Source: a virus. From it: 64,000 nucleotides of DNA. Both the position numbers and the translations under genes were made by a program. The notes below the pieces were generated by a model that did not search any database, had not been told where the DNA came from, and saw only the letters and a list, made by a program, of their open reading frames with translations. This document shows positions 1 through 64,000 of this stretch, in pieces. Where the stretch lies: positions 16,519-80,518 of the IMG/VR virus record IMGVR_UViG_3300048589_001057, one strand, 5' to 3'. The stretch's first letter is position 1, and the number at the start of each line of letters is the position of its first letter.

Positions 1-741
1 CACAATAACGGGTCAAAATGGTCTGCAAGGTCATACATGTCTCGCGCAAAGATGAACATGCTCTATATGGTTGAGTATGCAAACAGGCACGTTCAGGCGG
101 CTTACAATGAGGCTTTGACAGCACAGGGGTATAAGCAAGGCGGGCTTGGAGACGGCGTTTCAAACGTTAACGGTACAAACTGGGGTACCTTTTCAGGCTA
201 CTATCCGTTTGTTCCATGCGGCAGAACCACTGCGCTAGGCAATAAGTCAGGCTTTGTTAACTACGTAGTTGCAGGATTCACCGGTGGTGATATTACCGTC
301 CCGGTGCCAACATACCGCGGAGTTGAGCACCCTTATGGGCACATTTGGGAATGGGAGGACGGAATACTATATAACATTCAGGCTAATGATGCAGGCGGGC
401 AATCTCAGGTATTTATATGTGATAACCCCGCAAATTATGCCGATGTACTCACAAACTACAGGCAGGTTGGCTTGCTCCCACGAAATGAAGGTTACATAAC
501 CAGGTGTCTGCTTGATGAGGGGCTTACAATTCCAACTGAGGCGACCGGAGGCAGCTCAACAACGCGCTACTCGGATTATTTCTATACATCAATACCCGGC
601 TCTGGTAGTGCTATTAGAGGGTCTCTGGTGTCTGCGAATGCGAGTGCTGGCGCGGATGCGGGCCTCTTTTGCCTGAATACGCTTCACGTTCCGGCGAAGA
701 CGAATGCGACCTTCGGGTCTCGGCCTTGCTTCATTCCGTAG
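1..741 (+). CDS. DGR target protein with C-terminal C-type-lectin-like (Mtd-like) variable domain; probable tail fibre/adhesin, 5' end outside window
   Basis: Frame is open from base 1 (HNNGSKWSARSYM...). Contains YRGVEHPYGHIWEW and ends ...NATFGSRPCFIP, typical CLec DGR-target motifs. Its 3' end is the VR matching the downstream TR. Confidence 0.85.
   Translation, partial: HNNGSKWSARSYMSRAKMNMLYMVEYANRHVQAAYNEALTAQGYKQGGLGDGVSNVNGTNWGTFSGYYPFVPCGRTTALGNKSGFVNYVVAGFTGGDITVPVPTYRGVEHPYGHIWEWEDGILYNIQANDAGGQSQVFICDNPANYADVLTNYRQVGLLPRNEGYITRCLLDEGLTIPTEATGGSSTTRYSDYFYTSIPGSGSAIRGSLVSANASAGADAGLFCLNTLHVPAKTNATFGSRPCFIP
617..731 (+). repeat. DGR variable repeat (VR)
   Basis: 115-nt gapless match to 818-932; 14 of 15 mismatches are at TR adenines. 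Confidence 0.95.
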
Positions 742-785
742 AACGAGGCGCGATCGCCGAAGGCCGAAAAACGGAGCACGGGGCG
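742..785 (+). promoter_or_regulatory. GC-rich short hairpins after the VR (putative DGR homing hairpin/cruciform)
   Basis: GGCG-CGAT-CGCC, GCC-GAA-GGC and CCG-AAAAA-CGG inverted repeats directly after the target stop codon, where DGR cis elements lie. Confidence 0.5.
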
Positions 786-817
786 ATTTTAGTTCTTTGA
801 TTAAGGTTGTAGTTGGT

Positions 818-932
818 GAGGGTATCTGGTGTCTGCGAATGCGAATAATGGCGCGAATGCGGGCCTCTTTTACCTGAATACGAATAACGTTCCGGCGAAT
901 ACGAATGCGAACATCGGGTCTCAGCCAAGCTT
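818..932 (+). ncRNA. DGR template repeat (TR)
   Basis: Non-coding copy of the VR rich in AAT/AAC codons; has A at the positions that vary in the VR; followed by spacer ACCCTGCCACTTGGCAAAAAAT and the RT start. Confidence 0.93.
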
Positions 933-1045
933 TTTAATTAATTGATTTCACCGACTAAACCCTGCCACTTGGCAAAAAATGACAATTTTAAACCGCTTTA
1001 TGGTAGTCACATGGCGAAGTATAGCGGCTTAACAGAAGCAAAACT

Positions 1046-1120
1046 ATGAAACGAATTTCACATCTGTACGAAAAATTATGCAGCATGGATAACCTCATCC
1101 TGGCTGATGCTAATGCTTAA
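1046..1120 (+). pseudogene. Truncated DGR reverse transcriptase (N-terminal 24 codons only)
   Basis: Translates MKRISHLYEKLCSMDNLILADANA*, resembling the MKR...LYEKI.S.DNL.LA N-terminus of DGR RTs. Sits at the expected position after TR and spacer. No YxDD-containing RT body follows. Confidence 0.8.
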
Positions 1121-1123
1121 AAC

Positions 1124-1489
1124 ATGGAAACAACAAACTTATTAATATTACTTTTTATAGGGTTGTTTTTAGCCTTATGGAACGCTTACGTAATTGAATG
1201 GGGACTATCTACTAATTTAGTTTATCGTAGCAATATGAGTAAACTTTGGCATAGGATAGGTTTCCTTATTCGGGCTGCACTTGCTTGTTATGTTACGGCT
1301 TCATACGGATTGTTCTATGGATGGTTATCAGTAATAGTCCTTTGGCAGCTTTACGATGTGATAATCAATTTAGCACGTAAAATGCCAGCCTTCTATGTTG
1401 ACGAAAAGACCCGTAAAAGCAAGATGTCCACAGTAACGTGGATAGCCAAAGCAGGCTGGTTTTTAGGTGGATTAGCTTTCTTATTTTAG
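1124..1489 (+). CDS. Hypothetical multi-pass membrane protein
   Basis: ORF track; 3-4 hydrophobic segments. Confidence 0.6.
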   Translation: METTNLLILLFIGLFLALWNAYVIEWGLSTNLVYRSNMSKLWHRIGFLIRAALACYVTASYGLFYGWLSVIVLWQLYDVIINLARKMPAFYVDEKTRKSKMSTVTWIAKAGWFLGGLAFLF

Positions 1490-1551
1490 TTCACCTTTGA
1501 AACAATTGGAACAAAAAACCCATTAATTAACCCTTAATTCCGGAGATCACC

Positions 1552-2646
1552 ATGAAGCTATTAAAATTTACTCCCATAGGGAAAAGCCCTGAACTATTTA
1601 ATATTGATAATATTAAGTTTTCTTATCCCGATGGCTCTGGTACAAAGTTTACTTACGACTACTTTGGTAAACTTAAGCCCACCAGGGTATCAGAAAGTTA
1701 TGAAACTTTCTTAGCTTCTATCCAGGAGAACCGGCCATTCAATATCGAAAATCTTGTGTTATCCATTTTGAACGTGGATTACCGGGCATTTAATATACAG
1801 GCTAACTTACCCCTAAAATGGGTAGTAAGGGGAGAGCAAACTAGTAATGGTACTCTTCTGTATTGCCATGGCCAAGCCATCTCATTATCAGATGAACCTA
1901 TAGTAGTAAGAGTAACTGAAACCATTGATGAGATTATATCCCTTCAAGCTTCACTAATTCCCTTATCCATATCATCCATAGGGGGGACTGAATATGAGTT
2001 AGTCATAAGTGATGCTGGCAAGTATTTACGATTTTTTAGCCCTAATCCAGTAAGTGTTTTTGTTCCTCCGCATGAAAACGTTCCGTTACCTATTGGTATA
2101 CCCATTACTCTAGAACAAGCTGGTGAGGGAGTTATTACGGTAATGGCTAGTGAACTGCCAATCGCTACTATCAATGGGCTCCCTTGTTCTGGTGGGCAAT
2201 ATAAAACTCTTCAATTAATACAAGTCGAGGAAGATACTTGGACTTGCATAGGCGGGGTAACTCCAGAAATACAATGGGATTATGAGGGGGTATTAGTAGC
2301 TGGCATGGTTGTTGAGGAAGAGGCTATAGTTACGGGTTATGCGGATACGCCTAATTTTGATACCTTAGGTACAATCAACCCCAGTCCAATTACTTTATCC
2401 AATAACCGGCAGGTTAATCTTCTAGTCCATGATAATGGGGGGGGAATGCTCGGGGTAGCAGGTTTACTAGCCCTTGAGGCTACCGAATCCACTCCTGAAG
2501 CAGTAGGTTTTATACAGGTTTCCATTGACAATACTGTTTATGAAATTGGGGAATCCGGTATAGTAGAAATGGTGGAATCTCCATTTACTGACGGCGTTGA
2601 ATATAACATAAAAATTAGAGTTATGGAACAACCTTCAAATACCTAA
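1552..2646 (+). CDS. Putative virion structural/accessory protein
   Basis: Central YELVISDAGK...LPIG..ITLEQAGEG...WTCIGG domain of a kind common in tail and fibre proteins; lies in the structural region. Confidence 0.5.
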   Translation: MKLLKFTPIGKSPELFNIDNIKFSYPDGSGTKFTYDYFGKLKPTRVSESYETFLASIQENRPFNIENLVLSILNVDYRAFNIQANLPLKWVVRGEQTSNGTLLYCHGQAISLSDEPIVVRVTETIDEIISLQASLIPLSISSIGGTEYELVISDAGKYLRFFSPNPVSVFVPPHENVPLPIGIPITLEQAGEGVITVMASELPIATINGLPCSGGQYKTLQLIQVEEDTWTCIGGVTPEIQWDYEGVLVAGMVVEEEAIVTGYADTPNFDTLGTINPSPITLSNNRQVNLLVHDNGGGMLGVAGLLALEATESTPEAVGFIQVSIDNTVYEIGESGIVEMVESPFTDGVEYNIKIRVMEQPSNT

Positions 2647-2649
2647 ACC

Positions 2650-2862
2650 ATGTACACCGACCTCTTCTTCATTCTCTTCCTATCAGTCACCGGATATTAT
2701 CTGGCTGAATATATTAGGACTCTTATCACTAAGGACATAAGAAACCTTACTAAGTATTTAAGGTATTCACCAATCATTATGATGGTCCTAGCTGTTCTTC
2801 TATTTCTAGCCCTCCTTGCTGATGGCACTTTGTTTAATACTCCAGTAACTAATTATTTCTAA
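2650..2862 (+). CDS. Small 2-TM membrane protein (holin-like)
   Basis: 70 aa, two hydrophobic helices. Confidence 0.45.
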   Translation: MYTDLFFILFLSVTGYYLAEYIRTLITKDIRNLTKYLRYSPIIMMVLAVLLFLALLADGTLFNTPVTNYF

Positions 2863-2864
2863 CC

Positions 2865-3203
2865 ATGAAACCATTTATCAAAGAATCCCTGACTGATACC
2901 AGAGGGTACCCTTCATCAACCCGGGTAATTGCCTACAGGCTGGCTCTGTGGTTTTTCCCCTTGTTTAATCTCCTATACATAGGGTTGCTTACCCTTATTA
3001 TATATATGGTACTACGCCAAGGGAAAAGCATTGATGATGTGGTAGTTAGCTTTACCCTAACCACTTCAGGCTTTATACTTAGCCTTGATACCTTACTGTT
3101 GGGGTATGTGTTTGCCTCAAAGAGGACTGGCAAGTTAGCTGAAACTTCTGAGATAATTGAAATTGCCAAGGCCACTAATGCCGATCCATTGGTAGAAAAA
3201 TAA
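2865..3203 (+). CDS. Holin-like membrane protein
   Basis: LTD..G.PSSTRV N-terminal motif plus two TM helices, as in phage holin-like proteins. Confidence 0.5.
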   Translation: MKPFIKESLTDTRGYPSSTRVIAYRLALWFFPLFNLLYIGLLTLIIYMVLRQGKSIDDVVVSFTLTTSGFILSLDTLLLGYVFASKRTGKLAETSEIIEIAKATNADPLVEK

Positions 3204-3267
3204 TTACAAGATTGGTATGTATTTATTATAACATAATGAACAAACAACAAACTTAAAAAAGACGGCC

Positions 3268-3993
3268 ATGCCTACATACTTAGGAAACAAAACAAAGGCT
3301 ATATTTCTAAACACAGAAAGCCATAAGTTAGCTTTGGAATTTGAAGCTATCGGAAAAATTGGAGTGATCACAGTATCTGCTGATTTAGTAGCTGCCGATG
3401 TGGTTGCCACCACTATCAACGGCCAAACTGCCACTGTTACCTGGGGCACAAGTCACCTTGCCACTATGACAGCTTTGGCTGTAGCCATTAAAGCTTTATC
3501 CGGAGTATCTTATGCTAAAGTACATGGGGCCACTAGCAGGATAATTTCTTTCCTCATGGCTGATGATTCTGTTATACCCGTTATCACCAATACCTCAGTT
3601 ACCAATGGGGGAGCAGGTACCGCAACTGTAATTACCAGTGTAATGGATGCTACTATTAATATAGGTACTCCAGTAATCCTAATTGGGGTTGGTGAAAAAG
3701 TAGCCCCTGCGGCTTTGTATGACCATTTCGGCTTAACTTCGGCTATTGTCAACTTGATAGGTATTAGTATGCATTCTCCTGGACCTGGAGAACTCCTAAC
3801 CGTAATTATGAAGGGTTATGCCGTTATTTTCGCACAGGCTTCCTCAGGCGTAGCAGTTGGTCCAGTGGATTACAGCGGCCATGATTCTACCACCGGGTAT
3901 GATACCTATATAACCGGGACTTCATCGGCTTTGGGCTTTGCCCTTGATGCCGGGTCTGATGGGGATGTCATTAGGGTATTACTCTGTAAATAA
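3268..3993 (+). CDS. Head decoration/capsid cement protein
   Basis: Directly upstream of the MCP; C-terminal ALGFALDAGSDGDVIRVLL typical of decoration proteins; G/T/A/V-rich. Confidence 0.6.
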   Translation: MPTYLGNKTKAIFLNTESHKLALEFEAIGKIGVITVSADLVAADVVATTINGQTATVTWGTSHLATMTALAVAIKALSGVSYAKVHGATSRIISFLMADDSVIPVITNTSVTNGGAGTATVITSVMDATINIGTPVILIGVGEKVAPAALYDHFGLTSAIVNLIGISMHSPGPGELLTVIMKGYAVIFAQASSGVAVGPVDYSGHDSTTGYDTYITGTSSALGFALDAGSDGDVIRVLLCK

Positions 3994-4039
3994 GCTCAAG
4001 CTCAGTTCATTTTAAATAAAGCAATTAACAAACTCTACC

Positions 4040-5143
4040 ATGGATATCACAAAATACGAACAATCCGAGTTCAGAGGTAAAATCGAGGAAGCCGTAAGGT
4101 TCGGCTTAAACATCCGAAGTGATGCAAACCATCCCAAGGATATTTCATTACCTGAAATTATCAAGGAAAAATTCAATCTGGGCCTCTCAGATTTCCTGTT
4201 TGAACTGGGGATTAATCCTTCCGAGGACACTCTCCATAATATCTACACTGCCGTTGACAATGACATAAGGTGGTTAGTACCTGAATTTTTCCGCGAAGCT
4301 CTTTTGCTGGGTTACCGGGCAGCTCCAATATGGCCTTCAATTATTGCTTCCGAGGAGAATACCACTGGGTTGAGTCAAATCATGCCATGGTATAATATGT
4401 CCGATGTAGCTCCAAGGAAAGTTGGAGAGGGCGAAACTATCCCGGTTGGTACGGTTTCTTATGGGAGTAAGAAATTCAGTATTTACAAAATTGGTAGGGG
4501 TATTAAAATTACCGATGAAGTATCTCAGTATTCCAGCTTAAAACTGGTTTCCATTTTCCTCCGGGATTTTGGGGTAAAGTTTGGGCATGCTGCTGATACC
4601 CTTGCTATCGACACCCTTATTAATGGGGAACAAACTGACGGCTCAGAATCAGCTCCAGTAATCGGGGTTACCGACACTGTTGCTGGTAAACAATACAAGG
4701 ATCTTCTCCGCTTATGGATTCGCTTGGCACGTATTGGTCGTACACCAACAACCATTATCGGGGGTGAGGCCGCTGCCTTAAGCACCCTGGATATGGATGA
4801 ATTTAAGAAAAGGGAATCCGGTACAACGGAGAAGACCTTAGTACTAAAGACTCCTGTCCCCTCCTCTACTAATTACTTTATCCATGGTAATGTACCGCCA
4901 AACCAGGAGATCATGGTTGACCCAATGTCTGCCCTTATCAAGTTTAATGCCCAACCATTGAAGGTAGAATCCGAAAGGATCGTATCAAATCAAACTGAGG
5001 CCTTCTACGCTACCCTCACTACTGGGTTTGCTAAACTATTCCGCGATGCTGCGATCATTATGGATAGCAGTGTACTATTCTCCAGTTATGGATTCCCATC
5101 TTACTTGGATGTTGACCCATACCAAAACGTAACCATCGAGTAA
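4040..5143 (+). CDS. Major capsid protein (HK97 fold)
   Basis: 367 aa; WLVPE..., RKVGEGETIP, KIGRGIKITDE motifs; synteny with the head-neck-tail module. Confidence 0.85.
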   Translation: MDITKYEQSEFRGKIEEAVRFGLNIRSDANHPKDISLPEIIKEKFNLGLSDFLFELGINPSEDTLHNIYTAVDNDIRWLVPEFFREALLLGYRAAPIWPSIIASEENTTGLSQIMPWYNMSDVAPRKVGEGETIPVGTVSYGSKKFSIYKIGRGIKITDEVSQYSSLKLVSIFLRDFGVKFGHAADTLAIDTLINGEQTDGSESAPVIGVTDTVAGKQYKDLLRLWIRLARIGRTPTTIIGGEAAALSTLDMDEFKKRESGTTEKTLVLKTPVPSSTNYFIHGNVPPNQEIMVDPMSALIKFNAQPLKVESERIVSNQTEAFYATLTTGFAKLFRDAAIIMDSSVLFSSYGFPSYLDVDPYQNVTIE

Positions 5144-5150
5144 TGACTAG

Positions 5151-5173
5151 CGGGGGTTAACACCCCCACTTTT
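5151..5173 (+). terminator. Putative intrinsic terminator after the MCP
   Basis: GGGGG-TTAACA-CCCCC hairpin followed by ACTTTT. Confidence 0.45.
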
Positions 5174-5201
5174 CAAGTACTATTATTAATAAACCTACCA
5201 T

Positions 5202-5624
5202 ATGGAATATTTTAAATTAGGAGAAAAAGCCTCTATCTTTTATGACCCAAGTACCCAGGTACTTATTCGCCAGGGAGAAGTTCAGGCTTTTAAATCTTTA
5301 CCGAAAAGCAAAAAGGTTGGGCTTGCTCGTCGTAATGGCCATATTACCTCAGCCTCTGAGGAAGAGTATAACAACTATTTGGCTACTCTGGATAATCCTG
5401 AAGATGCCCCGATAGTTGTTCCCTCTAAGCCAAAAACCAAGGATAAGGACAAGGATCTTTATGAGTACAATCCGGAACTTCTTACCCTAACCCCAGACCA
5501 GTTCCGTAAAAAACTGGCTGAGGAATCGGGATTCCTAGATGAGGACTTGGACCAGTTCGAGAAACTCAAAGACATCAAGAAAATGATCAAACTCTTTGAT
5601 GAGATCAACAAAGAATACCAGTAA
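5202..5624 (+). CDS. Hypothetical protein after the MCP (C-terminal small helical domain)
   Basis: ORF track; preceded by an ACTATT motif. Confidence 0.6.
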   Translation: MEYFKLGEKASIFYDPSTQVLIRQGEVQAFKSLPKSKKVGLARRNGHITSASEEEYNNYLATLDNPEDAPIVVPSKPKTKDKDKDLYEYNPELLTLTPDQFRKKLAEESGFLDEDLDQFEKLKDIKKMIKLFDEINKEYQ

Positions 5625-5649
5625 CTTCAGTTTCCCATTACCAGCAAGG

Positions 5650-5681
5650 AAAGCCCTACCCTAAATGGGTGGGCTTTTTTT
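5650..5681 (+). terminator. Intrinsic terminator
   Basis: AAAGCCCTACCC-TAAAT-GGGTGGGCTTT plus T-run. Confidence 0.8.
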
Positions 5682-5727
5682 ATGTTAAAGCCATGGCATA
5701 CACTCCTCATTAGAACCCTCCACAAGT

Positions 5728-6237
5728 ATGGACATACTAGCCACTATTGCCTCACGGATTCCCAGTGACCTTTTACCAGATTCATCGGTATTATCCGACT
5801 ACCTTACTAAGTGGAAACTATTCATAGCTCCATTGCTAGACCCAGAAATTCCAATCGACCTCATATTTGATGACAGTAGCTGGCCATTACTAGCCGCTGA
5901 GTTATTGGTTAGTTTGGTTATATATGAGGTATTGGATATTTCAATAAAGGCTTACCTTCTATCAGCTGTGGGTTCTACTACCTCATCTACAGGAAGTACA
6001 GGAATTGTTAAGAAGGTAGTTACTGGGCCAACCGAAGCTGAATTCTTTTCCCCAAAAGAAACCATGTCAGAAGTTATTAAGCCTGGGGGATTATTCTACA
6101 TTACTAAAGATACAGTCTGTATGCTGGCAAGTAGGTTGAATATAACCCTATATATTTGCCCAGATTTAAATCGCCCAGTAATTGCTCCTGATGTTCATAA
6201 GAAGCCTCATAAAAGACACCTACATTTCCCTAACTAA
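5728..6237 (+). CDS. Putative head-tail adaptor
   Basis: Size, synteny and helical N-terminus followed by VKKVVTGPTEAEF beta-hairpin. Confidence 0.55.
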   Translation: MDILATIASRIPSDLLPDSSVLSDYLTKWKLFIAPLLDPEIPIDLIFDDSSWPLLAAELLVSLVIYEVLDISIKAYLLSAVGSTTSSTGSTGIVKKVVTGPTEAEFFSPKETMSEVIKPGGLFYITKDTVCMLASRLNITLYICPDLNRPVIAPDVHKKPHKRHLHFPN

Positions 6238-6243
6238 TATACT

Positions 6244-6732
6244 ATGCTAACTAATGCTCAATGGGCTGCGTACAGGCAGGTAATCAATGCAGCTAGTTTA
6301 TCTTTTAATCAAGAAGTTATTATTTGGAATAGAGCTAGTATAAAACTAGACAGGGATGGGGATGACACTATTAAACCCACATTTTTCCAACAGCCCCTAA
6401 ATGCTTTAATCCAATATAACGTAGCCCGGACATGGCCCATCGATAAGTCTACTGATACAGGTTTAATCGACAACCAGTCTGTGGCTATCATCCTGAATAA
6501 GGATTATCTTGCAGGATTAGGATTTATTAACCCATCCAACAATTTTGACTTCGACCCTGGATTTGACTACTTCACAGTACAGGGGGTAAACTATAAAAAA
6601 ATGGGGGATACCCCAGCTGCACAAGCCGGTGATGACCCCTTATTAGTATACCTCATATGCGAAAGGATGAGAGTTGAATCCGCTCAACCCCACTATGGGC
6701 CAGCTAGTGGTATTACCCCTGAAGTAGATTAA
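6244..6732 (+). CDS. Putative head closure/stopper protein
   Basis: Synteny; beta-rich with D.F.VQGVNY motif. Confidence 0.5.
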   Translation: MLTNAQWAAYRQVINAASLSFNQEVIIWNRASIKLDRDGDDTIKPTFFQQPLNALIQYNVARTWPIDKSTDTGLIDNQSVAIILNKDYLAGLGFINPSNNFDFDPGFDYFTVQGVNYKKMGDTPAAQAGDDPLLVYLICERMRVESAQPHYGPASGITPEVD

Positions 6733-6734
6733 CC

Positions 6735-7325
6735 ATGGCAGTACAAGTTGGCCAGAGTAAATACAAGGAAGGCGTAATAGGGGATTTCTATACCCGTAAT
6801 ATTACTGCTAACACCAAAATTGAATGGCTGGGTAATTGGGATAGGGTAGCTAGGATATTTAATGGGTTACCACAAGATATTAAGATTGTAACCCACCAAG
6901 CAATCCTAGAATACGCCAATAAGTACTACCATTCAGTAATCGGGGCTATTAATAACAATGGTGGTAGTGCTGTTAAATGGAAACCTTATTCAAGGGGGTA
7001 TGCTGCGGCAAAGAGAAAAAAAGGGTTACATGGGTTCCCATCCTTCTATAGACTAAAGGGAATGTTAGTGAAAGCTATAAAGGTTGAAACCCACGTACGG
7101 GGCCAGGTTAGAGTCACCATAAATAAAAACGCCCAGATGAGCAATTCTGATACTTCCCTTAATGCCTCTCAACTAATGAATATCCTGGAACATGGTTCAG
7201 TATCTCGGGGTATTAGTAAGCGGCCTTTATTCGGGCCAGTATGGTCTAGTATGGGTGGGAATAAGGCCTTATCCAAGTTTGTATCAGAACGTATAGGACG
7301 TAAAATCATAACTTACAGAAGCTAA
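6735..7325 (+). CDS. Neck/virion morphogenesis protein
   Basis: WKPYS..Y...K and ILEHG....I.KRPLFGP motifs of the HK97 gp10/Mu gpG-like family. Confidence 0.65.
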   Translation: MAVQVGQSKYKEGVIGDFYTRNITANTKIEWLGNWDRVARIFNGLPQDIKIVTHQAILEYANKYYHSVIGAINNNGGSAVKWKPYSRGYAAAKRKKGLHGFPSFYRLKGMLVKAIKVETHVRGQVRVTINKNAQMSNSDTSLNASQLMNILEHGSVSRGISKRPLFGPVWSSMGGNKALSKFVSERIGRKIITYRS

Positions 7326-7326
7326 G

Positions 7327-8022
7327 ATGTCAGACTTACCCCTTATTGATTTACAAGAGGTTATAGAAGTAACCATATTTAAAACTATCTTAGCTGAATT
7401 AGTGGATAAGGGTTATACTCCAGATATAACAGATATATCCACTTATCCAGATTCAGTTGCTGGACAAGCCGCATATAATGCTAGTAAAGCCAGTATCATA
7501 AGTACCAAGGGTTTTTGTGTGGATTTATTCAATATGAGTAACCCAGATTATAAAGGCTTAAAGGACTTACCCAGGATAGTTTTAATATTCGATGATCCTG
7601 TTCCAGGAGATATTGGGTTGGACCAAAAAATAGACTCAGCCCCATCAGGATTAAGCTTTTCTGTTAAACGCCCTCCAGAAATTTTTGATCTCCCATTCTC
7701 AGTTTACCTAATCTCTAATAACTCAAAACAGAGAAGGGTTTTAATTGGTATACTAGCTAATTCCCTACCAACTAAGGGGTACATACCCATATATCCCAGG
7801 TACTCTTATAGGGGGTTTAATATATTCATTGACCAGCTTAATACTAGTACCATACCCTCAGCTATAGATGGATTAATGGAAAGAGCTTATGCCTATATAG
7901 TGAAGGACCTTTTACTGATAGAATATGAGAAAGCTTTTGATGATTTCGGTATTCTATCACAAATTACAGTTGACATGGAAATCCAACAAAGGCTGACTTC
8001 CTTTCAAGTTAGAGATGCTTAG
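7327..8022 (+). CDS. Putative tail terminator/completion protein
   Basis: Synteny just before the sheath; LPRIVL motif. Confidence 0.5.
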   Translation: MSDLPLIDLQEVIEVTIFKTILAELVDKGYTPDITDISTYPDSVAGQAAYNASKASIISTKGFCVDLFNMSNPDYKGLKDLPRIVLIFDDPVPGDIGLDQKIDSAPSGLSFSVKRPPEIFDLPFSVYLISNNSKQRRVLIGILANSLPTKGYIPIYPRYSYRGFNIFIDQLNTSTIPSAIDGLMERAYAYIVKDLLLIEYEKAFDDFGILSQITVDMEIQQRLTSFQVRDA

Positions 8023-8084
8023 AGTCCAATACTATCAGGCATATCACCACAAGATTAATTCTTATACAATAAAGATTAATAGAG

Positions 8085-9608
8085 ATGAACGTAACTAGCC
8101 AGATTAAATTCAACCTCCTAAATGAGGCTGTTGGTGTTTCTTCCCCTTCTCAAGGTATTATCTTCGTTGAAGGTCTTACTTTAAGGGGCCCAATAAATGA
8201 TCCCTCAGAAATCATCACATCCCCCAAAAGATTCAGGGCTTTATTTGGGGATACAAATATAGCTTCTTTATTTCCAGTTATCTGTATGGGTATGCTGGAG
8301 AGAGGGGCTTATCTTAGGGTTAATCGCATAGCCACTGGTACTCCGGTTACCGCTACTGCCACTGCTTTTACAGACGGGGCAATACCGGTATTTCAGATTT
8401 TGGCTAAATACCCTGGGGTTGACTACAATAATATAAAGGTTACTGTAGGTGATGCCACTAATGGGGATGCCAATTCCTTTAACTTAACAGTTGAGCACTT
8501 GGTAGATACTACCATGGTAGAGAAATATGAGAATTTAAAAATTCCAGGAGTACCTACTGTGGCTGGTTCTGAGTACCTTAAGAAAGTAACCGCTAATTCA
8601 TCTTTGGTTACTGTTGTATATTCAGACCTCTCCGCTCAAACTGCCCCTATCAGACCGGACAATGCTAATAAGACTTTAAGTACTGGAAGTGATGGTAGTA
8701 CCCCAGCAGTAGCAGATTATATTGGTACTAAAGCTTTACAAACTGGCTTTTATGCTTTTGATCCTTATGATGACTCATATGCTCTGGTATGCCCAGCAGT
8801 AAGTGAAGGGGATTTAGAGGGGTTAACCGCGGGGGGCGATAGCTATGCCGATAATCGCCAAGATCTAGTTTACTATGCTCACTTAGGCTTGGATAATATC
8901 AGTACTACTGCTTTACTTGCAGAGAAGCCGGCTATCAACAATATGTATACAATGATTACTTCCGGGGGTTTATATCAAACTCACCCAACTAGTGGTGAAG
9001 TTATTGAAATACCCGAGATTGGTTATGCCTTAGCAAGAATGGCTAAAGTTCATCGGGAATATGGTGAATGGTATTCATTCTTCGGCCCATCTCTTGGGGA
9101 TATTTCCGGTACCTTGGGAGCCGTCAATAACTTCGGTAGTTCCGCCCTGCTTGCAGACTTAAACCTACTGGCTCAACGCCAAATCAATATGATGGTTACC
9201 CGGAATGGGTTAACCTATCTAGCTGATGCTTATACATCTGAAGTGGATGAAAGCCCAGTTAACCATGTTTCAATAGTTAACCTGATCCTGTTTATTAAGA
9301 AATCCCTAAAGCCAACATTGGAAAGGTTCATTGGTTTACCTTTAGATTTTACTCTAATCCAGTCAATATTCTATACTGTAAAACCCCTATTTGATTCTTT
9401 GGTAGCCGGTAGAGCATTATTCGACTATGCCTGGGAGGGTGACCAATATGCTAGTTCCTTAAGTGATTTACAGGTAAACGATCCCATAGATTTTGGTATG
9501 GGTAGGTACAAGGTTAACCTAAGGATTATCCCAATTTCTCCTTTGAAAGAAATCACCATCAATATTATCCTCACATCTGCTGGGGTAGAGTTAACTACTA
9601 ATAATTAA
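8085..9608 (+). CDS. Tail sheath protein
   Basis: G.T.RGPINDP.EITS...F...FG N-terminus; GSDGS..ADYIG....TG.YAF; C-terminal I.PISPLKEITINI. Confidence 0.9.
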   Translation: MNVTSQIKFNLLNEAVGVSSPSQGIIFVEGLTLRGPINDPSEIITSPKRFRALFGDTNIASLFPVICMGMLERGAYLRVNRIATGTPVTATATAFTDGAIPVFQILAKYPGVDYNNIKVTVGDATNGDANSFNLTVEHLVDTTMVEKYENLKIPGVPTVAGSEYLKKVTANSSLVTVVYSDLSAQTAPIRPDNANKTLSTGSDGSTPAVADYIGTKALQTGFYAFDPYDDSYALVCPAVSEGDLEGLTAGGDSYADNRQDLVYYAHLGLDNISTTALLAEKPAINNMYTMITSGGLYQTHPTSGEVIEIPEIGYALARMAKVHREYGEWYSFFGPSLGDISGTLGAVNNFGSSALLADLNLLAQRQINMMVTRNGLTYLADAYTSEVDESPVNHVSIVNLILFIKKSLKPTLERFIGLPLDFTLIQSIFYTVKPLFDSLVAGRALFDYAWEGDQYASSLSDLQVNDPIDFGMGRYKVNLRIIPISPLKEITINIILTSAGVELTTNN

Positions 9609-9612
9609 AAAA

Positions 9613-10083
9613 ATGGCAAAGATATCAAATCCCCGGAAGGGCTTTAATTTCAGCATTTCTTTTCCCCAACTATATATCAATCCTTTCCTGTTTCAACAGG
9701 TAGACTTACCGGATTCTGAAGTTGAGGTAGTAGAACATGCCGATAGCAATTTCGATGTAAAAACTGGTGGCCGTAGGAAAATTGGCAATATCACTTTGGA
9801 AAAGCTCCTAACAACTAATCGTGGGAGCGAGGGTAATTATTTTTGGGATTGGCATGATTCCATTGCTAATGCCCATCTAGGAGGTGGTCTACCACCAATA
9901 GAATATTGGAGAACCATGATAGTCGAGGAATTGGCTGAAGATGGAGTAACCCCAATCGCCAGGTGGGTATGCGAGAATGTATGGCCACACAAGATAGATG
10001 GCCAAAGCCATGCCCGTAAGAGTTCAGATAATACAATTGAAAAAATCGAGATGTCAGTGGAGAAAGTAAGTAAAATATATTAA
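9613..10083 (+). CDS. Tail tube protein (T4 gp19-like)
   Basis: KTGGRRKIGNITLEK, FWDW, RW...NVWP.K motifs; follows the sheath gene. Confidence 0.88.
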   Translation: MAKISNPRKGFNFSISFPQLYINPFLFQQVDLPDSEVEVVEHADSNFDVKTGGRRKIGNITLEKLLTTNRGSEGNYFWDWHDSIANAHLGGGLPPIEYWRTMIVEELAEDGVTPIARWVCENVWPHKIDGQSHARKSSDNTIEKIEMSVEKVSKIY

Positions 10084-10163
10084 TCCACACTACTTCTTAA
10101 ATGCCGGGGAACTATTAATAATAAAAGTAGTTCCCCTTATTTATTTACCCTAACCCCAAAACA

Positions 10164-10958
10164 ATGGAACAGTCAATTTTAGTAGAATTGGTTAAGCAGT
10201 ATGGCCAAGTAAAAGACATGATACTACCTTCAGGTATTGAGGTAGTTATCCGTGAACAAAATGGTGAGGATGAATCCTTACTATCTAACGTGGCTTTAAG
10301 TAAAAGCAGTGACTCCCTGAATTCATTCATCAGAGCCATGATAGTTTACCTTCCTACAGCAGTTAATCCTAATAGCCCTACCCTAGATGAGATAATGGTA
10401 CGGCCATTGAATGATAAGTATTTCATCTTAATAGCCTCCAGGATTTTCTCTCTCGGGTCAACCCTCGAGTTCAATTACTCTTGGGGAAAAGACACTGAGC
10501 CAGTAGCTTATAAAGAAGACCTTGAACAATACATCTGGGATTATTCTAAGCCATTACCCAAACTGGGTGAGCCTGATTATTTTGAACAACGTATACCAAA
10601 ATACGAATCCATTGACTCACATCACATGTTAACCCTGTCTAGTGGTAAGGTAGTTAGGTACAAACCCCTTGATTCTTATGGGGAGAAATACCTTCTAAAA
10701 CTACCTGATACAGAAAAACACATAAATCAAAAAGTCCTTGCCAGGGGATTGGAAATAAAGGTAAATGGTGAATTCACTCCAGTGGAATCCTTCGCTAATT
10801 TCAAATCCCGGGAGATGGCGGAAATCAGGGATCATATTGATAAGCATGACCCAGAATTTGCTGGTTTAACTGAATTAGAAAACCCCTATAATGCTGGGGA
10901 AATCGAGGTAATATCCATTATCCAGATACAGGATTTTTTCTTTCCACGGGGGATGTAG
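10164..10958 (+). CDS. Tail assembly chaperone/baseplate hub-like protein (short form)
   Basis: LPSG...IRE.NGEDE..L motif; ends FFFP; lies between tube and tape measure. Confidence 0.7.
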   Translation: MEQSILVELVKQYGQVKDMILPSGIEVVIREQNGEDESLLSNVALSKSSDSLNSFIRAMIVYLPTAVNPNSPTLDEIMVRPLNDKYFILIASRIFSLGSTLEFNYSWGKDTEPVAYKEDLEQYIWDYSKPLPKLGEPDYFEQRIPKYESIDSHHMLTLSSGKVVRYKPLDSYGEKYLLKLPDTEKHINQKVLARGLEIKVNGEFTPVESFANFKSREMAEIRDHIDKHDPEFAGLTELENPYNAGEIEVISIIQIQDFFFPRGM

Positions 10959-11095
10959 AATGGGAGTTTTTCTTTTTATCCCAATTCAATATGCACATTC
11001 CTCTAAAAGAGTTAAGGTTACTCCCTCTCTCTACCAGAAAAAAACTTCTAGGCTGGGCTAAAATAGAGAATGAGAAGTACAAAAAACTCCTTTAA
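10934..11095 (+). CDS. -1 frameshift extension of the tail assembly chaperone (gpGT-like)
   Basis: Slippery heptamer T TTT TTC at 10934-10940; the -1 frame is open to TAA at 11093-11095 (…DVEWEFFFLSQFNMHIPLKELRLLPLSTRKKLLGWAKIENEKYKKLL) and ends 2 nt before the TMP start. Confidence 0.75.
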   Translation, partial: FFLSTGDVEWEFFFLSQFNMHIPLKELRLLPLSTRKKLLGWAKIENEKYKKLL

Positions 11096-11097
11096 CT

Positions 11098-13125
11098 ATG
11101 CTCCTATATAACAGTTCCAACTTAAATCTTGGCCTCCGGATTTCCCTGATAGATAACTTCTCAGGTCCGGCTGCCAGGATTAGTGGAGCCTTCAAAAATC
11201 TCAAGAATGAGAAAAGCCTGTTCGAAGCTAATGCTAGAGCAGGCAGAGATATGTATAGGAGTTTGGCTATGGCTGGTACTGCCGCTACATTAGGTATGGG
11301 TGCTGCCTATAATAGAGGAGCTAAATTTGAATACATCATCCGTGGAGTTTCCGCTGCTGCTGAGGCTACTTCAGAGGAATTTGAGCAATTAAAAAAGACA
11401 GCTAATGCCTTGGGTGGTACTACAATGTTTACCCCCACAGAGGTTGGTACTGCTATGGAAATGCTGGCTAAAGCTGGCTATACTGCTAACCAAGTATTAA
11501 GTGCAACCTCCCCCATAGTTAACTTGGCTGGGGCCGCTATGGAAGATATCGGGCTATCAGCTGATATCGCGGTAAGCACCATGTACCAGTTTGGTATGGA
11601 AGCTTCCAACATGACCTACATTACTGACTTGCTAACCCAAGCTGCCTTGAAATCTAATGTGGGTCTTAAGGACTTGGGGGAATCCTTAAAGTACGCTTCA
11701 GCCACAGCTGTTGACCTTGGTCAAGATTTACCAACCGTATTGTCACTGATCATGACTTTGGGTAATGCCGGTATGAAAGGTTCTATGGCTGGGGTGGGGA
11801 TTGAAAATATGTATAGGTATATGGCTTTAGGTTTGGGCCAGTTCCGTAAACTGGGTAGATCAGAAGCCTGGGAGAAAGCTGGCCTAGATCCCACCAAGTT
11901 AGTAGATGCCAAGGGGAACTTAGTACCCATAATCAATATCCTAGAACAATTATCCAATGCTCTTTCAAAGTTTGGGGACGTTGACCAGCAAAATTTATTA
12001 TTCCAGATATTTGGAGTAAGGGGAAAAAGACCCCCATCAAAGTTCATCCAAGACCTTAGCCAAATACGCGGCCATATGAACTCTTTAGAGATGGCTGGAG
12101 GTAAAGCTGCTAATATGATGAAATTCATGATGGAGGGACCCCGGGGAGAATGGCTAAAACTACTTGCTGCCATGGAGTCTATGGCTAATGCCTTCGCTGA
12201 AGCCCTCGCTCCAGTTGTAATACCCATAATGTGGGGGCTTAACAAGATATTTACTGGTATATCTTGGTTTATGAACTCCATAGTAGGTTCAGGTATAACC
12301 CGCATATTGGCAGTTGGTATAGTACTTAAAACCGTAGTATGGGGAGTTAAATCCGCTATCTTTGGAGTTAGTCTAGCCTTATCTAGTTTGGGGGGTACTC
12401 TCCTGGGGATTAAAACCGCATGGGTAACTTCCATGGCTCAGATGAAGGCGGCTACTGCCCAGCTTGCTGGAGCCACAGCTATAACCGGTGCAGGGGGGGC
12501 AATAATGGGATATGGTAGAAGAGTAACTAATCCTAATATACGCCAAACTTCCAATGGTAGATTCTATCAGGTATTCCCAGGTACTGGTAGGGGTGCTAGA
12601 TTCATTAGTACCGCTGAAGCTACTCGCCTAAAAACCGGTAAGAATGCCCTTTTAAGAACCATGTTCTCAGGAGCTGGCTTGGCTAGTATGGGCCGTGGTG
12701 TTATGGCTTTCCTCGGTGGCCCCGTTGGAATGGGCATTATGGGGATAAGCTTAGTATTGCCTTTAATCTTACGTGGCTTAAATAAAAATACCGAGGCTAC
12801 AGAAGAATCCAACCAAGTTATCCAGGATGGTGCTAGGGAAAGTAGAAAATTAATTAGTATGATGGCTAATGAATTTTCTGGCTTAAAAAATACATATATA
12901 AGACAACTATATAATTCTTCAGGGTATGGCTCAGACAACACTGACTTCATATTAGCTAGAAGGTTAAATGAATATAAACAATCCCCCAATTTATTTGGTA
13001 AGAGGGAATTCTATGATTACAGTAACCCAGATAGGATTGATATATACCTTGATGGTAATCTGACAAAAACCATAGAGAGGAAAATTAATCGGAACATTAA
13101 TACCCAACTAAACATAGGTCTATAA
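11098..13125 (+). CDS. Tail tape measure protein (TP901-family core)
   Basis: LG.TT.FTP.EV..AME.LAKAGY, DLGESLKYA, LGNAGMKGSMAG motifs. Confidence 0.9.
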   Translation: MLLYNSSNLNLGLRISLIDNFSGPAARISGAFKNLKNEKSLFEANARAGRDMYRSLAMAGTAATLGMGAAYNRGAKFEYIIRGVSAAAEATSEEFEQLKKTANALGGTTMFTPTEVGTAMEMLAKAGYTANQVLSATSPIVNLAGAAMEDIGLSADIAVSTMYQFGMEASNMTYITDLLTQAALKSNVGLKDLGESLKYASATAVDLGQDLPTVLSLIMTLGNAGMKGSMAGVGIENMYRYMALGLGQFRKLGRSEAWEKAGLDPTKLVDAKGNLVPIINILEQLSNALSKFGDVDQQNLLFQIFGVRGKRPPSKFIQDLSQIRGHMNSLEMAGGKAANMMKFMMEGPRGEWLKLLAAMESMANAFAEALAPVVIPIMWGLNKIFTGISWFMNSIVGSGITRILAVGIVLKTVVWGVKSAIFGVSLALSSLGGTLLGIKTAWVTSMAQMKAATAQLAGATAITGAGGAIMGYGRRVTNPNIRQTSNGRFYQVFPGTGRGARFISTAEATRLKTGKNALLRTMFSGAGLASMGRGVMAFLGGPVGMGIMGISLVLPLILRGLNKNTEATEESNQVIQDGARESRKLISMMANEFSGLKNTYIRQLYNSSGYGSDNTDFILARRLNEYKQSPNLFGKREFYDYSNPDRIDIYLDGNLTKTIERKINRNINTQLNIGL

Positions 13126-13826
13126 TGGCTACCTACAATCTCCAAGACTTACTTCCAAAAGGTTTGTTATTAACTAACCGGATAATAGCTGAAGCCAGAC
13201 CTGGTACGTTAACTCATGATACAAACTCATCTGAGTTTACTAAAAAAATTAAAGCCAACCGCGAAGCTGGGTCAGTTTTAGCCTGGGAAAAAGAAACCCC
13301 AAAATCAGCCGTAGACTCCATTATTTTAGTGGACATGGATTTTGTAAAGGATGATAATAGGCATGGTAGATATTATGACACTTTAACCATCCCTACTATC
13401 CCCCGGGAAATCTCCTATGACCCTATGCCGAGCTGGTCTACAATAGCCTCTATAGGTAGGAATGCCCCTTTTTACAATTACTCTGGGTCAGAAGATACCC
13501 TCACCTTCGAGATCGATTGGTTCTCAAAAGCTGATGATCGTTCATACGTACTCTATGCCTGTAGATGGGTAGAAGCTCTTACTAAAGCCAATGGCTACAA
13601 TGGAGACCCACATAGGCTAAAACTCATATGGGGTAAAGATGCCCTACTATTTAAAGATGTGGTATGGGTAGTTCATAAAGCCAGCTACAGACTATCCCAG
13701 TTCCATAAGGGCAAGTCCATGCTACCCCAGCAGGCTTACCAAGAAATAATTTTAAAGAAGGTATTGGATAAAAACTCAACAGATGAGGATATATTCGGAA
13801 CTTCCTTTAACTACCGCAACTTATGA
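13125..13826 (+). CDS. Tail tube initiator/baseplate protein
   Basis: W..IASIGRNAPFYNYSGSE..LTFEI, P..LKLIWG, LPQQA motifs; synteny. Confidence 0.65.
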   Translation: MATYNLQDLLPKGLLLTNRIIAEARPGTLTHDTNSSEFTKKIKANREAGSVLAWEKETPKSAVDSIILVDMDFVKDDNRHGRYYDTLTIPTIPREISYDPMPSWSTIASIGRNAPFYNYSGSEDTLTFEIDWFSKADDRSYVLYACRWVEALTKANGYNGDPHRLKLIWGKDALLFKDVVWVVHKASYRLSQFHKGKSMLPQQAYQEIILKKVLDKNSTDEDIFGTSFNYRNL

Positions 13827-14074
13827 CAGAACTTTATAAAGACCTATATATCTGGGAATTCTCAGACGGTTCAAAGATGGCCCTTGAGGCTAACTCTATT
13901 GTTGTGGGTAGCCCATTAACCCATGTTGCTAGTAAGTGGGATACTCTATGGGGTATATCCTTTAGATACTACGGAACTCATAAGTTATGGTTTGTTATAG
14001 CAGAGGCTAATGACCTGATTGACCCTTTTCAGGACCTCAGTAATATGAACCTAATCATACCTAACAATGGCTAA
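13823..14074 (+). CDS. LysM/gp53/tail-X-like baseplate protein
   Basis: DTLWGISFRYYG...LWFVIAEANDLIDP motif. Confidence 0.8.
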   Translation: MTELYKDLYIWEFSDGSKMALEANSIVVGSPLTHVASKWDTLWGISFRYYGTHKLWFVIAEANDLIDPFQDLSNMNLIIPNNG

Positions 14075-16052
14075 TATAGTATCTCCTGAAAAACCCTTAT
14101 TCCCTGGGTATGGGACTCCATTTTTAAGTATCTACGACCGAGATAAAAAGCTCATCTTGGATAAGATCACCCTAGATGATGGAACTGATAGGCCTTTGGC
14201 TTTATCAGATTTTTCATATACCTTTAATGAGACTGAAGATGATATGGGGAGTATTACCCTTCATAGTGATTCCCCAGCCTTCATGGATAACTTCAGATTT
14301 AGGCATAAAGGTGTTCTGTATATCCAATGGGGTTGGTTGAATGGTGATAAAAGGCCTTTACTTAGGGTACTGATACGTAATTTCAAGGAGACCTATAATA
14401 GTAGTGGGTATTCTTTAAACCTGTCTATATCGGATAATTATGCCCCAGCCAAAAACTCAAAATCCCCAACTCGGGCAAAACTTGAACAAACCCTGTCTGC
14501 ATTAACTGGTATATTGAAAGATCCTAGCAAAGAGATCGAAATTGAGAGGTTCCTAAACCCTCTAACAGGGGCTAACATGGATTCAATAAGCTTGCCATTA
14601 AATACAGATATCCTAGAAATTGACAAGCCGGATTCAACAGCTTGGAAAATAGACTTTAGTATCCCACCCCCTAAAGAAAAAACCGGGCTTTTGGATGATG
14701 CTACTCTTCGTTTCTTTGAAAGCTTGGGGTATGCTCCGGGGACAGTACCCGAAGGTTATGATGTTGAGAATAAGCAATGGAAAGAAGGTGAGGAGCCTAA
14801 AAGTAAAGATCAGGGTACTGTATACACTGGTACTAATATGAACAACCTAACCCAGGACTTCATTGATAAGACCTCGGAAGAACCCACAGTAGTTAGTGGT
14901 AGTGATGGGGAAGTTAAGATATTCAAACGTAGGAGAGTTTCATTGTTCCCTCCAATAACAGAATATACCTTTAGGGGGGGTGATGGTAGGTTACTGGAAT
15001 TCAACTATGATTCAGATGCCACTTATGATGATGATGATAGTGTTCTACGTACTCTTAGTGTTAATCCTGAAACAGGGGCAGTACAAGTAACAGACTATGC
15101 CAATTCGGTTAGACGTATAGCTGATGCCTATGACCCATTTCAATATGAGGGATTAAAATTCGATGCCAAAGCTTATGAGGCTGCCATGGAACTAGCTTTA
15201 AATGGAAGACCCATAAATGAACTAGGTATTGATAGACAGGCTCCTGTAACCGACGCCATATCAAAACCCATGTTAATCCAGTGGGGTACCACAGAGAATG
15301 CCTCTGGGGGGATAAACGTTGCCCGGGATAATACCGCTGTGGTAACTCAATTCCGTTCAGTACCCCTTAGTCAAACAGCAGAGGCAATTGATATAATAGA
15401 AAATGAACTAAAGAACCTCAAAGCTGAGGACGCCTTTAGGACCAGAGCTACAGCTAAGACCTTGGGTGATCCCTCTATATCCAATGGTGTTAATATCCTC
15501 ATCAAGGGTTTATCCAAAGCCAGGCAAGGCACTTACCATATCACCTCTTGTACCCATACAATTGGGAGTTCAGGTTATACTAATTCCTATGAGATGTATA
15601 AAGTAAGTGATATCCCTAGTTCAGTGGATGTCATCAAATCTGGTAAAACCTCTACAGAGATAAACAAGGAAATATCTGATAAAGATAACACCCTGAAGAG
15701 CCAAGCTAGGTATCAATCCCTAATGGAAAGCCAGGGTTATATTCCAATATACGAGATAGTTAATACTGACTACTACGAGGAAATGAATAAGTTAGATAAG
15801 GATTGGGTTACCAAAGTAGGCTATACTGATTATGAGATTATCTATGATATCCCCAATTTCAAAGGTACAGGGGAAAAACTCGTGGGGGCAAGAATGGTTA
15901 TAAGAGTGCCTAATAATCCCACTTCTCTTACCCATGGTAAAACCCTGGATAGCATATTGGGTTTTGATGATCTCTATAGGGTTATAGGTGCCCGAGCTTT
16001 AAATGCCACAGTAATCAAAACTAAAACCATAAAAGGTAACAACGTATTATAA
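14067..16052 (+). CDS. Baseplate hub (P2 gpD/T4 gp27-like)
   Basis: IQWGW, GDPSI..G..I.IKGL....QGTYHITSCTHTI..SGYT motifs. Confidence 0.75.
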   Translation: MANIVSPEKPLFPGYGTPFLSIYDRDKKLILDKITLDDGTDRPLALSDFSYTFNETEDDMGSITLHSDSPAFMDNFRFRHKGVLYIQWGWLNGDKRPLLRVLIRNFKETYNSSGYSLNLSISDNYAPAKNSKSPTRAKLEQTLSALTGILKDPSKEIEIERFLNPLTGANMDSISLPLNTDILEIDKPDSTAWKIDFSIPPPKEKTGLLDDATLRFFESLGYAPGTVPEGYDVENKQWKEGEEPKSKDQGTVYTGTNMNNLTQDFIDKTSEEPTVVSGSDGEVKIFKRRRVSLFPPITEYTFRGGDGRLLEFNYDSDATYDDDDSVLRTLSVNPETGAVQVTDYANSVRRIADAYDPFQYEGLKFDAKAYEAAMELALNGRPINELGIDRQAPVTDAISKPMLIQWGTTENASGGINVARDNTAVVTQFRSVPLSQTAEAIDIIENELKNLKAEDAFRTRATAKTLGDPSISNGVNILIKGLSKARQGTYHITSCTHTIGSSGYTNSYEMYKVSDIPSSVDVIKSGKTSTEINKEISDKDNTLKSQARYQSLMESQGYIPIYEIVNTDYYEEMNKLDKDWVTKVGYTDYEIIYDIPNFKGTGEKLVGARMVIRVPNNPTSLTHGKTLDSILGFDDLYRVIGARALNATVIKTKTIKGNNVL

Positions 16053-16792
16053 TGGAAGGCCTACAAAGCATACTTAAGAAAGTCCGTAAGTTTGGGTTAG
16101 AGTTTATAGGTTTATACTATTCCTCTTACCCTGCTTATGTTGTAAGTAGCCTAGACCCTCTTGGGCAAAACCGTTTACAAGTTATAATCCCAACTATCTT
16201 CGGGTATCCATCTTTACCCATGTGGGTTAGTTCAAAAGGGCTATCCCCAAGAGTACACAACTTACCCGGTATTGGGGAGTTAGTTTGGGTGGAATTCCTC
16301 CATGGCCGTTTAGAGAGTGGTATATGGTCATACTCTGGTCCCCTCAAAGGGGCTAAGCCAGAAGAATTTAAATCCGAAAAAGTATACGGCTTTAAATCAC
16401 CAGGGGGTTATATGGTACTCATTGATGAAATAGATGAGACTATGTCCATGACCCACCCTTCAGGCCAATCGGTCATAATAACTAAGGAATTTACTAAGAT
16501 CACTTCTGAGGATATCCGCCTTACCCAGGAGGAAGTTGAAGAGAAAAGCCCTTTGGGGAATAGCCTAGACAATGATATCAAATCCGCCCTTAGCAAATTG
16601 GAATCCCTACTGGGTGATTTAAGTACTTTTTCAACCACTCAAGCTGCCGTATCGGCAGGGCCACTAGAACCTTACAAGGTTGGCTATACTACTCTAAACA
16701 CCAAAGCTCAATCCCTAAAATCCCAACTATCAAAAATCATCACCAAGTTCGAAGATGGCAGCCACCTATCTGATAAGGTAAAACTGTCTTGA
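16052..16792 (+). CDS. Baseplate spike (gpV/gp5 OB-fold)
   Basis: DPLGQNRLQV.IP, LPGIGELVWVEFLHG motifs. Confidence 0.8.
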   Translation: MEGLQSILKKVRKFGLEFIGLYYSSYPAYVVSSLDPLGQNRLQVIIPTIFGYPSLPMWVSSKGLSPRVHNLPGIGELVWVEFLHGRLESGIWSYSGPLKGAKPEEFKSEKVYGFKSPGGYMVLIDEIDETMSMTHPSGQSVIITKEFTKITSEDIRLTQEEVEEKSPLGNSLDNDIKSALSKLESLLGDLSTFSTTQAAVSAGPLEPYKVGYTTLNTKAQSLKSQLSKIITKFEDGSHLSDKVKLS

Positions 16793-16814
16793 ACAAGATT
16801 ACCTCCTTAATAAT

Positions 16815-17207
16815 ATGCAAGCAACTAGTTTCTTAGGTAAAGGTTTAAGTTTCCCAGTGGTATTGGAAAATGGCAGTGCAAAGCTATCAGACCATTACAT
16901 ATTAATTGAGAGTTCCATAAAGACTATCCTATCTTGGCCTTTATACCAAAGATTCTTTAATCCTTACTTTGGGTCAAGGTTATGGCAGTTACTTGGAGAG
17001 CCAAATGACTTAGTCCTGCATTCTCTAGTAAATACGTTTATAATAGAAGCACTTTCTTATTGGGAGAAACGTATTACTATACTAGAATCTTCAATAGCTA
17101 GCCTAGAGGCAGATAAACTTATAGTTAATATAAGTTATAAAATAAAGAAATCTTCCGAGCTAAGGGAATTGGCATACACCTTTTACTTAAACACCTATGA
17201 ATATTAA
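16815..17207 (+). CDS. Baseplate wedge gp25/gpW-like
   Basis: FLGKGLSFP, SIKTIL...QRFFNPYFGSRL, WEKRI motifs. Confidence 0.88.
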   Translation: MQATSFLGKGLSFPVVLENGSAKLSDHYILIESSIKTILSWPLYQRFFNPYFGSRLWQLLGEPNDLVLHSLVNTFIIEALSYWEKRITILESSIASLEADKLIVNISYKIKKSSELRELAYTFYLNTYEY

Positions 17208-18897
17208 CAACCCTTGGGTAGGCTACCTCGATAGGTCCTTTTCAAATATCAAAGCCTCCGTACTTAAGCGACTCCGGGTATTAGCCCCAGAGATTACTGA
17301 CTACTCAGAAAGTAACCCCCTGGTTATCCTAGTAAGTATTTTTTCTGGCATTACCGAAATGCTAAATTACTACATTGATAGCCAAGCCAGGGAAGTATTC
17401 TTGGCAACTGCCAGAAAGTTTGATTCCCTTATTAAACTGTCCAGGCTGGTAAATTACAGGATAAAAGCCAGTATATCGGCTTCAGTAGATTTAACCTTCA
17501 CCACTTATGATAGTGATGGAGAAACTATAGTAGTTAATTCTACTCCCATAGTAATACCCATGAACACAGCCATAGCCACTTCCTCTGGGATTCAATACCT
17601 TACAACTAGAGAAGCTAAGATACTTCCTGGATTCTTTAATGTATCGGTCCCAGCAAGGCAAAGAGTAATTCATGGTATAACCAGTTTAGGGGTATCTACC
17701 GGTGCTGCAGATCAACAAATAGCCTTACCATTAGACTTTGAAGATGGGACTCTATATGTACAGGTTGGAGGCGTAACCTGGGACTACAAAGAACATTTCG
17801 GGTTTTCATTACCAACCTCCCAACACTTCACGGTTATCATAGGGTTATCATATTCCCCATACTTATTGTTTGGGGATAATATTCATGGGGCTATCCCAAC
17901 AGCTGGAGCCACTATAGAAATCGCCTACCGGTCCACATCTGGTATTCGGGGTAGAGTACCGGCTCAGACATTAACTGAGATAGTTAGTACCTTAACCATC
18001 CCCTCGGGGGAGACCCAGATAGCTGAGATAGGGGTAACGAATATAAATGCCTCTGCTAGTGGCCTAGATGTTGAGTCTACTGAGTTACTCCGGAAGTCAA
18101 TACCATTATCTATACGTACCTTGGACAGGGCAGTAACAGAACAAGATTATAATGATATTGCCAAGCTAGCACCTTCAGTGGATAAAGCTAAAGTCTTTTT
18201 CAACTGTGGTAAGAAAGTAAAAATATATGTTGCCCCAATTGGTGGTGGTATAGCTTCGCTCCCTATGATGGCAGATATACTAGCTTTTATGAATGTAAGG
18301 AAGATGATCACTACTTTCATTGATATCCAAGCTGCCGGGGAAACTTATATTGGCATGGATATAGTGGCTACTTCTAGGTTTAGGATTAACACTCAGCTGA
18401 CTGTATTGGATATGCAAAAAGCCTTGGTGGATGCCTACTCATCAGTTAATTCGGATATAAATAAGGCTATAAGAATATCCGATATATATGCCTTACTCGA
18501 TAATTTAGAGAGGGTAGATTACCTACAATTGGTAAACATATATTGGGTACCTTATGCTAGGCCTTATGATAGTGATCTTCAACTAGATTGGGATAGAAAA
18601 ACTTTACTTGGTTCTACCACTAAAATACTATGGCAATTGGTATACAATGGGTCAACCTTCCAATTATTCAGGGCTGGAGTATTCATCACAGCTATAGCCA
18701 TTGGAGTTCAGTACACCCACGAGAATTTACTGGAGATAACAATTAATTCATTACCTGCAGGAATAGCCTCAGGTAATAGATGGACTTTTTATACTTACCC
18801 TGTAAATCAGGATTTACAATTGGATGACTACACTGTCCCCAGGGTTTCTCCAGATTTACAATACATTGACATTTTAGTTAACGAAGGAAATGGTTAA
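17197..18897 (+). CDS. Baseplate J/gp6-like wedge protein
   Basis: YLDRSF, PEITDYSESNP, LNYYID..A.E.FL.TA, RAVTEQDY motifs. Confidence 0.88.
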   Translation: MNINNPWVGYLDRSFSNIKASVLKRLRVLAPEITDYSESNPLVILVSIFSGITEMLNYYIDSQAREVFLATARKFDSLIKLSRLVNYRIKASISASVDLTFTTYDSDGETIVVNSTPIVIPMNTAIATSSGIQYLTTREAKILPGFFNVSVPARQRVIHGITSLGVSTGAADQQIALPLDFEDGTLYVQVGGVTWDYKEHFGFSLPTSQHFTVIIGLSYSPYLLFGDNIHGAIPTAGATIEIAYRSTSGIRGRVPAQTLTEIVSTLTIPSGETQIAEIGVTNINASASGLDVESTELLRKSIPLSIRTLDRAVTEQDYNDIAKLAPSVDKAKVFFNCGKKVKIYVAPIGGGIASLPMMADILAFMNVRKMITTFIDIQAAGETYIGMDIVATSRFRINTQLTVLDMQKALVDAYSSVNSDINKAIRISDIYALLDNLERVDYLQLVNIYWVPYARPYDSDLQLDWDRKTLLGSTTKILWQLVYNGSTFQLFRAGVFITAIAIGVQYTHENLLEITINSLPAGIASGNRWTFYTYPVNQDLQLDDYTVPRVSPDLQYIDILVNEGNG

Positions 18898-21670
18898 TTT
18901 TCAGGATTGGATATTTGAACAATTACCAGCTAGGTTTAAAGCCGAAGATACTTATGTGATTGGAGGTAAAGGTCTATTTCAGAGGTTCATAGAAGCTCAT
19001 GGCTATTACCTTGATACCTATGTAACTCCAAAGATTGATAGCTTACTAGATTTGAATGATGTTATCACTACAGATTCAGCCTACCTTGCATATATAGCTT
19101 GGTTTCTGGGTAATCCTCCAGATACCATTTACAATGAGGAACATTACCGCAGGTTACTAAGGTATATCATGGATATCAATAAGGTAAAGGGCACAGCTTT
19201 AGGCTATGAACTTTTCTTCCGTATCATGGGTATAGAGGTTACAGTTAATGAATTATCAGCTGATGGTTCTACATATGACTCGGGCCTTATTTATGATGAT
19301 GGCCATTATTATGATAATAATTGCCCTCCATGTTCTGGCTATACCCTGGATATAGTTGACCCCAATGGTATTCTTGCTGACTTAGATACTGACCCTTTAA
19401 TAACAGCTATGTTCTGGGCCATCATAAAATATCTTGAACCCATTAACGCCAGGCTAATCTCCTGGACTTACGGTAGTGGAAATGAGCCTTTTTTAGCTAC
19501 CTTAAGGATTGGGGAATACTATACTACTTCTCCCATAACAATAGGGAATAGCTCATATACCTACTACGATGAGGAATATAATGAATTAACTTTACCTATG
19601 GAGGGAACCATAGATTGGGGTGACGGTTCTCCCGAGGAAGAATTAACTCCTTATATCTCCCACCAATACACTGAAGAGGGGGATTTCCAGATAGCCATAA
19701 GGGGCCTTTGTCCACAGCTGGGAAGTACTCCCCAGATGCGTGATTGCCTGATAAGTGTTGATGATTTTGGGGATGTGGGTTTTAGGCAACTAGACTTTTC
19801 TGGATGCTATCTATTAGCTACTATCCCTAATCAAGCTGGGAAGTTGAAAGAAGCAGAATACCTAGCGGGTTTATTCGCTTGGTGCGAAGCTTTAGTAGGC
19901 CCAATTCCCGTGGGATTATTCCAGGGTTCTACTAAAGTACAAAACGGCCATGCTATTTTTTGGGGTTGCTCTAGTCTAACCGGAACTATCCCAGCTGACT
20001 TATTTAAAGATATGCCCTTATTGAATGATGCCCTTAATATGTTCTCTTTTTGTTCTAGTTTAACTGGTAGTATACCTGAAGATTTGTTTAGGTATAATCC
20101 CTTAATCGTGTCATTTCCTGAAGCTTTCTCTGGTTGTTCTGGTTTAACTGGTTCTATACCTGCTGATTTGTTTAGATATAATACCTTAGTGGGAGATTCT
20201 GCATTTACTGGTACCTTCTATGGTTGTTCAGGTCTAACTGGCTCTATACCTGCTGATCTGTTTAGATATAATACATTAGCTAGGAGTATGAATGCCACTT
20301 TCTACGGCTGTTCAGGTTTAACCGGGAGTATACCTGAAGACCTCTTTAGGTATACTACTCAAATACAGGATTACCCTTTTTATATCTTAGATGGGGATTA
20401 TCACTATGCCGCCGGTTTCGCCGCCACTTTCCACGGCTGTTCAGGTTTAACGGGGAGTATACCAGTGGGGTTATTTAGATATAATACTCTAGTAAATGTT
20501 CTAGCATTTTATGGTACATTCAATGGCTGTTCTGGTTTAACTGGTTCTATTCCAGTTGACTTATTCAGATATAATACCGGGGCTTCCCTTTGGGCGTTCA
20601 GGGAAACTTTTTCTGGGTGCTCAAGTTTAACTGGGGCTATACCTGAAGACTTATTCCTATATAATACTCTGGCTAGTGAATATGGCTTTGCCAATACCTT
20701 CTATGGGTGCTCAAGTTTAACTGGGGCTATACCTGAGGGCTTATTTACGGCTAATACCCTAGTAAGTAATTGGGGTTTTTATAGTACCTTCTATGGGTGC
20801 TCAAGTTTAACTGGGGGTATACCTGAAGGTCTGTTTAGGTATAATACCTTAGTAAGTGCTAATGGTTTTAGCCAAACTTTCATGAACTGTAGTGGTTTAA
20901 CTGGCTCTATACCTACTGACCTCTTTAGATATAATGTAAAAGCTGCGGCTAATGCTTTTCAGAGTACATTCCGGACTTGCTCAGGGTTAACAGGCTCAAT
21001 CCCAGAAACTTTATTTAAAGACTGCACCTTAGCTAGTTCTGCGGCATTTCACACTACATTCCATGGCTGTTCTGGTTTAACTGGTAGTATCCCTGAAGAC
21101 CTATTTAGGTATAACCCTCTTGGTACTGTTAGGGCATTCCATAGTACATTTTCCAGTTGTACTGGTTTAACAGGTTCTATACCAGAAGGCCTCTTTAGGT
21201 ATAATACTGGGGTATCTGCCGATGGGTTTAGAGAAACCTTCTATGGTTGTACTGGTTTAACAGGAACTATACCAGCTGACTTATTTAGGTATAATACTCA
21301 GGTTAGTACTGGTGGCTTCTACCGAACTTTCTATGGTTGTACAGGTTTAACAGAGGCAGCTAATGGGTTATTTTATTATAACTATTTGGTCACTTCTTTC
21401 TTTGGGGTCTTCAATGGATGTACTTCTCTCAAATTAAATTCAAACGTCTTTTTCCCACCAGGCCAAGAAAGTGTTTTCTTCTTGGGACGGGCGATGAACT
21501 TCTCTAATATGGTAAACCGGAGCACTTACTCTGGTGCCCCAGGGGTAGCCCCAGCATTATGGAATTGTTCCTTTAACCAAACTATCATCACTACCGGCTG
21601 CTATGGTGGGGATGGTAACAACTCAACTTCCTTATCCAATTACGGTGACATCCCAGTGGGGTGGAAATAA
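18890..21670 (+). CDS. Baseplate gpI-like protein fused to a PKD-like domain and a long LRR-like (BspA/DUF285-like) repeat solenoid; probable receptor-binding protein
   Basis: N-terminal YL.YIAWFLG...RRLL...KVKGT (P2 gpI-like); IDWGDGS..E...SHQY; 16-18 repeats of F.GCSGLTGSIP.DLFRYNT. Confidence 0.75.
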   Translation: MVNFQDWIFEQLPARFKAEDTYVIGGKGLFQRFIEAHGYYLDTYVTPKIDSLLDLNDVITTDSAYLAYIAWFLGNPPDTIYNEEHYRRLLRYIMDINKVKGTALGYELFFRIMGIEVTVNELSADGSTYDSGLIYDDGHYYDNNCPPCSGYTLDIVDPNGILADLDTDPLITAMFWAIIKYLEPINARLISWTYGSGNEPFLATLRIGEYYTTSPITIGNSSYTYYDEEYNELTLPMEGTIDWGDGSPEEELTPYISHQYTEEGDFQIAIRGLCPQLGSTPQMRDCLISVDDFGDVGFRQLDFSGCYLLATIPNQAGKLKEAEYLAGLFAWCEALVGPIPVGLFQGSTKVQNGHAIFWGCSSLTGTIPADLFKDMPLLNDALNMFSFCSSLTGSIPEDLFRYNPLIVSFPEAFSGCSGLTGSIPADLFRYNTLVGDSAFTGTFYGCSGLTGSIPADLFRYNTLARSMNATFYGCSGLTGSIPEDLFRYTTQIQDYPFYILDGDYHYAAGFAATFHGCSGLTGSIPVGLFRYNTLVNVLAFYGTFNGCSGLTGSIPVDLFRYNTGASLWAFRETFSGCSSLTGAIPEDLFLYNTLASEYGFANTFYGCSSLTGAIPEGLFTANTLVSNWGFYSTFYGCSSLTGGIPEGLFRYNTLVSANGFSQTFMNCSGLTGSIPTDLFRYNVKAAANAFQSTFRTCSGLTGSIPETLFKDCTLASSAAFHTTFHGCSGLTGSIPEDLFRYNPLGTVRAFHSTFSSCTGLTGSIPEGLFRYNTGVSADGFRETFYGCTGLTGTIPADLFRYNTQVSTGGFYRTFYGCTGLTEAANGLFYYNYLVTSFFGVFNGCTSLKLNSNVFFPPGQESVFFLGRAMNFSNMVNRSTYSGAPGVAPALWNCSFNQTIITTGCYGGDGNNSTSLSNYGDIPVGWK
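19870..21435 (+). repeat. Intragenic tandem 84-90 bp (28-30 aa) repeats
   Basis: For example CTATGGGTGCTCAAGTTTAACTGGGG at 20701 and 20791, 90 bp apart. Confidence 0.9.
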
Positions 21671-21915
21671 TAGCCTACGCCTACATGCCTTCTTCGACTA
21701 CGGAATTTCTAGTTTACTTTTCTATTAAGGAACTCTATGCTATAGTACTGGCCATCATAGGGTATACCTTTTTACTACTACAGTCCTATTTTAAGATTAC
21801 GGCTACCATAAGAGCTTTGGCTAAAGCCCTTGAAATCCAGGCTGAGGATATTAGGGTTCTAGAACTTAAAGTAAGGGATTTAGAGCTAGCTTCGGCTAAA
21901 AATCACACAAAATAA
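21661..21915 (+). CDS. Small membrane protein with C-terminal coiled coil (holin-like)
   Basis: One TM helix plus IRVLELKVRDLE coiled coil. Confidence 0.45.
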   Translation: MEIIAYAYMPSSTTEFLVYFSIKELYAIVLAIIGYTFLLLQSYFKITATIRALAKALEIQAEDIRVLELKVRDLELASAKNHTK

Positions 21916-21919
21916 CATT

Positions 21920-23284
21920 ATGAAACAGTTCACTTCTTTTCAAGCAGGCATTAATTCATTCCCTTTAAGCGAGGCTAGAATAGGCTTATTTAAAGCCGGT
22001 AGATATACGGGTTTTGACAGTATAATAGCTGGCCCAGCTGGGGCGGGTATCCCAATAACTTTGGGCCATTCAAGTGGGACTTTACCTTTCGTAGATTCCG
22101 ATAACCTTATTGGTACTAGTCATGGGGTAGTATTAACCCCACAGGGGATAGTACTTAAAACTCCAGACACCTTTAATTTCAATCTATCCTCCAACACTAA
22201 CCTACCTATTAGGTATGATATACTGTATCTACAATATGACTGGTCAGAGGATGTAATGGGTGGGGCTTCTTTGCTGGGGGTAGTAGAGGGCACGGTATCA
22301 GGGGTAATACCGGCCCTCACTTCTCCAGCTACTCAGGTTATATTGGGGATAGTAACGGTACCAGAAGATGCCACCTTTGCTAACCTAACCTATACCCCAG
22401 CCAGAGTCCCTCTCCCAGGTGGTGTAAACATAATAAATAATTTCCCCGAACTCGATGGAAGATACGCAAGATTAGCAGGGGGTAATCATTTCACAGGGGC
22501 TCAATCAGTTCAGGTACAAAACATTGGCTTAAACATAAGTAGCGGTAACCTTATCCTTACTGATTACTATCAAGGTAATACCTGGGTGGTTACTGGTGAT
22601 AGTGTATCCACGTACCAGATATACGGGATTCTTGCCCATATATCTGGTACTAAGTTTGCTGTGGGAACCCGGTTAACTATCGTATTCAAGGCTATAGGCA
22701 ACTCCCTGCTTTACCACGATACCTCTACACCAGCTGGACCTAAGTTTGACCTATCATTACTTCACCCAACAATATCTCCAGGCCAGGCTCTTAACATCAG
22801 GGCTGAACAGGTATATGAGTTTGAGCAAATGTCAACTGATAGGTGGGTATTAACTAATGCCGCCTCATTCATTACATCTAGTATACAAACTCTAACCAAT
22901 TCTGTATATCTATTACAACAATCTACTTATAAAAGTGGGGGTATAATAGACAGAGAGTTTGGAGTAACTTTATCAAACTTAGACTATGAGCCATATGTCT
23001 TAAAAATTAATGGTATAGTCTATGTCCAGGTTTCCGTGGTATATGATGTTACGGTAGCACCTCCTAATGCTACTCCAATAGGGGTTGTCCCCGTAGGTTT
23101 TAGGCCATTATGGGAAGTACAGGGATTCGCTAAAGGTGAGACTTCCATGAATGAGTATATATTAATTGAGTATACCATTAATCATACTGATGGCATACTC
23201 AAGGTTATCAATCGTACCTCAATAAATGACACTGGCCCAATAACCATACAATTCAATACCTCTTACCCATCAGTGGGATACTAA
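21920..23284 (+). CDS. Tail fibre/receptor-binding protein
   Basis: N-terminal baseplate-anchor-like segment (RYDIL.L, P.LT....VILG.V.VP); C-terminal NGIVYV...IGVVPVGFRP head domain. Confidence 0.65.
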   Translation: MKQFTSFQAGINSFPLSEARIGLFKAGRYTGFDSIIAGPAGAGIPITLGHSSGTLPFVDSDNLIGTSHGVVLTPQGIVLKTPDTFNFNLSSNTNLPIRYDILYLQYDWSEDVMGGASLLGVVEGTVSGVIPALTSPATQVILGIVTVPEDATFANLTYTPARVPLPGGVNIINNFPELDGRYARLAGGNHFTGAQSVQVQNIGLNISSGNLILTDYYQGNTWVVTGDSVSTYQIYGILAHISGTKFAVGTRLTIVFKAIGNSLLYHDTSTPAGPKFDLSLLHPTISPGQALNIRAEQVYEFEQMSTDRWVLTNAASFITSSIQTLTNSVYLLQQSTYKSGGIIDREFGVTLSNLDYEPYVLKINGIVYVQVSVVYDVTVAPPNATPIGVVPVGFRPLWEVQGFAKGETSMNEYILIEYTINHTDGILKVINRTSINDTGPITIQFNTSYPSVGY

Positions 23285-23297
23285 CTTAAAACACAAA

Positions 23298-23321
23298 AAT
23301 GCCCGGGAAAACCCGGGCATT
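23298..23321. terminator. Bidirectional terminator between convergent genes
   Basis: Perfect 10-bp stem AATGCCCGGG-AAAA-CCCGGGCATT with A/T flanks. Confidence 0.8.
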
Positions 23322-23327
23322 AATGTG

Positions 23328-23963
23328 TTAGGATAAAGCTAACTCCTTAAAATTTTCTCTGGCCATATCAATGGCTTGCTTAATCTCATTTCTGATATCC
23401 CTGATAAGATTACGGTTACTCGGGGTTACCTCTTCACCCAGGAATTGCAATATCAAATCCCCAGGTATCCTAGAATCTCGATTCTTAAGTTTGGATAAAA
23501 TAAAGAGGGGTGGATTTAATTGGATTTGAAGCAATTCCCAAGCTTCCCGGGAAAGAGTTTTTTGTAGGAATTCCATTGCTAGATTAAAAAGTAATTCCTG
23601 GTTATCATCCCGATAATCCTCAGTGATATTAAACATAGATAGGTCTTCCAAATTAATGGTGTTAAGAGCAATAGCATTGTTAGCTTGATAGGATCTCCTT
23701 AATACCTTAAGCTTAAAGGTTTTTAAAGAGTTAATAATATAACCAAGTAATACCTGGTTATCCAGTTTACCAAAGTACTTGTTGAAAACAAAAATAAATT
23801 TGTCATCAAACCAACTTCGAAGTTCATCTTTGGTAACTCCAAAGCGGGACTCATCTATTTGGTAGATTAGTGATTCCCTTAGGTTGTGGGTTTTTTTGTA
23901 GAGTTCATTGAAGAGGGCTTGGTCATAGCCTTCTTGCATGGGGGTTAATCGATGAAGTTCCAT
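23328..23963 (-). CDS. Sigma-70/ECF-like transcription factor
   Basis: DQALFNELY...DELRS...YI.NSL....LRR (region-2-like) and LSREAWELL...LQFLG...IRNEIK (region-4-like); the only credible minus-strand gene. Confidence 0.55.
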   Translation of the reverse strand: MELHRLTPMQEGYDQALFNELYKKTHNLRESLIYQIDESRFGVTKDELRSWFDDKFIFVFNKYFGKLDNQVLLGYIINSLKTFKLKVLRRSYQANNAIALNTINLEDLSMFNITEDYRDDNQELLFNLAMEFLQKTLSREAWELLQIQLNPPLFILSKLKNRDSRIPGDLILQFLGEEVTPSNRNLIRDIRNEIKQAIDMARENFKELALS

Positions 23964-23989
23964 GTTTTGGGAGGATTTAGGTTGTAACT

Positions 23990-24011
23990 ATTAATTAATA
24001 ATGCAAATATA
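23990..24011 (-). promoter_or_regulatory. Host-type promoter module driving the sigma-like gene
   Basis: Reverse complement reads TATATTTGCATTATTAATTAA, the same core as the repeated early promoters. Confidence 0.75.
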
Positions 24012-24094
24012 AATAAATAAATGCATAAAATATACCCCATAGTAAAAAAGTTATTAACAAAGGCCTTAGTTAATATACTTAAAGCACTTGGTAA

Positions 24095-24106
24095 ACTATT
24101 AATAAT
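24095..24106 (+). promoter_or_regulatory. Phage-specific promoter motif ACTATTAATAAT (also 10111, 28689, 30660, 46665; variants 5179, 23987, 34889, 42016, 48192)
   Basis: Exact 12-mer recurs five times, each time at a gene boundary shortly upstream of a start codon. Confidence 0.7.
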
Positions 24107-24120
24107 TAATACTTTGGACT

Positions 24121-25512
24121 ATGGTTAAAGAAAAATTTACCTTTACCCCTGAATGGCAACTAGACTTGATCAACTATATTACCTTAGACAGGGATGGGGC
24201 TAAAGCTTTAGAATTGATTATACCCGATTACTTTACTTTATTAGACCATGCCATCATAGTTCAAGCTTTGAAGGATTTCTATAAAGTAGAGAAGAGGGTT
24301 CCCGGAAAAACCTTTTTAAAAGAGGAAGTACTTAAACTCCTAAGAACCCAGGACTACGTAAATACTTTTAATACCCAAGAGAAAAAGGATATCATAGATA
24401 TCATCAATCACCTATACCAACCCATCAGGGATGGGGATATCATTCTGAGGGATACTGCCAAGTGGGCTTCTTATGTGGAATTAAAATCCGAGATTGAATC
24501 GGTTAACCTAATGAACTTCGAGGAGCATCAAGCTTTTTCTTCTCGGGTAATGAAAGCCATAAGTATAGGCAATCTACAGAACCAATCCGCTACCGGGACT
24601 TTTCTTATCAAAGATATTGAGGAGAGACAACTTGCTAGGGCTAGTAATGAGATAGTCATCCCAACTCCTTTCCGACAAATTAATAGGTTAACTAATGCTG
24701 GTGGGTACGAAAAGGGCAGTATCATAGTAATTCTGGATAGGCCTAAGAAAGCTAAGACAACTGTACTGGTGAATGTTGCTAAGGGCTACCTGAAGAGGAA
24801 AAAGAAAATATTTGTAGTTGACTTGGAGAATGGCCAAGACAGCTTAGCAATGAGGTTTGAGCAGTCTGTAGCTGGCATCTCTAAGTCAGAACTACTCTCC
24901 TCTAAGTATGATAAGTATGTAAAGAAGGTATTACGAAAATACCGTAGGCTAGGGGGAGAAATCTACATCCGAAGATTTCCAGCTTTCACCACAACTACCG
25001 CCCACCTGCAAGCTGAGATGGACTTAATGTACCAACTTCATGGTATAGTATTCACCGACCTGATTATTGATTATCCTGGTCTAATGGGGTCAATGTCGAA
25101 GAAGTCAGATGATACAGAGAGGATATCTGATGTATACGTGGACCTCACTAACCTCATCCTGGCTAATGGTATTGACCATACCTGGGTTGCCCACCATGTA
25201 GTAAGGGCTGCTGAGAAACGCATGGCCACAGTATACCAAGAAAATGATATCGCCAAATGTATTGATATAGTCAGGCACGTACATGCCCTTTATGGCTTAA
25301 ACCGTAATGAAAGGGAAGAGGAAGAGGGGATATTGAGGATGGAGTTAATAGCTCAAAGGGATGGTCTCCCTCATGGAAGAGCCCTATTTAATTCCGACCT
25401 TACTACCCAAAGGGTGGATGAAATGACCAATGAGGAAGTAAGGAATTACCACCAGGTGAATGAGGAGTTAATTAAGAATATTGAAGAAGGCCAATATAAG
25501 GGGGATATGTAA
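24121..25512 (+). CDS. Replicative DNA helicase (DnaB/gp41-like)
   Basis: IPTPF..INRLT.AGG, VDLEN, LIIDY motifs; Walker A degenerate (DRPKKAKT). Confidence 0.8.
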   Translation: MVKEKFTFTPEWQLDLINYITLDRDGAKALELIIPDYFTLLDHAIIVQALKDFYKVEKRVPGKTFLKEEVLKLLRTQDYVNTFNTQEKKDIIDIINHLYQPIRDGDIILRDTAKWASYVELKSEIESVNLMNFEEHQAFSSRVMKAISIGNLQNQSATGTFLIKDIEERQLARASNEIVIPTPFRQINRLTNAGGYEKGSIIVILDRPKKAKTTVLVNVAKGYLKRKKKIFVVDLENGQDSLAMRFEQSVAGISKSELLSSKYDKYVKKVLRKYRRLGGEIYIRRFPAFTTTTAHLQAEMDLMYQLHGIVFTDLIIDYPGLMGSMSKKSDDTERISDVYVDLTNLILANGIDHTWVAHHVVRAAEKRMATVYQENDIAKCIDIVRHVHALYGLNRNEREEEEGILRMELIAQRDGLPHGRALFNSDLTTQRVDEMTNEEVRNYHQVNEELIKNIEEGQYKGDM

Positions 25513-26469
25513 ATGACTATAAAAGACAACCTACTAAACTACTTCATCAATCGCTGGGGTATGTATGAATATACTCGGGGTTGGCTAAAAGGCGACTGTC
25601 CCTATTGTGGTAGAGAGGATAAATTTGGGGTACATATTGGACAAAATCGGTCACATTGTTTTGTATGTGATGGTGGGGAAAGGCCCCTAAAGGTTGTGGC
25701 TAGGATTGAGAAAGTCAATATCAAGGAGGCTTTAAAGTTAATCGGTACTTTCGAGGGGCTTAAGTTTAAGGAAAGCGAAGTAGTTGAGTACGAGAAGAAG
25801 CCTGTTATCCTACCCGAGGGTTTTGTACCCTTAAATTTAGGTCAAGGGCAATTGGGTAAATCCGCTAGAGCCTACATAGTTAATAAAAGGAAGCTAGACC
25901 CCCAAGTATTAGCCAGTAAGGGTTTTGGTTATTGCGAATCAGGGCCTCTATTTGGGTATATTATTATGCCCTACTATATCCGGGGAGTTTTAGTATATTA
26001 TCAAACTCGTAACTTCATGGGTACTGGCCCTAAATTTAATAATCCTAAGATAGAGGATTTTGGGATAGGCAAAAGCTCCCTGATATATAACCAGGATAGC
26101 TTATGGGTGTATAAAAGTACTCATATAGTGGAGTCCATATTCAATGCCGAAACTATCGGAGATAATGCCATAGCTATAGCTGGGAAATCCCTATCTAATA
26201 TCCAGTGGTCTACCATAGTTTCCTCACCAGTGGAACGTATCACCATTGCACTAGATCCAGATGCCTTTTATACTAAGGCTTTACCCCTGGCTTTCAGTTT
26301 AATCCCCCATAAACAAGTAAAATTACTTAGACTACCAAATAATCAAGATGTTAATTCAATAGGAAGAACTAGCACTATGCAATTGAAACGCAGGGCAGCC
26401 TATTTAAGCTATGCAGAACTATTAAAAATCAAACATAATTATGAAAGAGAAGCCTACTATGAAACGTGA
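25513..26469 (+). CDS. DNA primase (Zn-finger plus TOPRIM)
   Basis: CPYC...HCFVC zinc ribbon; IVES.FNA, IALDPDA, QDVN. Confidence 0.85.
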   Translation: MTIKDNLLNYFINRWGMYEYTRGWLKGDCPYCGREDKFGVHIGQNRSHCFVCDGGERPLKVVARIEKVNIKEALKLIGTFEGLKFKESEVVEYEKKPVILPEGFVPLNLGQGQLGKSARAYIVNKRKLDPQVLASKGFGYCESGPLFGYIIMPYYIRGVLVYYQTRNFMGTGPKFNNPKIEDFGIGKSSLIYNQDSLWVYKSTHIVESIFNAETIGDNAIAIAGKSLSNIQWSTIVSSPVERITIALDPDAFYTKALPLAFSLIPHKQVKLLRLPNNQDVNSIGRTSTMQLKRRAAYLSYAELLKIKHNYEREAYYET

Positions 26470-27241
26470 TCCAAGCATACACATAAAGCTGTCGGATTTC
26501 GAAGATATCCTTCTTAAGGTTTTACCATTCACTTTGCCTAAAGATATTCCAGGTATTGCTCGAGCAATCCTTAAATTGTCCAGGCCTCATGCTGTCAATA
26601 CCCGTATGATTTCAGTAACCACTGAACGCCTGGAAAAGAAAGTAAATAAAATCCTTACTTCAACAACTAAGGATGCCGATCTTATGGCTAGAATGATTTA
26701 TGCTGCAAGGATTAGGGCTAAGCATAGGGGGGTACAACAAATTAAACCCTCCACCCGTGATTGGGGGATGGTTAAAGAGATTGCCAATTTAGCCAATGCC
26801 TTTTGTATGGATTTCAACATGGGGAAAAAAGAGGGGTACTTACGGTACATAGAGTTAGCCGCCCAGAAAATGAAAAGCTTTAACATATCCCGTATATCAA
26901 GTATGCACGAATCTATATGTAGGACTCATGAGGCTCTATTCGAGATTGCCAAGGACCCCTACCCGGAGTTTACTGAACAGGTACATCAATACTACAGAGT
27001 GAAGGTTGCCAAGAAAACTGGTATCATTAATAACTTTAGGGGAGAGCCAGATAAATATGTGTTCTTCGTAAGGGCCTCAGCCCTAATCAAACAACTAACC
27101 GTACCAATCATACATTTCATTGATGCCCAATTCGAGGCAATGGAATACCGAAATTCAATGCCAGAACCAGCTCAGCTAATTGGGCAGAAGGCCAAAGAGA
27201 GATTAAACAAATATCTCTATGAGAGGAGTATCAGAATATGA
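26441..27241 (+). CDS. Hypothetical replication-module protein (likely start 26459)
   Basis: ORF track; coupled between primase and helicase. Confidence 0.55.
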   Translation: MKEKPTMKRDPSIHIKLSDFEDILLKVLPFTLPKDIPGIARAILKLSRPHAVNTRMISVTTERLEKKVNKILTSTTKDADLMARMIYAARIRAKHRGVQQIKPSTRDWGMVKEIANLANAFCMDFNMGKKEGYLRYIELAAQKMKSFNISRISSMHESICRTHEALFEIAKDPYPEFTEQVHQYYRVKVAKKTGIINNFRGEPDKYVFFVRASALIKQLTVPIIHFIDAQFEAMEYRNSMPEPAQLIGQKAKERLNKYLYERSIRI

Positions 27242-28677
27242 TAACAATAGAATTAACTAATATTTCAATGTTCCTTTCAGGCCCTCTAAGGGTAATGAAT
27301 CCCCTATATGAGGCTTTCAAATACAGGCATCCACAGGCTTTTTACCTTAAGAAAGCTATGAAAGGTAGGTATTGGGATGGGTATGTGGAACAAATTAAAC
27401 CCTCTGGTAATGCCCAGGCTGGATTACTACCTAAAGTAATTGAATATCTGGTGGATAAGAGTATACCTTATCAAATAGAGGATAACCGAAAACCCGTAGA
27501 GCTTCAAGCTATACCAAGGCATATTCAAAAAAATTTATTAAGGCCATATCAACTGGAGGCCATAAAAGCTGTAGTTAATAATTATGTAGGGGGAGTTTAC
27601 TATCCCCGAGGCATAATCAGTGCAGCTACTAATGCTGGTAAAACTCTGATGATGGCTGGAATATTTTTGGCCTATGAAAAAGCTAAAGGCCTGATACTTC
27701 TAAGTGATAGCCATCTTTACAACCAGTTTTTGGTGGATATGCCCAAGATATTTGGGAATAAGTGGGGATATTGCCGGGGTAAAGAAATTAAATTTGGTAA
27801 CATCACTGTAGCTATGGCTCAAACCCTAGTAAGACATTTACCCCAATATAAAAAAGAGCTATTTGGATTGGATGTTTTACTAGTGGATGAATGTGATTTA
27901 TCTACCAGTAAGACCTATACCAAGATAATCAAGTACATTCCTAATGCCCAAGTAAGGGTGGGGTTATCCGGTACAGTGTTTATCCGAAACCTTGCTAAGG
28001 ATCGCGTAAAGAATAATACAATCATAGGCCTTTATGGCCAAGAGCTTTTCAGAATTAAAAACATAGAACTTATGGAACAGGGTTATTCAACTCCAATTGT
28101 TATTAAAATCAACCAGGGTAATTCCAGGATGGTAAGGACTAATGACTATGATGAGGAATACAAAAAGGGTATTTCTACAAACATAGATAGAGCAAGGGTG
28201 GCTGTAGATAGGACTAAGTTTTACTTATCCCGGGGAGTCTACCCTATACTCATAGTTTGTAAACTACATGAACATGTAGAATTGGTTGCTGACTTATTTC
28301 AGAGGCATTTTGGGACAAAGTACAAAGTGGCTTATGTACATAATGATGTCAAAAACAAAACCCAAGTTATCGAGGAATTTAGGGTGGGAGAAATAGATAT
28401 CCTAGTGTCCTCCTTATTAATAAAAAGGGGGCAGAACTTACCCCTTATCCAAGCTATCATTAATTTAGCTGGGGGGGAAGGCCCAGAGGGTCCTCTCCAG
28501 GTAATAGGTAGGGGAACTCGTACTGATGAAAGTAAGTCCAAGTTTTATTATGAGGATTTCTATGATGCTGGTCAATATCTTGAACGTCACAGTAAACGCA
28601 GGATTTCTTATTATAAAAATGAGGGCTTTAAAGTTCTCCTACTGGGTACGCTTAAAAAGCGGCCTAGAAAAAAGTAA
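27238..28677 (+). CDS. SF2 DNA helicase (UvsW-like)
   Basis: LRPYQ, ATNAGKT, LVDECD, GLSGT, QVIGRGTR. Confidence 0.88.
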   Translation: MITIELTNISMFLSGPLRVMNPLYEAFKYRHPQAFYLKKAMKGRYWDGYVEQIKPSGNAQAGLLPKVIEYLVDKSIPYQIEDNRKPVELQAIPRHIQKNLLRPYQLEAIKAVVNNYVGGVYYPRGIISAATNAGKTLMMAGIFLAYEKAKGLILLSDSHLYNQFLVDMPKIFGNKWGYCRGKEIKFGNITVAMAQTLVRHLPQYKKELFGLDVLLVDECDLSTSKTYTKIIKYIPNAQVRVGLSGTVFIRNLAKDRVKNNTIIGLYGQELFRIKNIELMEQGYSTPIVIKINQGNSRMVRTNDYDEEYKKGISTNIDRARVAVDRTKFYLSRGVYPILIVCKLHEHVELVADLFQRHFGTKYKVAYVHNDVKNKTQVIEEFRVGEIDILVSSLLIKRGQNLPLIQAIINLAGGEGPEGPLQVIGRGTRTDESKSKFYYEDFYDAGQYLERHSKRRISYYKNEGFKVLLLGTLKKRPRKK

Positions 28678-28709
28678 TTACTTCAAAAACTATTAATAAT
28701 AAATCCACT

Positions 28710-29090
28710 ATGGAAAATATCAAACGAGAATCCCGTGATTCTAAAATATCTCCAGAGGCTTACTTAAAACCCTTTGATGTTACTAAATTTGGGGGAGAAG
28801 AGGATCCCTGTTTTGGGAAAGAATATGATTTAACTGCGCCAGAATGTGGGATATGTGGGGATATTGAGGCTTGCTCAATAGCATTTATGCATAATACAAC
28901 CCGGGTACGTACTCAACTTGAAGCTGAGAATAAGTACAAAGACTTAGAAGAGGCTGATATGATAAGGAAAAAACGTATAAGGGATTTCGTTAAATCCAAG
29001 AGAATGAAAGGGTGGGGTGATACCAGAATCATCACTGTCCTAAAAAGAAGATATTCACTAACCCGGGCAGCTGCCCATAATTTTTTGTAA
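28710..29090 (+). CDS. Hypothetical Cys-rich (Zn-binding) protein
   Basis: DPCFGK.YD..A.EC.ICGD.EAC. Confidence 0.6.
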   Translation: MENIKRESRDSKISPEAYLKPFDVTKFGGEEDPCFGKEYDLTAPECGICGDIEACSIAFMHNTTRVRTQLEAENKYKDLEEADMIRKKRIRDFVKSKRMKGWGDTRIITVLKRRYSLTRAAAHNFL

Positions 29091-29092
29091 AC

Positions 29093-29881
29093 ATGGATAT
29101 ACGAGATGTACTTCCAGTGGAAGAAGCCCCAAAGGATTCAACCATTGAAACCATTTTTAATAAGCAAGAGGAGTTGTTATCGGCCTATCTGAATATTGAA
29201 AAGCTGGAGCCTTGGCCATATGACTTAAACTCACCTAGCCACCAGATAATTCTTAAAGATTTTATAGCTAGAGTGGTGGAGGAATTGGGGGAAGGCTATG
29301 AATCATACGAGGCTTTGGTGAATCTACATATCAATGGGCAATCAGAAAATTCCAATATGATTCCCCTGTTATTTAACTTCAGTGAGGAGTTAGCAGATGC
29401 CTTGCATTTTTTGATTGAAACTTTTATCGTTTGTGGTATAACTATAAACGATATAAGGGAATACATAATCAACCAGGCTTTCCCCAACCTAGTTAACTCC
29501 CATAATACCTATAAGCTACTGGCTGGATCGAGTTATCTCATAAAGGTTAGTCATCCTGGAATAATGCATAATCTAGGAGATCCTATTGTTGATTCCATTC
29601 TAGGGGGGAAATGGGTTGATAAATCTCAACTAAGGGAATTAGCTATACTTTCATGGGAAGTAACTTATAAGTTGCAGTTAGCCAGGAACTCTCTCAAAAA
29701 TAAACCCTGGAAACAATCCCACATGGGAAGCGATAAACCCAGATTTACTAGGTACCTAATTGAATCCCTGAAGGCTTTTATTGTACTAACTAGAGCCATG
29801 GGGATTACCGAGGATGGGCTATTCCAACTTTACTCGGCCAAAAACCAAATAAACCAATTCCGCATAAGGAGTAAGTATTAA
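29093..29881 (+). CDS. All-alpha dNTP pyrophosphatase (dimeric dUTPase/dCTPase, T4 gp56-like)
   Basis: VEELGE..E, EELADALHF, LKNKPWK, Y..KNQIN.FR..S.Y. Confidence 0.75.
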   Translation: MDIRDVLPVEEAPKDSTIETIFNKQEELLSAYLNIEKLEPWPYDLNSPSHQIILKDFIARVVEELGEGYESYEALVNLHINGQSENSNMIPLLFNFSEELADALHFLIETFIVCGITINDIREYIINQAFPNLVNSHNTYKLLAGSSYLIKVSHPGIMHNLGDPIVDSILGGKWVDKSQLRELAILSWEVTYKLQLARNSLKNKPWKQSHMGSDKPRFTRYLIESLKAFIVLTRAMGITEDGLFQLYSAKNQINQFRIRSKY

Positions 29882-29882
29882 T

Positions 29883-30659
29883 ATGGAAACCTTCAAGATT
29901 CTAGAATTCGCTACTTCCCAGGAAGCCTGGGAAGGTATTAATGAGTACTTCTTATTGTCCCCAGAGGATATAATCAAACGCAATGGTACAAGCAGTAGTA
30001 GCCTACTTATTGCATATGATACCATAGTGAAGATTCGAAAACTCCGGGTGGACCCAGAATTTGACTTCAGTAGAACCTTCAACTACAGGAAGCAAAAATG
30101 GAATACCTTAGTGAGTAATTACGTGGACTTAAATCTACTGGATTTGGTAAAGACTGAGGTACAGAAGAGGGAAGCAAAGCGGGATTCCAATTACAATATC
30201 TCCTTCCTATTTGATAACACCCATATATCCGGTAAGGGTTGTCTACTAAGTATAACTTTTTCAAGAAGGAACTATGCTGACCAGCCTACCATGATAGTTT
30301 CCATGAGGTCATCAGAAATAGTTAAGAGGCTTAATTTTGATTTTCTCTTAGTACAAAGGATAGCTGAATACGTATATGGTACAAGAACCCATGTAGGAGC
30401 TAACTTCTACATACCAAATATGTATACAATACCTGAGGTGTCCGCTATGTATCACAAACACCGGGATTTAAAAATTCTATTCGAAGGGGTAGGAAAATTA
30501 ACCCCCTTCCAATCAAGGACTTTAGCTACCATTGATAAGTTCAGGGATATTGATATTGAAAAGATATCCTATAAGATACATCAAAGAGCGGCAAAAGTAT
30601 TACAAGGCCATGGGGAAGGTAAACCTTTATTGGCCAGGGATTTACAATTAACCAAGTAG
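29883..30659 (+). CDS. Divergent thymidylate-synthase-fold protein
   Basis: GKGCLLSITF (catalytic Cys position) and MRSSEIVKRLNFDF (RS motif, Asp at the specificity site). Confidence 0.6.
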   Translation: METFKILEFATSQEAWEGINEYFLLSPEDIIKRNGTSSSSLLIAYDTIVKIRKLRVDPEFDFSRTFNYRKQKWNTLVSNYVDLNLLDLVKTEVQKREAKRDSNYNISFLFDNTHISGKGCLLSITFSRRNYADQPTMIVSMRSSEIVKRLNFDFLLVQRIAEYVYGTRTHVGANFYIPNMYTIPEVSAMYHKHRDLKILFEGVGKLTPFQSRTLATIDKFRDIDIEKISYKIHQRAAKVLQGHGEGKPLLARDLQLTK

Positions 30660-30684
30660 ACTATTAATAATAAACACCCATAAA

Positions 30685-31398
30685 ATGAGAACATACCAAA
30701 ATTGCTACGAACTGATCTCTGAAATTGCCAGGGAGGTTCTAGAGATGGGAATAAGGGTTCATCCAAACTCCATGCAAAATAAAGTGGTTAAGGGAGATGA
30801 CAACTATTCTACTCTAGAAATCACCAATTACTCCTATTGCCTATTGAGTTTAGATAAAGTAGAATCCCTATTTACTAGTGACCCAAGATCAAAAGATTGG
30901 GTACTGGCTGAGTTCTTAGAAAGGATCAATTCCAGGGAGGTAAACCCAGGAGATGCCTATAAAATCCGAGAAGATGTCTGGTCACAATTCTTGGTGGATG
31001 GTAAGTTTGATTACTCCTATTCAGAAAGGATGAACTTCAACAATAACCTAAATAGGTTGTTAGTGGAGGCATCCAACAACATAGACTCCAGGCAATTAAT
31101 ACTGCCTATATTCCATGCTACGGATGTGGAAAACATTGGGGGATATAAGCGAGTACCATGTTCCATTTACTACCAATTCTTAATTCGAAATGGCCAAGTG
31201 GATATAGTATATGCCCAGCGTAGTGCAGATGTATTTACTCACTTTGGCAACGATGTGTTCCTAGCTTGGAGGTTAATGGTCTACTTTGCTACTCAATTAA
31301 AGCTAAAGCCTGGCTACCTATATCATAATATTGGCTCCCTGCACGTTTACAACAAAGACACCGAAAACTTAAGGAAATGCCTGAAAGAAAGGTTATAA
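30685..31398 (+). CDS. Thymidylate-synthase-family enzyme, dCMP hydroxymethylase/methylase-like
   Basis: YSYSER, DSRQ, RVPCS.YYQFLIR, QRSADVFTHFGNDV, GSLHVY. Confidence 0.8.
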   Translation: MRTYQNCYELISEIAREVLEMGIRVHPNSMQNKVVKGDDNYSTLEITNYSYCLLSLDKVESLFTSDPRSKDWVLAEFLERINSREVNPGDAYKIREDVWSQFLVDGKFDYSYSERMNFNNNLNRLLVEASNNIDSRQLILPIFHATDVENIGGYKRVPCSIYYQFLIRNGQVDIVYAQRSADVFTHFGNDVFLAWRLMVYFATQLKLKPGYLYHNIGSLHVYNKDTENLRKCLKERL

Positions 31399-31712
31399 AA
31401 AATGAGGTGGCTATCCAAGAGGCTTATATTGAGGCTTTTGGTAAAAACCATATATTGCTGAAGCTAGCTGAGGAGGCAAGTGAGCTTACCCAAATTTGCC
31501 TAAAGCTAGTTGATAAAGATAACTTGAACTTACCTATATCCCCAGATTTAATTGGACATTTCTGGGAGGAGATGGCTCATTTAAAGCTATTCTGGGATAT
31601 GGGTAAGAAAGTTATAAACCATGAGTATTTACTTCAGGATCACAGTACAGAGAGATTAAACAGGTTACAGGTAAAGTTAACAGAAAGGAAAAACCAACAT
31701 GAAACATTCTAG
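31377..31712 (+). CDS. MazG-like nucleotide pyrophosphohydrolase
   Basis: KLAEEASELTQ...K and EEMAHL. Confidence 0.6.
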   Translation: MPERKVIKNEVAIQEAYIEAFGKNHILLKLAEEASELTQICLKLVDKDNLNLPISPDLIGHFWEEMAHLKLFWDMGKKVINHEYLLQDHSTERLNRLQVKLTERKNQHETF

Positions 31713-32163
31713 CTTAAATAGGATAAATCGAATTACCCTTTATCTCGAAACAGCCCGTCTCAATTCCAGACGGGCTACTTGTTTACGGGGTCAAGTAGGG
31801 GCTGTATTAGTAAGGGACAAACGGATTATAGCTTCTGGTTACAATGGGCCAGCTAAAGGGCAGGACCATTGTAATAGTACCACTTGTGACTTATCTAAGC
31901 CATGTACTCACGCTATTCATGCAGAGGCTAATCTTATTGCCTATTGTGCAAAGCAGGGGATCGCTACAGATAAAGCTATCTTGATAGTCACAACTTGCCC
32001 ATGCCAAAAATGCTCGGAAATCATTATCCAATCTGGTATAAACCGGATAGTTTATGATGGGGAATATAGAAATGAAGATGGGCTATCACTATTACTTCAG
32101 GCTAAAATTACAATAGTTAAGTACGAACCCAATATACATTTCCCAGATGATTTCTTCATATAA
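31699..32163 (+). CDS. dCMP deaminase
   Basis: ATCLR.QVGAVLV, SGYNG, HAEAN, PCQKC. Confidence 0.9.
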   Translation: MKHSSLNRINRITLYLETARLNSRRATCLRGQVGAVLVRDKRIIASGYNGPAKGQDHCNSTTCDLSKPCTHAIHAEANLIAYCAKQGIATDKAILIVTTCPCQKCSEIIIQSGINRIVYDGEYRNEDGLSLLLQAKITIVKYEPNIHFPDDFFI

Positions 32164-34258
32164 AATATGCTTAATTCTAGAGGATATCTATGAGTTAATT
32201 GGGTATATCTACCAAACTGGCTATGCCTGTATAGATTTTGAAACATCCTCATTGGAATATTATGAAGAATCTGAATACCCAACTATACTTGGTATATCAT
32301 TTCAACCGGGTTCTGGGTGGATAATTCCTCTGGGTCATTATGAATCTCCATGGAGGGATACTTACCCTGAAATCATAAGGCTTTTAAAGCCAGTACTGGA
32401 AGACCCTAATATAGTCAAGATAGCATGGAATGCTAAATATGAATACAAATGGCTATTGCGATATGGGATTGAGCCTATGGGTAGGTTCTTCGATGCTATG
32501 CTATTAAAATACCTTCTTAAAGAGGATAGGCCCCATGACCTTAAGAGTATGGTAGATACCTACTTACCGGACTTCGGGGGTTATGCTCTGAAGGGTAGTA
32601 ACCGGGGTAACTTTGATTGGCGGAAAGTTCCCCTAAAGGAATTAAGTAAGTACTGTGCTTTAGATACAGATAACACATTGAGGTTATTCTTATTCTTAGA
32701 ACCTAAAGTAATTGACCTGGGATTTTACTCCTTATTTAGGAACCTATTTTCCATGTTGGTTAGGGTTTTGGGTAAATGTGAGCACTTTGGTATGAAGGTA
32801 GATAAGAAATACCTATCAACTTTGGTCGCCAAGTATTCCAACCTCATCCAAGATAATGAATTGGCCTTACGTAACTCTAAAAAGGTAAAAAGGTATGAAA
32901 GGAAGAGATTAAAGAGCATAAAAGAAAAACTCATTGAGGAATTGGAAGAAGAGATTGAGGAATTGGAATCTAGGGGAGCTAGCCAACTTCAAATATCCAA
33001 CAGGGTATCCAAGATCACCGCTATTAGAAGTGGGGGTAAAACCACCAAAAATATAGAAAAGCTTTTAGCCCCCATTAATTTTGGCAGCCCTAAACAAATG
33101 GCCGAGTTCTTATATGAAAGCCCATATGGGTTGGAATTACCCATATTAGATTACACTGACTCTGGGGCACCCTCTTCTGCTGAAGAAACTTTATTAAAAC
33201 TTAAAGAACAGGATTCCTCCGGATTCATAGATAGATTATTAAAATCCCGGGAATTGGAAAAACTTAATTCCACCTACATCACAGGTATATGGGAAAAACT
33301 ATCATCTTCAGACCGGATTCATAGTTCTTATAAAATCAATGGTACTGTTACAGGTAGGTTAAGTTCAACCTCCCCTAACATGCAAAATGTTCCCCGGGTA
33401 ACTACTAATCCAGATATTAAACCCATGTTTACAGCTCCCTCTGGGTATGCTTTGGTGGAATTAGATTATTCTCAAGCAGAGTTAAGAATCGTAGCAGAGC
33501 TGGCTAAAGAAAAACAAATGATTGAATGGTTCCAACAGGGCCATAATATTCACGTAGCTGTAGCAGCTAAAGTAGCTGGTGTTCCCTATGAAACAGCTTA
33601 CCCCATAACCAAGGATGAAAATCACCCGGAACATAAAGAGTGGACTAAACGTAAAAAGAGAGCAAAGACGATTAACTTTGGAATCCTATATGAGCAAGGC
33701 CCATCTAAGTTGGCTGTTACTCTTAAGTGTACTAAAGAAGAGGCAGCTAAGTTTAAGCAAGAGTGGCTAGAAACTTTCCCAGCTATAAGTAAATGGATTA
33801 ACCGCCAACATAAACTAGCCCGTAAACATGGGTTCGTATATAATATGTGGGGTTTTAAAAGACGTCTACCAGAAATCTATTCCAGCAATAAGGGTAAACA
33901 AATGGAAGCTGAACGCCAATCAGTTAATGCCCCTATTCAGGGTGCCGCTTCATTCTTCACCCTATTCAGCGCCATCGTAATTGAAGAGATGAGACTTACG
34001 GGACAAATACCATTGGACTTCCCAATGGTATACACTGTACATGACTCTCTGGGTTTTTATGTTAGGCTGGATAAAATCCATGAATTTGCCAAGATAGCTG
34101 TACCAGTTATGGCAAACCCCCAAACTCAGGAGTTCTTTGGGTTCCAGATGAAATACGTTCCTATGAAAGCTTCCATGGAACTGGGTTTAAACTGGGGATC
34201 CTATCACGATTATTCACCAACTGAAGATTACACAAAATGGGCTTTAATAAACACTTAA
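32147..34258 (+). CDS. polA: Family A DNA polymerase with 3'-5' exonuclease
   Basis: DFET exo I, TGRLSS..PNMQN, DYSQAELR, KTINFGILY, NAPIQG, VHDS. Confidence 0.95.
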   Translation: MISSYKICLILEDIYELIGYIYQTGYACIDFETSSLEYYEESEYPTILGISFQPGSGWIIPLGHYESPWRDTYPEIIRLLKPVLEDPNIVKIAWNAKYEYKWLLRYGIEPMGRFFDAMLLKYLLKEDRPHDLKSMVDTYLPDFGGYALKGSNRGNFDWRKVPLKELSKYCALDTDNTLRLFLFLEPKVIDLGFYSLFRNLFSMLVRVLGKCEHFGMKVDKKYLSTLVAKYSNLIQDNELALRNSKKVKRYERKRLKSIKEKLIEELEEEIEELESRGASQLQISNRVSKITAIRSGGKTTKNIEKLLAPINFGSPKQMAEFLYESPYGLELPILDYTDSGAPSSAEETLLKLKEQDSSGFIDRLLKSRELEKLNSTYITGIWEKLSSSDRIHSSYKINGTVTGRLSSTSPNMQNVPRVTTNPDIKPMFTAPSGYALVELDYSQAELRIVAELAKEKQMIEWFQQGHNIHVAVAAKVAGVPYETAYPITKDENHPEHKEWTKRKKRAKTINFGILYEQGPSKLAVTLKCTKEEAAKFKQEWLETFPAISKWINRQHKLARKHGFVYNMWGFKRRLPEIYSSNKGKQMEAERQSVNAPIQGAASFFTLFSAIVIEEMRLTGQIPLDFPMVYTVHDSLGFYVRLDKIHEFAKIAVPVMANPQTQEFFGFQMKYVPMKASMELGLNWGSYHDYSPTEDYTKWALINT

Positions 34259-34887
34259 TCCTTAAATCATCTGAACCTATGACAAATTACAGAATCGCCT
34301 TATGTGGCCCCAGTGGTAGTGGGAAATCTACTTTAGCAAATGCCATAGCAACTCATTTGCAAATACCCTACAAAGAAAACAGCGCAGGACTCCTCCTCCC
34401 TAAGGAAGACCAGGATTTTCTGATCTCCAATTTTGGCTGGAAAAAATCTGGCCATTCTGATGTAATAGCTTTATCTCATACCAACCCGGCTTTTGGGTGG
34501 GAGTTCCAAACTCGCTTACTAGCTGCCAGGTCCAAGTTCATGCAGTCAAATGCCAATTACATCATTGACAGGAGTCCAGTGGATAACCTGGTTTATTTTT
34601 TAATGCAAACGGCTTTACACTATCCACAGGAATCAGCAAAGTATTTCATTGAAGCTGCCCAATTGGCCGCCAGGAATTTAACCCACCTTATTTTTATCCC
34701 CACCATGTTAACCGGGGAAATAGAGAATAATGGTTCTAGGGTAGCTAACTATTACTACCAACAGATGGTAACATCCATATTCGCCCACGTAATCCATACT
34801 TACTTCCAAGGAGTTAAATTCTTGGAGCTACCCACAAGTAATTTTGAGTTAAGGCGTAGTGCCACTCTTAAATTCTTGCACACTTAA
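34237..34887 (+). CDS. P-loop deoxynucleoside monophosphate kinase
   Basis: GPSGSGKST, IIDRSPVD. Confidence 0.7.
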   Translation: MGFNKHLILKSSEPMTNYRIALCGPSGSGKSTLANAIATHLQIPYKENSAGLLLPKEDQDFLISNFGWKKSGHSDVIALSHTNPAFGWEFQTRLLAARSKFMQSNANYIIDRSPVDNLVYFLMQTALHYPQESAKYFIEAAQLAARNLTHLIFIPTMLTGEIENNGSRVANYYYQQMVTSIFAHVIHTYFQGVKFLELPTSNFELRRSATLKFLHT

Positions 34888-34912
34888 AACTATTAATTAG
34901 TAAATACCACAT

Positions 34913-35371
34913 ATGAAGAAACTACAAAAATATGCCAAAGCTTCCAGCTTAATGGATATAACTATTGTCCTGGATAATGGGGAGAAATTCAAGTTTAACC
35001 TATACCGAGAATTAGAAATTTCTGAAGAGAGGTTAAACTTTGAAGCCATGGAACAGCCATCATCATATGCTTTTCTAAGCACCCTTTATCAGAAACTCAT
35101 CAAAGTGGTAGATGATCGTAAGTTAGAAGCTTCTAAAGCTTGGGCTAAATACTATATCGCAGTAAAAGCAGATATTAATCCCAACACAGGGAGGAATTAT
35201 GCAGATGACTTGGCTAAAGCCATGGCTGATGACAGTGATGAGTATGCTGAGGCAATGGAAGCTTATAGTACAGCAAAATACAAAGCTGGCTTACTACAAA
35301 CATGTGTTTCTTCCTTTGAATCAAGAGCTAATTTAATCCAAACAATTTCAGCAAACAATCGTAAACATTAA
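34913..35371 (+). CDS. UvsY-like recombination mediator
   Basis: Helical protein, EQPS.YA and SFE.RA.LIQTISAN.R; upstream of SSB and RecA. Confidence 0.55.
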   Translation: MKKLQKYAKASSLMDITIVLDNGEKFKFNLYRELEISEERLNFEAMEQPSSYAFLSTLYQKLIKVVDDRKLEASKAWAKYYIAVKADINPNTGRNYADDLAKAMADDSDEYAEAMEAYSTAKYKAGLLQTCVSSFESRANLIQTISANNRKH

Positions 35372-35374
35372 AAC

Positions 35375-36124
35375 ATGGGAACAAAAAAGAAAGAGTCAGT
35401 AAAAGAAAGACTGGCCAAGAAAAGAAAAGAAATCGCCTCCAGGGGAAAGGGGCTAGATTTTATAATCCTTAAGGAAGGTACTTTAAGGGTTAGGCCCCTA
35501 CCAGTAGGGGAGGACGAAGAATTCGGATTTGAAATAACCCAATTCTATTTGGGTGGTACTATCAAGGGGGTTATAAGCCCCTCCTCAGTTGGTCTGCCTT
35601 GTGCTCTTATGGAAAAGTACCTTGAATTAAAAGATTCAAAGGATGCTGGGGATAAGTCTTTAGCCAAAGCCCTTTCTCCAAAGAAAAAAACAGTTGTCCC
35701 AGTAATTGTATATGCAGATACTAAAGGGAAAACAGTAGACACTGAGAAGTCTACCGAAAATGGTAAACTGTTCTTAATTACCTCCGGAGTATATGCTAGT
35801 ATGATTGATAGCTACCTGGATGAGGATGACTGGGGAGATTTTACCGATCCAATTAATGGCTACGACTTTAAAGTTACCCGTACTGGCTCTGGTAGGTTCG
35901 ATACTGAATACTCCTGCGTACCATGCCCAAAATCTCCTTTACCAAAACCCTACAAGAATAAGGTTATAAACCTCAAGGAGATGGTCATGAATATTTTACC
36001 CACCTACGAGGAGACTCTGGAGAAACTTAATGAATTCCTTAATGAAGCCCCTCAGGATCAAGAGGAAGAGGAAGAAAGACCAGCCAGATTAAAAAAGAAA
36101 AAATCCCGTAAAAGCGATATCTAA
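35375..36124 (+). CDS. Single-stranded DNA-binding protein (gp32-like)
   Basis: RVRPLP, WGDFTDP..GYDFKVTRTGSG..TEY; acidic tail. Confidence 0.75.
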   Translation: MGTKKKESVKERLAKKRKEIASRGKGLDFIILKEGTLRVRPLPVGEDEEFGFEITQFYLGGTIKGVISPSSVGLPCALMEKYLELKDSKDAGDKSLAKALSPKKKTVVPVIVYADTKGKTVDTEKSTENGKLFLITSGVYASMIDSYLDEDDWGDFTDPINGYDFKVTRTGSGRFDTEYSCVPCPKSPLPKPYKNKVINLKEMVMNILPTYEETLEKLNEFLNEAPQDQEEEEERPARLKKKKSRKSDI

Positions 36125-36126
36125 AT

Positions 36127-38337
36127 ATGGCTAAGAAGTCAAAAAAGGGGGGTATTTTATCCCCCTTACAAATCCAGAAAAAATACCCTGGTTCTGGTAT
36201 AGCTACATCTATAGCCATACCATCCCTGGACACTCTTTGGATCCCCTCTCGGTGCTTACCCCTTAATTATGCCACTGGTGGGGGTATCCCCTACGGTAAA
36301 ATCCTAGAAATCTATGGCCAGGAAAGCTCGGGTAAAACTCTAGCCGCTTTAGACTTTGGGTCGGTAGTTCAGGCTTTGGGTGGGGAGATTATGTACAATG
36401 ATGCAGAGATGGCATTCACTATTGACTGGGCTATAAAAAATGGCCTAGACCCCAATAAAATACACCTTTACCCAGAAACTTCGGTGGAACTAATATCCGA
36501 CTGGATAATGGATACAGCCATATCCATTAGGGCTAGGTTAGTAAAAAATGAGCCAATACTATTCATCCAAGATTCCATTGCCGCTTTAGATTGTATGGCC
36601 AATATCAATTCTTCCCAGACTGATTCCAAAGCTGAGATGGGTAATAGGGCTAAAGCTATCTATAAAATGGTAAGGATTAGGAATCAAATGCTGGCTGAGA
36701 TGGGAGTAACCTCAATTTTTATAAACCAGATAAGAAGTAATATCAAAGCCTCTACAAGCCGGTTCTCTGGGGTCGACCCCGACTGCCTCCACTACAATAC
36801 CCTAGTCCATCTTGTGGACGGTAGAACTTTACCCATTGGGGAAATCGTAAGGGGGAAAATTGCCGGTGAGGTTTGGAGTTATAATGAAACTACTTTATCC
36901 GTAGAACCCAAGCCTATCATCGGCTGGGTGGAAAAAGAGAAGCTTGAACCCGGAGAAAAATGGCTATCCATCGTAACCAATGGGCCTGGAAGTAAAGGGG
37001 GGAAATTTGGTATTGTCTGTACGGAAAAACACGGTATATTCACTGCTTTTAAGGGTTGGGTTAATGCCCGAGATTTAAAGGTTGGGGATATGGTATTAAC
37101 CTATGCCCCCTATAAAATCAATGGTACCCTCAGGGACTTCTTAGAGGGCTCGGCGATAGGGGATTCTTCCATTAGAGTAAGGGATACCAGTACGGCTAGG
37201 TATAGGCTACAAGATTCAGAACAGCCAGAATACCTACAGTGGAAGTTGAATTTACTATCCGAACATTACTCTTTTAAAGCCGAATACGATAGTCAATTGA
37301 ATATCCGGTTTACCACTGATTACTCTACGGAGTGGGCTATCTTCGGGGCAAAATTCCCTAATCGTAATCCCTCAGCTTTATTCTGTAATACCCCTAATGC
37401 CTTAACCATGGCAGTTTGGTATATGGATGATGGACATCTATCCGACTCAGGGATTATAAGCATAGCCATATCCCCAAAGAGAGTTGACTTGCAGGAATTG
37501 GCGGAATGGTTGTCGGGGTATGGGTATATATGTAAACCCTATAAAAAGGGGATAAGGTTTAGTAATGACGGGGGTAAAAGATTACACCGGCTTATTGCTA
37601 AATACGTCCCTGAATGCATGGCCCATAAACTTAAACCCGAATATCAGGGAATGCATGAGCCATTTGGGTTAACCTGCCACCCAGAAATTACCCCCCTACC
37701 CACTAAAGTGGTAAGTATCAATGGGGCTGGGGAAAGGCATTACCGGAAACTCCATAAGTACGACCTTACTATCCAAGATAACCATAGCTTCTTCGCTGGC
37801 AGTGTTGGCCCAGGTTTCCTGGTACATAACACTACCCCTGGGGGTCAAGCCATGAAGTTTTTTGCCAGTATTAGGTTGGGTATATATGCTGGTAGACAAA
37901 TTAAGGAGAAGGTAGGGGGTTATGAAGACCGAGTGGGATCTGAAACTTCAGTAAGGGTTAAGAAGAATAAGGTAGCTCCCCCAAAGCCAACTTTTAAAGC
38001 CAAGATGTATTTTAATCCTGACTATGAGGCTAAGCCTCTTGGATTTGACAGGTATTTTGGATTAGGGGAATTACTTATTCGAACTAATGTACTAAGCCGT
38101 AAGCCAAATAGCAGTATGATATACCTGGATGGTACTTTGATTGCCAGAGGTGAAAAGAGCTTAGATTTAAAACTGGCTAAAGATGCTAAATTACGTAGAG
38201 CTTTGATAAAGGCTTCATCGATTAATACCGTATCCAAAACACGGAATAAACTCAATGGGTTATCCCATAATTTATACCCAGTAAAAACCAAGAAGTTCAT
38301 CTCCCAATTAAATGATGAGGAAAATGAAGATGAGTAA
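36127..38337 (+). CDS. recA: RecA/UvsX recombinase precursor containing an intein
   Basis: GGGIPYG, EIYGQESSGKT, QDSIAAL, FINQIR, TTPGG.AMKFFASIRL, KNKVAPP. Confidence 0.95.
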   Translation: MAKKSKKGGILSPLQIQKKYPGSGIATSIAIPSLDTLWIPSRCLPLNYATGGGIPYGKILEIYGQESSGKTLAALDFGSVVQALGGEIMYNDAEMAFTIDWAIKNGLDPNKIHLYPETSVELISDWIMDTAISIRARLVKNEPILFIQDSIAALDCMANINSSQTDSKAEMGNRAKAIYKMVRIRNQMLAEMGVTSIFINQIRSNIKASTSRFSGVDPDCLHYNTLVHLVDGRTLPIGEIVRGKIAGEVWSYNETTLSVEPKPIIGWVEKEKLEPGEKWLSIVTNGPGSKGGKFGIVCTEKHGIFTAFKGWVNARDLKVGDMVLTYAPYKINGTLRDFLEGSAIGDSSIRVRDTSTARYRLQDSEQPEYLQWKLNLLSEHYSFKAEYDSQLNIRFTTDYSTEWAIFGAKFPNRNPSALFCNTPNALTMAVWYMDDGHLSDSGIISIAISPKRVDLQELAEWLSGYGYICKPYKKGIRFSNDGGKRLHRLIAKYVPECMAHKLKPEYQGMHEPFGLTCHPEITPLPTKVVSINGAGERHYRKLHKYDLTIQDNHSFFAGSVGPGFLVHNTTPGGQAMKFFASIRLGIYAGRQIKEKVGGYEDRVGSETSVRVKKNKVAPPKPTFKAKMYFNPDYEAKPLGFDRYFGLGELLIRTNVLSRKPNSSMIYLDGTLIARGEKSLDLKLAKDAKLRRALIKASSINTVSKTRNKLNGLSHNLYPVKTKKFISQLNDEENEDE
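36784..37830 (+). mobile_element. Intein with LAGLIDADG homing endonuclease (349 aa)
   Basis: Starts CLHYNT, block B CTEKH, GSAIGDS and WYMDDG endonuclease motifs, ends LVHN followed by Thr. Confidence 0.93.
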
Positions 38338-39214
38338 AATATTAATCATTGATGGAGATAATGCTCTTCACCGGGCTTATCATAAATACGGGGGGTTTAC
38401 CAATATATCAGGTAAACCCTCTTCCATTATATTTGGTTTCCCCTACATAGTTAGGTCAGCTATCGTTAGAATTAAACCCACTAAAGTATATGTAGTATTC
38501 GATGGTGGCCGTTCTGAGCATAGGTTAGCTTTACTACCTACTTACAAAGAAAGGGAACAAAAACTGGGGTTTGATTATGAAAACTTCCAATCCCAAAAAG
38601 CCATAGCTATGAAGATAACGATGGACCTTGGGATAAGGGTAGTACATGGTAAAAGCTATGAAGCCGATGACCTTATTTATGGCTTATGCCGTAAGCATAA
38701 TAAAAGCCATATTTGTATTCTCTCAGGAGACAAGGATTTTCACCAGCTAATATCCTCCACTATCAGTGTATATTCACCTCACAAGGAAATAGAACTTACC
38801 CATAAGAATCTCCATAGGTATTTCCCTTACCATGCTGAAGAGGTAGTAGATTACCTTTGCTTAATAGGGGATAAGTCTGATAAGATTCCTGGCTATGGGG
38901 GCATTGGTGAAAAAAGGGCTAGGCAATTCCTGGATAAGTTTGGGTCTATCAAAAATTTTTTAAAATCATATAACCCAAGTATGGGTAAAGCTCCAGACCC
39001 TATTAAGATGGCTTCCCTTTATAAGCTAAACCGGCAGTTAATTGACCTGCGTTTATTCTACCGTAAATTCCTGTTGGGTAAAATGAAGTTGCCAATAAAA
39101 AACCCATACCCATTATTCCAACTACCAGCTGTTGCTCAAGTAGCTCGGGAATATGAAGTAAAAACTCTCCTGAAATCCGAGTTTATTCAAACTTTCAAAG
39201 ACCTAGCCAAGTGA
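38330..39214 (+). CDS. 5'-3' exonuclease/flap endonuclease (RNase H-like)
   Basis: LIIDG...HRAYH, VFDGG, YEADD, SGDKDF.QL, GDKSD.IPG..GIGEK. Confidence 0.92.
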   Translation: MSKILIIDGDNALHRAYHKYGGFTNISGKPSSIIFGFPYIVRSAIVRIKPTKVYVVFDGGRSEHRLALLPTYKEREQKLGFDYENFQSQKAIAMKITMDLGIRVVHGKSYEADDLIYGLCRKHNKSHICILSGDKDFHQLISSTISVYSPHKEIELTHKNLHRYFPYHAEEVVDYLCLIGDKSDKIPGYGGIGEKRARQFLDKFGSIKNFLKSYNPSMGKAPDPIKMASLYKLNRQLIDLRLFYRKFLLGKMKLPIKNPYPLFQLPAVAQVAREYEVKTLLKSEFIQTFKDLAK

Positions 39215-40191
39215 AGAACAAGAAAATAATAGCCTTATCAATCTCAGATATCCATATACACAAATGGAAATCCCATAATGAGGGAATGAAACGGACTAAG
39301 GATACCATGAAGATACTACAATACGTTTCGAATAAGGCCGAGGAATTATCGGTCCCCGTATTATGCCCGGGAGATTTATTCCATGGGGAGGTAGGTCCAA
39401 TACTATTATCCTTTGTTGAAGATCACTGGCCTTCCTACTTCAGGGAAAACTTCTTTGCCATTAGTGGTAATCATGATCAGGAAGAAAAATCATTTGTGGA
39501 TAGTCAGCAACCCTCTATGGTTACCTACTTCCATAAAAAAGGTCTTCTTCAATGCCTAGACTTTGAGTATAGGGTATTACCTGATTTCTTTACTTATGGG
39601 ATACCATATCTAACCTACAACAAGGGCCTACTACAAGCTATTGAAAACCTGGCAGTATCCACTTCAGATAACTACTACAAAATATTAATGATACACACCG
39701 ATTTATATGGGGCTAAAGAAAGTGATGGGCGTGAAGTGGGTACTGTTGAGGGTTTACCAAGGGATATGGGAAAACTTTTTGAACCCTTCGATTTGGTGTT
39801 ATGTGGCCATATTCATAAACCCCAGGAAATAATTCCCGGTAAGGTTATAATGGTTGGGGCTCCTCAACAACAAAGGAAGTCAGATGCGGATGGGGAGTTT
39901 GGTTACTGGGAAATATACTCAGACTTCTCCTATAAGTTTGTACCCCTAGACTGGCCCAGTAAATTCATGTTTTATAATGAAGGGGATATACCGGGAGATG
40001 ATTATAACTATTGGATTATGAACCGAGCTGAGGGTGTTGGGGTGGTTGATGAAGACACCCTTGAATTTTCAAGTAAATCCAGTACTACCCACTTAGCAAA
40101 GGCCTTTCTAACGGCTACCGGAGAGAAAAGGTATTCCTATAAGAAGGCATTGATTAACACATTAAAGGAAGCTGATGATGATACATTTTAA
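39211..40191 (+). CDS. SbcD/Mre11-like metallophosphoesterase nuclease
   Basis: SDIH, GDLF, GNHD, GHIH. Confidence 0.88.
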   Translation: MKNKKIIALSISDIHIHKWKSHNEGMKRTKDTMKILQYVSNKAEELSVPVLCPGDLFHGEVGPILLSFVEDHWPSYFRENFFAISGNHDQEEKSFVDSQQPSMVTYFHKKGLLQCLDFEYRVLPDFFTYGIPYLTYNKGLLQAIENLAVSTSDNYYKILMIHTDLYGAKESDGREVGTVEGLPRDMGKLFEPFDLVLCGHIHKPQEIIPGKVIMVGAPQQQRKSDADGEFGYWEIYSDFSYKFVPLDWPSKFMFYNEGDIPGDDYNYWIMNRAEGVGVVDEDTLEFSSKSSTTHLAKAFLTATGEKRYSYKKALINTLKEADDDTF

Positions 40192-42025
40192 TACTCTAGA
40201 GATTACAGGCTTTGGTTCGATGATAGAGCCATACACCTTGGATTTCACTAATCATGGTTTAGTATTAATTAAGGGGGAAAACGGTGCGGGTAAAACTACT
40301 GGGTTCTCAGCCTTATTTTGGGTACTCTATGGGGAAACTCTTAAAAATAAATCCACAGTTAATACTTGGGAACACCTAAGGCCTAAAAATTACTTAGGTA
40401 CAAAGGTAAGCCTAACTTTTAATCGCAAGGGTAAAAACCTACAGGTCATAAGGTGCCAGGAATACAAGGGGGATATAGTACCGGGAATCAAGGGGGCTAA
40501 TCGTCTAATGGTATTGGATGAACATGGGAAAGAATTATTTCAGAACAAATCAAAGCCGGAATTGCAAAAGAAATTAACCCAGTTAATTGGCCTATCCCCG
40601 GACTTATTCAAATCATCCATTATCTTCGGCCAAAAGATGAAGAGGTTGGTTGACGAGGATGGGCCTACTAAAAAGAAAATATTCGAAGAGGCCTTCGGTG
40701 TGGATTATATTAATCTGGCCAAGGATATAGCCTATAAGAAATTTAAGGCTTTAGAATCTGAACTTATACCCATGGATAGAGCTTTATTCGGTAAGCAATC
40801 TGCCAGGGAAACTCAGGTAGAGAATATAGAAAAGATTAAAGAGAGGATGGCTAACCATGAAACCACCAAGGCTACCCAGCTGGATAATTTAAAAAGCCAA
40901 CTTAAGGCTATAAAAAAATCCCTGGAAGATTGTACTATGGGTAAGGAAGAATTCCTTATTCAGGATAAGAGTTTATCGGAATTAAAAAATAAACTAGTAA
41001 AATCCAAACTGGCTTTTGATAAGTCCAAGTATACCCAATTATCTACCCAAGTAACTAAGGATGAGTATAAGATTAAAGAATACGAAAAAGCCATACTTGA
41101 ATACCAAAAGAACTTGGCCGGCCTATCAGAAACCGGACTTTGCCCATTCTGTGGAGCTAAAGTAAAGCCAAAGGAATTGGCTAATCACCAAGAAGAGATT
41201 ACCTCTAAAATAACCCAATATGATATTGCATTACAAGAAGTCAAAAAGGCATCAAATGGGCATAAAAAGGAGTTAGCTAGTTTAATCAAACGGTTAAATA
41301 ACATAGAATTAACTGAAAATAAAATTGATAGACTAGCATCGGATATATCCAAGCTATACAACTACCATCCGGAAAAAGAAAAGGCTTTACAAACTCAGAT
41401 AAAAAATAAGAGGGGGGAAATAGCCTCTCTAAGGAAGTCAGTTATAAATTTTGGGCTGGAAGATGCTATAGGCGAACTCTCTAGATTAGAAAGTGAAACC
41501 AAAGTATTAGATAAGCAAGTAAAAGGGTTAAGAAGGAAATACCAAGTACAGGAATGGCTATATTCCAAGGCCCTATCCAACTCTGGGCTAAAAGCCTTCA
41601 TTTTTAATCAAATGCTAAATAGCCTAAATATCATCTTGGAGAATTACGCCAAACAATTTGGTATTCGCCCATATTTCATGGTAGATATGGCTTCTGCCCG
41701 TAAGGACATAGTTTCATTTGCCTACATCAATGGTGCACCAGTATCATTTGCTGACCTTTCCGGTGGACAAGCACAATTAGCCAATATCATTACCGCTTTT
41801 GCAGCCCATGATTTAATTGCAAAAGGTAGATTTAATATCATGGTATTGGATGAGGTATTTGAATCTCTTAGCGCAACCAACGTTGAAATAGTCACGGAAC
41901 TAATATCCAGTAAGGCCTTAAATCAACAAGTATTCCTAATCACCCATAATAAAGACTTCAAACCAACAGGTGCCCGTACACTAGAATTTACATTACAAGA
42001 TGGGGTAACCAGGCCACTATTATAA
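40175..42025 (+). CDS. SbcC/Rad50-like ATPase
   Basis: GENGAGKT, coiled coil with CPFC hook, LSGGQ, LDEVF, ITH. Confidence 0.92.
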   Translation: MMIHFNTLEITGFGSMIEPYTLDFTNHGLVLIKGENGAGKTTGFSALFWVLYGETLKNKSTVNTWEHLRPKNYLGTKVSLTFNRKGKNLQVIRCQEYKGDIVPGIKGANRLMVLDEHGKELFQNKSKPELQKKLTQLIGLSPDLFKSSIIFGQKMKRLVDEDGPTKKKIFEEAFGVDYINLAKDIAYKKFKALESELIPMDRALFGKQSARETQVENIEKIKERMANHETTKATQLDNLKSQLKAIKKSLEDCTMGKEEFLIQDKSLSELKNKLVKSKLAFDKSKYTQLSTQVTKDEYKIKEYEKAILEYQKNLAGLSETGLCPFCGAKVKPKELANHQEEITSKITQYDIALQEVKKASNGHKKELASLIKRLNNIELTENKIDRLASDISKLYNYHPEKEKALQTQIKNKRGEIASLRKSVINFGLEDAIGELSRLESETKVLDKQVKGLRRKYQVQEWLYSKALSNSGLKAFIFNQMLNSLNIILENYAKQFGIRPYFMVDMASARKDIVSFAYINGAPVSFADLSGGQAQLANIITAFAAHDLIAKGRFNIMVLDEVFESLSATNVEIVTELISSKALNQQVFLITHNKDFKPTGARTLEFTLQDGVTRPLL

Positions 42026-42032
42026 AATAAAA

Positions 42033-42569
42033 ATGATTAACTCAAGACGGAAGGGTTCTAAGTCAGAGAGAATGGTTTCAAAGCTTTTTCAGGAATGGAC
42101 TGGGTATGAATTTGCTAGAACCCCTGGATCAGGGGGAATGCAATGGCATAATAGGTCTCAGGTATCTGGAGATATAGTTTGCACCGATGCCCTACATGCA
42201 ACCAGGTTTGGATTTTCAGTTGAGACTAAATTCCACAAGGAAATAAATTTTGAACACCTTATTATGGGTTTGAAGGGGTCTTCTATACACAGCTTTTGGA
42301 ATCAGGCTAACCGGGATGCACAAAGGGCTAAAAAAATTCCCATGCTTCTAATGAGGTACAATAGGATGCCAAAAAACTTACATTTTATTTGTCTTCCTCA
42401 ACCCTTTTTCTTGATGATTAAGGAACACCTAACTCTAGAGAATGAATACCTGATCTATTCAGGCCTAGATAGGATAGTAATATTAAACTCCTGGGATTTT
42501 TTTAAATCTGATTACAAGATAATCCACAAACTTGCTAAAACCTTTTTAAAAAATGGGAAACTATCATAA
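42033..42569 (+). CDS. Holliday junction resolvase (PD-(D/E)xK)
   Basis: NSRRKG...ER, RTPGSG, GDI, VETK, FWNQA. Confidence 0.75.
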   Translation: MINSRRKGSKSERMVSKLFQEWTGYEFARTPGSGGMQWHNRSQVSGDIVCTDALHATRFGFSVETKFHKEINFEHLIMGLKGSSIHSFWNQANRDAQRAKKIPMLLMRYNRMPKNLHFICLPQPFFLMIKEHLTLENEYLIYSGLDRIVILNSWDFFKSDYKIIHKLAKTFLKNGKLS

Positions 42570-43266
42570 ATATGTTTGGTGCGTAGCCTACATCAATAGG
42601 CCCTTTTTATCCACCATTACTCGGGATTTAGAAAAATTCGGGTATACCCAAGTAAAATCCTATATTCCAACTGTAAGGGTACTTAGAAAACAATTTAAAA
42701 ACCAGAAACATTTCGAAGAGGTACCCCTACTATTTAATTATGGGTTCTTCAGGCTAACATTTGAAGATGCCTGTAACAAGGATTTTCTTATGCGTATGAA
42801 AGTCTCAATCCAAGGTATATATGGGTGGCTATATACCAATGAAAGTCCGGAAGTGGATGAAGATACTGGAATGTACTTTAATAAGTTGGAAGTGGCAACT
42901 GTTAGGATAAAAGAAATAATAATGTTAAAACGGGCTTGCTTACTAAACTCTATATACTCATCTGATGATCTAAGTGGGATATGTAAGGATGACTTTATTA
43001 TTCTAAAGGGTTACCCATTTGAGAATATCCCCGCTCAGATAGTATCTATTAATGCAAAGAAGGAGCAGGTAAGAGTAAGGTTGGAATTAGGCAATGGCTC
43101 TATTTTTAATGAGGTTACGGTTGACTTTTCAAACGTATTCTATTCCATATACTCTAACTTTGATGACCCAACCTTGACTGATACTACATTAGAAGGCTTA
43201 AAAGATAGGTCACCAAGAGAATTCTACAAGGCTATACATAACACCCCTACTGACCATGAAAATTAA
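42553..43266 (+). CDS. NusG-family (UpxY/RfaH-like) transcription elongation/antitermination factor
   Basis: WCVAY, YIPT, EVPLLFNYGF (NGN domain); GYPFE...AQIVSIN..KEQVRV (KOW). Confidence 0.75.
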   Translation: MGNYHKYVWCVAYINRPFLSTITRDLEKFGYTQVKSYIPTVRVLRKQFKNQKHFEEVPLLFNYGFFRLTFEDACNKDFLMRMKVSIQGIYGWLYTNESPEVDEDTGMYFNKLEVATVRIKEIIMLKRACLLNSIYSSDDLSGICKDDFIILKGYPFENIPAQIVSINAKKEQVRVRLELGNGSIFNEVTVDFSNVFYSIYSNFDDPTLTDTTLEGLKDRSPREFYKAIHNTPTDHEN

Positions 43267-44221
43267 TCCAGATGCCTGGGCGATACTCAATCAGGATGAA
43301 AAACTAAGTATAAGCCTTTCTTTAGGCCATAATAAGTCTAGTTGGGAATCCGGGGAAATCATGAGTAAGTCCCATTATAAATACCTGGAGATAAAAGCCA
43401 GGGCCGAAAGATTTTTGAGAATGTTCACAGAGTACTTCCAAAAATACGGTGGGCTTTTCCCAGAAAAGAATAAGTCGGACCAATTCTTCAGGGATTACTT
43501 TGAAATGTTGATTATCCAAAGGATGTCATTAAAGGCCACCATAGGAAGTATTCAGCATAGTGGGTATAAGATAAGCGGAAAAAGGGAAGTAATCCTAGAA
43601 AGCGAGATGGTTAAACTTAAATCTTCCAAGTACGCTGGGGATAGGGAACTATTTGATGTTCTACTGGAATTTGATAGGTGGAATAATTTCAGGGTGTTAC
43701 CCAAGGTACTACAACAACCCTCCGCTTTTAAAAGGAGAAACAAAACTAGGGAATTAAAACACTTAAAGAGCATAACTAATATCCATAGCTATTCCATCAA
43801 GAAAATTCATGAAAGGTTCGCCACTAACAAATCTAATGGGGTATGTTTCTTTACCCTACTAGGAGATAACCTACCTGGTAACTTCAAGGTGATTAAAATG
43901 GTTAACCGTTCTAAAGAGATAAAACAGATATCCAGCTTAGGATTCTTTATTTTTGAAGAAGAGGTGCAAGCTATTACTTTAGGTAAACTGGTATCAGCTT
44001 ACCTATTTCCTAAGATGTCTATGGGGTTTAGCCCAGTTATTAAGGGTTTACAATTTTGGTCCAACTATAGGGAGCTAATCAGCAAGGCTATAAATTACTT
44101 AGCTGTATATAACATAATCCCAAATAGGAAATACGTTGAGGATGCCCTAATAGAACAGCAATTAAAGAAAAAGAGGATTCAAAGGGTAAAATCAGAAATT
44201 AAGGAGTTGCTAAATGATTAA
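43256..44221 (+). CDS. Hypothetical protein with N-terminal sigma-70 region-4-like HTH
   Basis: LNQDEK..I.L.....KS..E.GEIM..S......I..RA.R.LR pattern. Confidence 0.45.
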   Translation: MKINPDAWAILNQDEKLSISLSLGHNKSSWESGEIMSKSHYKYLEIKARAERFLRMFTEYFQKYGGLFPEKNKSDQFFRDYFEMLIIQRMSLKATIGSIQHSGYKISGKREVILESEMVKLKSSKYAGDRELFDVLLEFDRWNNFRVLPKVLQQPSAFKRRNKTRELKHLKSITNIHSYSIKKIHERFATNKSNGVCFFTLLGDNLPGNFKVIKMVNRSKEIKQISSLGFFIFEEEVQAITLGKLVSAYLFPKMSMGFSPVIKGLQFWSNYRELISKAINYLAVYNIIPNRKYVEDALIEQQLKKKRIQRVKSEIKELLND

Positions 44222-44277
44222 AACGCTATTATATTTGCATAATTAATTAAATGCATAAATAATTATGGCAAACACCA
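44207..44277 (+). promoter_or_regulatory. Repeated Bacteroidetes-type promoter/leader module, copy 1
   Basis: TTG...TATATTTG at 44230; 3' part shared with the 47396 copy through ATGGCAAACACCA. Confidence 0.75.
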
Positions 44278-44462
44278 AACCCATACAATTGCCCAAGGGC
44301 CACTACAATTGCCCAACTTGTGGGTATCTTCCCTTACCCTCGGATTCTATCCGAAAAGAGGGGATGTACTACGATCCTGATAAAAATTCTTATCATTGGA
44401 AGGAAGTAGTGGATTGTAAAAAATGCCACACGTTATTTTCTTTTAAAAATTCAGACCAATGA
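44265..44462 (+). CDS. Small Zn-ribbon protein
   Basis: CPTC...CKKC. Confidence 0.6.
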   Translation: MANTKPIQLPKGHYNCPTCGYLPLPSDSIRKEGMYYDPDKNSYHWKEVVDCKKCHTLFSFKNSDQ

Positions 44463-45640
44463 GACAGTTCACTAACCAAAAGGAAGTCTATAAGCTATCC
44501 AAAAATGGTAAAATCCAGGTACATAGGTTAGCCACCTTAGAATTGCCCAATGGGGAAGCCCAACTATATACCCAATATGGTTACATCGATGGGGCTATGC
44601 AGGAGGATATCAAGCATTTCTCAAGGGGTAAAAATATTGGTAGAGCTAATGAAACCTCCGCTTTAGAACAGGCATTATCTGAATTAAATTCCAAGCTAAA
44701 CAAGCTATTAGATAAGGGTTATAAAAGGGATAACACTAATGGGGCTGATTTATTGGGCTTCTTAAAATCCCAGGAGGGTACAGATGCCACTGGAAGCCTA
44801 AAGCCTATGCTTGCCCAAAAAGATAAGGATAAAATCAAACTCCCAGGATACGTCCAGAGAAAGTACGATGGGGTACGGTGTTTCACATTTATAGAAAATG
44901 CCCAAATAAGGAAGGTATCACGTAATGGGAAACCTTTCCAACATTTAGGGCACTTGGATAAGGAACTTAAGGAATTAATGGACTTAAGCCCCGGGGACTT
45001 ACCCTACAAATCTTGGATAATCGATGGTGAACTATATTCCCATGAGTTATCATTCCAGCAAATAATCTCTGCCATAAAACGTGAACAGCCATCAAATGAA
45101 CTCATCCAATACCGTATATATGACATGATTCCCATAGCTGATATGCGTATGGGGCAAGGTTATAGGATGAAGATAATACGCTCATGCCGGTCGGAATTTA
45201 CAACCTCTGGGATATTTAAGTATCTTGAATTTAGCCCAACTCTCTGGGTTAGAACCTGGGCTAAATTTCAGGAAACATTTTCTAGGTACATACGAGAAGG
45301 TTTTGAGGGGATCATGTTTAGATCAGAGGACGGTATTTATGAATTTGGGCGTAGATCTTACTCCCTCATTAAATATAAAGAATTCGATGAGGGGGAATTT
45401 GAAATCATGGGTGCCGAAGAGGCCACTGGTAGGGATGCAGGTACTGCTGTATTTTTATTAAAAACCGAATCCGGCCAATGGTTCAGTGCTAGGCCATTAG
45501 GTACCAGGGAAGAACGTAGAGACTATTATAATAAAAGGGCGGAATATATTGGGAAGATGGGTACTGTTAAATACCAAGGCTTATCCGATACTGGTATTCC
45601 CAGGTTCCCAGTATTTAAAGCCATAAGAGATTACGAATAA
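44459..45640 (+). CDS. ATP-dependent DNA ligase with WGR-like N-terminus
   Basis: KPMLA, QRKYDGVR, IDGELY, EGIM, RS..LIKYK, PRFP. Confidence 0.92.
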   Translation: MRQFTNQKEVYKLSKNGKIQVHRLATLELPNGEAQLYTQYGYIDGAMQEDIKHFSRGKNIGRANETSALEQALSELNSKLNKLLDKGYKRDNTNGADLLGFLKSQEGTDATGSLKPMLAQKDKDKIKLPGYVQRKYDGVRCFTFIENAQIRKVSRNGKPFQHLGHLDKELKELMDLSPGDLPYKSWIIDGELYSHELSFQQIISAIKREQPSNELIQYRIYDMIPIADMRMGQGYRMKIIRSCRSEFTTSGIFKYLEFSPTLWVRTWAKFQETFSRYIREGFEGIMFRSEDGIYEFGRRSYSLIKYKEFDEGEFEIMGAEEATGRDAGTAVFLLKTESGQWFSARPLGTREERRDYYNKRAEYIGKMGTVKYQGLSDTGIPRFPVFKAIRDYE

Positions 45641-45657
45641 AACCAAAACCCCATAAT

Positions 45658-46176
45658 ATGGCAAGAGTACCTGAATCAGCAATAAAAATGGTAGAGAACC
45701 TTAATTTACAGGACCTTAAAAGATCTTGCATTATCCGAGGAATCCCATTTGAAGATGTTTGTGATAAATCTGTTCTAGGATTACAAAGCTGGTATTTGAG
45801 TCATTATGACTATCCGGTTAATCACAGTTTGCTAGAAGCCTACGACATCTGGAGTGAAGCTCTTTTACGGGAAAGGGGGGTTGACCCAACTATGATATCC
45901 CCTTACTTTAGGCTATCGGCTATTGGCATTAGAAATGCCAATGGGGAGGTAGTAAAAAGAAAGCGAGTAAAATCCTTAACCCCAAAATTCAAGCGTAAAA
46001 AGGCTAGGACTCAAGAGGGGTTATTTCAAGGAACTAAAAAGGCTTTAACTTATGCCCTTTGTAAAGAGGGCTTAGCTAAAGAAGAAGTTATAGCCAAGGT
46101 CATAGAACAATTCCCAGATGCCAAGCCAAAGAGTATTGGCATATGGTATAACCGGTCTAAAAAATCAAAGAAATAA
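45658..46176 (+). CDS. Hypothetical basic protein, possible DNA-binding
   Basis: ORF track; C-terminal HTH-like segment. Confidence 0.55.
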   Translation: MARVPESAIKMVENLNLQDLKRSCIIRGIPFEDVCDKSVLGLQSWYLSHYDYPVNHSLLEAYDIWSEALLRERGVDPTMISPYFRLSAIGIRNANGEVVKRKRVKSLTPKFKRKKARTQEGLFQGTKKALTYALCKEGLAKEEVIAKVIEQFPDAKPKSIGIWYNRSKKSKK

Positions 46177-46652
46177 TGGCTAAAGCTACTATAAAGATCA
46201 ACCTAAAACAATGGTACTTAGTGTACCTAAAACACCCAAAGGATCCCCAAGCTTTTAGAAAATCCTTTTTATTCTATGAATTAGCTGAGGAGGCAGTACG
46301 AAGACACTTTCCTCATTTGGCATTCGTAGAAATAGTGTCTGGGAAAACCCTCTTGGATGAGGGCATAAGGGTATTACCTTCAGCCTCTAATATCTGGGGA
46401 ATCAGTATTACTAAATATGATTTTGGGGAAAACCTAACCCGTCGCCAAAAGGGCAGTTTAAGGCTTAAGTACCGTAGGCAAAGACGTAGGAATAAGATAA
46501 GAGAGGTATTTGATGGCCCTTTAATATTAAGTTGGAGGGAAGTGGTAAGTAGAGAGCTTGGAAAACCCATATCAGATATCCCAAAGAAGGAACTGGAAAG
46601 AATATTAAAAAGAAAAACTAAGATTTTTTACCGGGAGTTTGATGACCTCTAG
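46176..46652 (+). CDS. Hypothetical basic protein
   Basis: ORF track; coupled to the upstream stop codon. Confidence 0.55.
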   Translation: MAKATIKINLKQWYLVYLKHPKDPQAFRKSFLFYELAEEAVRRHFPHLAFVEIVSGKTLLDEGIRVLPSASNIWGISITKYDFGENLTRRQKGSLRLKYRRQRRRNKIREVFDGPLILSWREVVSRELGKPISDIPKKELERILKRKTKIFYREFDDL

Positions 46653-46701
46653 AACACCCCTCAAACTATTAATAATAAATAAACAACCTAAATTTAACAC
46701 C

Positions 46702-47313
46702 ATGAACTTAACAAAAAAAACCATTGCCGAACAAGAAGACCTTAAAACAGGTTTTTTTAAATTAACTTTCACAGATGGCTCTTCCATCATTTGCCTCATA
46801 GCCTTGGCTGAAGAGGAGGAGGAAGAAGAGGAAGAAGTTCCGGCCAAAGCCAAAGCCAAAGCTCCTAAGGATGAGGATGAAGTCCCAGCCAAATCCAAAG
46901 CCAAAGCCAAAGCTCCTAAGGATGAGGATGAGGAAGAAGAGGAAGAAGAAGAGGATGAGGATGAGGATGAGGAAGAAGAGGAAGAAGAAGAGGATGAGGA
47001 AGAAGAGGAAGAAGAAGAGGAAGAAGAAGAGGATGAGGAGGATGAAGAAGAGGAAGAGGATGAAGAAGAAGAGGAGGAAGAAGAAGAGGAGGAAGAAGAA
47101 GAAGAGGAAGAAGAAGAAGAAGAGGATGAGGATATAACTTGGGATGATCTCAAAGGTATGGACTCTGATGAGCTCGAGGATATCATTGATGAAGAAGATC
47201 TCTCAGTTGATCCCGAAGATTACGAGGATGATGAGGATGGCTTAAGGAAAGCTGTAGCTAAGGCTATGAAAATTGAGATTCCTGCCAAAAAGGCAAAAAA
47301 ATCTAAAAAATAA
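46702..47313 (+). CDS. Extremely acidic protein with a long Glu/Asp tract
   Basis: Start reassigned to MNLTKK after the ACTATTAATAAT motif; GAR/GAT codon run about 46920-47133. Confidence 0.75.
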   Translation: MNLTKKTIAEQEDLKTGFFKLTFTDGSSIICLIALAEEEEEEEEEVPAKAKAKAPKDEDEVPAKSKAKAKAPKDEDEEEEEEEEDEDEDEEEEEEEEDEEEEEEEEEEEEDEEDEEEEEDEEEEEEEEEEEEEEEEEEEEEDEDITWDDLKGMDSDELEDIIDEEDLSVDPEDYEDDEDGLRKAVAKAMKIEIPAKKAKKSKK

Positions 47314-47330
47314 TCCCATCTACTCCCTCT

Positions 47331-47366
47331 ATAAGGGGGCCTTCCAAGGTCCCCTTATTTCTTTTT
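47331..47366 (+). terminator. Intrinsic terminator
   Basis: ATAAGGGGGCCTT-CC-AAGGTCCCCTTAT plus T-rich tail. Confidence 0.75.
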
Positions 47367-47373
47367 AGGGTTC

Positions 47374-47466
47374 GGAAATTAAAGAAATTAAAAGGTTGCA
47401 TGGGGATTAAAACGCCCTTATATTTGCATTATTAATTAAATGCATAAATAATTATGGCAAACACCA
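47374..47466 (+). promoter_or_regulatory. Repeated promoter/leader module, copy 2
   Basis: AAAAGGTTGCATGGGGATTAAAACGCCCTTATATTTGCATTATTAATTAAATGCAT. Confidence 0.85.
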
Positions 47467-48041
47467 CCAAAAACTCCATTAAATCCAAGGTCTTACTTCA
47501 GGACCTGGATGAGCATTTTAAGGCTCAACTTCTTGGGGTACCCCCAAAAGAAGCTTCCCTCTATGCGGATTCTTACCGATCTGACAAGGCTTTAATCCTA
47601 CTTTCCACAGGGGAATTAAAACCCCCTAAGTGTAAAACCTGTTACTCCCGGGGTTATCGGTTAATGGCTACCCCCACTAAAGGTCCATACAAGGACGAGG
47701 ATTTTAAAAAAGTAGCTTGCCACTGTATAACCAAACAGGTAGACCCTCCCGATATGGAAAGACTCCAGAAAAGGGCTAAATTCGAACAGGATGAAAAGGA
47801 CAGAGCAAATTCAAGAGGAGTTATTGAGAACCCACCATCTCCTACAGGAGATGGAGAAAGAACTACAAAAATCCAACTTAAACGCCGCCAGACGAAGGCA
47901 GCTATTGAACCTAACCATGGACGGGAAGAAAAAGATATCCCATCTAATGAAACGGTACCTAAGTCTCGGAAAAAACGGGACCCTGCTAAAAGTAAGGCTA
48001 AAATCCCGAATGATACTGAAAAACCGGGTTGTAGTAAATAA
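47454..48041 (+). CDS. Hypothetical protein with CxxC...CxC Zn site
   Basis: First gene after the promoter; C-terminal third overlaps the next ORF. Confidence 0.55.
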   Translation: MANTTKNSIKSKVLLQDLDEHFKAQLLGVPPKEASLYADSYRSDKALILLSTGELKPPKCKTCYSRGYRLMATPTKGPYKDEDFKKVACHCITKQVDPPDMERLQKRAKFEQDEKDRANSRGVIENPPSPTGDGERTTKIQLKRRQTKAAIEPNHGREEKDIPSNETVPKSRKKRDPAKSKAKIPNDTEKPGCSK

Positions 48042-48192
48042 GGTATTCCATACTTACTACCATGGGATAACTCCAGAGGAAGTACCATCACTAGTAATTC
48101 GGGACTTTAAAAATGCAACAATATTAAAAATAATGCGCATACCACTAGGAACTCCCTCCAGTATTTTGGGAAAGGGTAATCCTACAAAGTGA
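47791..48192 (+). CDS. Hypothetical protein
   Basis: Protein-like helical then beta composition. Confidence 0.5.
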   Translation: MKRTEQIQEELLRTHHLLQEMEKELQKSNLNAARRRQLLNLTMDGKKKISHLMKRYLSLGKNGTLLKVRLKSRMILKNRVVVNKVFHTYYHGITPEEVPSLVIRDFKNATILKIMRIPLGTPSSILGKGNPTK

Positions 48193-48245
48193 CTATTTTT
48201 TAATACAATCAATCATTATTAACAAACCCCTAAAAAAGACAAACC

Positions 48246-48746
48246 ATGTCAAAAGAGAAAACCACTGAGATTACCCTTGAACAAGCAACCGAAGCAGTTG
48301 CTTTAAAGAAGGATGAATTTAAAGCAGCTAAAGCTGAACTCCGGGCATTCCGCAAGGAGAAATCCCTGAAGCCGGATGATGTACCAGGTGAAGAAAAAGT
48401 TATCAAGGCTTTGGGTAAACTGGAGAAAAAGTTGGAAAATGCCGAAAAAGCTTATGATGAGGCTAAGGCTGTACTTAAAGGGATGAAGCCATCCAATACC
48501 CGTAAATCGTCTTATGATTTCCCGGAAGATTGCGTAACTGCCGCGGATAAGAAAAAGTACCGGGCAAAAATCCGCCGGGAAAAGAAAGCTGCCCTTAAAG
48601 CTGAGGCCAAAGGAGAAGCTCCCGAAGAACCTACAAAAAAGGTGAAAAAATCCAAGGTAACTGCTGGAGAAGGTGAAGCACCTGCAGAAGCACCTGCAGA
48701 AGTTTCTCTGAAAAAGAAAAAGAAAGTCGAGGCAGATGAGGATTAA
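48246..48746 (+). CDS. Lys/Glu/Ala-rich coiled-coil protein
   Basis: ORF track; contains the YDFPEDC...KKKYR motif shared with 55163. Confidence 0.7.
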   Translation: MSKEKTTEITLEQATEAVALKKDEFKAAKAELRAFRKEKSLKPDDVPGEEKVIKALGKLEKKLENAEKAYDEAKAVLKGMKPSNTRKSSYDFPEDCVTAADKKKYRAKIRREKKAALKAEAKGEAPEEPTKKVKKSKVTAGEGEAPAEAPAEVSLKKKKKVEADED

Positions 48747-48765
48747 TCTTGGGCCTATGTATTAA

Positions 48766-48797
48766 AAGGGTGGGCGTTAGTCCACCCTTATTGTTTT
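48766..48797 (+). terminator. Intrinsic terminator
   Basis: AAGGGTGGGC-GTTA-GTCCACCCTT plus ATTGTTTT. Confidence 0.7.
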
Positions 48798-48814
48798 ACC
48801 CATAAAAAAAACCC

Positions 48815-49630
48815 ATGAAAGATCCCATAAAATCAAATCTCAAGAAACTCAGGGTACAACTATTCGACCCTGACATGAATCAGCTGGAAGATCGATTAGT
48901 GTCTCAGGACTTAGAACTAACTAAGGGTCCCAAGGAACCCCATAAGGGCCCAATGAAACTAGAGTTTTGCCTATTTGGGCAGCCCGATGTGGAATTGGCC
49001 ATTGGGTACTTAAAAAGGTTATCAGGGGATTTACCATTAGTCGTAAAAACCCCAAAAACAAGAGCTCTTAAGAAAGCTTACAGTGATGACCCTTCTTGGC
49101 GGGAAAGCCTACATGAAAAAATCCAGGAATCTGAATTTCAGGATGAATTTATTAAGGAACTTCGATCTGAGGGGTTCATTTTTATGACCTCGGATCATCT
49201 AAGCGATGCTGGTATAGTCAAAGACTGGTCAGTTTTCCCTGCTTATTTCGAACAGTATCAGTGGATGATAAAACTTCTTAAGGAGGCTAAAAATCCAGTG
49301 AACAATAAGTATGATCCCAACCTACTCTTCGGATTCAAAATTCTGGGACAGAAAGAACCTATTATGTTATCCATCCTACATGGGAAGTTCCATGAGTTTT
49401 CTAAGGAATGGAAAGCTGTAAATAAGCTAACCTTTAGAAAAACTGACATGGTTAAATTCCCCCACTACATGGTGATGGAAGAAAGAGAAAGGTTTAGGGT
49501 TGAACTATATAAAGCCCGGAAGGATCCAGATAACCATAAGTTCTCTAAATTCTTTAAGCGGTGGTACATGGATGTTGATTTCCGAGAAAAACCCGGCTGG
49601 TCCACCCTGATTGAAGCTCCAGGGAAGTAA
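48815..49630 (+). CDS. Hypothetical protein
   Basis: ORF track, 271 aa. Confidence 0.65.
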   Translation: MKDPIKSNLKKLRVQLFDPDMNQLEDRLVSQDLELTKGPKEPHKGPMKLEFCLFGQPDVELAIGYLKRLSGDLPLVVKTPKTRALKKAYSDDPSWRESLHEKIQESEFQDEFIKELRSEGFIFMTSDHLSDAGIVKDWSVFPAYFEQYQWMIKLLKEAKNPVNNKYDPNLLFGFKILGQKEPIMLSILHGKFHEFSKEWKAVNKLTFRKTDMVKFPHYMVMEERERFRVELYKARKDPDNHKFSKFFKRWYMDVDFREKPGWSTLIEAPGK

Positions 49631-49696
49631 TCCCCAATTTTCAATTTCACGTAACTAGAATATACCCCCCTAATGGCATTATTTGGCAATAAATGG

Positions 49697-49750
49697 GCAT
49701 ATTCTAGTTTATTTTTTATTATATTTGCATAAAATATTAATAATGCAAAA
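49697..49750 (+). promoter_or_regulatory. Degenerate promoter module copy
   Basis: TATATTTGCAT at 49720 followed by TAATAATGCA. Confidence 0.6.
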
Positions 49751-50140
49751 ATGCAAAGACTAGAACTACAAAAACCACACCTAGACTTAATCCGGAGGGT
49801 ATGCGATTTAGAACATGATTCTTTAATCCGCTGCCATACCAAACATTCCCAGGATTCCTTAGATGAACTTTCGGATCAACTGAATGCCTCATATATAACT
49901 CTAAAGGAATTTCATTCTGAGTTATCTAATGCCTTTTATGAATTTCAAGTAGTTTGGGAAGAGCCCCATAAATTAACAAGTATGGAGTACCATTACCTAC
50001 AATTATTCAGTGGCATAATGGACATCTATGAAGAAATCCTTATTCAGGAATTCCCGGGGGTATTTGAGGAAATTCAAACAAGATTAACTCTAATCCTGGA
50101 ATTAAGCCAGGACGATAATAACCTTGCAAAATTAAACTAA
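49751..50140 (+). CDS. Hypothetical protein
   Basis: ORF track. Confidence 0.6.
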   Translation: MQRLELQKPHLDLIRRVCDLEHDSLIRCHTKHSQDSLDELSDQLNASYITLKEFHSELSNAFYEFQVVWEEPHKLTSMEYHYLQLFSGIMDIYEEILIQEFPGVFEEIQTRLTLILELSQDDNNLAKLN

Positions 50141-50141
50141 C

Positions 50142-50360
50142 ATGAAAATGGTCCCAGTTGAATCCAGCAATATCGCTGCAGTGGGGTACTCAAAAAAACT
50201 TGAAACCCTAAGAGTAGAATTCCATAAGGGCCGGGAGTACGAGTACTACCCAGTATCCCCGGAGTTACACTCCGAATTGGTCAATGCCGAAAGCGTTGGA
50301 AAATTCTTTAATGAGAACATCAAAAACAACAACAATTTCACAGTTAAACGGTTAAAGTAA
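50142..50360 (+). CDS. KTSC domain protein
   Basis: VESSNIAAVGY....ETL.VEFH.G.EYEY..V...AESVGKFFN.NIK. Confidence 0.9.
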   Translation: MKMVPVESSNIAAVGYSKKLETLRVEFHKGREYEYYPVSPELHSELVNAESVGKFFNENIKNNNNFTVKRLK

Positions 50361-50361
50361 C

Positions 50362-51192
50362 ATGGAACAATTAGAACAGATGAAAAGAGATTTCCCATCC
50401 CTTTTCTATCCAGTACGTAAAGTACGGTCGGATGAATTGGTACCGGGAATAGCCACCAACTCATACAATGAGTACAAGGTGGTAGTGGAAACCCCTAAAG
50501 GGCTAAAAGAGGTAAACTCCTGCAGCGATGTATACCGGGTATTTTCCAATGAGGAAATACTCCTTTCATTGCTACCCGAGATATCCCGGATATGCCCAGT
50601 AAAGTTGGTGCCCAAGATTTATCAAGATGCCATCTTTAAAATAGACCTAGTAATGGACAGGACTATCACAATGGGGGGTAGGGTAGAGATGGATGAGATA
50701 TTCCCATCTTTTACCTTTTACAATTCCTATAATGGGAAAATCAAACTCAGTGGTAACGTATCCTGCATGAGGCTAATTTGCACCAATGGGATGATGGCTC
50801 CAGTATCTGAATTCTCATCAGAGACCTATATGCATACCGCCAATAACGGGGAGGGGTTAGCAATAAGCGAAATGATGAACACAGTTCAAACCTTCCTGGA
50901 TAACCTGGAGGAGATTATTGAACCATTTAGGGAGCTAAGGGCCATGCCAGTATATAATCTCACTGAAAGGGTGGATGAAATTATTGAGGAAACTAAATTC
51001 CCCATAACCCAAAGAGATGCTGTCTTAGACAGAATCCAATATGAGATGGCCGAATTAGGCTTTCCAAAAACCGATTGGTTGGTATATAATGGTTTTAATT
51101 TCCAGTTAAACCATAATACCGATATCAATATGGCCCCCCATAAGAAATCCCAAATGGATTCTCAAATTCAGAATTTCATCCTAACTAACTAA
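50362..51192 (+). CDS. DUF932/DUF945-like protein
   Basis: NSYNG...RLICTNGM motif; W.VYN. Confidence 0.7.
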   Translation: MEQLEQMKRDFPSLFYPVRKVRSDELVPGIATNSYNEYKVVVETPKGLKEVNSCSDVYRVFSNEEILLSLLPEISRICPVKLVPKIYQDAIFKIDLVMDRTITMGGRVEMDEIFPSFTFYNSYNGKIKLSGNVSCMRLICTNGMMAPVSEFSSETYMHTANNGEGLAISEMMNTVQTFLDNLEEIIEPFRELRAMPVYNLTERVDEIIEETKFPITQRDAVLDRIQYEMAELGFPKTDWLVYNGFNFQLNHNTDINMAPHKKSQMDSQIQNFILTN

Positions 51193-51626
51193 TGAAAAAA
51201 CTTAAACACAGCCCCATTGCCTGGGCTGCTCTAGTTGTACTCATCCTACAATTATTCTACTACTTGGGTCCTGGGGGTAATTCCAACCCCCAGTTCCCAG
51301 GAGTAAGGACACTACCCCCTGAAACCAAAAGGGATAAAGCTAGAAAAGCCCGTACAACAATAGCCCCCAATACCTGGGACACCGAGAGTTCAGTAAATAC
51401 CCATTTACCTAATGAACTAAGGGATTACTCTAAGTACCGGAAGCGTATGCTAGATAGGGGTAGAACAGAAGAACAAATAAGCAGGGATTATGCCCGTGCT
51501 GTAAAGAAGTACCTTGAAAGTAAACCCAAGAGTAAATACCTGGATTTACTGGATAGTGGCATTGACCCCGAGTATGATTTAAAAGAATTGGATGCCGGAT
51601 TGGATGAAGGTGTCCCAGAATATTAA
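51192..51626 (+). CDS. Hypothetical membrane-anchored protein
   Basis: N-terminal TM/signal segment. Confidence 0.55.
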   Translation: MKKLKHSPIAWAALVVLILQLFYYLGPGGNSNPQFPGVRTLPPETKRDKARKARTTIAPNTWDTESSVNTHLPNELRDYSKYRKRMLDRGRTEEQISRDYARAVKKYLESKPKSKYLDLLDSGIDPEYDLKELDAGLDEGVPEY

Positions 51627-51645
51627 CCTTTAAAACCCCAAAGAA

Positions 51646-52266
51646 ATGGAACAAAAACCCATGCCCAAACCCAAATCCCAAGTACCGACTAATGAGGTCG
51701 ATGAAGACGATGAATTTGCTGAAGTTGCAAAGACTATGCCAGTACAACCCGTAACCCCCAGATTAAACTCACACATTCAAAAGGCCCTACAATTTATCCC
51801 CCTAATTCAGGATATCCGGGATAGGCTTGGCTTTAAACCTCGGGACCCGGACTTCATTATTACGGGTTCCTTTATGTATGCCATGCAGGGGCTGGCAGTA
51901 CAGGTAAATGATATTGATATCCTCATCACAAAGTACGATGATGAATTAAAACTCAAGCTTAAGGCCATCTCCGAAATGTGGCCTCGTCCAAAAGAATGGG
52001 GTGAGGAAAAAGAATATGGCCAACCATACCGTTTCTTCATGCCCAATGGTGTGGAGAGTGTGAAAGTGGATATATTCCTACTCGAAAGGCCTGATGCCCC
52101 ATATGGTAGGCTAATATGTGAGGACTTTGTTATATCCCCACTCATGGCTTCAATTGGGCAAAAGGCCTCCTACTGCAGGGTAAAAGACTTTAAGGCCTTA
52201 TATGCCATATCCAAACAGATATTCCCCTATCATACTATGGCAGATGTATTGGGGAAAATTAGGTAA
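51646..52266 (+). CDS. Nucleotidyltransferase-fold protein
   Basis: FIITGS....QG....NDIDI and KVDIF motifs. Confidence 0.6.
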   Translation: MEQKPMPKPKSQVPTNEVDEDDEFAEVAKTMPVQPVTPRLNSHIQKALQFIPLIQDIRDRLGFKPRDPDFIITGSFMYAMQGLAVQVNDIDILITKYDDELKLKLKAISEMWPRPKEWGEEKEYGQPYRFFMPNGVESVKVDIFLLERPDAPYGRLICEDFVISPLMASIGQKASYCRVKDFKALYAISKQIFPYHTMADVLGKIR

Positions 52267-52351
52267 AAAAACGTTTGCATGGGGACTAAAACGCCCTTAT
52301 ATTTGCATTATTAATTAAATGCAATAATGCATAACCTCAAACCAACAAACA
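52261..52351 (+). promoter_or_regulatory. Repeated promoter/leader module, copy 3
   Basis: TTTGCAT...TATATTTG at 52298; near-identical to 55078-55154. Confidence 0.88.
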
Positions 52352-52561
52352 ATGGGAAAAACCACACTCTTACAGTTCATGCAGGAACTCATGACCTGGG
52401 TCACCTTTACACCAGAACAACTGGAAAAGGCTAAAGGCTCAAACATCAATACCTTTAATCACCGAACACTACATGGCCTAGTCTCTGCTTGGCTAAACGG
52501 TAATTATGATGAGGACATTGACACCCTCAAATCTGAAATCGAAACTTTAATACCTAAATAA
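52352..52561 (+). CDS. Hypothetical protein
   Basis: First ORF after the promoter. Confidence 0.6.
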   Translation: MGKTTLLQFMQELMTWVTFTPEQLEKAKGSNINTFNHRTLHGLVSAWLNGNYDEDIDTLKSEIETLIPK

Positions 52562-52563
52562 TC

Positions 52564-52704
52564 ATGTTGAAACAAATCTTTCAAAAACTCTTCTGCCTTC
52601 ACAAATGGAATACCCATGCTAAGAAGGAGGACTACAGGTTAAACGAAACCACAGAGGTGCTAATATGCAGTTGCTGTGGTAGAATCCGCCACCTTAAATA
52701 CTAG
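52564..52704 (+). CDS. Small Zn-ribbon protein (DUF1660-like), not in the ORF track
   Basis: MLKQIFQKLFCLHKW...LICSCCGRIRHLKY, fills the gap exactly. Confidence 0.65.
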   Translation: MLKQIFQKLFCLHKWNTHAKKEDYRLNETTEVLICSCCGRIRHLKY

Positions 52705-52708
52705 GGCC

Positions 52709-52969
52709 ATGGCTAAAGAACACTTTTACATTATAGACCCCAATAACAAGGAGCACCAACAAATACTCTTATTTGTCTGGTTGGCCCATTATTTCAAGGG
52801 TGACTACAAGGAAATCTGGGAAGAGGAAGAAATATCCCAGTTACTCTGGCGAAACTTTGGCCTACTGGGGGAAGAGGAAATACTCTCTTTCTTAGAGGAA
52901 GTTGATATCCCAAATAATTACTCACCATTCATCATAAAGACCGAGGAACATGAAAAAAGACTGGCTTAG
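52709..52969 (+). CDS. Hypothetical protein
   Basis: ATG start MAKEHF after the previous stop. Confidence 0.55.
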   Translation: MAKEHFYIIDPNNKEHQQILLFVWLAHYFKGDYKEIWEEEEISQLLWRNFGLLGEEEILSFLEEVDIPNNYSPFIIKTEEHEKRLA

Positions 52970-53189
52970 CTTAACAGAACCTGAAAGGGCTAAGATGCTA
53001 ACTCAATTAGCCTACATAAGTTGGGAGAATGAGGGGTTTGGTGATGGGCCTATATGGATGAATCTCAAGAACGGTACTAAATTATCCTACCAAAAAAGCA
53101 GGTTTAATCCCAAAGAGGCTAAATGGTTCCCAAGACAAAAGGCTGTCGAATTATCCCAACAATTAAAGGTTACACTTAAAACCGCATAA
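52950..53189 (+). CDS. Hypothetical protein
   Basis: ORF track. Confidence 0.55.
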   Translation: MKKDWLSLTEPERAKMLTQLAYISWENEGFGDGPIWMNLKNGTKLSYQKSRFNPKEAKWFPRQKAVELSQQLKVTLKTA

Positions 53190-53262
53190 CCATGAACATT
53201 TATCACGTAAGGAACACAGATGAGCCCCGCTGGGAAATTGAAACGGCTAATCCAATTGACTA

Positions 53263-53574
53263 ATGGAAAACGTTAACCCAGATATCAGACCACCCCAAAG
53301 GTTCGTTAACCGAGTAGGTAAATACAAAGTAACCCCACCCCGGAAGTTCATCCCCTGGGGCCCACAACTTAAGGACCTTATTAAAGACCTAAGGCTCAAT
53401 CCCCCTTGCCTTCCTGGGCTTGGCTCTAAAAGGTGGGGTTATACTCACTGGCGTGGAGAATGGCCTAAGCGGGAAAATGAACCCCGCCGTAATGATCCAT
53501 GCCCATGTGGTAGTGGGTTAAAATACAAAAAATGTTGTCTAATTAATCCTAAAGAAAATGAAACACTTATTTGA
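53263..53574 (+). CDS. SEC-C motif protein
   Basis: [17 protein letters not shown]. Confidence 0.75.
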
Positions 53575-54118
53575 AGTATGGATGGATCCGGAACATTCGG
53601 ATGATGAGGGTCGGGAATTTTCATTCCACTGCCTGGTGGAAACTCCCGATGAGGCTATACGGGTAGCCGCTATTACCGTAGACTGCGTAGACTGGGTTAC
53701 CTATGAGAATCTGGGTGTAATCTGTGTCATAGAATATAACCCAGAGACAGAGACTCAGATAAGCTGGGATTATGATTACCAAAGTAAATCCTGGATTGCT
53801 GGGGAAGCTTATAAACTTCCTACACAGGCTATTCCCATGGATTTAGAAAAGGTCCAAGACTGGGTTAATGGTATTGATGAGGGGGCAGGCTGGGCTTCAG
53901 ACGACTATGTTATAATTTGTGATGATCTTACAGACTCCGAAAAATACAACCTACTACTAAGAGGCTCTATCATTGGGATGATTTATGATGAGGATGAGAT
54001 ACCCGAGGATTGGGACCTTAATGGAACTCCCTCTATGAGAAGTATGAACTTTAGGGAAATAACTGAACAATATGGATATTTAATACACCCAGACGATGGC
54101 AAACCCAAAACAAACTAA
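53558..54118 (+). CDS. Hypothetical acidic protein
   Basis: ORF track. Confidence 0.6.
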
Positions 54119-54311
54119 ACCCGGTAAAGTCCTCTTTCAAGAGGAAGTAGATGAAGTTCGGGGTGTCCTAAAAATAGCACTGGAGAACATGTATATGCTG
54201 GGGGGTAATCCCAAGCCTGAGCCTAAGTATGACAGTTACCTCAATAACATGATTGAGATGGTGATGACTAAAGTTAAAAAATTAAAACCCAAAGATGATG
54301 CCAACAAGTGA
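54096..54311 (+). CDS. Hypothetical protein
   Basis: ORF track. Confidence 0.5.
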   Translation: MANPKQTKPGKVLFQEEVDEVRGVLKIALENMYMLGGNPKPEPKYDSYLNNMIEMVMTKVKKLKPKDDANK

Positions 54312-55053
54312 AAAAGAGGAAGTAAACAAAATCTGGACCAAAATCCAGAAGCTATTGGCCCTACAGGAAAGTGCCGAAAAGCTGGGAAGTATTCAAGAAG
54401 CCACTAATGCCGCTGAGAAGGTACAACGCTTACTTTTAAAATACAACCTATCACTATCTGAATTAGAACATCATGCCCCTAAGAAACTCCATGAGGTTAA
54501 CGTTCCTTCATCAGAGTGGGGTTATAATCCAAGAGAGGGACATTGGGCAATAATTGTAGTGACTGTAGTGGCAGATTTTTTCCTTTGTAGAAGTATACAG
54601 GTAAAGACTAAAGGGGATAGGGATTTTGTATCTGTCCTAATAGGTAAACCCCATAACATAGAGGTAGCGAAACATGCTATTAAGAACCTATTATCTAGTA
54701 TCAGACACTTTGCTAAGCAAGCTTATAAGCAGTTACATAAAAGTACTAATACCAAGAAAGGGGCCTTCTACAGGCAGTACTATATGGGGGCAGCATTAGG
54801 AGTAAGGACTAACCTGGAAAATATAAAAAGGCAAAGGGAGTTTGAAGCTAACCAATCCACAACAACCGCTCAAAATTATCTCCCTATCAGACAAGTGGAA
54901 TTAACTGCCCAATCAGAACTCCAAGAATACCTGGAAAAAAATTATGCCGATTTACAGACCCGTAATCATAAAGCCATAAAGAACACCCTTGCTACTATAG
55001 CGGGGTACCAAAAAGGCTTAGAATTAACCCCTCAAACCTCTATTGGGGAATAG
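54295..55053 (+). CDS. DUF2786-like protein
   Basis: KIQKLLAL.......EA..AAEKVQRLLLKYNLS N-terminus. Confidence 0.75.
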   Translation: MMPTSEKEEVNKIWTKIQKLLALQESAEKLGSIQEATNAAEKVQRLLLKYNLSLSELEHHAPKKLHEVNVPSSEWGYNPREGHWAIIVVTVVADFFLCRSIQVKTKGDRDFVSVLIGKPHNIEVAKHAIKNLLSSIRHFAKQAYKQLHKSTNTKKGAFYRQYYMGAALGVRTNLENIKRQREFEANQSTTTAQNYLPIRQVELTAQSELQEYLEKNYADLQTRNHKAIKNTLATIAGYQKGLELTPQTSIGE

Positions 55054-55077
55054 GGGAAATTTAAGGTAATTTTTCAG

Positions 55078-55154
55078 TTGCATAGGGATTAAAACGCCCT
55101 TATATTTGCATTATTAATTAAATGCAATAATGCATAACCTCAAACCAACAAACA
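55078..55154 (+). promoter_or_regulatory. Repeated promoter/leader module, copy 4
   Basis: TATATTTG at 55101. Confidence 0.88.
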
Positions 55155-55162
55155 TCAAAACG

Positions 55163-55564
55163 ATGAAAAAGAACAAAAAGAGTGCTCCCACTAAGGTTGA
55201 GCCAAAAACCACTCCCATAGCCCCTGAGGCTAAGGTTGAGACCAAAACCCCAACCACAATCACCCTGGAAAAGGTATCTGCTCTAAAGAGCAAGATCAAA
55301 GAAGCTAAAGACCCTGTGGCTGATGCCACCAACAAGGACAAAGCTATCCAGAAGATTCAGTATGAAAGGGATCTTACCTATCTCTATCCGGAAGATTGCA
55401 CCTCCACAGTTGACCGCAAGGTATTCCGCCAAAAATCCCGTAATACAATCCGTAGAATGGAAGCTCAGGCCCTGAAACTTGAAGATACAGCCAAAAAACT
55501 TAAAATGGCTGAGATCCTTGAGTACAGAAAAAAGGTCTTAACTAACCCAGACTACATTCTATAA
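55163..55564 (+). CDS. Lys-rich hypothetical protein
   Basis: Start reassigned to MKKNKK downstream of the leader; YLYPEDC...RKVFR motif. Confidence 0.65.
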   Translation: MKKNKKSAPTKVEPKTTPIAPEAKVETKTPTTITLEKVSALKSKIKEAKDPVADATNKDKAIQKIQYERDLTYLYPEDCTSTVDRKVFRQKSRNTIRRMEAQALKLEDTAKKLKMAEILEYRKKVLTNPDYIL

Positions 55565-55662
55565 ACCCCAAAGGGGCCCTTGCCTATCAAAGGTACAGTA
55601 ATGACCCACAGAGGATAATCTGGTTCTGGGCCCCTTTCTTTTTACCCTTAACTCAAATAATC

Positions 55663-56010
55663 ATGGCAAATCCAATGCTCATAAACTTAACCGGGCATCC
55701 CATTACCATACTGGATAATGAGGGGAATAGGATTGTTACAATACCTGCCTCCAACCAGGTTCCAAGGTGTATACAAAAGACTCAGCACTTGGATACTGTA
55801 AAATTCAGGGGAAAGGATATCCCTATAACCAGTACTTTATACATGCCCCCGATGTATATGCCAGAACCGCAGCAGGGTACTTACTTCATTGTCAGTAAGC
55901 TCATCGCTGAAAGGTTGCATGGAGTGAGGCGGGATCTATTAATTGCTAATGGGATAGTCCGAGACCCCAATGGGGGAAAGATGGGCTGTAAATCTTTGGC
56001 TGTACTCTAA
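55663..56010 (+). CDS. Conserved phage hypothetical protein
   Basis: INLT.HPI.I...PEP..GT.FIVS...R.DL...VRD..G...GC..L family pattern. Confidence 0.7.
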   Translation: MANPMLINLTGHPITILDNEGNRIVTIPASNQVPRCIQKTQHLDTVKFRGKDIPITSTLYMPPMYMPEPQQGTYFIVSKLIAERLHGVRRDLLIANGIVRDPNGGKMGCKSLAVL

Positions 56011-56047
56011 GCTCAATTTCATGCTAACCTACGACCCAAGGTACAAG

Positions 56048-56146
56048 GTAAAATAGGAAATTAAAAGGTTGCATAGGGATTAAAACGCCCTTATATTTGC
56101 ATTATTAATTAAATGCAATAATGCATAACCTCAAACACTCAAAAAC
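56048..56146 (+). promoter_or_regulatory. Repeated promoter/leader module, copy 5
   Basis: TATATTTG at 56092. Confidence 0.88.
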
Positions 56147-56440
56147 ATGAACAAATCAAAACCAGGCCTCGGCCAATGGCATTACGAGGAACAACTCCTT
56201 GCTAATCTTAGGGCATCCCTAAATGACCACATGCTTAGATATCATCCCTACTTGGATGCCCCCTCAAGGGGTATTATCCTTAAATTCTATGACCGCCAGG
56301 TAGACAAAAAGGACATCATCAAATTATATTCCCACCCTTGCGAGGATTTCCTACAAGCTTTGGTTAACAACCGCTTGGGGACTTTACTTAATAAGTCTTC
56401 GGCTAGGTTAACAAGAAACCCAACTCCAAAAACCACATAA
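56147..56440 (+). CDS. Hypothetical protein
   Basis: First ORF after the promoter. Confidence 0.6.
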   Translation: MNKSKPGLGQWHYEEQLLANLRASLNDHMLRYHPYLDAPSRGIILKFYDRQVDKKDIIKLYSHPCEDFLQALVNNRLGTLLNKSSARLTRNPTPKTT

Positions 56441-56441
56441 C

Positions 56442-57017
56442 ATGGAAAAGATACCCTATAATCAACCCATCCCTTTCAAGGACTGGTACCTAAACCAGAT
56501 AAACCAAATCCTTGATTATCACAGTTTACCTAAACTGGATGACTTTAAAATCTGGTTTGGCCAAGAAGCTGATGAATTACCCATTGACTATGCCTTCCCT
56601 GCTGAAATACAGGTAAAAACCCTAAATGGCAAGTTTTACACATGGTTAAACGTGGATTCAGTGGATGAGTTACCCCCGGACTTTGTAGAACCTGATTTAA
56701 ATCTCTTCATGCTTATCTTCAGGGAGTACATTCCCAATAAGGTTCTGGATGAACTTATTATCCGCTGTAGTCAACACAAATGGGTGGACGCTCATATGGA
56801 CTGGCATGATGCTGCACCTTTAGTAAAGGACCTCATAACTGGGGAATTACATCCTGAGCCGGGTAATCTCCAAGGACTTTATCCCTTAGGGGCTCCCCTG
56901 CATCCCGAGGACTCTTGCCAACACTACTCGGATTGGGGCTTTATCGGGGATCGCCCTTGCCCGAATGTTCCAGTTAATGGCTATTACCTTATATGGCGAA
57001 ATTGCTACTGCTCATAA
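56442..57017 (+). CDS. Hypothetical protein
   Basis: ORF track. Confidence 0.6.
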   Translation: MEKIPYNQPIPFKDWYLNQINQILDYHSLPKLDDFKIWFGQEADELPIDYAFPAEIQVKTLNGKFYTWLNVDSVDELPPDFVEPDLNLFMLIFREYIPNKVLDELIIRCSQHKWVDAHMDWHDAAPLVKDLITGELHPEPGNLQGLYPLGAPLHPEDSCQHYSDWGFIGDRPCPNVPVNGYYLIWRNCYCS

Positions 57018-57036
57018 CCCCTTAAACTAGATAACC

Positions 57037-57462
57037 ATGGAAACAGATTCAGAATTAGTCTTAGCTGTAAGGAATTATATGGCTACAAATCCAGACTTGA
57101 AGGATCCCTTTGCCTATGCTAAAATACCGATGGGGGATTCCACTTTACTACTTGAGATTCACCCTGGTAGGGGGCTAAAAGTCTTAGGGGTAATACTGGA
57201 ATCTGACCAAGCGGAAACCGATATCCTACAACTATGCCATGATATCACCTGTGGCTATCTTTACGAGGACTTCTGCCCTGACAATGATAATGTTGAATGG
57301 TCCTACACTATGGGTATATCCTTTCATGGTATTCCTAGTAGGTTTAAGAGGCTGTTATCTTACTACAGAATACCCTTTGGCTTTGAGTCTAGAATAATCC
57401 TTTTAAATTCTGAGCAAATGGCCCAATACTTCTCCATAGAAATAACTGACTATGCCTCTTAG
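57037..57462 (+). CDS. Hypothetical protein
   Basis: ORF track. Confidence 0.6.
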   Translation: METDSELVLAVRNYMATNPDLKDPFAYAKIPMGDSTLLLEIHPGRGLKVLGVILESDQAETDILQLCHDITCGYLYEDFCPDNDNVEWSYTMGISFHGIPSRFKRLLSYYRIPFGFESRIILLNSEQMAQYFSIEITDYAS

Positions 57463-57474
57463 GTAAAAAAACGT

Positions 57475-57561
57475 TTGCATGGGGATTAAAAAGCCCCTAT
57501 ATTTGCATTATTAATTAAATGCAATAATGCATAAACCTCTAACACTCAAAACTATGGAAAA
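57475..57561 (+). promoter_or_regulatory. Repeated promoter/leader module, copy 6
   Basis: 87 bp identical to 57775-57861. Confidence 0.9.
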
Positions 57562-57742
57562 CCCAACCTATTTCATCAGATTCAAATCATCCCATGAAAC
57601 AGTGCATGATGCCGAACGTGAGGCTATTTACCTAAACGAAAGGCTCGGCATATCTAACCTCATTCAGGTGGGCTATTATATGCCCCAACCCAAATATAAA
57701 TCCTGGGTACCTTCCTGGTTAATCAGGTGGATTACCAAGTAA
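57554..57742 (+). CDS. Hypothetical protein
   Basis: Start reassigned to MENPTY; the upstream ATG lies inside the repeated leader. Confidence 0.55.
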   Translation: MENPTYFIRFKSSHETVHDAEREAIYLNERLGISNLIQVGYYMPQPKYKSWVPSWLIRWITK

Positions 57743-57774
57743 AGAAGGTAAGGGTAAAATAGGAAATTAAGGGG

Positions 57775-57861
57775 TTGCATGGGGATTAAAAAGCCCCTAT
57801 ATTTGCATTATTAATTAAATGCAATAATGCATAAACCTCTAACACTCAAAACTATGGAAAA
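57775..57861 (+). promoter_or_regulatory. Repeated promoter/leader module, copy 7
   Basis: 87 bp identical to 57475-57561. Confidence 0.9.
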
Positions 57862-58054
57862 ACAAGATGCTCTTCTCCAGGACTACAATAAATGCCTGGC
57901 CGATAACGTTCCTCTCCACTGCTGGATAGAGGATATTCAGGATGACCCTGATGCTTACGAATATACCGCCGAAGAGGCTAAAGGTTTCATCTTCGGTATA
58001 GGTATAACCCCACCTGATTCCTTACCATTACAGGAAGATTGCTTTGAACACTAA
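57854..58054 (+). CDS. Hypothetical acidic protein
   Basis: Start reassigned to MEKQDA. Confidence 0.55.
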   Translation: MEKQDALLQDYNKCLADNVPLHCWIEDIQDDPDAYEYTAEEAKGFIFGIGITPPDSLPLQEDCFEH

Positions 58055-58082
58055 AACCAAATAACCTCAAACACTCAAAACT

Positions 58083-58481
58083 ATGGGAACTATTAAACAG
58101 CATGACGGGGACTTAAAAACCCTACAGGATTTGGTATTATCACTACCGATGATATCATCCTTTATACTGGATAATCTTGGTAGAATCCAATTCTACCCTC
58201 GATCTGATAATCAGGAAGCACACATTAACAAACTCCAACGGCTAAGTAAAACCATTGAATTACTAGATCAACTGGGTTGGATTGAACACACAGGGGACTG
58301 GGACCCCTATCTTGAGATAACTTTAACTACCGGGAAGATCATAGAGACCAGTTCAGGTTACTGGCATTTCTCAGTACAGGAGAAATGCCCCAATGGCCCA
58401 TACATTGAAATCGAAAATCCGACTGATGAAGTCCTGCATTACAATGTAAACTTAATTAAATCAATCGAAATTCTCAGGTAA
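58083..58481 (+). CDS. Hypothetical protein
   Basis: Preceded by a promoter-less copy of the leader ATAACCTCAAACACTCAAAACTATGG. Confidence 0.6.
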   Translation: MGTIKQHDGDLKTLQDLVLSLPMISSFILDNLGRIQFYPRSDNQEAHINKLQRLSKTIELLDQLGWIEHTGDWDPYLEITLTTGKIIETSSGYWHFSVQEKCPNGPYIEIENPTDEVLHYNVNLIKSIEILR

Positions 58482-58539
58482 CCATGAAATACCTAGTACC
58501 CAATCCCATTGGACTCACTAAACCTTAAACCCCAGAGAT

Positions 58540-58728
58540 ATGGACAACCCCATAACCATAGTAGTTTTCGTCCTCGGCTTATTCCTATTGATGAACCCGG
58601 GAAAACGAATCAAAGAATTAAAACAGTCGGACCCTAAAGACGAAAGTCTTTATCCAGCTAGTATGGTATCTCTACTAATATTGGGGGCCTTCATAGCTTT
58701 TGCAGTCTACATAGTATTAACATTATAA
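58540..58728 (+). CDS. Small 2-TM membrane protein
   Basis: Two hydrophobic helices. Confidence 0.55.
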   Translation: MDNPITIVVFVLGLFLLMNPGKRIKELKQSDPKDESLYPASMVSLLILGAFIAFAVYIVLTL

Positions 58729-58821
58729 ACCAACACAATGGAAAAAACCTTAGCTGACACCCTCCAGGATGATGCCTGGAAAATAGCCAATAAATACATT
58801 ACAAACTTTAAATCCTAAGCC

Positions 58822-59358
58822 ATGAAACCAACTAAAAAATCCCACTTTGATCCAGTAAAAGTTTTTGATCCAGTAAAAGTTGATGCCTTCGTCAATACCC
58901 TAAATGCCTATACCGAAGTAGCCAGAGAATTAGAATCCTTATTGGGTTATCTCGGAAAACCAGGAGCTGAGAGGCTAAAGAATTATTTCTATGGTATGGG
59001 AGACTTACCTGATGATCTGGTAGAGCTACTCACAGAGAACTTTCAGGTGGTAATAGAGGGTAGGTATTATGAACAAGTTGTCCCAGCTTATCATGAATTA
59101 TCCGAGTTACTCTCAGACAAAGAAATCCCCAACTCCCCTTTAGCTAATAAAGCTTTAGCTACTGCCATTTATGAAACACCCCTGGGAGTACTAGAGGTAC
59201 CCAATACCCCGGGATTTCTTGTCAAAATGGTTGACACGGATTTCATACTTTTCACTCCTGCGTACCCCAAAATTGACCACTCATCCGAGGAGATTAGGCA
59301 CTTTACAACAGAATCCGCTATGGAGTTATTCCATTATATAGCTACCAATCTAGCTTAA
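58822..59358 (+). CDS. Hypothetical protein
   Basis: ORF track. Confidence 0.6.
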   Translation: MKPTKKSHFDPVKVFDPVKVDAFVNTLNAYTEVARELESLLGYLGKPGAERLKNYFYGMGDLPDDLVELLTENFQVVIEGRYYEQVVPAYHELSELLSDKEIPNSPLANKALATAIYETPLGVLEVPNTPGFLVKMVDTDFILFTPAYPKIDHSSEEIRHFTTESAMELFHYIATNLA

Positions 59359-59550
59359 AAATGATTCCTCGCACAAATCTAGTAATATGCCCTCAATATG
59401 GCTTGGCCTAAGAGACTATATCATAATAAATTGCTAATGCAATATATTCTCTCAGGTATATCCAGGGGCATATTCCTGGCTATTCTAGTGCATTAAATGT
59501 CAATTCAAATGCAATTATACTACTTTGATTAAAACTAAATACTTGAAACA

Positions 59551-59883
59551 ATGACCCAAAACAAACTGAAATCAACCTCTTCTACAACGTATGCTTTATC
59601 TGGTCGAGACTTTGGCGATCCTAAGCCCAAAAAGACCGATAAACCTATCCGTAAAAACATCATAATCAGTGAAAATCCTTTCATGATTAGGTGCCCCAAG
59701 TGCAATAAACGGAATTTCATATCCCCTGCCCCCATCACTGAAACAAGGGATTTAATCTGTAGTTGCGGTGCTAAGGTTGCCAAATATGCTGCCAAAGACT
59801 ACGGGGAAAAACAAAGAAAAATCAATGCTTTGATAAAAGCCAAACAAGAATTGGAAGAGGAATCACAATCTCAAATCATCTAA
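59551..59883 (+). CDS. Zn-ribbon protein
   Basis: CPKC...CSCG. Confidence 0.6.
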   Translation: MTQNKLKSTSSTTYALSGRDFGDPKPKKTDKPIRKNIIISENPFMIRCPKCNKRNFISPAPITETRDLICSCGAKVAKYAAKDYGEKQRKINALIKAKQELEEESQSQII

Positions 59884-59885
59884 TC

Positions 59886-60302
59886 ATGACCCAAACGACC
59901 ATTAAACTTACTATAAAAGATACTGAGGAATCTATGGTTCAGGAGATATTCGACCACATCCAAAGCGATAATATCACACTAATCGAAGATTCCAAAGAGG
60001 TATTAAAAGCCTTCTTTGAGCCTCAATTATCACCTTCTTCAACACCCAAAATCCAAGAAATACGCCTAATGTCCAGCTTATCTGGCCTAGTTCTTACCAT
60101 ACAATATGGTACAACAAATGCAGGCCGACCAGCTCATACTAGCTGTATATTAGGCGACTACATATTTTCAATCCAATACTCCTGGATCACAAAACACCCA
60201 GAACTGAAACCATCTCCCGAAGTATACTGGCTCACCCCCAATACCTTAGCAATCGAGTTCCCCGCACAATTACAGGTAAAACAGAAAATAAATACCCAAT
60301 GA
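59886..60302 (+). CDS. Hypothetical protein
   Basis: ORF track. Confidence 0.55.
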   Translation: MTQTTIKLTIKDTEESMVQEIFDHIQSDNITLIEDSKEVLKAFFEPQLSPSSTPKIQEIRLMSSLSGLVLTIQYGTTNAGRPAHTSCILGDYIFSIQYSWITKHPELKPSPEVYWLTPNTLAIEFPAQLQVKQKINTQ

Positions 60303-61093
60303 AAATTCCAAGAATCAAAGGCGTAACTATACTAAGTAGACTAATGCAATCTAATGAAAGCAGAGAATCATACTTACGGGTAGTACATCACATCATAAGC
60401 CATTATACTTCTAATGGATTTACTTACTTAGGGGTTTACTTATCTTTAGACCAACTTTCTATGTATACTGGTATCAAACAAGGTACACTACAAAGCGAAG
60501 TTCTAAACGTAAATAATCTCTACTCTCAGGCCTTTTCTACCTCAAATCCAGATGAATTAGCTAAGGCACGAGTGTCGCTAATCGCGGAGATTTGGGCGGG
60601 CCTGACGGCTGACAGGGCCACAATAAATCGCCTTAGAACGTTGACTTTGAATGAGTTACAATACGAAAATACGGCGAAATTGAAGCTACCCCACGCTCAT
60701 TTACTGGTAAAAATCATTGAATCCTCTGCCAAGTTGCAGGCCTCATTTGGTAGCCTACTTGAGACAATTTACCCTCAACAGGTACTCAATAATCTCATAC
60801 AAATTAACACCATAGATGCCTCAAAAGAGCCCCTAATCACCCAGAAAGAGGCCATAGAAATAGCCTCAGAAATGGCCCAAAAAGCTCTTACCAGCCCCAA
60901 TTTCATGGCCCAACTGGCATCGGAATACGGTATAAATGACCCTGAAAAGGTACCTGAAGTCAGAGCTTCTGGCAGCTTGGATACCACTAATAACCCTGAT
61001 ATCCCTCGTAAAAAGTCCCTGATCCAGCCTGCCAATGAAGCTATTATCTATAGTATATTAGATGACTTTGAGGCATCGGAAGTCGGGGATTAG
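60299..61093 (+). CDS. Hypothetical HTH protein, possibly a terminase small subunit
   Basis: LSLDQLSMYTGIKQGTL HTH, helical middle, NNLIQIN segment; weak call. Confidence 0.35.
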   Translation: MKIPRIKGVTILSRLMQSNESRESYLRVVHHIISHYTSNGFTYLGVYLSLDQLSMYTGIKQGTLQSEVLNVNNLYSQAFSTSNPDELAKARVSLIAEIWAGLTADRATINRLRTLTLNELQYENTAKLKLPHAHLLVKIIESSAKLQASFGSLLETIYPQQVLNNLIQINTIDASKEPLITQKEAIEIASEMAQKALTSPNFMAQLASEYGINDPEKVPEVRASGSLDTTNNPDIPRKKSLIQPANEAIIYSILDDFEASEVGD

Positions 61094-61107
61094 GCTAGGA
61101 TTATCTA

Positions 61108-61137
61108 GGCCCTAAAGAGAAATCTTTGGGGCTTTTT
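61108..61137 (+). terminator. Intrinsic terminator
   Basis: GGCCCTAAAGA-GAAA-TCTTTGGGGCT plus T-run. Confidence 0.75.
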
Positions 61138-61369
61138 CGTGTCTTGCGGGGGTTGTAGGGGCCTTAAAGTACTAGGGTAGTCAGGGCCTAAGAGAGCCCC
61201 TGGGCCCTACTTTTATGGGGTTTGGGCACAACAAGGGCGATGACTCCCTATGGCCAGCTTACCCCTGGGTACCTTTTAAACCCCTAAAACCCCAAGTCCC
61301 TAAGGCCCACAACCACGCATCAGGCCCACTTACTGTCCGGCTTTCAGGCCTTTCCAGCCTGGGTTTAAG

Positions 61370-61450
61370 AGGAAATTAAAGGAAATTTTGGGGATTAAAC
61401 TAGAAATAAATGCATTATATTTGCATAAATATATATGCAATAATGCATAT
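61370..61450 (+). promoter_or_regulatory. Divergent-sequence copy of the promoter module
   Basis: GGAAATTAAAGG...GGGATTAAA...TATATTTGCAT at 61416...ATGCAATAATGCAT. Confidence 0.7.
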
Positions 61451-61487
61451 AAAAACTAGCTAATCCATCACCTAAAACAAACACAAC

Positions 61488-61877
61488 ATGAAACACCTAA
61501 CAAACGACGAATTAACTCAATCCACAATCTTCTCAGATCTAGACTCAGTTATCGAGGGGGCCATCACTGACCTCTTTGCAAAACACAAACTTGATCCCGA
61601 CACCCAACCGGATTACCTGGTATTCGACATCACCAACTCATTACCACTTTCAGACCCCGGTAACGAGAAGGCTTTCTTAATTAAAATAACCCCGGACCTC
61701 GATCAGGACACTCACTATGCCCTCTGGGATGACCTTCAAAAAATCGATACCCAAACTGCTTTAAAGGCCAACATTAACTCCCAACTTGGATCTGAGGACT
61801 CCGATTTTCTGGGTATGCTGGAATCCATCTTTACCACTAACGCGGACATCTTCATGTTATTCACTTATTGCCGCTAA
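61488..61877 (+). CDS. Hypothetical acidic protein
   Basis: ORF track. Confidence 0.6.
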   Translation: MKHLTNDELTQSTIFSDLDSVIEGAITDLFAKHKLDPDTQPDYLVFDITNSLPLSDPGNEKAFLIKITPDLDQDTHYALWDDLQKIDTQTALKANINSQLGSEDSDFLGMLESIFTTNADIFMLFTYCR

Positions 61878-61889
61878 AAACACAAAATC

Positions 61890-62186
61890 ATGACAACAGA
61901 CCGGATATTAACATCAGTAATACTTACAATAGCTGGACTCCTACTGGGTCTACTTATTGCAACCATGGTACTAAAACCAGGTAACTCTCAAGATAAGGCC
62001 TACTACATTGAGATAAGGGGCGAATCCATTTATATCATGGATGGGCTAGGGCACCCTCAGGCTAAGGTCGGGGAAATATCCCAACATCCTGACCCAGAGG
62101 CCTTAGAGGAAGTCCTAGAAACCCAGGTAGGCTGGGGCTCAGTACTCAAAGCCTCTGAAGCCTACTACCTCATCCTGGAGGACTAA
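61890..62186 (+). CDS. Hypothetical membrane-anchored protein
   Basis: N-terminal TM helix. Confidence 0.55.
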   Translation: MTTDRILTSVILTIAGLLLGLLIATMVLKPGNSQDKAYYIEIRGESIYIMDGLGHPQAKVGEISQHPDPEALEEVLETQVGWGSVLKASEAYYLILED

Positions 62187-62224
62187 CTACAATCAATCCT
62201 CCTTACCGAATAATTCACTAACCC

Positions 62225-62539
62225 ATGCTGACTAACCAGTCTGGTACCTCATTCAGGGGTACCAGACCTAAACAATCAAAATCATGACAACATTAAAAAC
62301 CTACGATTACCAGGCTATCATCGACCAACTGGTCAAGGCTAGGCCGAATTACCCGGACTATACTGAAGCCATCGACGACTTCATTTACTACCTGGAAAAT
62401 GACTATCGAATGCACTGGATCGATGTTGCCCTCATAGAGGACCATCAGGAATGCATAGAGACCTTAGCTGCTAAACTTAACATTGAACTGTCCTATGTTG
62501 ACTAGCCAATCTGGTACCTCCTTCAGGGGTACCGGGCCT
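62225..62539 (+). repeat. Pair of 45-bp hairpin-containing direct repeats (62225-62269, 62495-62539) bracketing one ORF
   Basis: TCTGGTACCTC(A/C)TTCAGGGGTACC(A/G)G in both copies, 270 bp apart. Confidence 0.8.
62284..62505 (+). CDS. Hypothetical acidic protein
   Basis: ORF track. Confidence 0.6.
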   Translation: MTTLKTYDYQAIIDQLVKARPNYPDYTEAIDDFIYYLENDYRMHWIDVALIEDHQECIETLAAKLNIELSYVD

Positions 62540-62667
62540 CTGGGCGAATACGTTATACAGGTATCCTTACCTAAGTCGCTGACCGAGCCCAAGCGAATAA
62601 CCCGACTGGGCCGACTCCTGCAGCGACTCCGGCGACTTGGCTGATTGAGCCAACCTGAGCCTACAAC

Positions 62668-62696
62668 AAAGCCCCTACAACACAGGGGCTTTTGTG
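62668..62696 (+). terminator. Intrinsic terminator
   Basis: AAAGCCCCT-ACAACAC-AGGGGCTTT-TGT. Confidence 0.7.
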
Positions 62697-62757
62697 TGTG
62701 AGCCATCAGCATATCTGGCCTTCTGGCTGTCATATTAGCGGGGAAGGGGATGAAATT

Positions 62758-62835
62758 AGGGAAATTAAAAGGTTGCAAAGGGATTAAAAAGTTTATATAT
62801 TTGCAAAAATAAATAATGCAATAATGCATATAACC
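62758..62835 (+). promoter_or_regulatory. Repeated promoter module, last copy
   Basis: GGAAATTAAAAGGTTGCA.AGGGATTAAAA...TATATTTGCA at 62796...ATGCAATAATGCAT. Confidence 0.8.
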
Positions 62836-62852
62836 TTCAAACCTTCAATCAC

Positions 62853-63152
62853 ATGAAATCACAAACAATCAAAACCCCATCAGGAAAAATCATCACATTT
62901 ATCCCTGGTACAGACTACATGAGCATCCTTCAGACTGAAGACTACATGGCTTTCGACTTCGAATTACATCCTGATCGGAACGATGCTACTAAGGCTATCG
63001 CCTTCAGGGAATTCCATATCTATGCAGCTGAACCACTCATACGTAACTACGAACAGGCACTACTTAATTACTGCCTATCATTCGGACTATTCGAACTATG
63101 CTACGAGGACGGGATTCCCTGCTTAACCCATACTTTCAATATCAAACTCTAA
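62853..63152 (+). CDS. Hypothetical protein
   Basis: First ORF after the promoter. Confidence 0.6.
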   Translation: MKSQTIKTPSGKIITFIPGTDYMSILQTEDYMAFDFELHPDRNDATKAIAFREFHIYAAEPLIRNYEQALLNYCLSFGLFELCYEDGIPCLTHTFNIKL

Positions 63153-63190
63153 GCGACTAGAGGACTAGAGGACTAGAGGACTAAGCGACT
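63149..63190 (+). repeat. GACTAGAG x3 tandem repeat flanked by CTAAGCGACT direct repeats
   Basis: Read directly from the sequence. Confidence 0.8.
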
Positions 63191-63913
63191 TCCCTTTACT
63201 AATGGGCCAACTGTGCCCATTTTCTTTGTGTCACAACCAGGTGTCTGGGGAGCCGAACTTTGCGAACTTTGCGTATATTAAACTTATTGATCAGGTATAA
63301 CCTCTGCATCCTATTGGCATATTCTAGTCTTTCAGTACTTTAATGATTCATAATTATGCTACTTGGTACTTAGAATTTCTAGCACCACAACCAAGTGGTC
63401 CGGCGTAGGGGATTTTCTTTGAGGCCAGCTGGCTTTCCGGCCTTCGGGTTCACCCGAACCACAGCCATCGCCCACGGGCTACAACCACAACAAGGAGGCC
63501 CCCCAGGCCGGCCTTTCCGTCATATGCATAATAAATGCATATATAAAATAATGCATATATAAAATAAATAGATATAATAAAAAAATAAGCATAATACTTA
63601 AAAAATAAAATTGTGCCAAAAATTAATAATTTAATAAAAAAATAAAAATAAATGATGAGTTGAATTTGTCATTTCAAACTAAAAATAATTAAAAAAAACT
63701 TGCATTTTTATTTTATCAATGAATTTTTTTATATCTTTGTGGAGTGAAAATAAACATAGTACAAACCAAAAGCACCAAATCGGGACAAAGTTTATTTTTG
63801 GGACAAATGTTATAAGTTGTCTTTTTTGTTAATAAATACAAAATTCGTTCATTGAAATTTTTAATGTGTAGTAATTAGCACAAATTTTGTTTAATTTTTA
63901 ACTTTTTTTAATT

Positions 63914-64000
63914 ATGAACAAAAGGATTAAAATTTCCGAAAATTTATTCATTGAACGTAAAAACAACGATATACGTTCCGATGAGCAAATAAAAAAAGAT
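63914..64000 (+). CDS. Start of an ORF running off the window (MNKRIKISENLFIERK...)
   Basis: Open frame from the ATG after a T-rich leader. Confidence 0.4.
   Translation, partial: MNKRIKISENLFIERKNNDIRSDEQIKKD

Follow-up and report, generated by a model that had tools for sequence, protein, structure and literature searches.

Can a phage DGR that has kept its VR, its TR and the spacer RNA between TR and the reverse transcriptase (RT) gene still rewrite the tail gene that it targets when the RT gene itself breaks off after 24 codons? The question is raised by the left end of a 64,000-nt stretch of viral DNA (hereafter, the window), which comprises positions 16,519-80,518 of the 80,518-bp record IMGVR_UViG_3300048589_001057 (G000). 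An earlier note on this stretch had proposed two answers: either the phage froze a successful receptor variant by deleting the RT, or the element persists as a non-autonomous DGR that relies on an RT supplied in trans. Here we analyze the whole virus record, which is complete, with direct terminal repeats of 127 nt and a completeness of 100% according to CheckV, and compare its DGR cassette with the same cassette in four IMG/VR contigs (L002, L003, L004 and L005) and in one Bacteroidetes MAG (L050, scaffold WSXX01000009.1 of genome G005).

The explanation that accounts best for the results, and the one we regard as probable, is that of a recently disabled, incomplete DGR whose RT body was either deleted or never transferred, and whose tail tip is now a fixed allele. 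What is new in this analysis is that the cassette is a foreign, 1.3-kb mosaic patch, the right edge of which coincides with the point at which the RT gene is interrupted.

Target gene, repeats and the truncated RT gene

The features of the locus are collected in Table 1. The 438-aa product of the target gene matches the PHROG family phrog_5302, annotated as 'tail protein' (E 3e-108), and its amino acid sequence is 80-82% identical to the DGR targets of L002-L005 and L050. With regard to its fold, the protein yielded no match in Pfam and a profile search of PDB sequences was empty; the AlphaFold model, with a pLDDT of 26, is of no use, and the Atlas returned a weak lead to FGE-sulfatase.

Table 1. 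Features of the DGR locus, in window positions unless marked as genome (complete record) positions
Feature	Position	Strand	Remarks
DGR target gene, 3' 246 codons	1..741	+	full gene at genome 15943-17259, 438 aa, starting 576 nt before the window; tail protein
Foreign mosaic cassette	1..1116 (genome 16,336-17,634, i.e. window -182 to 1116)	+	blastn, GC content, amino acid identity
VR	617..731	+	ends 10 nt before the target stop codon; IMH-like block over its last ~20 nt
VR codon AAG (Lys) opposite TR AAT	697..699	+	non-adenine change, private to this phage
VR-TR spacer	732..817	+	no avd gene there, same as in intact relatives
TR	818..932	+	IMH*-type 3' end; base 824 is A, private to this phage
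Putative structured spacer RNA between TR and RT, Rfam RT-17-like	958..1045	+	36.4 bits, E 8e-6, full model length
RT stub, 24 codons then TAA	1046..1120	+	ORF list; tblastn
Breakpoint	1116..1117	.	homology to every intact element stops after 1116
Backbone gene, 121-aa hydrophobic protein	1124..1489	+	first of a two-gene module with 1552-2646

The earlier note had described VR and TR as a gapless pair in which 14 of 15 differences fall at adenines of TR, and this description is borne out statistically. The repeats form an ungapped pair of 115 nt, with adenine making up 29 of the 115 TR bases, and the concentration of differences at these bases is far from that expected by chance (binomial P = 4.8e-8; Fisher P = 2.8e-9). 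The 14 adenine differences are heterogeneous in nature: ten lie at truly variable sites, three (positions 722, 726 and 727) are fixed differences between IMH and IMH* that occur without exception in the six related elements, and one results from a private change in TR. The variation in VR among these elements is located at adenines of TR, and the IMH-like block at the end of VR is invariant among the six VRs. The five relatives show 14-21 VR/TR differences per element, every one of them at a TR adenine.

The spacer RNA attains its score against the Rfam RT-17 model under the gathering score of 40.4, and L002 and L050, close relatives that are intact, have spacers with the same score; that of a distant relative, L006, exceeds the gathering score, with 43.9. 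The region downstream of VR, on the other hand, folds no better than shuffled sequences (z = -0.4). The earlier statement that the cis elements, hairpins included, have been retained is therefore upheld for VR, IMH, TR and the spacer RNA, all of which are intact, and needs to be amended with respect to the hairpins, for which it is valid in the spacer RNA only, given that no significant hairpin exists downstream of VR.

In a separate and distant intact DGR, found in L065 (IMGVR_UViG_3300029288_001057, about 12,366-13,965), the RT is 55% identical and an exact 24-nt TR core is shared with this family, indicating that the TR core is conserved well beyond this RT lineage.

The RT gene starts and stops where it had been proposed to, with an ORF of 24 codons at that position that tblastn identifies as an RT N-terminus. 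The query used in this search of the whole record, an intact 331-aa DGR RT (L005:7560-8555), itself matches the Pfam family RVT_1 (E 4e-19), and the stub is 81% identical to its residues 1-26. In L002, L003, L005 and L050, TR and the spacer are followed by a 331-aa ORF with the same first residues as the stub. The stub is also the sole match to the RT of the intact relative in the complete record, and a six-frame search of that record with RVT_1 yields no match at E <= 10. The Avd family (PF05635) is likewise absent from the record, so that the lack of an RT body and of avd, which had been noted for the window, extends to the entire genome. PF05635 is absent from the records of the intact relatives too, and the absence of Avd is for this reason not part of the decay. 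With only RT codons 1-24 left and no RVT_1 match elsewhere, the element must be considered a DGR remnant and not a complete DGR; since there is no RT elsewhere in the genome, the variable tip of the tail protein is most likely frozen.

We also considered that the RT body might have been displaced by an inserted element and continue further downstream, and rejected this arrangement because no RT remnant is present anywhere else in the record.

The cassette as a mosaic patch

Several lines of evidence set the cassette apart from the genome in which it resides. In blastn searches, the cassette is 90.3% identical to L050 over 1,299 nt, in a match that ends at window position 1116, and 83% identical to L002, L003 and L005, with the same end at 1116. 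On the left side, DNA homology reaches genome position 16,336, or 16,186 for weaker matches. The GC content of the patch is 0.47-0.55 (about 0.48), versus about 0.38-0.40 in the flanks and the backbone, and the amino acid identity of the target to its relatives jumps from 57-62% over residues 1-131 to 90-92% over residues 132-398.

The remainder of the genome has a different set of relatives. Comparison by tblastx with the four full cassette-bearing records, one of which is classed as a provirus, reveals nothing in common besides the cassette, and the capsid gene of our phage is absent from all four. The relatives of the backbone, phages of ~80 kb with capsid proteins 50-68% identical, show no target or RT gene in the stretches around their capsid genes, and they are too distant to reveal the ancestral state beside the gene at 1124. 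A search of the viral contig collection for relatives of the 121-aa and 364-aa proteins located beside the stub found none.

Comparison with the related elements, including those in public sequencing runs, defines the right edge of the patch to the base, with homology ending exactly at window position 1116. Contigs in runs X1, X2 and X4, which derive from two groundwater samples and one hydrocarbon sample, extend past 1116 as intact RT, and record 18 of X4 is 100% identical to window 860-1116. The 26-mer spanning the 1116/1117 junction is unmatched in the viral and metagenome contig collections. The public runs that were found carry only the cassette of related intact elements, and none of them covers window 1124-3000, a lack of coverage that carries no weight as evidence.

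In a 2025 wastewater run, X3, low-depth contigs are 100% identical to window 451-629 and 926-1101; this run may contain the direct donor of the patch, or the phage itself at very low depth.

On the far side of the breakpoint, the membrane-protein gene that had been reported to start at 1124 is present as a hydrophobic ORF of 121 aa. The two-gene module that it opens is one of two diverged paralogous modules (genome 10936-11994 and window 1124-2646), whose second genes are 30% identical at the amino acid level (E 2e-17). In each module, a small membrane protein precedes a protein whose N-domain of ~130 aa is common to both modules and whose C-terminus is not. Together, the two modules flank a beta-helix fibre gene and the DGR target gene, and the stub adjoins the start of the second module. 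The stub and the 121-aa gene share a reading frame (window 1046-1489), with TAA AAC between them, which is probably an accident of the join.

Recency of the RT loss and competing readings

The age of the RT loss can be gauged by comparison with L050, in which the RT is intact. Over window 732-1116 the two elements differ at two of 385 bases (99.5% identity); their TRs agree at 114 of 115 positions, and the last 17 bases of VR, which make up its IMH-like end, are identical. Such a small number of differences from an intact element implies that the RT was lost recently, and a recent loss in turn means that the intact state of the cis elements requires no selection as an explanation.

The 99.5% identity over 732-1116 stands against the 90.3% identity observed over the full 1,299 nt, most of which is target gene. 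This contrast reflects either a second recombination boundary near VR or a far stronger constraint on the cis elements than on coding sequence.

The course of events that we propose on these grounds begins with a swap of the receptor-binding domain, in which the C-terminal two thirds of the tail protein would have been acquired from a different lineage of Bacteroidetes phages or prophages. VR, TR and the spacer RNA would have travelled with this domain, together with the initial 71 nt of the RT gene, leaving the end of the patch inside RT codon 24 and the start of the resident membrane-protein gene seven bases further on. The RT body would have been deleted or, by way of a homologous crossover on the left and an illegitimate join on the right, never transferred, and the partial DGR may have arrived already incomplete; the anatomy of the locus, the absence of an RT, the boundaries of the mosaic and the near-identity to an intact element are observed, and the order of transfer and deletion is inferred. 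With no RT in the genome, the TR RNA would not be copied into cDNA and VR would no longer be rewritten, from which we infer that the DGR is inactive in this phage. VR would now be altered by ordinary mutation only, the tail tip would constitute a fixed allele, and the cis elements would owe their perfect appearance to recency and not to use.

Two private changes within the repeats bear on the time elapsed since VR was last rewritten. VR base 699 is a G in this phage and a T in its own TR, in all other VRs and TRs and in the contigs of public runs X1, X2 and X4. The Lys codon that it creates is not attributable to rewriting, since adenine mutagenesis of AAT cannot yield Lys. TR base 824 is an A in this phage and a C in all the relatives compared, and the C is kept at the corresponding position of its VR (623). 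Both changes are compatible with ordinary drift after the last round of rewriting, and a pair of changes is too few for statistics or proof. Base 824 is situated 7 nt inside the 5' end of the repeat, in a zone that cDNA integration may fail to reach. With this caveat, the changes at 699 and 824 argue mildly against recent rewriting.

RT genes have also been lost elsewhere in this group of elements. L004 (IMGVR_UViG_3300040971_000062, genome G003) lacks 879 bp relative to G001/G002, with which it shares 94-95% identity to the left and right of the gap. The deletion, the ends of which share a short TGCA motif, takes out RT codons 13 to about 305, and the result, at L004:7547-7660 (about 33,500 in G003), is that RT codons 1-12 are joined out of frame to the tail of the RT gene and read on into the following ORF. 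VR and TR of L004 are intact and remain a clean pair, all 21 differences lying at adenines. This loss is independent of that in our phage.

A more distant pair of elements shows a further arrangement. VR, TR and RT are all present in L008 (6004-8473), and L009 (5884-7830) carries a homologous tail-protein gene with a VR-like end, without TR and RT. In L009 the place of TR and RT is taken by an unrelated 226-aa ORF with no Pfam match, one motif of which, judged by eye, recalls a putative HNH-type homing endonuclease.

A rival explanation is that VR and TR continue to be rewritten, in non-autonomous fashion, whenever the phage infects a cell in which a prophage encodes a cognate RT. This is mechanistically possible by two routes, with the prophage RT copying the TR RNA of the phage or the cDNA of a prophage TR homing into the VR of the phage. 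The near-identity of TR, of the end of VR and of window 732-1116 to an intact DGR in a MAG means that the TR and spacer of the phage could still serve a cognate RT present in the same cell. The complete identity of the X4 element over 860-1116 points in the same direction, as does the fact that RT loss with retention of TR occurred twice in this small family, and there is precedent in BPP-1, in which a plasmid-borne avd-TR-brt works in trans (Wu et al., PMC5758913). Nonetheless, the near-identity is equally well explained by recency, and the non-adenine change at 699 persists in VR while the private base at TR 824 has not been copied into it. A link to a host with an intact element was not found either, the comparison of our phage with the intact-element MAG giving short, imperfect matches only, none of them spacer-like, and close cognate elements are rare, occurring in one of the 301 species representatives sampled in the order of the MAG. 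We hence deem trans use quite unlikely. An extension of this idea, which we hold to be slightly more doubtful still, is that TR, spacer and VR borrow the RT of near-identical prophage DGRs in the same hosts, as a SINE borrows from a LINE, and that the recurrent loss of RT in our phage and in L004 represents a lifestyle instead of decay. Were trans use to be true, DGR cis elements would spread and function without an enzyme of their own, and the way in which the activity of DGRs is deduced from genome sequences would have to be altered.

The recurrence of RT loss lends itself to another interpretation, in which the loss was favored by selection, be it for fixing a receptor-binding allele or for removing the cost or risk of hypermutation. 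The independent losses in our phage and in L004/G003 agree with it, as do the lack of TR and RT in L009 where L008 has both, the preservation of an intact target ORF, and the RT deletion reported in a gut phage, which its authors speculate may have arisen independently in infant and mother (bioRxiv 10.1101/2023.08.07.552389). Mutation pressure alone acting on a dispensable gene also predicts recurrent loss, however, and the location of the break does not favor the earlier proposal that the RT was deleted to freeze a receptor variant: the 1116/1117 break coincides with the right-hand limit of a 1.3-kb patch gained by horizontal transfer, which speaks for the mechanics of recombination and not for a targeted deletion. 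We therefore judge a selected freeze to be unlikely. An artifact of assembly, whereby the contig of the phage received a spliced-in piece of prophage DGR, the real phage having an intact DGR or lacking one altogether, could be suspected from the failure of any public run or contig to reproduce the 1116/1117 junction, from the GC content of the patch, which is unlike that of the backbone, and from the occurrence of cassette-like DNA in several metagenomes. It would require two false joins inside a contig closed by a terminal repeat, and the 438-aa target ORF is in frame across the left boundary and homologous to its relatives over its whole length; these two facts render misassembly unlikely. 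In addition, the right join leaves a tidy stop codon with a gene start seven bases on, and a chimera produced by an assembly graph demands that the joined sequences have a word in common, and such a word would in itself mean that the 5' end of an RT gene is present in the phage. Taken together, these observations make a chimera highly improbable, and the reading that we retain as the most likely is that of a DGR disabled recently.

Comparison with known systems

Phages and bacteria are both known to harbor DGRs whose RT is broken or absent, and as a discovery the present case consequently matters little. Its value is that of a clean example, in which an intact element of almost the same sequence is available for comparison with a complete phage genome, and it is this comparison that makes the breakpoint known to the base. 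The case further illustrates that, when receptor-binding domains are swapped, part of a DGR can be brought along into a phage of unrelated ancestry.

The DGR of Bordetella phage BPP-1 (mtd-avd-TR-brt) resembles the element described here in the logic of mutagenic retrohoming: in both, VR closes the 3' end of a gene for a receptor-binding tail protein, IMH and IMH* are distinguished, the changes are adenine-specific, and a spacer RNA, putative in our phage, lies between TR and RT. It differs in that our phage lacks both avd and RT and in that the target sequences are unrelated. Schillinger et al. (2012, PMC3521204) encountered truncated RTs in their DiGReF survey, in DGRs with adenine-specific differences whose RT genes had been disrupted by transposon, nonsense mutation or frameshift, and which were read as recent inactivations. 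The truncated RTs of that survey keep most of the RT gene; the one reported here keeps 24 codons.

A loss of RT has been followed in gut phage I123_PsAC1, where a 502-nt deletion in the RT arose and VR remained largely unchanged thereafter (bioRxiv 10.1101/2023.08.07.552389). Both phages have a tail-protein DGR that lost its RT and kept VR and TR. The deletion in I123_PsAC1 is internal and was tracked over time in one population, whereas in our phage everything 3' of codon 24 is gone, and L004 is accordingly a closer analogue of I123_PsAC1 than is the element studied here.

A further parallel is provided by the crAss-like phages of AlphacrAssvirinae genus I (Morozova et al. 2020, PMC7290462), 66 of whose 91 genomes (73%) bear incomplete cassettes, with a TG-VR-TR-RT layout and no avd. 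These phages, which are of Bacteroidetes type, share with ours the order target-VR(IMH)-TR(IMH*)-RT, the lack of avd and the association with a tail-fibre gene, and in most of their genomes the RT gene is truncated, whether VR and TR are present or not. Our phage stands apart from them in its unrelated backbone and RT lineage, in a truncation that falls at the edge of an acquired patch and in the fact that a near-identical intact element is known.

Follow-up and report, generated by a model that had tools for sequence, protein, structure and literature searches.

The locus raises the question of what two neighbouring proteins with a thymidylate-synthase (TS) fold, here called A1 and A2, do in the replication operon of a phage. 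The window, a stretch of 64,000 nucleotides, comes from a complete uncultured phage genome of 80,518 bp (80.5 kb). The initial annotation described a contiguous cluster here, and all seven of its ORFs, from the pyrophosphatase to the P-loop NTPase, are present on the + strand, in a cassette that adjoins the phage's DNA polymerase (PolA) gene. A role in C5 modification of cytosine is the best reading of this operon. We consider it reasonably likely that the stretch is a pre-replicative deoxycytidylate-modification cassette within the phage replication operon, and the gene set, as judged from sequences and models, probably replaces cytosine with a C5-modified cytosine. The features are:

28689..28702, + strand: motif ACTATTAATAATAA, copy one, 21 nt 5' of the start codon at 28710
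28710..29090, + strand: small conserved Cys-rich protein, 126 aa, no Pfam match
29093..29881, + strand: all-alpha NTP pyrophosphatase of the dimeric-dUTPase/MazG superfamily (Pfam, PHROG)
29883..30659, + strand: A1, TS-fold protein of an orphan family (AF2 model and motif register)
30660..30673, + strand: motif ACTATTAATAATAA, copy two, inside the 25-nt A1–A2 gap
30685..31398, + strand: A2, distinct subclass of the TS superfamily, 237 aa (PF00303, E 6.8e-16)
31377..31712, + strand: candidate MazG-like NTP pyrophosphohydrolase, 111 aa (phrog_2245 only, E 3e-7)
31699..32163, + strand: dCMP-deaminase-family enzyme (PF00383, E 2e-21)
32147..34258, + strand: PolA, family A with a 3'-5' exonuclease domain (PF00476, E 1.3e-82; PF01612, E 1.6e-21)
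34237..34887, + strand: P-loop NTPase (PF13521, E 3.5e-9)

The ORFs are tightly spaced, with gaps of +2, +1 and +25 nt followed by overlaps of 22, 14, 17 and 22 nt. The motif ACTATTAATAATAA is phage-specific, with six copies on the + strand against 0.23 expected. Its copy at 28689 stands at the head of a unit made up of the Cys-rich protein, the pyrophosphatase and A1, and the copy at 30660 stands at the head of a unit of A2, the MazG-like ORF, the deaminase, PolA and the kinase.

Neighbourhoods were counted in 80 related IMG/VR loci. A1 and A2 are neighbours in 78 of them, PolA lies downstream of the module in 78, and the pyrophosphatase is directly 5' of A1 in 73, as it is in every divergent lineage examined. 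Unrelated phage lineages show the same gene order, as do the cultured phages Muddy, Serbin, Gibbous and Clo-PEP-1; Muddy, a Mycobacterium phage, carries the same A1–A2 pair. A non-adjacent A2 was found elsewhere on the same contig, and no fused A1–A2 form was found. The Cys-rich protein is syntenic ahead of the pyrophosphatase in this phage family (74/80 loci); the modules of Muddy, Serbin and Clo-PEP-1 lack it. Pyrophosphatase, A1 and A2 make up the functional core, with PolA as the usual next gene. Only 10 of the 80 loci have the deaminase, 7 the P-loop kinase and none the small MazG-like gene, which makes these three accessories. Most relatives have no phage kinase. The deaminase, though rare in these close loci, occurs in most divergent and cultured lineages. 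The cluster proposed as a single system is thus upheld in its core and reduced to accessory status in these three genes.

Only the last 39 residues of the pyrophosphatase match PF08761 (dUTPase_2, E 7.7e-7); its match to phrog_12184 (nucleotide pyrophosphohydrolase) has an E of 3e-23. The protein sequence contains the acidic motifs EELGEGYE and SEELADALH and is 29% identical to Clo-PEP-1 gp3 (E 3e-29). The protein would act as a dCTPase, providing dCMP and draining the pool of dCTP. The deaminase has HAE and PCxxC zinc motifs, matches PDB 2hvv (E 8.6e-27) and shares 33% identity over 89 residues with the deaminase of phage Xp12. The 'MazG-like' label of the 31377 ORF comes from its PHROG alone, and this ORF has no Pfam match. 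Matches of the P-loop NTPase to thymidylate-kinase PHROGs and PDB entries cover the P-loop region only, and it might be an accessory dNMP kinase.

A2 is the more recognizable of the two TS-fold proteins. In an ungapped alignment to solved TS, QRSADVFTHFGND falls on QRSADVFLGVPFN, which makes Asp190 and Cys159 of A2 the equivalents of Asn177 and Cys146 of E. coli ThyA. Its AF2 model (pLDDT 95.1) aligns in VIA with AfhB (Z 23.7), MilA (Z 23.5) and E. coli TS (Z 21.8). Residues 8–237 of A2 align to TS residues 1–224, and the last 40 residues of ThyA have no counterpart. In E. coli numbering, A2 carries Glu58, Trp80, Tyr94, Arg126, Gln127, Arg143, Cys146, Ser147, Arg166, Asp169, His173, Asn176, Asp177, Ser205, His207 and Tyr209. 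Asp177 does not vary among the 34 aligned A2 sequences or the 77 full-length locus copies, and all examined TS proteins linked to an A1 share the Gln127/Arg143/His173/Asp177 signature. Applied as a control to RB69 gp48, this residue mapping gives back its published signature, E143/N169/D177 (PMC13326640). The A2 clade (support 98/95) lies within the branch of T4-type dCMP hydroxymethylases (dCH) and 5-hydroxy-dCMP (5hoC) synthases. Since A2 has no ThyA tail, has an Arg where T4 dCH needs Asp145, keeps Asp169 (A2 Asp182; Asn in the 5-hydroxy-dCMP synthases) and has an invariant His at the Gly173 position, it falls, on its residue signature, into none of the four characterised TS-type classes. 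We infer that A2 is a dCMP-specific, folate-dependent, non-reductive C5 one-carbon transferase.

A1 has no Pfam, PHROG or PDB sequence match. Its AF2 model (pLDDT 94.5, pTM 0.92) superimposes in VIA on the dCMP hydroxylase AfhB (9iqu) with a Z of 14.2 over 183 residues (rmsd 3.9), on MilA with a Z of 12.7 and on TS with a Z of about 10. In three independent alignments (hhalign of A1 against A2, MAFFT, and hhalign of A1 against E. coli ThyA), Cys120, Arg142 and Asp153 correspond to Cys146, Arg166 and Asn177 of E. coli ThyA. The hhalign probabilities are low (3.7% for A1–A2 and 6.5% for A1–ThyA); the assignment rests on the predicted structure and the motif register. The initial claims that both proteins have a TS fold, a catalytic Cys and a cytosine-type Asp agree with these results. 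A1 forms its own clade (support 100/99), 1.84 billion proteins yield 194 clusters (50% identity) of its family, and it has never been studied. Cys120, Arg142, Asp153 and Tyr80 are invariant in family members that are only 15–23% identical to A1, and the first three also hold in 38 closer relatives. Because Cys120, Arg142 and Asp153 persist at such divergence, A1 is probably a working enzyme. It has Glu145 at the Asp169 position, Arg149 at the Gly173 position, a three-residue deletion ahead of the Cys and, at its C-terminus, a structured additional domain of some 60 residues. Neither the conserved Arg126/Arg127 pair nor a conserved Arg21 equivalent is present, and A1 therefore may not bind the 5'-monophosphate in the usual way.

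The ensemble resembles the hydroxymethylcytosine pathway of T4 (gp56 dCTPase/dUTPase, gp42 dCMP hydroxymethylase (PDB 1b5d/6a9a), cd deaminase, gp1 dNMP kinase and gp43 polymerase) in having an NTP pyrophosphatase, a TS-fold dCMP enzyme (Cys and Asp179 in T4), a dCMP deaminase, a kinase and its own polymerase, although the latter belongs to family A here and to family B in T4. Like gp42, A2 has a short C-terminus, Asn176, Ser205 and the GSLHVY motif; it differs in carrying Arg instead of Asp145, three positions ahead of the Cys, and in having His at the Gly173 position and Gln at the Arg127 position. Unlike in T4, a second TS-fold enzyme is obligatory and no GT1/GT2 match was found. Replacing Asn177 by Asp makes TS enzymes act on dCMP, and metavirome contigs with modified cytosine are enriched in Asp-type TS genes that lie beside a pyrophosphohydrolase, a dCMP deaminase and PolA (PMC8670742; bioRxiv 10.1101/2024.12.05.627091). 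That cassette, of the Xanthomonas phage Xp12 type and with the 5mC-selective deaminase mSCD-B5, likewise places an Asp177-type TS, a pyrophosphohydrolase, a dCMP-deaminase-family gene and PolA with an exonuclease domain within a few kb. A second TS-fold gene, undetectable by Pfam, goes unmentioned in both reports. The best structural matches of A1 and A2 are the flavin-dependent 5-hydroxy-dCMP synthases (phage HY126 AfhB, PDB 9iqu/9iqc; RB69 gp48; DLP3 gp80; PMC13326640), short TS-fold dCMP enzymes with Asp177 that form the sister group of the A2 clade (94/84). Their diagnostic Asp169-to-Asn change is absent from both proteins, and no arabinose or glycosyl-transfer genes were found here. MilA, the CMP 5-hydroxymethylase of mildiomycin biosynthesis (PDB 5jnh, 5b6d), is also TS-fold, cytosine-specific and non-reductive, but it is bacterial, uses a ribonucleotide, has a 90-residue C-terminal extension and carries Asp at position 143 as well as at 177 (PMC13326640).

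Among other explanations, an Xp12-like 5-methylcytosine/thymidylate bypass is possible but doubtful. A2 would methylate dCMP to 5-methyl-dCMP, with A1 giving the missing lid or hydride geometry, and the product would be phosphorylated and then incorporated as 5mC or deaminated to dT nucleotides, replacing a phage ThyA. The deaminase lies two genes after A2, with the MazG-like ORF between; in Muddy, Serbin, Gibbous and the L088–L096 lineage it is likewise found near the TS gene, and the modules of Muddy, Serbin and Clo-PEP-1 have genes annotated 'thymidylate kinase' at their flanks. Of seven Asp-type TS homologues linked to a deaminase in the published cassette, five produced 5mdCMP, and a linked deaminase converted 5mdCTP to dTTP. 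The idea of a deaminase making dT from 5-methyl-dC nucleotides is already in print (PMC8670742; bioRxiv 10.1101/2024.12.05.627091). The reported lack of an Asn-type ThyA or ThyX also fits and extends to the complete 80,518-bp genome, which has no second PF00303 match. However, A2 ends at E. coli residue 224, without the tail on which TS depends to form dTMP, which contradicts 5-methyl-dCMP, one of the products proposed initially. The Xp12 methylase (289 aa) has retained Gly173 and a long C-terminal region resembling that of TS, groups with ThyA rather than A2 in the tree and has a DHFR beside it, which this genome lacks, and 70 of the 80 close relatives retain pyrophosphatase–A1–A2 without the deaminase.

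It is rather unlikely that A2 alone is an ordinary dCMP hydroxymethylase with A1 as a non-catalytic partner, be it a pseudoenzyme, a scaffold or regulator of the nucleotide-synthesising complex, or a protein that binds the host's thymidylate synthase. The features shared with gp42, the position of A2 in the tree and the loss in A1 of the arginine pair and of three residues ahead of the Cys speak for it. Asp145 of T4 dCH, in contrast, is essential and D145N is inactive (PMC6400193), so that the Arg of A2 contradicts 5-hydroxymethyl-dCMP as offered at first; invariance of the Cys, Arg166 and Asp177 equivalents of A1 down to 15% identity is unexpected for a pseudoenzyme, and no glycosyl- or carbamoyl-transferase match was found that might act on a hydroxymethyl group. 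Ordinary thymidylate supply, with A2 as a divergent ThyA, dUMP from the deaminase, 29093 as a plain dUTPase and canonical DNA, is very improbable: database homologues are annotated 'thymidylate synthase' and 'dUTPase', but Asp177 is invariant, the last 40 ThyA residues are missing, and in the related locus L091 the module has a further, Asn-type TS as a neighbour, which would then be superfluous. The initial interpretation is partly supported: cytosine C5 modification by a conserved pair in a nucleotide-metabolism/replication operon remains the best reading, and each of the two products named at first conflicts with a defining feature of A2.

In the favoured pathway of cytosine modification, the pyrophosphatase would hydrolyse dCTP to dCMP, like T4 gp56. 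Asp190 of A2 would then bind dCMP, Cys159 would attack C6, and methylene-tetrahydrofolate would donate a one-carbon unit to C5; Asp182, Glu79, Trp99 and Tyr112 are kept. The absence of a C-terminal tail in T4 dCH has been linked to non-reductive chemistry (PMC6400193). Without the ThyA tail, A2 should be unable to close its site for hydride transfer, so the exocyclic-methylene intermediate would have to be trapped by a nucleophile. This step would differ from that of T4, given the invariant Arg in place of the water-activating Asp and the invariant His at Gly173, and would yield either hydroxymethyl-dCMP, formed in another way than in T4, or some other 5-(X-methyl)-dCMP. A1, as a second catalytically competent TS-fold enzyme with a cytosine ligand, would be either the other half of a heterodimer with A2 or the next step, in which it would re-activate the C5 substituent through C6 attack. 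The product would be phosphorylated by the phage P-loop kinase where present, or else by host kinases, and incorporated by PolA, the presumed user of the modified dNTP, while the deaminase and the small MazG-like protein would balance pools.

Pfam finds no match to the GT1, GT2, TET/JBP, carbamoyltransferase or DHFR families in the whole genome, so any modification would be completed at the nucleotide level; the absence of a glycosyltransferase noted for the window thus holds genome-wide for GT1 and GT2. The genome also codes for a C5 cytosine DNA methyltransferase-like protein, which argues against complete substitution, since such an enzyme would be pointless if every cytosine were already C5-substituted.

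A limited literature search returned no report of modified DNA for Muddy or Clostridium phages, which is weak evidence. The system had been put forward as a candidate for an undescribed one. Its general layout (Asp-type TS, pyrophosphohydrolase, deaminase and PolA) is already published (PMC8670742; bioRxiv 10.1101/2024.12.05.627091), and the paired TS-fold enzyme and the product have no published description. Because the A1–A2 pair is present in cultured phages such as Muddy, the chemistry of the cassette is open to testing.

The source record is a complete 80,518-bp IMG/VR virus genome with direct terminal repeats, of which the window covers bases 16519-80518. A single replication block occupies 24.1 to 44 kb on the + strand and contains the cassette with two proteins related to thymidylate synthase (TS), called A1 and A2 here. 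All seven ORFs that the initial annotation had claimed for this cassette are present, and neighbouring ORFs either overlap by 14-22 nt or stand +1 to +25 nt apart. At the DNA level the region matched none of 50,697 phage records.

Genes of the cassette and of the surrounding replication block (window coordinates)
29093-29881, + strand: all-alpha NTP pyrophosphatase (PF08761 in the last 39 residues; phrog_12184, E 3e-23)
29883-30659, + strand: A1, TS-fold protein
30685-31398, + strand: A2, TS-family protein (PF00303)
31377-31712, + strand: MazG-like protein (PHROG match alone)
31699-32163, + strand: dCMP-deaminase-family protein (PF00383; PDB 2hvv, E 9e-27)
32147-34258, + strand: PolA with a proofreading domain, a member of the replication block
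34237-34887, + strand: P-loop protein, kinase candidate (PF13521 and matches limited to the P-loop)
24.1-44 kb, + strand: other replication genes (DnaB-like helicase, primase, SF2 helicase, gp32-like SSB, RecA-like protein, 5'-3' exonuclease, Mre11/Rad50-like proteins, PD-(D/E)XK nuclease, ligase)

The match of the pyrophosphatase to PF08761 (30 bits, cut-off 22.9) is confined to residues 224-262, and its acidic metal-binding motifs, EExxE and EExxD, lie at residues 63-70 and 98-103. Its sequence features place it in the all-alpha NTP pyrophosphatases (dimeric dUTPase / MazG / T4 gp56 type). Immediately upstream, a 126-aa protein (28710-29090, + strand) carries a CxGx(10)CxxCx(5)C pattern and has no family match; in 74/80 related loci it is syntenic, ahead of the pyrophosphatase, and it is missing from the corresponding module of phages Muddy, Serbin and Clo-PEP-1. 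The 14-mer ACTATTAATAATAA occurs six times with at most one mismatch (0.23 copies expected), always on the + strand, at window positions 5179, 10111, 24095, 28689, 30660 and 46665. In the three copies checked (24095, 28689 and 30660) a start codon follows 21-26 nt downstream. The unit of pyrophosphatase and A1 and the unit that runs from A2 to the kinase are bracketed by two of the copies. The 14-mer may be a phage-specific promoter or translation signal.

Elsewhere in the replication block, the RecA-like gene (36127-38337, + strand) encodes 736 residues, about twice the normal length. Behind the ATPase core it carries an insertion whose first residue is Cys and whose end reads ...VHN/T; by sequence this resembles an intein that includes a homing endonuclease. 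The gene after the PD-(D/E)XK nuclease is KOW/NusG-like, both in the window (42553-44221 and 23328-23963) and on contig L100, a relative (PF23290 KOW). The complete genome (L003) also carries a T4 endonuclease V-like pyrimidine-dimer glycosylase (L003:4086-4622, - strand; PF03013, E 7e-19) and a GroES-like co-chaperonin (L003:2576-3100, - strand; PF00166, E 1e-9).

A2 matches PF00303 with 58.6 bits (cut-off 24.3) and is structurally similar to TS, to the CMP 5-hydroxymethylase MilA and to the dCMP hydroxylase AfhB of phage HY126 (Z 21-24). Residues 8-237 of the model align with residues 1-224 of E. coli TS, the protein ending at the equivalent of residue 224. Its residues were read from an alignment of 34 family members with E. 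coli ThyA (whose numbering is used for TS positions), T4 gp42, the Xp12 dCMP methylase and RB69 gp48. The controls in this alignment, Glu143/Asn169/Asp177 in RB69 gp48 and Asp143/Asp169/Asp177 in T4 gp42, match the literature (PMC13326640, PMC6400193). A2 retains the residues of covalent catalysis and folate binding, namely Glu58, Trp80, Tyr94, Arg126, Cys146, Arg166, Ser167, Asp169 (Asp182 of A2), His207 and Tyr209. Position 177 is Asp (Asp190 of A2) in 34/34 aligned sequences, and position 143 is Arg (Arg156 of A2) in all 34; the TSs linked to an A1 have this Arg without exception, those from Muddy, Serbin, Gibbous and Clo-PEP-1 among them. A2 also has Gln at the position of Arg127 and an invariant His at the position of Gly173, among the residues within 6 A of C5. 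All A1-linked TSs share the signature Gln127/Arg143/His173/Asp177/Ser205, except that Muddy and Gibbous have Asn instead of Ser205. The A2-type clade is supported at 98/95 in a maximum-likelihood tree, where RB69 gp48 is its sister and T4 gp42 comes next, ThyA and the Xp12 enzyme standing apart.

Set against ThyA, A2 has Asp in place of Asn177 (as does A1, invariably), Arg in place of Leu143, and no C-terminal tail. In ThyA this tail (E. coli residues 258-264) shuts the site for hydride transfer. With the T4 dCMP hydroxymethylase (dCH, gp42), A2 has in common the Asp179-type residue and the short C-terminus (Asp190, 237 aa), but the Asp/Glu three residues before the catalytic Cys (Asp145 in T4) is replaced by Arg156. 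Asp145 of T4 dCH activates the substrate water, and the D145N mutant is inactive (PMC6400193). Assignment of A2 to the 5-hydroxy-dCMP synthases of the AfhB / RB69 gp48 type, which bind a flavin and hydroxylate with O2, was rejected: all tested synthases have Asn instead of Asp169 (PMC13326640), as does the RB69 gp48 control, whereas A2 keeps the Asp. The Asn is missing from A1 as well, which has Glu145 there. The Xp12-type dCMP C5-methyltransferase shares Asp177 with A2, but it has a TS-like C-terminal region that A2 lacks, clusters with ThyA, and is linked to DHFR (its product being dihydrofolate), for which this genome has no counterpart. Judged by its residues, A2 differs from every characterised TS class and represents a fifth signature class.

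A1 had no match in Pfam or PHROGs, and searches of PDB sequences with the single sequence and with a 38-sequence profile (183 homologues collected, 38 aligned) returned chance matches only. With its predicted structure (pLDDT 94.5, pTM 0.92), every Foldseek and VIA-align match fell within the TS superfamily. The best is AfhB (9iqu; Z 14.2, 183 residues, rmsd 3.9), followed by MilA (Z 12.7); about 390 more TS-superfamily chains have Z of at least 8, the listed TS entries lying near Z 10, and 165-187 residues align with the AfhB, MilA and TS structures. Three alignments made by different methods equate Cys120, Arg142, Glu145, Arg149 and Asp153 of A1 with Cys146, Arg166, Asp169, Gly173 and Asn177. 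Comparison of A1 with A2 and with the TS alignment by hhalign gave the expected register at non-significant probabilities (3.7% and 6.5%); because these are low, the claim of homology stands on the predicted structure and the motif register. The TS superfamily is marked by an alpha/beta fold in which the nucleophilic Cys opens the central strand and Arg166-Ser167 come after the following one; A2 belongs to it, and so does A1 by its predicted fold and the register of Cys120 and Arg142. The initial annotation was right in describing both as TS-fold proteins that combine a cytosine-type Asp (Asp190 in A2, the invariant Asp153 in A1) with a retained catalytic Cys.

The A1 family is small and sharply bounded, comprising 194 clusters, mainly of 250-305 aa, when 1.84 billion representative proteins are searched with a profile. 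Tyr80, Phe110, Cys120, Arg142 and Asp153 are invariant among 26 members that are 15-23% identical to the window protein; three of these columns correspond in TS enzymes to the nucleophile, to the Arg that binds the phosphate and to the residue that selects the base. Such conservation favours an enzyme acting on a cytosine ligand. A1 lacks a conserved equivalent of Arg21 and the Arg126/Arg127 pair, which in each TS subunit serves the phosphate site of the partner subunit, and has three residues fewer before the Cys. A structured domain of ~60 residues has been added at the C-terminus; Arg235 is conserved in close relatives, and Leu254 near the C-terminus is almost invariant across the family. 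No fused A1-A2 protein, which would have pointed to a physical complex, was found: the eight scanned members of 322-483 aa from the best 150 of the 194 clusters have no Pfam TS domain in their extensions.

Across 80 related loci from IMG/VR, a helicase gene and the gene of the small Cys-rich protein come first, then the pyrophosphatase, A1, A2, (deaminase), PolA and (kinase), and lastly a 152-aa protein and the SSB. A2 is present in 78/80, the pyrophosphatase in 73/80 and PolA in 78/80; these counts and those that follow for the 80 loci are lower bounds, as some loci end at contig edges. The initial annotation had treated the whole cluster as one unit, but the deaminase (10/80), the kinase (7/80) and the small MazG-like protein (0/80) are too infrequent in relatives to be core parts and were rejected as such. 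The order pyrophosphatase-A1-A2 recurs at loci of very divergent A1 subfamilies, whose contigs differ in size and gene content, and deaminase and PolA come next in 8/12 of these. Two contigs have Mre11/Rad50 after A1; there an A2-type TS and a deaminase lie a few kb away, and one of the two contigs has a second A1-like ORF. A scan with a third A1 subgroup found nothing. The subclades of A1 and A2 largely mirror each other, as expected of co-inherited partners. In contig L103, a second A1-like ORF (L103:1917-2891) lies directly 3' of the A2-type TS, besides the A1 adjoining the pyrophosphatase. In contig L091, an extra Asn177-type ThyA-like TS (L091:3445-4089) lies just upstream of the pyrophosphatase, so that ordinary synthesis of thymidylate is compatible with the module.

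The module is also found in cultured phages, and in Muddy, Serbin and Gibbous the gene annotated as 'hypothetical protein' that separates 'dUTPase' from 'thymidylate synthase' belongs to the A1 family (E 2e-15, 1e-22 and 4e-12, respectively). In Gibbous, an annotated lysin B (L106, 6319-7083) separates the A2-type TS from the dCMP deaminase within the block of nucleotide-metabolism genes, an odd site for a lysis gene.

Genes of the module in four cultured phages
Clostridium perfringens phage Clo-PEP-1: gp3-gp2-gp1 (hhalign 95.6% for gp2 with the A1 profile)
Mycobacterium phage Muddy: gp48-gp47-gp46-gp45-gp44
Serratia phage Serbin: 052 to 048
Gordonia phage Gibbous: 45, 43, 42 ... 39, 38

The general layout of the cassette has been described. 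In MetaGPA, where the phenotype is resistance of a contig's DNA to cytosine-sensitive treatment, PF00303 is the domain most associated with modified-cytosine contigs, positions 177 and 147 discriminate best within it, and it co-occurs with PRA-PH-type pyrophosphohydrolases and dCMP deaminases (PMC8670742). A follow-up preprint reported neighbourhoods of TS(Asp177), PRA-PH, deaminase and PolA, in which 5/7 such TS genes gave 5mdCMP and 2/7 gave no 5mdC, and a linked deaminase converted 5mdCTP to dTTP (bioRxiv 10.1101/2024.12.05.627091). The segment 29093-34258 holds all parts of this published cassette (Asp-type TS, pyrophosphohydrolase, dCMP deaminase and PolA, which by its definition co-localise within ~3 kb). 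Because of these two studies, the pathway logic proposed earlier, including the supply of thymidine through the deaminase, is not new; cytosine C5 modification as such continues to be supported by the TS fold and residues of both proteins. The cassette had also been called a candidate for an undescribed system, which applies to A1, its pairing and the A2-subclass signature: in our literature search we met neither A1 itself, nor an account of how it is obligately paired with a special subclass of TS, nor the signature that marks this subclass. A search for DNA modification in Clo-PEP-1/CPD4-type phages, Muddy and the GenBank relatives MT121964, MT121960 and MT836181 gave nothing relevant.

Beyond the fold and the conserved residues, we infer the steps of the cassette by analogy with T4 and from TS enzymology. 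The pyrophosphatase would yield dCMP, as in T4, and A2 would add a methylene from CH2-THF to its C5, without reduction because A2 has no C-terminal tail. The intermediate would be trapped otherwise than in T4 dCH, since Arg replaces the water-activating carboxylate. A1 would complete A2 as a heterodimer partner or carry out a second step on the C5 substituent, and the product would be phosphorylated and then used by PolA. It is possible, if rather unlikely, that the A1 and A2 pair makes an as-yet-undescribed cytosine derivative at the mononucleotide level. For such a product, the exocyclic methylene on A2 might be trapped by a nucleophile that is neither water nor hydride, placed by the invariant Arg143/His173 equivalents; alternatively, A1 might re-activate a 5-hydroxymethyl by attack on C6 and exchange the group. 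Thiol nucleophiles can take up the exocyclic methylene that mutant TS enzymes release, so trapping by another nucleophile is chemically reasonable.

Several observations temper the reading as a cytosine-modification cassette. A C5 cytosine DNA methyltransferase-like gene at genome bases 4712-5710, outside the window (PF00145, E 5e-10), argues against total C5 substitution of cytosine; its motif IV is APDCG rather than the usual PC-containing form, and ENL stands in place of ENV. Most relatives have no phage kinase. DHFR, TET/JBP, GT1, GT2 and carbamoyltransferase had no match in the genome, which bears out the initial impression that no glycosyltransferase is visible. The missing transferase, oxygenase and DHFR matches fit a nucleotide-level end product and equally fit no hypermodification at all.

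TS-family enzymes are, to our knowledge, the entry point to nearly all known pyrimidine hypermodifications of phage DNA, and each new TS branch that we know of (methyl, hydroxymethyl and, in 2025-26, hydroxyl) brought new chemistry, anti-restriction strategies and epigenetic sequencing tools. What is new here is the presence of two cytosine-type TS-fold enzymes outside all characterised classes, a fifth signature class (A2) being tied to a family of the same fold (A1). As A1 is invisible to domain databases, published screens that cloned the annotated 'thymidylate synthase' alone would have tested half of a two-protein system. The module is present in cultured, easily grown phages, one of them used in patients, and its product is directly testable; it could bear on phage escape from restriction and CRISPR and on the behaviour of the DNA in sequencing and engineering. 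If the pair does make an undescribed derivative, many phages would carry this base in their DNA, both in Bacteroidota-type gut viromes and among the phages of Clostridium, Serratia, Gordonia and Mycobacterium, the therapeutic phage Muddy included.
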